Below are positions 1 to 18,462 of a stretch of 18,462 bases of DNA, one piece after another. Each line of letters opens with the position of its first letter. Within the stretch, counting starts at the first letter, position 1. The notes below the pieces were generated by a model. The model was not told the DNA's origin and did no database searches. It worked only from the letters and a program-made list of their open reading frames with translations. A program made the position numbers and the translations under genes. Source of the stretch: Paramoeba atlantica (Eukaryota; Protista; Discosea); the NCBI GenBank assembly GCA_977017575.1, contig CDRNVI010000126.1:1-18462 (forward strand), written 5' to 3'.

Positions 1-42
1 TTATTTCTTAATAAATCAACTTTTTTTCTCTTTTCTTTCTTT

Positions 43-1233
43 TTATATTATAGAAGATAAATACACTTTTCTAACATAACTCATTTTTACACCACAAACA
101 CCATACCGCATAATTAAAATAAACTGATTATAACTTAAAGGAGAATTTATATTACTTGGTGAAATAGCACCAAATTGTTTAATAAACTTTTTATTTCTTA
201 ACTTTTTTTTATATCTCCCTGCATAACCTATTTTAAAACCTATAATACCTCTTTCATTTTTTAATTTATTATGTAATAAATAAGCATAATGCTCTATTTT
301 ATAACCTACACGCAATCTTCATAAAATTAGCTTATATAAAGAATAAGTAGAATAATTTACTTCTTTTTTATCTATAAAATTAATTATAGGATTATTAACT
401 TTAAAAATTTTTTTTATAAAAAACGATAAAAAATTTTTTAATATAAAAATAAATTTTTTATCTAAAGTTAAATAATTAGTATTTTTAATATATTTTAATC
501 TATTTAATCAACGATTAGTTGGAATTCTTAATAAATTAAATCATTTATATTTAAAAATAAAATTGTTTAATCTTTTATTATTTTTATAAATATAAATATT
601 TTTATATTTATAAAAATATTTAAAATTATTAAAATTATTTATTGATTTTTTTTTTCATATATTTTTAAATATTTTCTTTCTATAAAACCCTCTACAAGAC
701 TTATTATAAAATAAATAATATTTATTATTATGCATGTCTCAAAAAAAATAATTAAATCAAACATATTTTTTATTTTTATAAAAATTTTTTCTTTTACTAT
801 AAAAAAATTTACGTAAAAAATTTAATATATATTTTTTTTTTTTTTTTTCTTTTAAAAAATTATATTTTTTTTTTCTTTTTGACTGTTTATACTTTAAAAA
901 AGATTTAAATATATATTTTTTTGACTGATTATAATATTTTTTTAATTTATATTTTTTTGACTTAATATCATTAATTAAAAATTTATTATCATCATTTAAT
1001 AAATTTAAATTTATTATCATCATTTTATATGTTTTAATTATATTTAACGGTAATATTTCTAAATTTAACTTGTTTCAATTAATTATAACTTTAATTCAAT
1101 TATAAAATTTAATAATATTATAATCTTCTAAAAAAAATAATTTATAATTTTTTTTTGTAATATTATTTCAAGACGAAATTCAATATTTACTTTTTGATAA
1201 TCTATATGTTATTGGATTAACTAAATGTCCCAT
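43..1233 (-). CDS. rps3: Ribosomal protein S3 (396 aa under code 4)
   Basis: Translated by hand as one open frame from ATG 1233 to TAA 43 with TGA=Trp. N-terminus MGHLVNPITYRLSKSKYWISSW matches the S3 start motif. C-terminal GFKIGYAGR...RYGVCGVK matches the S3_C domain. Joins supplied ORFs 43..315, 757..1023 and the end of 1180..1398. Confidence 0.9.
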
Positions 1234-1235
1234 AA

Positions 1236-1515
1236 TTATTTTTTCTTTTTCTTTATAACGTTTCTTTTTCTTTTTATCTTTTATTAATATATTTTTTGAA
1301 AAAAAAAAATAATTAATCATATAATTAACCATACTATCTATAATTTTAATTGGAATAAAATAACGACCATTATATACAGTTAATCTTTTATTAATCATAT
1401 AATTTTTTATTTTAAAACCTTTTACTTTTAACTTTAATCAAATAAATTTATCTATTTTTGAAAAATTTAAAAAATAAATAATATTTTTAATATTTTTAAT
1501 ATTATTTAAATTCAT
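1236..1515 (-). CDS. rps19: Ribosomal protein S19 (as sequenced it reads in frame into rps3)
   Basis: ATG 1515, then ...KFIW(TGA)LKLK...MINKRLTVYNGRYFIPIKIIDSMVNY, matching the S19 motif W...VHNG..PV.I...MVG. Lies between rpl2 and rps3. The expected TAA (1238-1236) is one base out of frame. Confidence 0.85.
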
Positions 1516-2244
1516 TTTTTTTTTTTTTCTTAGTTGTAGGTACAAATTTTAATACACGTCTTGTAAAATTTGGACAATCGACTCATGGAGAAGTTTTACC
1601 TCTACCACCACCATTAGGGTGATCTACACAATTTTTTGCTACACCTCTAACTGTTGATTTTTTACCTAATCTTATATTAACACCCGCTTTACCTTTTTTT
1701 ATTAAATTATGCCCTCTATTTGATACAATACCTATCATAGCTTTATTATATTTAAAAATTAATTTTTCTAAACCAGAAGGAAATCTTATTAAATAATAAT
1801 TTTCATTTATTTGTGATATTAATAAACAAAAAGAACCTGCAGATCTAGCTACTTTACTTCCTTTTTTTTTTTTTAATTCCATACAAGATATAAAAGAACC
1901 AAATTTTATATTTACTAAAGGATATGTAGAACCAACAATTTTATCTACTGAATTTAAAACCATACCTTCTTTCAAACCTTCGGCTGCTAAAATATAAGAT
2001 AAAAATCCATTTTTATAACATATTAAAGCTATATTTGCAGATCATTAGGATCATACTCAATTCTTAATACCATTGCAGGTATATCAACGTAAGTTCTAAA
2101 AAAATCAATTAATCTATATTTCTTTTTAACTCTAGTTCCCTTTGATTTAACTGTTTTATGACCCATATTATTAACTCCTGCATAATTTTTTAAACCAAAT
2201 GTTAAATATTTTATTGTTTTTGACTGTTTTTTCCTTTTTAACAT
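1502..2244 (-). CDS. rpl2: Ribosomal protein L2, with one apparent 1-nt deletion at 2043/2044
   Basis: KYRLIDF, RIEYDPN, ARSAGS, VRGVAKNCVDHPNGGGRGK motifs. Adding one base restores DPN-RSANIALI. Reads through TGA 1585-1583 to TAA 1504-1502. Confidence 0.9.
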
Positions 2245-2247
2245 ATA

Positions 2248-2667
2248 TTATTTTTTTCTTTTAAATCTAATATTAGTATAATTTGCTTCTATTAATCTAT
2301 ACATATCATTTTTTTTTTTTATAGATAAACCTTTATTATTATATACATCTATTAATTCATTTTGAATACGTTCTTGAAATTTTCGCTCAGTTCTAGAATT
2401 AATAGATCTAACTATTAATTTAACAGAATATGGTATAGAATCTTTTGATTTTAAAATATGTGGTATTAATAATTTTTTACCTCCTACTTTTTTAATATAA
2501 CAAAACATTCTAATGAATATATTAGTTTCTATTTGTTTAAAAAAAGTATTTAAACAACCATATATTTTTTTTATATTAATAAAAATTTTCTCTAAACTTA
2601 ATATAATTCGTTGTTTTTTTCCTTTTCTTATTAATAATTGTATTAAATATTTTATTCAATTATTCAT
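2248..2667 (-). CDS. rps7: Ribosomal protein S7 (139 aa under code 4)
   Basis: ATG 2667, MNNW(TGA)IKYLIQLLIRKGKKQ, then ERIQNELIDVYNNKGLSIKKKNDMYRLIEAN, the S7 signature. Frame checked continuous with supplied ORF 2248..2508. Confidence 0.9.
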
Positions 2668-3070
2668 CTTTTAAAATCTTTCCTTCCTTCTTTTTTTTTT
2701 TCAAACCATATTTAGAACGACTTTTATTTCGTTCTTCACGTTCTCAATTACTAAAATCATATTTTCCTTTTATCAATTTATAACGTACACCTGGAATATC
2801 TCTAGCACGTCCTCCTCTAATCATAACAACTGAATATTTTTGTAAATTATGACCTTGACCTGGTATAACTGCTATTAATTTTTTACCTGTTGATAACCTT
2901 ATTTTTGCTACTTTTCTTTTAGCGGAATTTGGTTTCTTTGGACTAACACTATTTCTAATTTCAATACAAACACCTCTTTTTTGTGGACAAGAATCTAACA
3001 AAAGAACTTTTGTACGTCTTTTTTTTTTTACTCTGCCTTTATTTCTTATTAATTGATTTAACGAAGCCAT
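2660..3070 (-). CDS. rps12: Ribosomal protein S12 (136 aa under code 4)
   Basis: [39 protein letters not shown]. Continues past TGA 2746-2744 with [10 protein letters not shown] to TAA 2662-2660, overlapping the rps7 start by 8 nt. Confidence 0.95.
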
Positions 3071-3438
3071 AATTTATATTTAAATATTATTAACGTATTA
3101 ATAATTTTTTTTTCATAATTGAATTTCATTAATTCATTAAATAAATAATACTTTTTATTTAAATTTAATAACAAACTATTATTTATTTGTTCTAAAGTTC
3201 CTTTACTATATAATTTATTTTTATATCATAAAAATAATAATTCATCATTATTTAAAAGATTAGTAAAATAATCTTTAAAATATTTCTTATTAATAATTAG
3301 AAAATATTTAATATTAACAAAAATTTTATATAATAAATTAATATTAGATAAATTCATTATGTTTAAATAAATTTGTTCAAAATTATTAAACGATTTATAT
3401 TGATTTACATAAAAAAAAGCTATAATATTATTATTCAT
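3058..3438 (-). CDS. 126-aa ORF between rpl11 and rps12, probably a divergent ribosomal protein L10
   Basis: Open from ATG 3438 to TAA 3060-3058 under code 4. Position matches the bacterial rpl11-(rpl1)-rpl10...rps12 order. Sequence resemblance to L10 is only weak. Confidence 0.5.
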
Positions 3439-3444
3439 ATTTTT

Positions 3445-3900
3445 TTATATAATTTTATTAATTTGTAAATTTGATATAGAAAAAAAACTATTTTTAAATC
3501 GCAATTTTATTCAATTTTGATTTAAATTATTATATAATTTAAATCAATAATAATTACGCAATATAACAATATCATATAGACTTCTTAATGTAATTGAATT
3601 TTCCATAATATTTTTATTAGTTAAACTCATAATATTTCAAACCAATTTTAATAAAGTACTAAAAGAAGGTCCTTTTATTAAAAAAACAAATGATTTATCA
3701 GTATATAAAAATAATCTAACATATATTAATAAATCTTCCGATCTATATATAAAAGTTTGTTTATTAAATTCATTACAAAATTCTTTGATTTTCTCTCTAT
3801 TCATATAAGGACTTAAATTAGGTCCTATATTTAAATTTTCAAAAGCGGCACCTCTAGAATTAATTCTTAAATTAAAAAATCGATTTAATTTTTTTTGCAT
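3445..3900 (-). CDS. rpl11: Ribosomal protein L11 (151 aa under code 4)
   Basis: IGPNLSP, KEFCNEFNKQT, YTDKSFVFLIKGPSFSTLLK and ITLRSLYDI match L11 motifs. Open through three TGA codons to TAA 3447-3445. Confidence 0.85.
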
Positions 3901-3933
3901 ATATATAATATTTAATATTATATTAATATTTGA

Positions 3934-5118
3934 TTAACGATCAACCTCCCCAAAAACTATATCTAAAGTACCTATAATAGTAACAACGTCGGCTATCATA
4001 TGTCCTTTTGATAATGTATCTAATAATTGTAAATGATTAAACCCTGGTGCTTTTATCTTACATCTTACCGGTCTATTTAATCCTCCCGAAACTAAAAAAA
4101 CACCAAATTCCCCTTTAGGAGCTTCTATAGATCTATAAACATCATTAAAAGGTATATTAACACCTTCTGTAAATAATTTAAAATGATGTATTAAAGATTC
4201 CATAGAAAACTTCATTAATGATCTTGAAGGTATAGTTAATTTATTATTGTAATTTGAAATAGGACCTTCTTTTAAATTATTTAAAAGTTGTAAAATTATT
4301 TTTAAACTCTCATGCATTTCTTTTAATCTAATTAAAAATCTATCAAAACAATCACCTTTATTTCCTATATAAGATTTAAAATCAACTTCATTATATAATT
4401 CATAAGGTTCACTTTTTCTAATATCTCAAGGAATACCAGATCCTCTTAAAATAACTCCACTACAACCTCAAGTTTGTGCTTGATTATAATCTAATATACC
4501 TACATCAACTAAACGTTGCTTTCATATTCTATTTCTATTTAATAATTCTTCCATTTCCATTAAAGAGTTAATAAAATTTTGTGTAAATTTATATAAATCA
4601 TCACAAAAAGACATAGGTATATCTTGACTAATACCTCCTGGTCTTATATATGCTGCATGCATTCTAGCACCTGATACCCTTTCGTAAAATTCCATTAATT
4701 TTTCACGTTCTTCAAAAAGTCATAAAAAAGGTGTCATCGCTCCAACATCTAACGCATGTGTAGTTAACCCTAAAATATGATTTAATATTCTAGTTATTTC
4801 ACCAAAAATCATACGTATCATCTTTGCTCTTATAGGTACATTAGTAGAACTTAAAGTTTCTACAGCTAATGAATAACAATGTTCTTGAGCCATCATAGAT
4901 ACATAATCTAATCTATCAAAATAAGGTAAAGCTTGTATAAAAGTCTTATATTCTATTAATTTTTCAGTACCTCTATGTAATAATCCTATATGAGGATCAG
5001 CTCTTTCTATAATTTCACCATTTAATTCTAATATTAATCTTAAAACTCCATGAGCTGCTGGATGCTGTGGTCCAAAATTAATTGTAAAAGTTTTTATTTT
5101 TTTAAATATTTTATTCAC
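3934..5118 (-). CDS. nad7: NADH dehydrogenase subunit 7 (49 kDa, NuoD), 394 aa, GTG start
   Basis: [64 protein letters not shown]. Hand translation is continuous with four TGA codons (TPFLW, NRIWKQR, TWGCSG, GIPWD). Confidence 0.97.
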
Positions 5119-5122
5119 GTTT

Positions 5123-5713
5123 TTAAAGTATATATTTTTTATTTAATAAAGGATTAGTAAAACTATATGATCTCATATTTTGCATTAATTCAATAGGCTC
5201 ATAAATCAAATATTGTTTATCTTCATCATACCTTATTTCTAAATAACCATTTAAAGGAAAATCTTTACGAAACGGATAACCTTCAAAACCATAATCGGTT
5301 AATATACGTCTTAAATCTTTATGACCCATGAAAAAAATACCATACATATCTCAAACTTCACGTTCTAACCAATCGGCACCTAAATAAATATCAGTAATAG
5401 ATCTTATAACATCTAATTTATCACAAGATACAGAAATAATTAATCTAGAATTATAATCTATACTTAATAAATTATAATCAATTTCAAAACGTTTAGCTCT
5501 ATCAATAAAATCACTACAGCAAATATCAGTTATTACCTTATATCTTAAAAAAGTATGCTTATTAAAAATATTTAAAACAAAACCTAAATAATCTTTTGAT
5601 ACTAATTTAATTTTAATAAATTCATCTGTTATTTTTATATGCGAAATATATTTAATTAGTAAATTTAATATATAATTTACAGCATAATTATTACTATTTT
5701 TTTTTAATAACAT
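5123..5713 (-). CDS. nad9: NADH dehydrogenase subunit 9 (30 kDa, NuoC), 196 aa
   Basis: [19 protein letters not shown](TGA)[31 protein letters not shown]. Joins supplied ORFs 5351..5713 and 5123..5347. Confidence 0.96.
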
Positions 5714-5725
5714 ATTTTTTTTTAT

Positions 5726-6049
5726 TTATAATATATATAATTTATATTTTTTAATATTACTAATTTTATATTTTAAAAATAGATTAAAAGGTGAAGTAAC
5801 AAAATATAATTGATTTAATCGTATATTTTTATACCTATAATATAATAAAAAACTTTCCATATTTAAATATTGTTTTTTATTAAAATTTATAATTAATCCT
5901 TTAATATTACGTATATATACATTCTTATATAATCAATAAAAATACTTTAATTCAATAGATATATTATTATTTAATTTTTTTTTATATTCTATAGATAATA
6001 AACTTAAAAAAGAATTATCTAAATAATTTATAATTTTTTTCTTTTTCAT
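5726..6049 (-). CDS. Unassigned 107-aa basic ORF
   Basis: ATG 6049 to TAA 5728-5726 with one TGA (Trp). Fills the space between rps11 and nad9 almost exactly. No motif recognised. Confidence 0.55.
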
Positions 6050-6052
6050 TTA

Positions 6053-6634
6053 TTATTTTCTTCTTCTCTTTTTCTTTCTTATACCATTATGAGCTTTTGA
6101 TTTTATAAAATTAATAAATTTTAAATTATAAGGTGTAGTCTCAAATAATTCTTTTAAATTTCTCAAAATTTTACGAGTATAATATTTATAAATTATATTT
6201 AATATGAATCATTTTTTCATATATAAATATTTAAAATCAATTTTTGAAGCTACAATTAATGAATTTAAAGCAAAATATGTTTTTTTTAATGATTTTTTAT
6301 AATAAAAACCACATGAAAAATTTTTTATTACATTACCATTAATATGCGAAAAATTTAAATAAGTATTTTTTCTAAATTTTAATATTAAATTAATAGTACA
6401 AAATTTCAAAGATAACCAATCTAATTTTGAACCCTTTAAAAAATTTTTTAGTATATTAATAAATAAATATCTTTTTTTAAAAAAAGATAATTTTGCTGCA
6501 TATATATACTTGCTTTTTAATTTTATATTAAACCTTTTTTTATATAATCAAGTAACTGAAGGTAATTTAAATCTATTAATTTTTATTAATTTAATTTTTC
6601 TATTTTTTATTAAACTTTCTTTTTTTTCAAACAT
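6053..6634 (-). CDS. rps11: Ribosomal protein S11 with Lys-rich N-terminal extension; start uncertain
   Basis: C-terminal KSKAHNGIRKKKRRR matches the S11 PHNGCRP.K.RR motif. Also RKNTYLNFSHINGNVIKNFSCG. Open from ATG 6634 to TAA 6055-6053 under code 4. Confidence 0.8.
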
Positions 6635-6751
6635 ATTTGTATTATTTCTTTCCTTAATTTTTCTATTTTTTTAAACTTTTTCTATTTTTTTAATTTTCTT
6701 TCTTTTTCTTTTTAATGATTCCATATATAATTAAATTTAATATAAGTTTTA

Positions 6752-6824
6752 TGTGGAGAATTGGGTTTGAACCAATGACCTAAAGCTTTTCAGGCTTTCG
6801 CTCTACCTACTGAGCTACCCCCAA
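6752..6824 (-). tRNA. trnF: tRNA-Phe(GAA)
   Basis: Cloverleaf folded by hand. Anticodon arm AAAGC-CTGAAAA-GCTTT. U1xC72 mismatch. Confidence 0.95.
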
Positions 6825-6857
6825 AAACTTTTTTTAATTACAAATTATTTTTTTATA

Positions 6858-6946
6858 AGGTAAGTATGGGATTCGAACCCATGATATTATATGAATAATA
6901 TATCGATTTAGCAGATCGACACCTTCAACCACTCGGTCAACTCACC
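6858..6946 (-). tRNA. trnS: tRNA-Ser(GCU)
   Basis: Anticodon arm TCGAT-CTGCTAA-ATCGA, long variable arm, fully paired acceptor stem. Confidence 0.93.
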
Positions 6947-6950
6947 TAAA

Positions 6951-7068
6951 ATATGATTTGTATTAATATAAATTATACACTCTTATAAAAAATTTTTACG
7001 AGAATATAATTTAATATATAATATTTTAAAGGGGTTCGATAAGCTTACCTTTAAAAAAATATAAATTT
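6951..7068 (-). ncRNA. Candidate divergent mitochondrial 5S rRNA
   Basis: About 120-nt spacer holding two hairpins: TTTTAAAGG-loop ending CGAAC(C)-CCTTTAAAA, like domain beta and loop C, and ATTATA...TATAAT with an internal loop, like domain gamma. Helix I could not be assigned with confidence. Confidence 0.5.
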
Positions 7069-8602
7069 ATTTTCCATCCAGCGGCAGGTTCCCCTACCAC
7101 TACCATGTTACGACTTCACCCTGATTACTATCAATACATTCAAATTAAATAATTAATAATATTTTATTAAAAATTAATTATCTCCAATAGATTAAAAATA
7201 ATTAATAAATATAAATTATTAATTATAATTTTTCCAATATTAACAACTTTCTTGGCGTGACGGGCAGTGTGTACTAGATTTGGATCCCATTTCACCGAAA
7301 CATTCTAATTTTCGATTACTGACGATTTCAACTTCATATTTTTATTTTCAAAAAATAATCCGAACTATAATAATCTTTATAATTTAAATAAATTTCACAA
7401 TTTATTTTTTTTTTGTAATTATTTTTGTAACACGTGTGTAGCCCAATTCATCAGGGCCATACCTACTTGACGTCCTCCTCTATTTCATTTAATATATAAT
7501 TAATAATACAATATAATAAAATATAATAATATAACATATAATAATATAACATATAATAATATAATAATATATCATATATTTTATTATATTGTAAGGATTA
7601 CACTCGTTACAGGACCTAACCATACATATCACTACACGAGCTGACGACAGCCATGCGACACCTGCTTAAAAAAATTATATAAAGTTTACTATATTTATTA
7701 TAATTTTTTTCAATCTAGAATTGGTAAGATTTTATGCGTTATATCAGATTAAACCACATGTTCCACCGTTCGTACCAAATCTCAGCCACTTTCTTTGAGT
7801 TCAAATCTTGCGATCATACTCCCCAGGCGGGATGCTTACGCGTTAGCTAAACCACAAAAATATTTCCTACAGTTAGCATCCATCGTTGTCTGTATGGACT
7901 ACAAGGGTCTCTAATCCTCTTTGATACCCATACCTTCGTACTTTAGTGTCAGTATAAATCTAATATATAGCTTTCACCTTCTGATAGTCTCCATAGTATC
8001 ATAAAATTTCACCTTTCCTCTATGAATACTATATATCTGAATAATACTCTTAGTTTACTAATATATAATTTATTCATTATTACTAATAACGCCTTTAAAA
8101 TTATATTATTAAAAAATAAACCACTTATCATACGCTTTACGCCCAGTAATGCTGAGTAACACCCGCATCCTCCGTATCACCGCGACTGCTGGCACGAAGT
8201 TAGTCGATGCTTATTCTTAAGTTTAACCTCATTATGCTCACTTAAACAAGAATTTTTCAATAAATTGTCATAATTCAGGTAGTTTCGCTGAATCAAGCTT
8301 TCGCTCATTGTTCAATATTCCTCACTGCTGCCTCCTAATGGAACTTGGGCCTTTTCTCATTCCCAATGTGGTTGTACCTCCTTCTAAGATCAACTAAGAA
8401 TTATCGGCTTGTTAGTCTATTACACCTCCAACTACCTAAATCTTTATAAACCAGTTTATAATATAAACATAATTATAAGTCCCGTTTTTATATATTACTC
8501 ACCCTTACGCCATTAATTTTAAATTTTAAATTTTAATTGACTAGCATGTGTTAAGCGAACTACTAGCATTTACTCAAAGCCAGAATAAAACATACAAGTA
8601 TT
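7069..8602 (-). rRNA. rns: Mitochondrial small-subunit rRNA (ends approximate)
   Basis: Minus strand has TTCTGGCT...AACACATGCTAGTC near the 5' end, GTGCCAGCAGTCGCGGT (530 loop), TAGTACACACTGCCCGTCA and AAGTCGTAACATGGTA near the 3' end. Confidence 0.97.
7521..7565. repeat. 15-bp tandem repeat x3 (ATATAATAATATAAC) inside rns
   Basis: Two exact copies at 7521-7535 and 7536-7550, and a third with one mismatch at 7551-7565. Confidence 0.8.
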
Positions 8603-8663
8603 TATATATAATATATTATATATTATATAATTTACATAAATTTTTTCCTTTTTTTTTATATTA

Positions 8664-8752
8664 AGATTATGGTGGGATTCGAACCCACGGTATAATTAAA
8701 ATTATACGATCCTTTTCAAGAGGATTACTTTAAACCACTCAGCCACATAAAC
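8664..8752 (-). tRNA. trnS: tRNA-Ser(UGA)
   Basis: Anticodon arm ATCCT-CTTGAAA-AGGAT, long variable arm. U2xU71 mismatch. Confidence 0.93.
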
Positions 8753-8766
8753 TTATTTTTATACAA

Positions 8767-8839
8767 CGACCTGGGCAGGATTCGAACCTACATCTGATTG
8801 GTTAACAGCCAATTATTTTACCATTGAAACTACCAAGTA
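8767..8839 (-). tRNA. trnN: tRNA-Asn(GUU)
   Basis: Anticodon arm ATTGG-CTGTTAA-CCAAT. U1xC72 mismatch. Confidence 0.94.
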
Positions 8840-8971
8840 TTGTTTTACAAATTACAAACTTTAATTTAAAGTTTGTTGTTTTATTACATATAATATTTTC
8901 AAAATATTATATATTTTATTTTTTCTTATATAGAAATTTTTTTTCTTTTTTCTTTTTTCTTTTTATAAATT

Positions 8972-10709
8972 AGATTGATTCTTAAAATTATTTAGCTCAA
9001 TCCTTCACAGGACTTACACACATAACTTAATTTCGTAATAATCTTTTACAATCAATACTTTTAAAATATTTTAGGATAATCTTCTTATATCTGATTGAAT
9101 TCAATAATTATATTATTAATATTTAGCTACTCGACTATGCAATTATAATTACAACCGATTTACCAGTGATATTCCTTCTCCAGTCCTTTCGTACTAAGAT
9201 AAGATTCCTTCAATTTTAATTAATTAATAGTAGATAGGAACCGAACTGTCTCACGACGTTCTGAACCCAATTCAGGTGCCACTTTAAAAGGCGAACAGCC
9301 TTACCCTTGGAACATTTTTCTTAACCAGGATGTGACCAATCGACATCGAGGTGCCAAACAACCCCGTCGATATCTTCTCTCCGGAGTCATAAGCCTGTTA
9401 TCCCTAGCGTACCTTTTATCCGTTGAGCAATATATTTTCCATTCAATTATATTGGATCACTATGACCGACCTTTTTAATAAAAAAGATCTCTGTTTGATT
9501 TGTAAATCTCACAGTTAAGTAATTTTTAGCCATTACACGCCAAAATTTTCTAATAAAATTTTAATTACCTTTGTACACCTCAGTTACATTTTATGAGGTC
9601 TCCGCCCCAGAGAAACTACCAAATATATTCTGTCAATAAAAAATTATTAAGTTTTAAAAATTAAATTCAAACTATTCCAAGATTATCTAAACAATTAACT
9701 AATATTAAAATTTTAAAACGATTAGTTTGTATCCTATAAATTTAATTTTTAATAACAAAATATAACTGCAGTAAAGGTGCATAGGGTCTTTCCGTCTAGC
9801 TATTAATACGCTGCATCTGCACAGAGAATTCAATTTCGCTAATATAATACCGGAGACAGTAGGATAGTCGTTACACCATTCATGCAAGGTCGAAACTTAC
9901 TCGACAAGGAATTTCGCTACCTTCGAACCGTTATATTTACAGCTGCCGTTTACTATTCATTCTATATAAAGCTAATACATTAAATAATATATTAACAATA
10001 ACAATTACCTTTATAGCACCGGGCAGGTGTCAGACCTTATACATCATTAATTAATTTTGCAAAGTCCTGTGTTTTTGTTAAACAGTCGCCATCCTCTATT
10101 CTGTTACATTTTTATATACATATAATGTATATATAAAAATACTCTTTCTCCCGAAGTTACAGAGTTAATTTGCCGAGTTCCTTCGATATTATTCAATTAT
10201 TCATCTTAGTATTCTCTACTAATCCTCCTGTGTAGGATTTAGTACGGTTTTATATATTAGTATTCTTTCTTGAATTTATTTTTTAAATATTTCAATCAAT
10301 ATATTCGAATATATCACACAATGTTTTACTATATTTATTAAAATTTGATCCTAAAATATTTAAAAAATAAACTGTCATCTACTAATAACGTTAAAAATAT
10401 TATGTTATCCTTATAACTCTTTAACTACCCTTCAATTATTACTATCATATTCATTTTAGGGACCGATTAACCTAATGCAGTTTATCTTGACATTAGAAAC
10501 CTTAGATTTTTAGATGATAATGTTTATAACATTATTTTTGCTACTTATGCCAGTATATTCAATTTTAATTTTATAATTTAACAATTTTTTTTTTCTTTTA
10601 TAAAACGTTCTACTACCAATATTATTATTTTAAATAATATTTTATAATTTCGGTATAATATTTATTTTCGTTATATTTTTGTATATAAATATCTATCAAT
10701 AGTGAGCTG

Positions 10710-10743
<34 letters not shown>

Positions 10744-11740
10744 CTACCTCCTATTCATTGTTAATATTATAATATACTTTTTAACTTAATATTAATTTAG
10801 AAACCTTAATTTATAATCTGGGCTCTTTCCCTCTTGATATACAACCTTTTCGCCATATATCGAAATTAAAATTTTTACTTTAATTTATTTGAAGTTCATA
10901 TGGATTCAACAACCCAATATGGTAGCTCTACCTTATATAAATTTAAATTTCATCTCTACTTAAATAGATTTCGTAGAAAACCAGCTATCTCCAAGTTTGA
11001 TTAGCCTTTCACCCCTAATCATAGGTCATCCCAATATATTGCAACATAAACGGGTTCGATCCTCCATTAATATTTAATTAACTTCAATCTGCCCATGACT
11101 AGATCACTTGGTTTCGGGTCTAATTATTATAACTATAAATATATTAATTACAATTAAAAAATTTAATAATTTTTTATTTTGCTACAATAATTAACTCACT
11201 GACCCATTATGCAAAAGGTACCTTTTAACATATAATTATTTATGCTTAAAGTGCTATTTAGTATTAAATTTCAAAATCTATTTCAACATTTTTAAAAAAT
11301 TTCTTTTCATCTTTCCTTCACAGTACTTTTTCACTATCGCTCAATAATAATTCTTTAGCCTTTAGAGATGGTACTCTAATCTTCAAACAAATTTAGTTTT
11401 TATTTTACTCAAAACCAATAATAATAATAAAAAATAACAAGACTATTACTTATTTTGTTAATTATTCCAAATTATTATATTTTTTATTTATATTATTGTT
11501 TAATTTAGCTATTTTATTTTCGCTCGCCACTACTAATAATATCATTTTTATTTTTTTTAACTAATTACTAAGATGATTCAATTCATTAGATATTCTTTAA
11601 TTATTTAATTTAATTGGGTTTTCCCTTTAGATACGTGAATATTGAAAAATTATTATTATTTTACTTTCACATTACGTTTTAAAACGTCTATAAACTTATT
11701 ATTGGCAAGATATCCGTTTAATACTATTTTAAATTTATAA
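8972..11740 (-). rRNA. rnl: Mitochondrial large-subunit rRNA (ends approximate, no intron evident)
   Basis: The plus strand shows complements of conserved 23S blocks: ccgaactgtctcacgacgttctgaaccca, cgacatcgaggtgccaaac, cctgttatccctagcgtacc, gacaaggaatttcgctacctt, accagctatctccaagtttgattagcctttcaccc. Length of about 2.77 kb leaves no room for an intron. Confidence 0.97.
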
Positions 11741-11799
11741 AAAAATTTTAAAATGATTTGTTTAAAAATTATTCAACATTATTATATATTTTAATCAAA

Positions 11800-11880
11800 T
11801 GGAAGTGGTAGGATTCGAACCTACGATGTATAAATACAATAGATTTACAGTCTACCGCTTTACCGCTCAGCCACACTATA
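11800..11880 (-). tRNA. trnY: tRNA-Tyr(GUA)
   Basis: Anticodon arm GTAGA-CTGTAAA-TCTAT. Acceptor TATAGTG/CACTTCC is mismatched at positions 1-3. Confidence 0.94.
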
Positions 11881-11888
11881 AAAAATTA

Positions 11889-11962
11889 TAATTGGTATAG
11901 GACTCGAACCTATATCTAATGATTTAGAAGATCATAATTTTAACCAATTAAACTAACCAATT
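11889..11962 (-). tRNA. trnR: tRNA-Arg(UCU)
   Basis: Anticodon arm ATGAT-CTTCTAA-ATCAT. Acceptor AATTGGT/ACCAATT fully paired. Confidence 0.94.
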
Positions 11963-11989
11963 AAATACAAAACAACAAAAATAGGTTGA

Positions 11990-12229
11990 TTAAGTATATA
12001 AGATTAAGAAAGCCATCATTAGGGCAAACAGAGCAATTGCTTCTGTTAATGCGAAACCTAATAAAGTATAACCAAATAAATCGTTTTTAATTGTAGTATT
12101 ACGTGAATAAGCAATTAAAAAAGCTCCAAAAACTATTCCTATACCTACTCCAGCACCTGCTAAACCTATAGTAGCTAAACCAGCACCTACTTTTTTTGCA
12201 AAAATTAACATAATTTCTTGTCCTGCCAT
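11990..12229 (-). CDS. atp9: ATP synthase subunit c (subunit 9)
   Basis: [21 protein letters not shown] and [21 protein letters not shown] with the catalytic Glu. Confidence 0.97.
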
Positions 12230-12328
12230 TTTCGAAAATATTTTTATACATATATTTTACTAATTAATAAAAATTCAAAATTGATTACATATTCAAATGT
12301 AATCCATAATAATATTTACGTAATTATA

Positions 12329-12401
12329 TAAGAAGAGTAGGACTCGAACCTACATCTGTGGCTCATGAGACCACTGAGTTAACCTATTACTCCATCTTAA
12401 A
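12329..12401 (-). tRNA. trnM: tRNA-Met(CAU), possibly initiator
   Basis: Anticodon arm GTGGT-CTCATGA-GCCAC. A11:U24 pair as in initiator tRNAs. Acceptor TTTAAGA/TCTTCTT is mismatched at positions 1-3. Confidence 0.9.
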
Positions 12402-12419
12402 AAATAATTAACTCATCGT

Positions 12420-12502
12420 TATTGGAGGAGGGACTCGAACCCTCAAGCCTAAAAGGCAATAGATTTTAAGTCTATCATGTTTACCAATTCCATCACACCA
12501 TT
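12420..12502 (-). tRNA. trnL: tRNA-Leu(UAA)
   Basis: Anticodon arm ATAGA-CTTAAAA-TCTAT, long variable arm. Mismatches A2xA71 and U6xU67. Confidence 0.92.
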
Positions 12503-12511
12503 AAAAAATAA

Positions 12512-12652
12512 TTAATAAAAATTTTTTGTATATGAAAATAAAAATATTATCTCTTATACAAACCCCCCAAACCCCCCTTATTATATGTGACAAATAATAT
12601 ACTTAAATCAGTGTATAATAGATTTCAAAAATTTACAAAAAAATTTTATTAA
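12512..12652. repeat. 19-bp inverted repeat (18/19 match) enclosing a tandem (AAACCCCCC)2 tract
   Basis: Arms at 12512-12530 and 12634-12652. C6 tracts at 12563-12568 and 12572-12577. Confidence 0.65.
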
Positions 12653-12678
12653 ATTAAATTAATACGGATAAAATAATT

Positions 12679-12750
12679 TCATTTCTAAGGGATTTGAACC
12701 CTTATTTCTGCTGTGAAAGAGCAATGTCCTAACCATTAGACGAAGAAAAA
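12679..12750 (-). tRNA. trnE: tRNA-Glu(UUC)
   Basis: Anticodon arm TTGCT-CTTTCAC-AGCAG. U2xU71 mismatch and U1:G72 wobble. Confidence 0.93.
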
Positions 12751-13055
12751 TAAATCATATATTATTAAAGTAAGATATATCTAAAATAAATAATCATATT
12801 AATTTACTAATTTTTTATTTTATTAAAAAAATAAAATCTTTTTAAATTACTATAATTATTTATTTTATAATTTTTTTCTCTTTTTAAAAAAATTTTAAAG
12901 TAAAATATGTATGTTTTATGACTGTTATTTCATATGGTAAATGTACATTTTATCATAAATTGATATAATAGATATAATAGATAATATTTTATATTTTATA
13001 TACAAAACATCTTGATTATATAGTAATAAAATAAACATATTTTATTATATTTTTA

Positions 13056-13129
13056 TGCGGAGGAAGGGATTCGAACCCTCATCTTTTAACTCGACAGGTT
13101 AAAGCTTTAGCCTATTAAGCTACCTCCTT
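13056..13129 (-). tRNA. trnD: tRNA-Asp(GUC)
   Basis: Anticodon arm TTAAC-CTGTCGA-GTTAA. Acceptor AAGGAGG/CCTCCGC is mismatched at 1 and 2. Confidence 0.94.
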
Positions 13130-13142
13130 GTTATTATAATTA

Positions 13143-13213
13143 TCAGGACGATAGGATTTGAACCTATAACGTCTACACCCAAAATAGATATTTTACCTTT
13201 AAACTACATCCTT
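13143..13213 (-). tRNA. trnP: tRNA-Pro(UGG)
   Basis: Anticodon loop TTTGGGT. A1xG72 mismatch. Confidence 0.93.
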
Positions 13214-13247
13214 ATAAAAAATATTTTTTCTTTTTTTATACATACAA

Positions 13248-13321
13248 TACAGATGAGGGGACTCGAACCCCTAAAATTTAGTGCCTAAAACTAATATGTC
13301 TACCAATTCCATCACATCTAT
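13248..13321 (-). tRNA. trnL: tRNA-Leu(UAG), short variable loop
   Basis: Anticodon arm TTAGT-TTTAGGC-ACTAA. D-arm resembles trnL(UAA). Variable region is only ATTTT. Confidence 0.88.
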
Positions 13322-13387
13322 CTTTACAAATTAATAAAAAAATTTTAATAAAATATATATTTTATTAATTTTATTATTCTTAATTTA

Positions 13388-13460
13388 GGTAAGAAATGAG
13401 ACTTGAACTCATACTATCGAAATCACAACTCGATGTGCTAACCTATTACACCATTCCATA
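13388..13460 (-). tRNA. trnH: tRNA-His(GUG)
   Basis: Anticodon loop TTGTGAT, C73. Acceptor TATGGAA/TTCTTAC is mismatched at 1-3. Genomic -1 base is A, not G. Confidence 0.93.
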
Positions 13461-13466
13461 TTTTTA

Positions 13467-13539
13467 TAGATAGTATAGGGCTCGAACCTATAACCCTCAG
13501 CTTAAAAGGCCGATGCTCTACCAATTGAGCTAACTATTT
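13467..13539 (-). tRNA. trnK: tRNA-Lys(UUU)
   Basis: Anticodon arm TCGGC-CTTTTAA-GCTGA. A2xC71 mismatch. Confidence 0.95.
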
Positions 13540-13548
13540 TTTTATTTA

Positions 13549-13621
13549 TAACCCCAGATAGACTCGAACTATCAATTTGCACTTATCAAATGCATGTTTT
13601 AACCAATTAAACTATAGGTAT
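13549..13621 (-). tRNA. trnI: tRNA-Ile(GAU)
   Basis: Anticodon arm TGCAT-TTGATAA-GTGCA. Mismatches U2xU71 and A3xG70. Confidence 0.93.
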
Positions 13622-13648
13622 TTATTATATTTATATTAAATTTAAAAA

Positions 13649-13720
13649 AGTTAGGAACGGACTCGAACCGATATCTATAGATTTGCAATCAATTATAATA
13701 ACCATTTATACTATCCTTAA
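13649..13720 (-). tRNA. trnC: tRNA-Cys(GCA)
   Basis: Anticodon loop TTGCAAA, U73. The T-stem 3' side appears to lack one base (CCGT for CCGAT). In that register positions 1 and 3 are mismatched. Confidence 0.85.
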
Positions 13721-13734
13721 AAAAAATTTTTAAT

Positions 13735-13805
13735 ACTTAGGAGTAGGACTCGAACCTACACGATTTGCTGCCAAAAAACAATACTTACCTTTCAGTCACC
13801 CTATT
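13735..13805 (-). tRNA. trnQ: tRNA-Gln(UUG)
   Basis: Anticodon arm TTGTT-TTTTGGC-AGCAA. Acceptor AATAGGG/TCCTAAG is mismatched at 1 and 2. Confidence 0.92.
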
Positions 13806-13837
13806 TTATTATATTTAATTATATCATCTATAATTAA

Positions 13838-13909
13838 CACAGTTGATAGGATTTGAACCTATGTCATTAGTTTTGAAGACTAATATGTTAACCACTACAC
13901 TACAACTAT
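13838..13909 (-). tRNA. trnW: tRNA-Trp(UCA), UGA-decoding
   Basis: Anticodon arm TTAGT-CTTCAAA-ACTAA, G73, acceptor ATAGTTG/CAACTGT. No long arm, so it is not tRNA-Sec. Confidence 0.94.
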
Positions 13910-13912
13910 TTA

Positions 13913-14392
13913 TCCATCTTTATTGGTGAGCAAGCTGTTACTCAGGGCTTAGCCGATAACATCAACACATTCGATAACTTGCTTGCTGGATTTCAACAGC
14001 AAACTTCTCAACCCATTTATTCATACTCACAGGAGACATCTACTATGACTGAGAAAACATCTGAAAATACTGTATCAATCGATGCAGCAAATTTACTAGA
14101 AAAAGGCAAAGTGCAAGAACACGCTCGCATCCAAGCTATCTTAACCTGTAGGGCAGCTGAGCATCGAGAAAAGTTAGCACAACACCTGGCATTTGCGACC
14201 AACATGGATGTCGAGCTTGCAAAACAAACGTTAGCGTCTGCACCGACATCATCATCGCAAACAACCGATACCACTGGCTTTCAAGCGGCAATGAATAAAC
14301 TTGATAACCCTGACATTGTGCCAAGCAGTGCATCGGATAATGAAGAGAGTGAAGAGATTGACTCGGTTGTTAAACGTATCGCGAGTTATTAA
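13913..14392 (+). CDS. C-terminal part of phage S49 head-maturation protease/scaffold (lambda gpC/Nu3-like), 5' truncated at the junction
   Basis: Frame upstream of the supplied ORF reads SIFIGEQAVTQGLADNINTFDNLL, the end of an S49 domain. EHARIQAILTC...EKLAQHLAFATNMDVELAKQTLASAP resembles the scaffold domain. Confidence 0.85.
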   Translation, partial: SIFIGEQAVTQGLADNINTFDNLLAGFQQQTSQPIYSYSQETSTMTEKTSENTVSIDAANLLEKGKVQEHARIQAILTCRAAEHREKLAQHLAFATNMDVELAKQTLASAPTSSSQTTDTTGFQAAMNKLDNPDIVPSSASDNEESEEIDSVVKRIASY

Positions 14393-14492
14393 TGGCACTT
14401 TGGATAATCGCATTTCTATTAATTAAGCGGAGGAAACCAACATGAGCGCAAAAGGCTTTACTGACCAGGGGTCAATTACCCCCGATAATTTA

Positions 14493-15056
14493 TAGTCCTC
14501 TAAATGGTTAAAACCCCCGTCTTCCAGACGGGAAAATCTTCAGATCTTGTTGTATGATGTGGGCATGGGCAACTATACGCACAGTCACCATACGGGTCTA
14601 CCACCATCGATACCACATTGTTTGGGTAACGAAGTATCGTTATAAAGTTTTGCAAGGTGAGCTACGTCTTCGCGTTCGTGCTCTTGTAGCGCAAGTAGCT
14701 GAGGAAATGGGGGTTGAAATACTCAATGGAGTATTGTCAACAGAGCACATCCATCTTTTTGTTAGTATTCCACCGCATATTTCAGTAAGTGATTTTGTTA
14801 AAAAGGCAAAGGGTCGTTCATCGCGCAAAATCCAGCAAGAGTTTCCTAGTATTCGCAAACGCTATTGGGGCAGGCATTTTTGGGGTCGTGGGATATTTTA
14901 GTAGCACAAGTGGCAATGTAACAGATGATATCATTATGCTTACATTGATAATCATGTTGATGCTCATAAAGTGGATTATGAATCGAATATGTCTTTAGAC
15001 TGATACCGGCTTCAGCCTAGATCTCCAACCCACCAACTTCTAGTTGGTGTGGTTGA
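14493..15056 (+). mobile_element. IS200/IS605-family insertion sequence (tnpA only), about 564 bp
   Basis: Left hairpin CCCGTC-TTCCA-GACGGG and right hairpin CACCAACT-TCT-AGTTGGTG. No terminal inverted repeats or target duplication. Excision restores the decoration gene frame. Confidence 0.9.
14565..15003 (+). CDS. tnpA: Y1 (HUH) transposase TnpA with three apparent 1-nt indels
   Basis: YHHRYHIVWVTKYRYKVL, HUH motif EHIHLFV, KGRSSRKIQQEFP, FWGRGYFSSTSGNVTDDIIMAYID after correcting indels near 14594, 14891 and 14937. Stop TGA 15001-15003. Confidence 0.9.
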
Positions 15057-15393
15057 GTTGCAGGGGAATTCCCTTGCGTACAACGTACAGAGACTATCAC
15101 TGGCGGTATGAAGTTACCCCGTGGTGCGGTGTTAGGCCGCATCAACGACTCGGGCCTTTTTACATTAAGTAAATTACGTGCCGGTGATGGCTCCCAACTC
15201 CCCGTCGCCATCTTGGCTGAAGACTGTGATGCCACCAGCGATACCCAAGCGGTGGTCTATCACGCAGGAGAATTCAATGCCAAAGCCTTAACCTATGGTG
15301 AGGGTCATACAGTTAAGTCGGTATGGGAGGCTCGACGCGCGGCAGCAGGTAACAACACCTTATTTCTACGTAATAATCAAGAGGCTTAACCCT

Positions 15394-16323
15394 ATGGATA
15401 TCTTTTCCACCTTTGTTTAAATCGCACGATTGAATGTTTAGCGCGTTCATCATCATTTTTGTAGATACTTTCTTTACTTCTGTGCAAATGGAAGAAAGTG
15501 CGGAAATTCATTTTTGATATTAATGATCTAAGCCACGGCTAGCGCCCTTCGTCTCTCCACTGGTAGCCGGTAAGTCGTTGATGCACAAGGCTACAGCACC
15601 CAAAGTTTTAGACCCGCTATGTGAAAGATAAACGCCGCTTTGATGCCAATACACCGCTTAAACGTGTGATTGGAGAGACCATCGGTGGCAGTCTTCCGGC
15701 TAACCGACGGTTAGAAGCCGCTATTAGCAAAGCATTGCGTGACCAATTAGAAAACTTAACCCGTCGTGAAGAAGTGATGGCAGCCGAAGTGTTAACCAAA
15801 GGCACCGTCACCGTATCTGGCGACAATTACCCAACGCAAGTGGTTGACTTCAAACGTGACCCGAAGCTCACCATTAAACTCTCAGGCAATAATGATAAGT
15901 GGAGCAATCCAGAATCGCCTGCACTTGACCAGTTAGAAGATTGGGCCAGCTTGATTCAAGAAAAATCCGGAGCCGTGGCGCGACGTGTTATCCTTGACCC
16001 TAAAGCCTGGCGGTTATTACGCAAGAACAAACAAATCATTGCGCAGCTTGATATTCGTCGTGGCACCAATGTGACATTGGATACAGACCCAATGGGTCGT
16101 GGCCAAGGCAATGAAAAGCACGGTATGTTGGCTCTATTGGTGACTTTGATTTCCATGTTTACAATGACGTCTATGTGGATGATGAGAATTCCGTACAACA
16201 TTTGTTACCTGACTATACGGTATTACTGGTCAGCCAACAAAACTTAGAAGGCACACGGTGTTATGGCATGATACGAGATGAAAAAGGCAGACTTTCGGGC
16301 AATGCGTTATTTCAGCAAAAGTT
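15394..16323 (+). pseudogene. Phage major capsid protein E family, multiply frameshifted and truncated by IS66
   Basis: Reconstructed MDIFST...FLLDTFF...APFVSPLVAGKVV...FRPAYVKDKRRFD, LTRREEVMAAEVL, VVDFKRD, and ...AMRYFSKS(W) cut at 16323. Confidence 0.85.
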
Positions 16324-16520
16324 GTATGCTTCCAGTAACGTTGCGTGACGATGTTGCATTTACCAATTATTCTGTGTAGGGCAATTTGTTTTTAACATTT
16401 TGCCTGTTGCAATTTTTCTTCTATGTAATTTATCTGCCCTTGCAATTTGCATTAATGGGATCAGACTTGCCTCTAGGTTAAGTTATGGTGACTGACCGAT
16501 GTAAGCAACAGGGATTATTT

Positions 16521-18151
16521 ATGAAGAAACCAGAAACGATCGATTTAAGTCATGCGGAGGCAGAGTCGTTACTGTCACGACTTGAAACTGGCGACTATCA
16601 GAGAGTGATCGGAAAGTATGTAGCAGTGCATTGCGCATGGTATTTGGCTGCAAGGCCAATTAATCGAAGCAAGCTGAGTATCCGACGATGAAGAGGTTAT
16701 TCGGAATACGTAGCGAAAAAAAGGGTTAACGGGTACATCGACGTCATCCAGCGCTTGTGACAAAGAGCCAAAGCAAACTGACACTGTTAAGGAAACAGAT
16801 GTCCCCAAGGAGAAAAACAAAGGGCATGGGCGTCATGGAGCGGATGATTATGTTGCTGCAGAGGTTATCAAAGTGACAGATGAACGTTACTACTTCAGGG
16901 GCACCCTGCCTGCATATTGATTGCCAAGGTCGTTTGTATTTATGGAATAAACCATCAAAGGTGATCCGTTTGTTAGGTCAAACCGATGGCGCGCGTTGTG
17001 CGTTATGACCGAGAAGTCTATCGTTGCGGATTGTGTTTAACCTTATTTACCGTGCCATTACCCAAAGAGTGTGGCAAAGCGGTCTATAGCGATAGTTTCA
17101 AAGCGGTATTAGCGGTGAACCATTATGTTTTTGGTTTGCCCTTTTATCGCATAGCGAAGTACCACGAAGCGCAAGGTATTCCTCTGCCAAACATCGAATC
17201 AATTTGCGTGTATGGAAGAGATATTTAATCAGGTACTACCGGTTATCAAGCCTTACAACCGTTGCGGCTAATGGTGAGTTGATTCAATTTGATGACACAA
17301 CAGCGAAGGTACAAAGTTTATTATTAGAGAACCAGCAACTAGATGAGAAAGCGCGCCGTGGCATATTTACCACAGCGTCGATATCAAACGTCGGCGACAA
17401 TAAAAGTGGTCCTGGTTTTCACAGGACGCTCGCATGCTGGAGAGAATATCACAGCACTGCTTGAGAAACGTGATGCTCAATTAACAGATGTTATTTTAAT
17501 GTCAGATGCACTGAGTCGAAACCGCATTAAAGAAGAAGCCATCGCTGAGCAGACTCACGTCAGCTATTGCTTGGCCCATGCCAGACGCTATTTTTTCGAG
17601 TGTAAAGACGTTTATCCCAAGGTGTGTCAACCGGTGTTAGAGTGGATTGGCCAGGTGTATCAACACGAGCGTCATTGTAAAGCTAATGGCTATACACCAG
17701 AGCAACGTCTGCATTATCATCGCCGTCACTCCAAGCCAGTGATGAAACGGTTGCGCCGATTTTGGATAAGTGCATTAGAAAACGCTGGGCAGAACCTAAC
17801 AGTAGTGGTGGTAAAGCCATCAACTATATGCGCAAACATTTTCAACCGCTAACGTTATTTTTATCGGTACCCGGGGCCATTATAGACAATAACGACACGG
17901 AACGTTTAATTAAGATTGCGCCGGTAATGTACCGTAAGAATTCGCAACAATATCGTACAACGTATGGTGCCATGATTGGCGATGCATTAATGAGCCTATT
18001 ATTCACGGCACAATATGCCGGTGTTGACCCGGTGGATTATTTGCAAAGCATGTTGTTATATAAAGACGAATTAGGGGATTGTGCTACGGATTGGTTGCCT
18101 TGGTGTTATAAGGAGACCCTCAATACCGAGACATTAGCCAAAGCGGCTTAG
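16521..18151 (+). pseudogene. tnpC: IS66 DDE transposase TnpC, fragmented by many single-base indels
   Basis: Fragments carry YRCGLC, LPFYR, IQFDDT, MSDALSRN, CLAHARRYF, KAINYM, IDNNDTERLIK, SLLFTAQYAGVDPVDYL. Ends TAG 18149-18151. Confidence 0.88.
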
Positions 18152-18462
18152 GCGGCTTTGGCAGGCAGGGGGTTTCCAATGTTGTTGACAATTAGCTGTA
18201 ATGGGGTTGCCGTTGTACAGCAAGATGTTTAGCGTGCTTGCTGTTAGTTGGATCGTGTCATTGTTATCTTGCGGCCACCATTGAAGTCGTCGCTAGAAAG
18301 TCGTTTATGACACAGCCAGAAACCTTGGCCATCGTAAGTGAGCAGTTTGATAGCATTACGACGACGATTAGTAAAAACAAATACCGTGCCATTAAAGGGT
18401 TACTACCCATTTTAGCTTGGCAAAGTCTGCATAAACCTTCGATACCGGCTCTGAAGTCAACT
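18148..18462 (-). pseudogene. tnpB: IS66 accessory protein TnpB, 5' end outside the window, frameshifted
   Basis: Minus strand reconstructs to VDFRAGIEGLCRLC...PFNGTVFVFTNRRRNAIKLLTYDGQGFWLCHKRLSSGRLQWWP, the TnpB_IS66 signature. Three indel corrections needed. Not in the supplied ORF track. Confidence 0.88.

Follow-up and report, generated by a model that had tools for sequence, protein, structure and literature searches.

Acceptor-stem mismatches at positions 1–3 point to probable 5' tRNA editing in the mitochondrial genome of a Paramoeba-related amoeba

In known systems, 5' editing of mitochondrial tRNAs is limited to the first three pairs of the acceptor stem (PMC4284800). In Acanthamoeba castellanii (Lonergan & Gray 1993; Price & Gray 1999; reviewed in PMC4284800), editing was shown by RNA sequencing, and most mitochondrial tRNAs carry mismatches in the first three pairs only; the changes needed include transversions, implying 3'-templated nucleotide replacement. 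Dictyostelium discoideum bears the same gene-level signature; 10 of its 18 mitochondrial tRNAs are edited, a share that rises to “nearly all” in certain species (PMC4284800, PMC6471195), and the enzymes have been identified, with DdiTLP3 repairing truncated mitochondrial tRNAs and DdiTLP2 adding G-1 opposite C73 (PMC5041481, PMC6471195). Chytrid fungi (Spizellomyces punctatus and relatives) likewise confine templated repair to the first three pairs (PMC4284800), but they are an unrelated lineage (Fungi) with another type of mitogenome. Within Discosea, a search of the open-access literature found no discussion of 5' editing in any organism besides Acanthamoeba. Here we describe this signature in a mitochondrial genome related to that of Paramoeba, where editing of 14 of 19 tRNAs is predicted from the genes.

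The window, that is, the whole stretch of 18,462 nucleotides that was analysed, consists of AT-rich mitochondrial DNA at 1–13915, with 18 tRNA genes, all on the minus strand, at 6752–13909, and of bacterial DNA chimerically joined to it at 13915/13916, in which no match to E. coli or to a plasmid was found. The source molecule is a 39.4-kb circular mitochondrial genome with 19 tRNAs (18 of them present in the window), and its layout comprises one coding strand, clustered tRNAs, atp1, nad7/9/11, an rps/rpl block, and separate cox1 and cox2 genes. ARAGORN recovered 17 tRNAs in the window and Rfam the 18th (Cys), and all 18 reached the Rfam tRNA gathering score. The folding register was taken from structure, positions 1–7 being the seven nucleotides that precede the D stem and its 2-nt spacer, and positions 66–72 the seven that follow the T stem. 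The genes are as follows, with the encoded first three nucleotides and the predicted repaired ones given wherever pairing fails.

6752–6824, minus strand: trnF(gaa); T1:C72 mismatch; predicted 5' change TTG to GTG.
6858–6946, minus strand: trnS(gct); whole acceptor stem pairs.
8664–8752, minus strand: trnS(uga); T2:T71 mismatch; predicted GTT to GAT.
8767–8839, minus strand: trnN(guu); T1:C72 mismatch; predicted TAC to GAC.
11800–11880, minus strand: trnY(gua); mismatches at 1–3; predicted TAT to GGA; the Rfam model aligns to positions 4–67 only.
11889–11962, minus strand: trnR(ucu); no mismatch here.
12329–12401, minus strand: trnM(cau); mismatches at 1–3; predicted TTT to AAG.
12420–12502, minus strand: trnL(uaa); A2:A71 mismatch; predicted AAT to ATT; T6.T67 is the sole acceptor mismatch beyond positions 1–3.
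12679–12750, minus strand: trnE(uuc); T2:T71 mismatch and T1.G72 wobble; predicted TTT to (C/T)AT.
13056–13129, minus strand: trnD(guc); mismatches at 1–2; predicted AAG to GCG.
13143–13213, minus strand: trnP(ugg); A1:G72 mismatch; predicted AAG to CAG.
13248–13321, minus strand: trnL(uag); pairs throughout, with one G.U.
13388–13460, minus strand: trnH(gug); mismatches at 1–3; predicted TAT to GTA; discriminator C73, encoded -1 base A.
13467–13539, minus strand: trnK(uuu); A2:C71 mismatch; predicted AAA to AGA.
13549–13621, minus strand: trnI(gau); mismatches at 2–3; predicted ATA to AAC.
13649–13720, minus strand: trnC(gca); mismatches at 1 and 3; predicted TTA to GTT.
13735–13805, minus strand: trnQ(uug); mismatches at 1–2; predicted AAT to CTT; the window copy lacks one D-loop A.
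13838–13909, minus strand: trnW(uca); pairs; reads UGA/UGG.
13910–13915, minus strand: trnM(cau)-2, the 19th tRNA; spacer base and final bases, truncated by the bacterial join.

In other assemblies this last gene is complete, with a fully paired acceptor stem. Stem statistics were counted on the full genome copy (L001, 19 tRNAs), in which 24 of the 57 pairs at acceptor positions 1–3 fail to form, affecting 14 tRNAs, as against a single mismatch, the T.T at position 6 of trnL(uaa), among 76 pairs at positions 4–7 (p = 8e-10, Fisher exact). Anticodon stems and T stems each contain one mismatch among 95 pairs (190 pairs together), both in Cys, and positions 1–3 differ from all other stem pairs at p = 1.4e-17 (Fisher exact). 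His and Cys were counted in the canonical register, with a 2-nt spacer and U8; ARAGORN favours for both a register shifted by one base (3-nt spacer), which would alter their counts, slipped His, for instance, having mismatches at 1 and 4 instead of 1–3. Cys folds in register only with an extra T after 13657, a homopolymer base that the window lacks and three other assemblies carry, and ARAGORN finds Cys in L001, not in the window. An earlier sequence-only reading had reported 14 of 18 tRNAs as mismatched, with 24 mismatches at positions 1–3 and one at 4–7; our script matches that list letter for letter, and the repaired starts it gave for Tyr (GGA), Asp (GCG) and Pro (CAG) are right. As a control, the same script was applied to 437 tRNAs on some 35 contigs of other organelle or bacterial origin, drawn from an atp9-based scan of JGI metagenomes and mostly representing unrelated mitochondria, where 1289 of 1311 pairs (98%) form at positions 1–3. 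Pairing at these positions nevertheless still exceeds random expectation in the present genome (33 pairs versus 22 expected, p = 0.0006), so that either some 5' letters remain under constraint or their decay is recent.

Mismatches of this kind could in principle be artefacts, arising from noisy long-read errors, a nuclear insert carrying pseudogenes or wrongly assigned registers, and a window with 12 homopolymer indels and a chimeric join invites that suspicion. However, alignment of window positions 1992–13915 with the ENA contig ERZ24900291:ctg3923c revealed no substitutions, the 12 indels all being single-base and in homopolymers; ERZ24894578 likewise agrees with the window over 1992–13915, ERZ26167977 is 100% identical to ERZ24900291:ctg3923c where compared, and a Logan contig has a gene layout identical to that of the window mitogenome. 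Across three independent public assemblies of the 39.4-kb circle, substitutions number zero over 11.9 kb, with one-base homopolymer indels as the only differences, and one matching assembly is a 39.4-kb contig flagged circular. Six sequencing runs from 3 studies contain 82–85% of the words of 11790–13950. None of the indels falls at an acceptor position, and the intact remaining stems, together with the 98% pairing of the control, speak against misfolding by the script. The sequence-only reading had dismissed random sequencing error while allowing that accurate reads might remove the mismatches; independent assemblies carry identical bases, and we give an artefactual origin virtually no credence.

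The pattern is shared by relatives. In eight related contigs with 71 tRNAs, mismatches number 49, 24, and 31 at positions 1, 2, and 3 (104 in total) and zero at positions 4–7. Orthologous tRNAs differ in which positions mismatch: trnR, for example, is paired here and mismatched at 1–3 in the close relative L086. The same restriction holds in a contig encoding the exact atp1 of Paramoeba pemaquidensis (L106), where 15 of 19 tRNAs are mismatched at positions 1–3 and none at 4–7. Evolutionarily, the atp1 of the present genome is 80% identical to that of P. pemaquidensis, with the next named hits at about 60% and no Acanthamoeba-named protein among the close atp1 hits, and in the atp1 tree P. pemaquidensis falls in a separate, neighbouring, well-supported clade. 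Searches with rps12 and atp9 were less informative, returning almost exclusively metagenomic sequences and a handful of unhelpful named hits (a contaminant contig filed under Genlisea aurea, Actinophrys sol, red algae, bacterial MAGs). A heterolobosean origin, entertained initially, was set aside in view of the Paramoeba atp1 match. By gene content and layout as well as by atp1, the mitogenome is amoebozoan in type (Discosea-like); it is a relative of the Paramoeba clade but lies outside it. The suggestion that it might come from an unsampled lineage is partly right: the exact mitogenome is present in several public assemblies, and the nearest named relative found is P. pemaquidensis, at the stated atp1 identity and in the neighbouring clade. 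In Acanthamoeba mitochondria UGA is read as tryptophan, and cox1 and cox2 are fused. The genome described here resembles that of A. castellanii in being AT-rich, amoebozoan, and coded on one strand, and in its use of UGA as tryptophan (13 UGA codons interrupt cox1), but its cox1 and cox2 are separate and its lineage lies near Paramoeba in the atp1 tree. The P. pemaquidensis mitogenome (KX611830; 48,522 bp, 20 tRNAs; PMC5601477 supplement) is larger and has another tRNA order, besides belonging to the separate atp1 clade. The searchable text and supplement of PMC5601477 contain no discussion of tRNA 5' editing, and its supplements no Thg1 entry.

Compositionally, the two strands of the acceptor end have diverged. 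GC content is 14% at 5' positions 1–3, close to the 10.9% of the cluster spacers, and 42% at 3' positions 70–72, whereas positions 4–7 are symmetrical between strands (53% and 51%); in the related mitogenomes the corresponding values are 23% for 5' positions 1–3 versus 55% for 3' positions 70–72. Constraint is relaxed on the 5' letters only. In Pro, every one of the six orthologues examined (here and in the five related contigs with trnP) retains G72 and A73, whereas its 5' position 1 is occupied by A or T and never by C, so that the Pro identity elements appear to be located on the 3' side. Composition and Pro G72/A73 together are indirect evidence that the 5' strand undergoes replacement, with the 3' strand conserved as its template. 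Repair in the opposite sense, in which the 5' half would be copied to rebuild the 3' half, is known from centipede and snail mitochondria, and base deamination too occurs in mitochondrial tRNAs (PMC4284800, PMC4394434). Yet the tRNA genes in this cluster do not overlap, it is the 5' strand that has decayed, and templating by that strand would bring the GC of the acceptor ends to about 14% and erase Pro G72. Deamination, for its part, is unable to produce the transversions that make up 21 of the 24 corrections needed. We hold both processes to be very improbable here. Spacer-like GC in the 5' letters, stem-like 3' partners, and transversions are instead what 5' replacement templated by the 3' strand would leave behind.

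A further alternative is that nothing is repaired and that the tRNAs function although their acceptor ends are frayed, leaving four to six pairs; tolerance of mismatches is known from some animal mitochondrial tRNAs. The T6.T67 mismatch of trnL(uaa) lends this some plausibility, since it is beyond the reach of editing and must be tolerated in any case, implying that some mismatches can persist unrepaired. Tyr, Met, and His, however, with three consecutive mismatches each, would be left with just four pairs, and both the stem-like GC of positions 70–72 (42–55% here and in relatives) and Pro G72/A73 make sense only if these positions are paired. Moreover, editing has been found in every signature-bearing organism whose RNA was examined (PMC4284800). 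Frayed but functional ends are thus, in our judgement, an improbable account of the pattern.

We posit that 5' editing of the Acanthamoeba and Dictyostelium type, in which a Thg1-like enzyme refills positions 1–3 on the 3' template, is very probably the mechanism at work. This was also the explanation offered by the sequence-only reading, and the boundary after position 3, the intact stems, the decayed 5' letters, the transversions, and the relatives all favour it. By analogy with those systems, we infer how the RNA would be altered, in what order and by which enzyme: 5' processing would come first, followed by loss of the initial one to three nucleotides, which a nucleus-encoded, mitochondrion-targeted Thg1-like 3'-5' polymerase would then refill by copying the 3' side of the acceptor stem. 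The predicted outcome is fully paired stems, beginning with GGA in Tyr, AAG in Met, GCG in Asp, CAG in Pro, and GUA in His. Because tRNA-His has C73 with an encoded A at -1, G-1 would need adding as well, probably by templated addition, and in D. discoideum too tRNA-His combines C73 with the lack of an encoded G-1, as such addition requires. To describe the genome as heavily edited is fair at 14 of 19 tRNAs, but this is not exceptional against published figures. One could go further and propose that the first three 5' nucleotides are stripped and re-made on every mitochondrial tRNA of this Paramoeba-related group, whether paired or not; such constitutive replacement seems to us possible though unlikely. 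If true, nothing would keep the encoded 5' letters from drifting towards spacer composition, and such pairing as they still show would be mostly a matter of chance A-T matches.

Taken as a whole, the genome is a further well-supported example of a known process rather than a new mechanism, and the understanding of how 5' editing works is unchanged. For annotation, it illustrates that current tools miss or mis-register such tRNAs, as with the Cys that ARAGORN does not report in the window and the slipped register of His. The 24 mismatches are also 24 concrete, checkable predictions of mature tRNA 5' ends. For the biology of these organisms, an environmental amoeba group, made up of the Paramoeba clade together with the present 39-kb mitogenome and its relatives from metagenomes, would join those that need 5' repair of their mitochondrial tRNAs, and these amoebae would be places to seek mitochondrial Thg1-like 3'-5' polymerases.

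The mitochondrial part of the window (positions 1-13915) is AT-rich, with 14-32% GC, and carries every gene on the minus strand, namely atp9, nad9, nad7, rpl11, rps12, rps7, rpl2, a dense set of tRNA genes and two ribosomal RNA genes:

8961-11740, minus strand, rnl
7066-8601, minus strand, rns

Because trnW(uca) is present and cox1 of the same genome contains 13 in-frame UGA codons, UGA is read as tryptophan. The mitochondrial circle is covered by three public loci of the window's own mitogenome (L001, L104 and L107), 100% identical in their overlaps; on it, the cox genes run cox2-cox3-cox1, each a separate gene. Neither ARAGORN nor Rfam found a tRNA outside the cox1-to-nad9 cluster anywhere on the circle. 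The mitogenome encodes 19 tRNAs in total, with no genes for tRNA-Ala, Gly, Thr, Val or Arg(CGN) in the whole tiled sequence, so that these tRNAs are probably imported. Within the tRNA cluster, two non-coding gaps, at 12504-12678 (~175 nt) and 12751-13055 (~305 nt), contain no detected tRNA. Beyond the window, another locus of the same mitogenome (L083, 16084-19563) holds a 1159-residue ORF with no Pfam match on record, located between an rps11-like gene and an atp8-like ORF (MPQLD...); in the relative L087, this place is taken by an ORF of 849 residues.

The nineteenth tRNA gene is a fully paired trnM(cau) directly upstream of trnW, whose window copy is cut at 13915 by a join (13915/13916) between mitochondrial DNA and bacterial prophage and insertion-sequence DNA. 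GC content rises to 42-48% from 13916 to 18462, where the genes are those of an IS200 transposase (TnpA), a capsid-E fragment, a lambda gpD-like protein and pieces of an IS66 transposase; capsid E and other genes of this part are frameshifted. A Gammaproteobacteria MAG of 2.45 Mb (OZ220716.1) contains seven copies of the capsid piece, which matches it at 99% identity, and the bacterial part had no match to E. coli or plasmid. The join is absent from the mitogenome's other assemblies and is therefore most probably an assembly chimera.

Within the window, ARAGORN detected 17 tRNAs and Rfam added an eighteenth, tRNA-Cys. Because ARAGORN sometimes draws eight-pair or slipped acceptor stems, register was set from the tRNA structure itself, with positions 1-7 being the seven letters preceding the two-letter spacer and D stem, positions 66-72 the seven letters following the T stem, and a mismatch any pair that is neither Watson-Crick nor GU. 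Scored in this way, the list of the sequence-only reading was matched exactly: 24 mismatches at positions 1-3, spread over 14 tRNAs (14/19 for the whole mitogenome), and just one at positions 4-7. The latter is a T.T at 6-67 of tRNA-Leu(uaa) (12420-12502), the same in all assemblies, which 5' editing, as it has been described, would not reach and which is the sole stem mismatch beyond positions 1-3 besides two in tRNA-Cys; these two are also the only ones among 190 anticodon- and T-stem pairs. Statistically, the concentration at positions 1-3 is strong against positions 4-7 (Fisher test, p = 8e-10) and against all other stem pairs (p = 1.4e-17). The Rfam model agreed independently: its alignments of tRNA-Tyr, Met, His and Gln start at about model position 3-5 and stop at 66-68, so that their ends are dropped.

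That accurate reads might remove the mismatches had been raised as grounds for rejecting them, and this did not happen. ENA contig ERZ24900291:ctg3923c (39,429 nt) was found by exact search with the atp9 product, and contigs of ERZ24894578, ERZ26167977 and one Logan run by further look-ups. Window positions 1992-13915 differed from ERZ24900291:ctg3923c by no substitution, only by 12 single-base indels in homopolymers, none of them at an acceptor position; a second contig agreed likewise, and the counts apply to three independent assemblies. Such indels without substitutions are typical of a noisy long-read consensus; one at ~13657 restores a T to tRNA-Cys and brings its T and acceptor stems into register, one at ~13786 adds an A to the tRNA-Gln D loop, and another lies in rnl (~10882). 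Of the words sampled from the tRNA cluster, 82-85% also occur in six public runs belonging to three studies. As a control, the same script was applied to 437 tRNAs on other contigs of organelles or bacteria, about 35 in all, that came from an atp9 scan of metagenomes; there, 1289 of 1311 pairs at positions 1-3 were formed, so the script does not create mismatches.

Compositionally, the 5' letters at positions 1-3 have 14% GC, with 10.9% in the cluster spacers and 42% in the 3' partners (70-72), whereas at positions 4-7 the strands are symmetrical (53% and 51%), which argues that the 3' letters are still under selection and the 5' letters no longer are. In tRNA-Pro, for instance, G72 and A73 are kept in all six orthologues seen, and 5' position 1 is A or T, never C. 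As 21 of the 24 corrections needed are transversions, deamination is excluded and nucleotide replacement is called for; the usual reason for 3' editing is also removed, there being no overlapping tRNA genes in the mitogenome.

The mitogenomes nearest by atp9 (contigs L086, L088, L003, L008, L009, L090, L028 and L004; 71 tRNAs) show the same restriction, with 49 mismatches at position 1, 24 at position 2, 31 at position 3 and none at positions 4-7, and GC of 23% on the 5' side and 55% on the 3' side. Which positions are mismatched varies between orthologues: the window's trnR(ucu) is fully paired and its L086 counterpart pairs at none of positions 1-3, and trnY, mismatched at all three in the window, is mismatched in L088 at position 2 alone. 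Positions 4-7 are paired in every orthologue, though their sequence changes. Both the variable mismatches and this constant pairing are predicted by free drift of the 5' letters.

Evolutionarily, searches with rps12 and atp9 matched almost only environmental proteins. The UGA-free first 461 residues of atp1 had Paramoeba pemaquidensis (UniRef A0A1D8D5G1) as best named match, at 80% identity, with the remaining named matches near 60%. In a maximum-likelihood tree, the protein fell outside the Paramoeba clade but within a group of 26 members, strongly supported, that includes this clade. A second amoeba mitogenome, on a 48,196-nt contig (ERZ24894578:ctg2963c), encodes the exact P. pemaquidensis atp1, comes from an ENA sample that also holds a copy of the window's mitogenome, and has mismatches at positions 1-3 in 15 of its 19 tRNAs. 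The published P. pemaquidensis mitogenome is given as 48,522 bp with 20 tRNAs (PMC5601477); the searchable text and supplements of that paper contain no mention of tRNA 5' editing that we could find.

A known process, discovered in Acanthamoeba and subsequently in Dictyostelium (10/18 tRNAs), Polysphondylium, Physarum and chytrids, has mismatches at the first three acceptor pairs as its signature: nucleases remove the 5' nucleotides and Thg1-like 3'-5' polymerases refill them (PMC4284800). The in vivo repair enzyme of Dictyostelium is TLP3, and mitochondrial tRNA-His receives its G-1, opposite C73, from TLP2 (PMC5041481, PMC6471195). In the window's tRNA-His, C73 and an encoded A at -1 are combined with three mismatches, which would call for as many as four templated additions. 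The gene-level signature of this mitogenome is exactly that reviewed for these lineages, and the affected share of its tRNAs, 74%, is in line with published figures, which run from 'a few to nearly all' (PMC6471195). The proposal that the pattern reflects Thg1-like-type 5' editing is thus supported by the restriction to positions 1-3, the drift of 5' letters with 3' letters kept, the transversions and the relatives, and from these gene sequences the mitochondrial tRNAs of this organism are predicted to undergo the known 5' editing process.

Follow-up and report, generated by a model that had tools for sequence, protein, structure and literature searches.

Organization of the window

The window, by which we mean the whole stretch of 18,462 nucleotides that was analyzed, is composed of two parts, mitochondrial DNA at 1-13915 and bacterial prophage and IS DNA at 13917-18462 (Table 1). 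The organelle identity ends at 13915 and the bacterial identity begins at 13917, and the two parent genomes described below jointly explain every base from position 1992 onward except 13916. The parts differ in composition (GC 0.228, i.e., 22.8%, for 1-13915 versus 0.446, i.e., 44.6%, for 13917-18462), in coding strand, since the organelle genes are all located on the minus strand and the phage genes of 13917-18462 on the plus strand, and in genetic code. The organelle parent reads TGA as Trp: of its 16 called genes, 15 contain between 1 and 13 in-frame TGA codons (the exception is atp9), TGG codons total 4, and translation with code 4 leaves the called genes free of stops. The bacterial parent uses TGG for Trp throughout (87 times, with 0 in-frame TGA codons), and TGA terminates 2 of 13 genes.

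The original prediction, made from the letters of the window, had described all three of these shifts at the junction, and each of them is borne out by comparison with the parents. Its placement of the switch within about 4 nt of trnW was correct as to the abruptness of the change, but the organelle DNA extends for 6 nt, to 13915, and includes a spacer and a piece of trnM. Likewise, the phage gene that it saw entered in mid-frame from 13913 is an S49 gene as proposed, but the bacterial identity starts at 13917.

Table 1. Annotated features of the window, and differences from the parent genomes in its consecutive segments
Feature	Position	Strand	Evidence or remark
Amoebozoan mitochondrial segment	1-13915	-	L008 identity, Rfam, ARAGORN, code 4 ORFs, Pfam
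SSU rRNA, mitochondrial	7066-8601	-	Rfam RF00177, 716.2 bits
LSU rRNA, mitochondrial	8961-11740	-	Rfam RF02541, 1311.7 bits
trnC(GCA)	13652-13717 (L008 8515-8588)	-	Rfam only, 34 bits in the window
trnW(UCA)	13838-13909	-	ARAGORN; Rfam tRNA, 69.4 bits; equals L008 8327-8398
trnM(CAU) remnant, last 5 nt of the 3' end	13911-13915	-	L008 followed down to 8321
Orphan base A	13916		C in the mitogenome, G in the chromosome (three-way comparison)
S49 head-maturation protease/scaffold, 3' part	13917-14392	+	Identical to L001 10002-10477
IS200/IS605-family insertion	14494-15057	+	tnpA 14565-15003; PF01797, 119 bits
Head decoration protein, lambda D family	15108-15389	+	PF02924, 57.4 bits; 0 differences from parent
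Major capsid protein, lambda E family	15394-16379	+	PF03864, 72.5 bits (longest piece)
IS66-family transposase tnpC	16873-18151	+	PF03050 on three pieces
IS66 tnpB, cut at the end of the window	18148-18462	-	Parent L010 13050-13412 (-), PF05717
Organelle segment	1992-12526		2 differences in 10,535 (0.019%)
Organelle segment adjoining the join	12527-13915		10 differences in 1,389 (0.72%)
Bacterial segment	13917-18462		32 differences in 4,566 (0.70%)
Low-accuracy stretch across the junction	12527-18462		42 differences in 5,955 bases, 40 of them one-base indels

The mitochondrial part and its parent genome

An exact look-up of the organelle atp9 led to the mitochondrial parent, ctg3923c of the assembly ERZ24900291, a circular mitogenome of 39,429 bp that is labelled here as locus L008. 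The comparison with L008 covers 1992-13915 of the window, since L008 ends there; the identity is 99.90%, and the only differences are 12 one-base indels, mismatches numbering 0. At 1-1991 the gene order rpl2-rps19-rps3 is the order expected.

Besides the LSU and SSU rRNA genes, both of which are full-length and of bacterial type, the organelle part encodes 17 tRNAs called by ARAGORN as well as trnC, recognized by Rfam only. The ORFs read in code 4 within 1-13915 correspond to rpl2, rps7, rps12, rpl11, nad7, nad9, and atp9, and weak matches to rps19 and rps3, both under the Pfam cut-offs, are found at the left end. The gene order along the minus strand is (trnM remnant)-trnW-trnQ-trnC-trnI-trnK-trnH-trnL-trnP-trnD-trnE-trnL-trnM-atp9, followed by trnR-trnY-LSU rRNA-trnN-trnS-SSU rRNA-trnS-trnF and two ORFs, and then by nad9-nad7-rpl11-ORF-rps12-rps7-rpl2-rps19-rps3. 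One open frame of 501 codons under code 4, at 46-1548 of the minus strand, spans the weak matches to rps19 and rps3, which could be fused here or overlap. The AT-rich ORFs of 193, 107, and 126 aa, as well as an 88-aa piece at 757-1023, gave no Pfam match.

The last complete organelle gene ahead of the junction is trnW(UCA). ARAGORN labels this tRNA, with the anticodon tca, as 'SeC' because the program assumes the bacterial code. It made no trnC(GCA) call in the window and a clean call in the closed mitogenome, and the miss is likely due to a one-base indel error at 13657.

The origin of the organelle from an amoeba, as originally predicted, is supported by the atp1 gene of the parent, for which the best named match is Paramoeba pemaquidensis (Amoebozoa, Discosea) with 80% identity, as compared to near 60% for Alphaproteobacteria and other eukaryotes. 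The set of features by which an amoebozoan mitogenome is recognized was also found, namely rpl11, rps7, rps12, rpl2, nad7, nad9, atp1, and atp9, carried on one strand and read in code 4. The organelle is accordingly an amoebozoan mitochondrion, with an approximate placement inside Amoebozoa. The 90%-identity cluster of its atp9 contains no named protein, and cluster look-ups likewise yielded no names for most atp1 relatives. The mitogenome occurs in five public datasets, with depths as low as about 2x; those returned by the atp1 look-up are ERZ24900291, ERZ24894578, ERZ26167977, ERZ26867466, and the Logan run ERR14835898.

The bacterial part: a prophage remnant with IS elements

The bacterial parent was reached by scanning bacterial genomes with the protease fragment. 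It is OZ220716.1 (identical with ctg4025c of ERZ24900291), a circular chromosome of 2,447,832 bp, recorded as a MAG of a Gammaproteobacteria bacterium and placed to class level. Seven paralogous copies of the protease locus (L001-L007) were found, all of them in OZ220716.1, and 13917-18462 is 99.30% identical to one of them, L001, which has the same IS200 and IS66 insertions. The degree of identity and the common insertions indicate that L001 and the bacterial part of the window are the same locus. Phage and plasmid nucleotide searches with the bacterial side revealed no parent, only the IS200 part being matched, and the exact decoration protein is recorded only on the 2.45-Mb chromosome. The lambda-like head modules of OZ220716.1, seven in number, are located between 1.07 and 2.10 Mb, and the C-terminal part of the protease in L001-L007 shows 70-99% amino-acid identity to that of the window.

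The protease fragment begins inside codon 236 of 393 and comprises approximately the 28 last residues of the S49 domain together with a scaffold-like tail. Pfam yielded no match for this 160-aa fragment alone because only those residues of the domain remain. The fragment corresponds to the last 158 codons of the 393-aa parent protein with zero differences. The parent gene is intact (L001 9296-10477), and its product matches PF01343 Peptidase_S49 with 89.5 bits (cut-off 24.9) over residues 126-264, as well as SppA/protease 4 in the PDB (3bez) with E=4e-21. The residues of the catalytic Ser/Lys dyad would lie upstream of the portion contained in the window. By tblastn the fragment matches 219 phage records, in which the annotation is head maturation protease or C/Nu3. 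At 14030-14047 an AGGAG box precedes an ATG (14045) that is in frame and lies 115 codons ahead of the S49 stop; by analogy with lambda C/Nu3 this ATG would be a putative nested scaffold start.

The parent locus resembles the head module of lambda, which consists of terminase gpA, gpW, portal gpB, protease/scaffold C/Nu3, decoration protein D, and capsid protein E, in both gene order and Pfam families (GpA_ATPase, gpW, Phage_portal_2, Peptidase_S49, HDPD, and Phage_cap_E). Upstream of the protease gene L001 carries the terminase, gpW, and portal genes, the last interrupted once by one IS, and in the loci L010 and L011 the protease gene sits between the portal and the decoration/capsid genes. 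Unlike lambda, the parent locus is a remnant: an IS sits in the portal gene, IS200 separates the protease gene from D, and the capsid gene is followed by IS66 in place of the head-tail and tail genes of paralogous copies; one such copy, L011, retains head-tail and tail-tube genes.

The IS200/IS605 insertion is present in the parent locus and not in the six paralogous prophage copies. In five of these (L002-L004, L006, and L007) the stretches that align to 13919-14493 and to 15058-16328 adjoin each other in the coordinates of the copy, and in L005 the second aligned stretch begins only at 15186. The element shares about 70% nucleotide identity with copies in phage WO of Wolbachia (wVitA) and with copies on 'Ca. 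Megaera polyxenophila' plasmids; both bacteria live inside the cells of eukaryotes.

Structure of the join

In the closed mitogenome the sequence beyond trnW continues into trnM, located at 8252-8325 of L008 and 1 nt from trnW, and then into cox1; the rest of trnM and the cox1 gene beyond it are absent from the window. On the other side, the protease gene runs uninterrupted across the junction point in the bacterial chromosome. The microhomology at the join is 0, the common suffix and the common prefix of the parents at the break both being 0, and the 1-kb flanks of the two parents show no similarity beyond chance 9-10-mers. No direct or inverted repeat, att core repeat, IS end, or duplication was found at the join, no N gap is present there, and no integrase is encoded in the window. 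The cut points are arbitrary, with neither homology nor repeat to guide them: the mitochondrial break falls within the 3' end of trnM, and the bacterial one splits codon 236 of the protease gene. The orphan A between them could be a dA tail from end repair; the idea is weak, since half of the possible bases would fit on one strand or the other. The join resembles nothing that site-specific integration, transposition, or homology-guided recombination would leave. The joining of the two parts by an IS was also considered and rejected, given that no IS end lies at the join and the nearest IS begins 577 nt away from it.

Error profile across the junction

The window differs from its two parents at 44 positions, comprising 42 one-base indels and 2 substitutions. 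A spectrum so dominated by indels indicates sequencing error and not evolution. The differences are distributed very unevenly (Table 1): their frequency rises at 12527, well inside the mitochondrial part (Fisher test, p=2e-8), and does not change across the junction (p=1.0), so that 12527-18462 has an accuracy of about Q21.5 throughout. The rate in 1992-12526 is comparable to that at which two independent mitogenome assemblies differ from each other (0.011%). The step is not due to sequence context, as homopolymer runs are 2.7 times commoner on the mitochondrial side. A contig of the same bacterium from another assembly, at 2x depth, is 99.98% accurate, so that an error rate of 0.7% calls for an unusually poor read or an unpolished tail, which is a point against the chimeric-read explanation given below. 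Since the first 12.5 kb are far more accurate than the rest, the window must represent a consensus instead of a raw read.

The same errors account for the damaged appearance of several genes on the bacterial side. The IS200 tnpA gene carries 3 one-base indels relative to an intact 145-aa parent gene, the capsid gene, which reads as broken, carries 8 relative to an intact 329-aa parent gene, and IS66 tnpC, which also reads as broken, has 7 one-base indels and 2 substitutions relative to an intact 425-aa parent. With the parent genes intact, the apparent pseudogenes (IS200 tnpA, capsid E, and IS66 tnpC) are products of sequencing errors. A 70-aa ORF on the bacterial side contains 4 indels and IS66 tnpB 3 one-base indels versus the parent, and the protease part and the decoration gene show 0 differences.

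The junction in other assemblies

Within one assembly, ERZ24900291, each parent forms a closed circle of its own, and the junction is found in neither of them. Among the other contigs on record that carry the atp9 of this mitogenome, all four have cox1 within 3.5 kb, beside the tRNA cluster, and none of the four (0/4) has bacterial DNA beside that cluster. The 36-nt junction sequence was not found in the JGI metagenome and IMG/VR collections, and a scan of IMG/VR did not find the intact bacterial sequence across the junction point either. Exact look-ups with two ORFs specific to the window (14554-14901 and 14045-14392) gave no match, those with atp9 and the decoration protein returned only contigs other than that of the window, and the accession numbers did not turn up in the literature searched. 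The window itself contains a single junction, with neither a second recipient flank nor a reciprocal junction.

Origin of the junction

Separate closed parents, a blunt join, and an error rate that spans the junction uphold the view expressed in the original prediction that a chimeric long read or a misjoin is the likeliest cause; as that prediction also stated, the junction shows neither integrase nor att repeat, IS end, or microhomology. The identity of the parents and their intactness elsewhere are matters of observation, as are the bluntness of the join and the error profile. From the sequence comparisons we consider it very probable that the junction is an artefact, namely a chimeric long read carried into the assembly, and not a gene transfer. 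Chimeric long reads that stitch together distinct genomes are a described cause of chimeric metagenome assemblies (10.1101/2025.09.05.674543).

In the most likely course of events, sheared mitochondrial and gammaproteobacterial fragments would have been ligated end to end during library preparation and then read as one chimeric long-read molecule. The assembler would have extended the well-supported mitochondrial contig with that read as a dangling extension, crossing the join about 1.4 kb past the point where other reads stop. The extension would thus be an unpolished tail of about 6 kb, made of about 1.4 kb of mitochondrial sequence, the orphan base, and 4.5 kb of degraded lambda-like prophage. 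That a single read supported the junction we infer from the error profile, and ligation is its presumed origin.

The join resembles the chimeras that arise by ligation of fragments in PacBio and ONT libraries in that it connects unrelated genomes abruptly, free of homology and at arbitrary positions, and also in that it is covered at read-level accuracy only and the true replicons assemble separately. It differs from the described chimeric reads in being known as assembled sequence and not as a read. Chimeras produced by MDA likewise give rise to artefactual joins in the long reads of protist samples with small input (10.64898/2026.06.11.730069). Those are mostly inverted joins between nearby regions of one template, unlike the present case, in which two different genomes are connected.

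The junction could also have been made by the assembler or scaffolder as a misjoin of two contigs in the graph, with no chimeric read involved. A misjoin was named as possible in the original prediction, and the window is indeed a consensus, far more accurate over its first 12.5 kb, both of which speak for such an event. We nevertheless regard this origin as very unlikely. A graph misjoin requires shared sequence, and the parents share 0 bases at the break and only chance-level matches in the flanks; no N gap marks the place where contigs would have been scaffolded; and the low-accuracy stretch begins about 1.4 kb ahead of the join and passes across it unchanged, which fits one physical read crossing the join and disagrees with the abutting of two consensus sequences.

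Even less probable is a real and very recent transfer, either of mitochondrial DNA by illegitimate recombination into a prophage remnant of a minority of the bacteria or of bacterial DNA into a minority of the mitochondrial genomes, caught by one read. The two organisms occur in the same sample, the features that the bacterium shares with host-associated bacteria make proximity inside the amoeba conceivable, and blunt joins free of homology also arise by end joining. On the other hand, in that sample the prevailing form of each genome is free of the junction, as are the four other atp9-bearing mitogenome contigs. One junction only is seen, with no second recipient flank, it shows no substitution divergence, and it lies inside the stretch with read-level errors. 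Moreover, library chimeras are far more frequent than DNA transfers between organelles and bacteria. A NUMT-like insertion or a transfer between a protist and its endosymbiont would likewise place organelle DNA next to foreign DNA in a homology-free manner. Such real insertions, however, have two recipient flanks, independent reads or assemblies, and accumulated substitutions, none of which accompanies the present join. The particular form of transfer in which mitochondrial DNA was end-joined, very recently and at low frequency, into a prophage remnant carried by an intracellular gammaproteobacterium, or vice versa, seems a slim prospect, less probable again; if true, it would mean direct DNA traffic between an organelle and a symbiont within one cell. 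The suggestion of a remarkable transfer, offered in the original prediction as an alternative, thus found no support.

Site-specific phage integration with the 3' end of trnM or trnW as attB is next to inconceivable and can be regarded as refuted, since the parent gene is intact and no core sequence is shared. The break does fall within a tRNA gene, 5 nt from its 3' end, the classic position of phage attachment sites, but the phage side starts in the middle of the head protease gene and not at an attP beside an integrase, the window contains neither an integrase nor an att core repeat, the tRNA 3' end is not regenerated, and the phage gene is continuous across the join point in the bacterial chromosome.

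With the junction read as a library chimera, its value is that of quality control; as a biological claim it does not stand. A contig of this kind is open to misreading as an organelle-to-bacterium transfer, as a 'viral' contig with mitochondrial genes, or as a prophage filled with pseudogenes. The comparison of each side with a closed parent replicon, combined with an indel-only error stretch that spans the join, provides a diagnostic that works independently of the reads.

Co-occurrence of the amoeba and the bacterium

The co-occurring bacterium postulated in the original prediction does exist, as both genomes are present in ERZ24900291 and in the Logan run ERR14835898, which may represent the same sample. 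For a chimera, what the join demonstrates is only that both DNAs were in one preparation. A sample shared by a discosean-like amoeba and a gammaproteobacterium rich in IS elements and prophages is a lead and not evidence of symbiosis, and to call the bacterium endosymbiotic would be a guess. The genome of this bacterium is rich in IS elements and contains, apart from the seven prophage head modules, a gene for a protein with Sel1, kinase, and SH3 domains; these features are compatible with a host-associated life but do not demonstrate it.

The gene for this 1321-aa protein (L010:15687-19652, OZ220716.1) lies downstream of the prophage remnant, at a distance of about 6 kb. The protein combines six Sel1 repeats with three SH3 domains and a Tyr/Ser-Thr protein kinase domain of eukaryote type (206 bits), a eukaryote-like architecture such as also occurs in effectors that intracellular bacteria produce.
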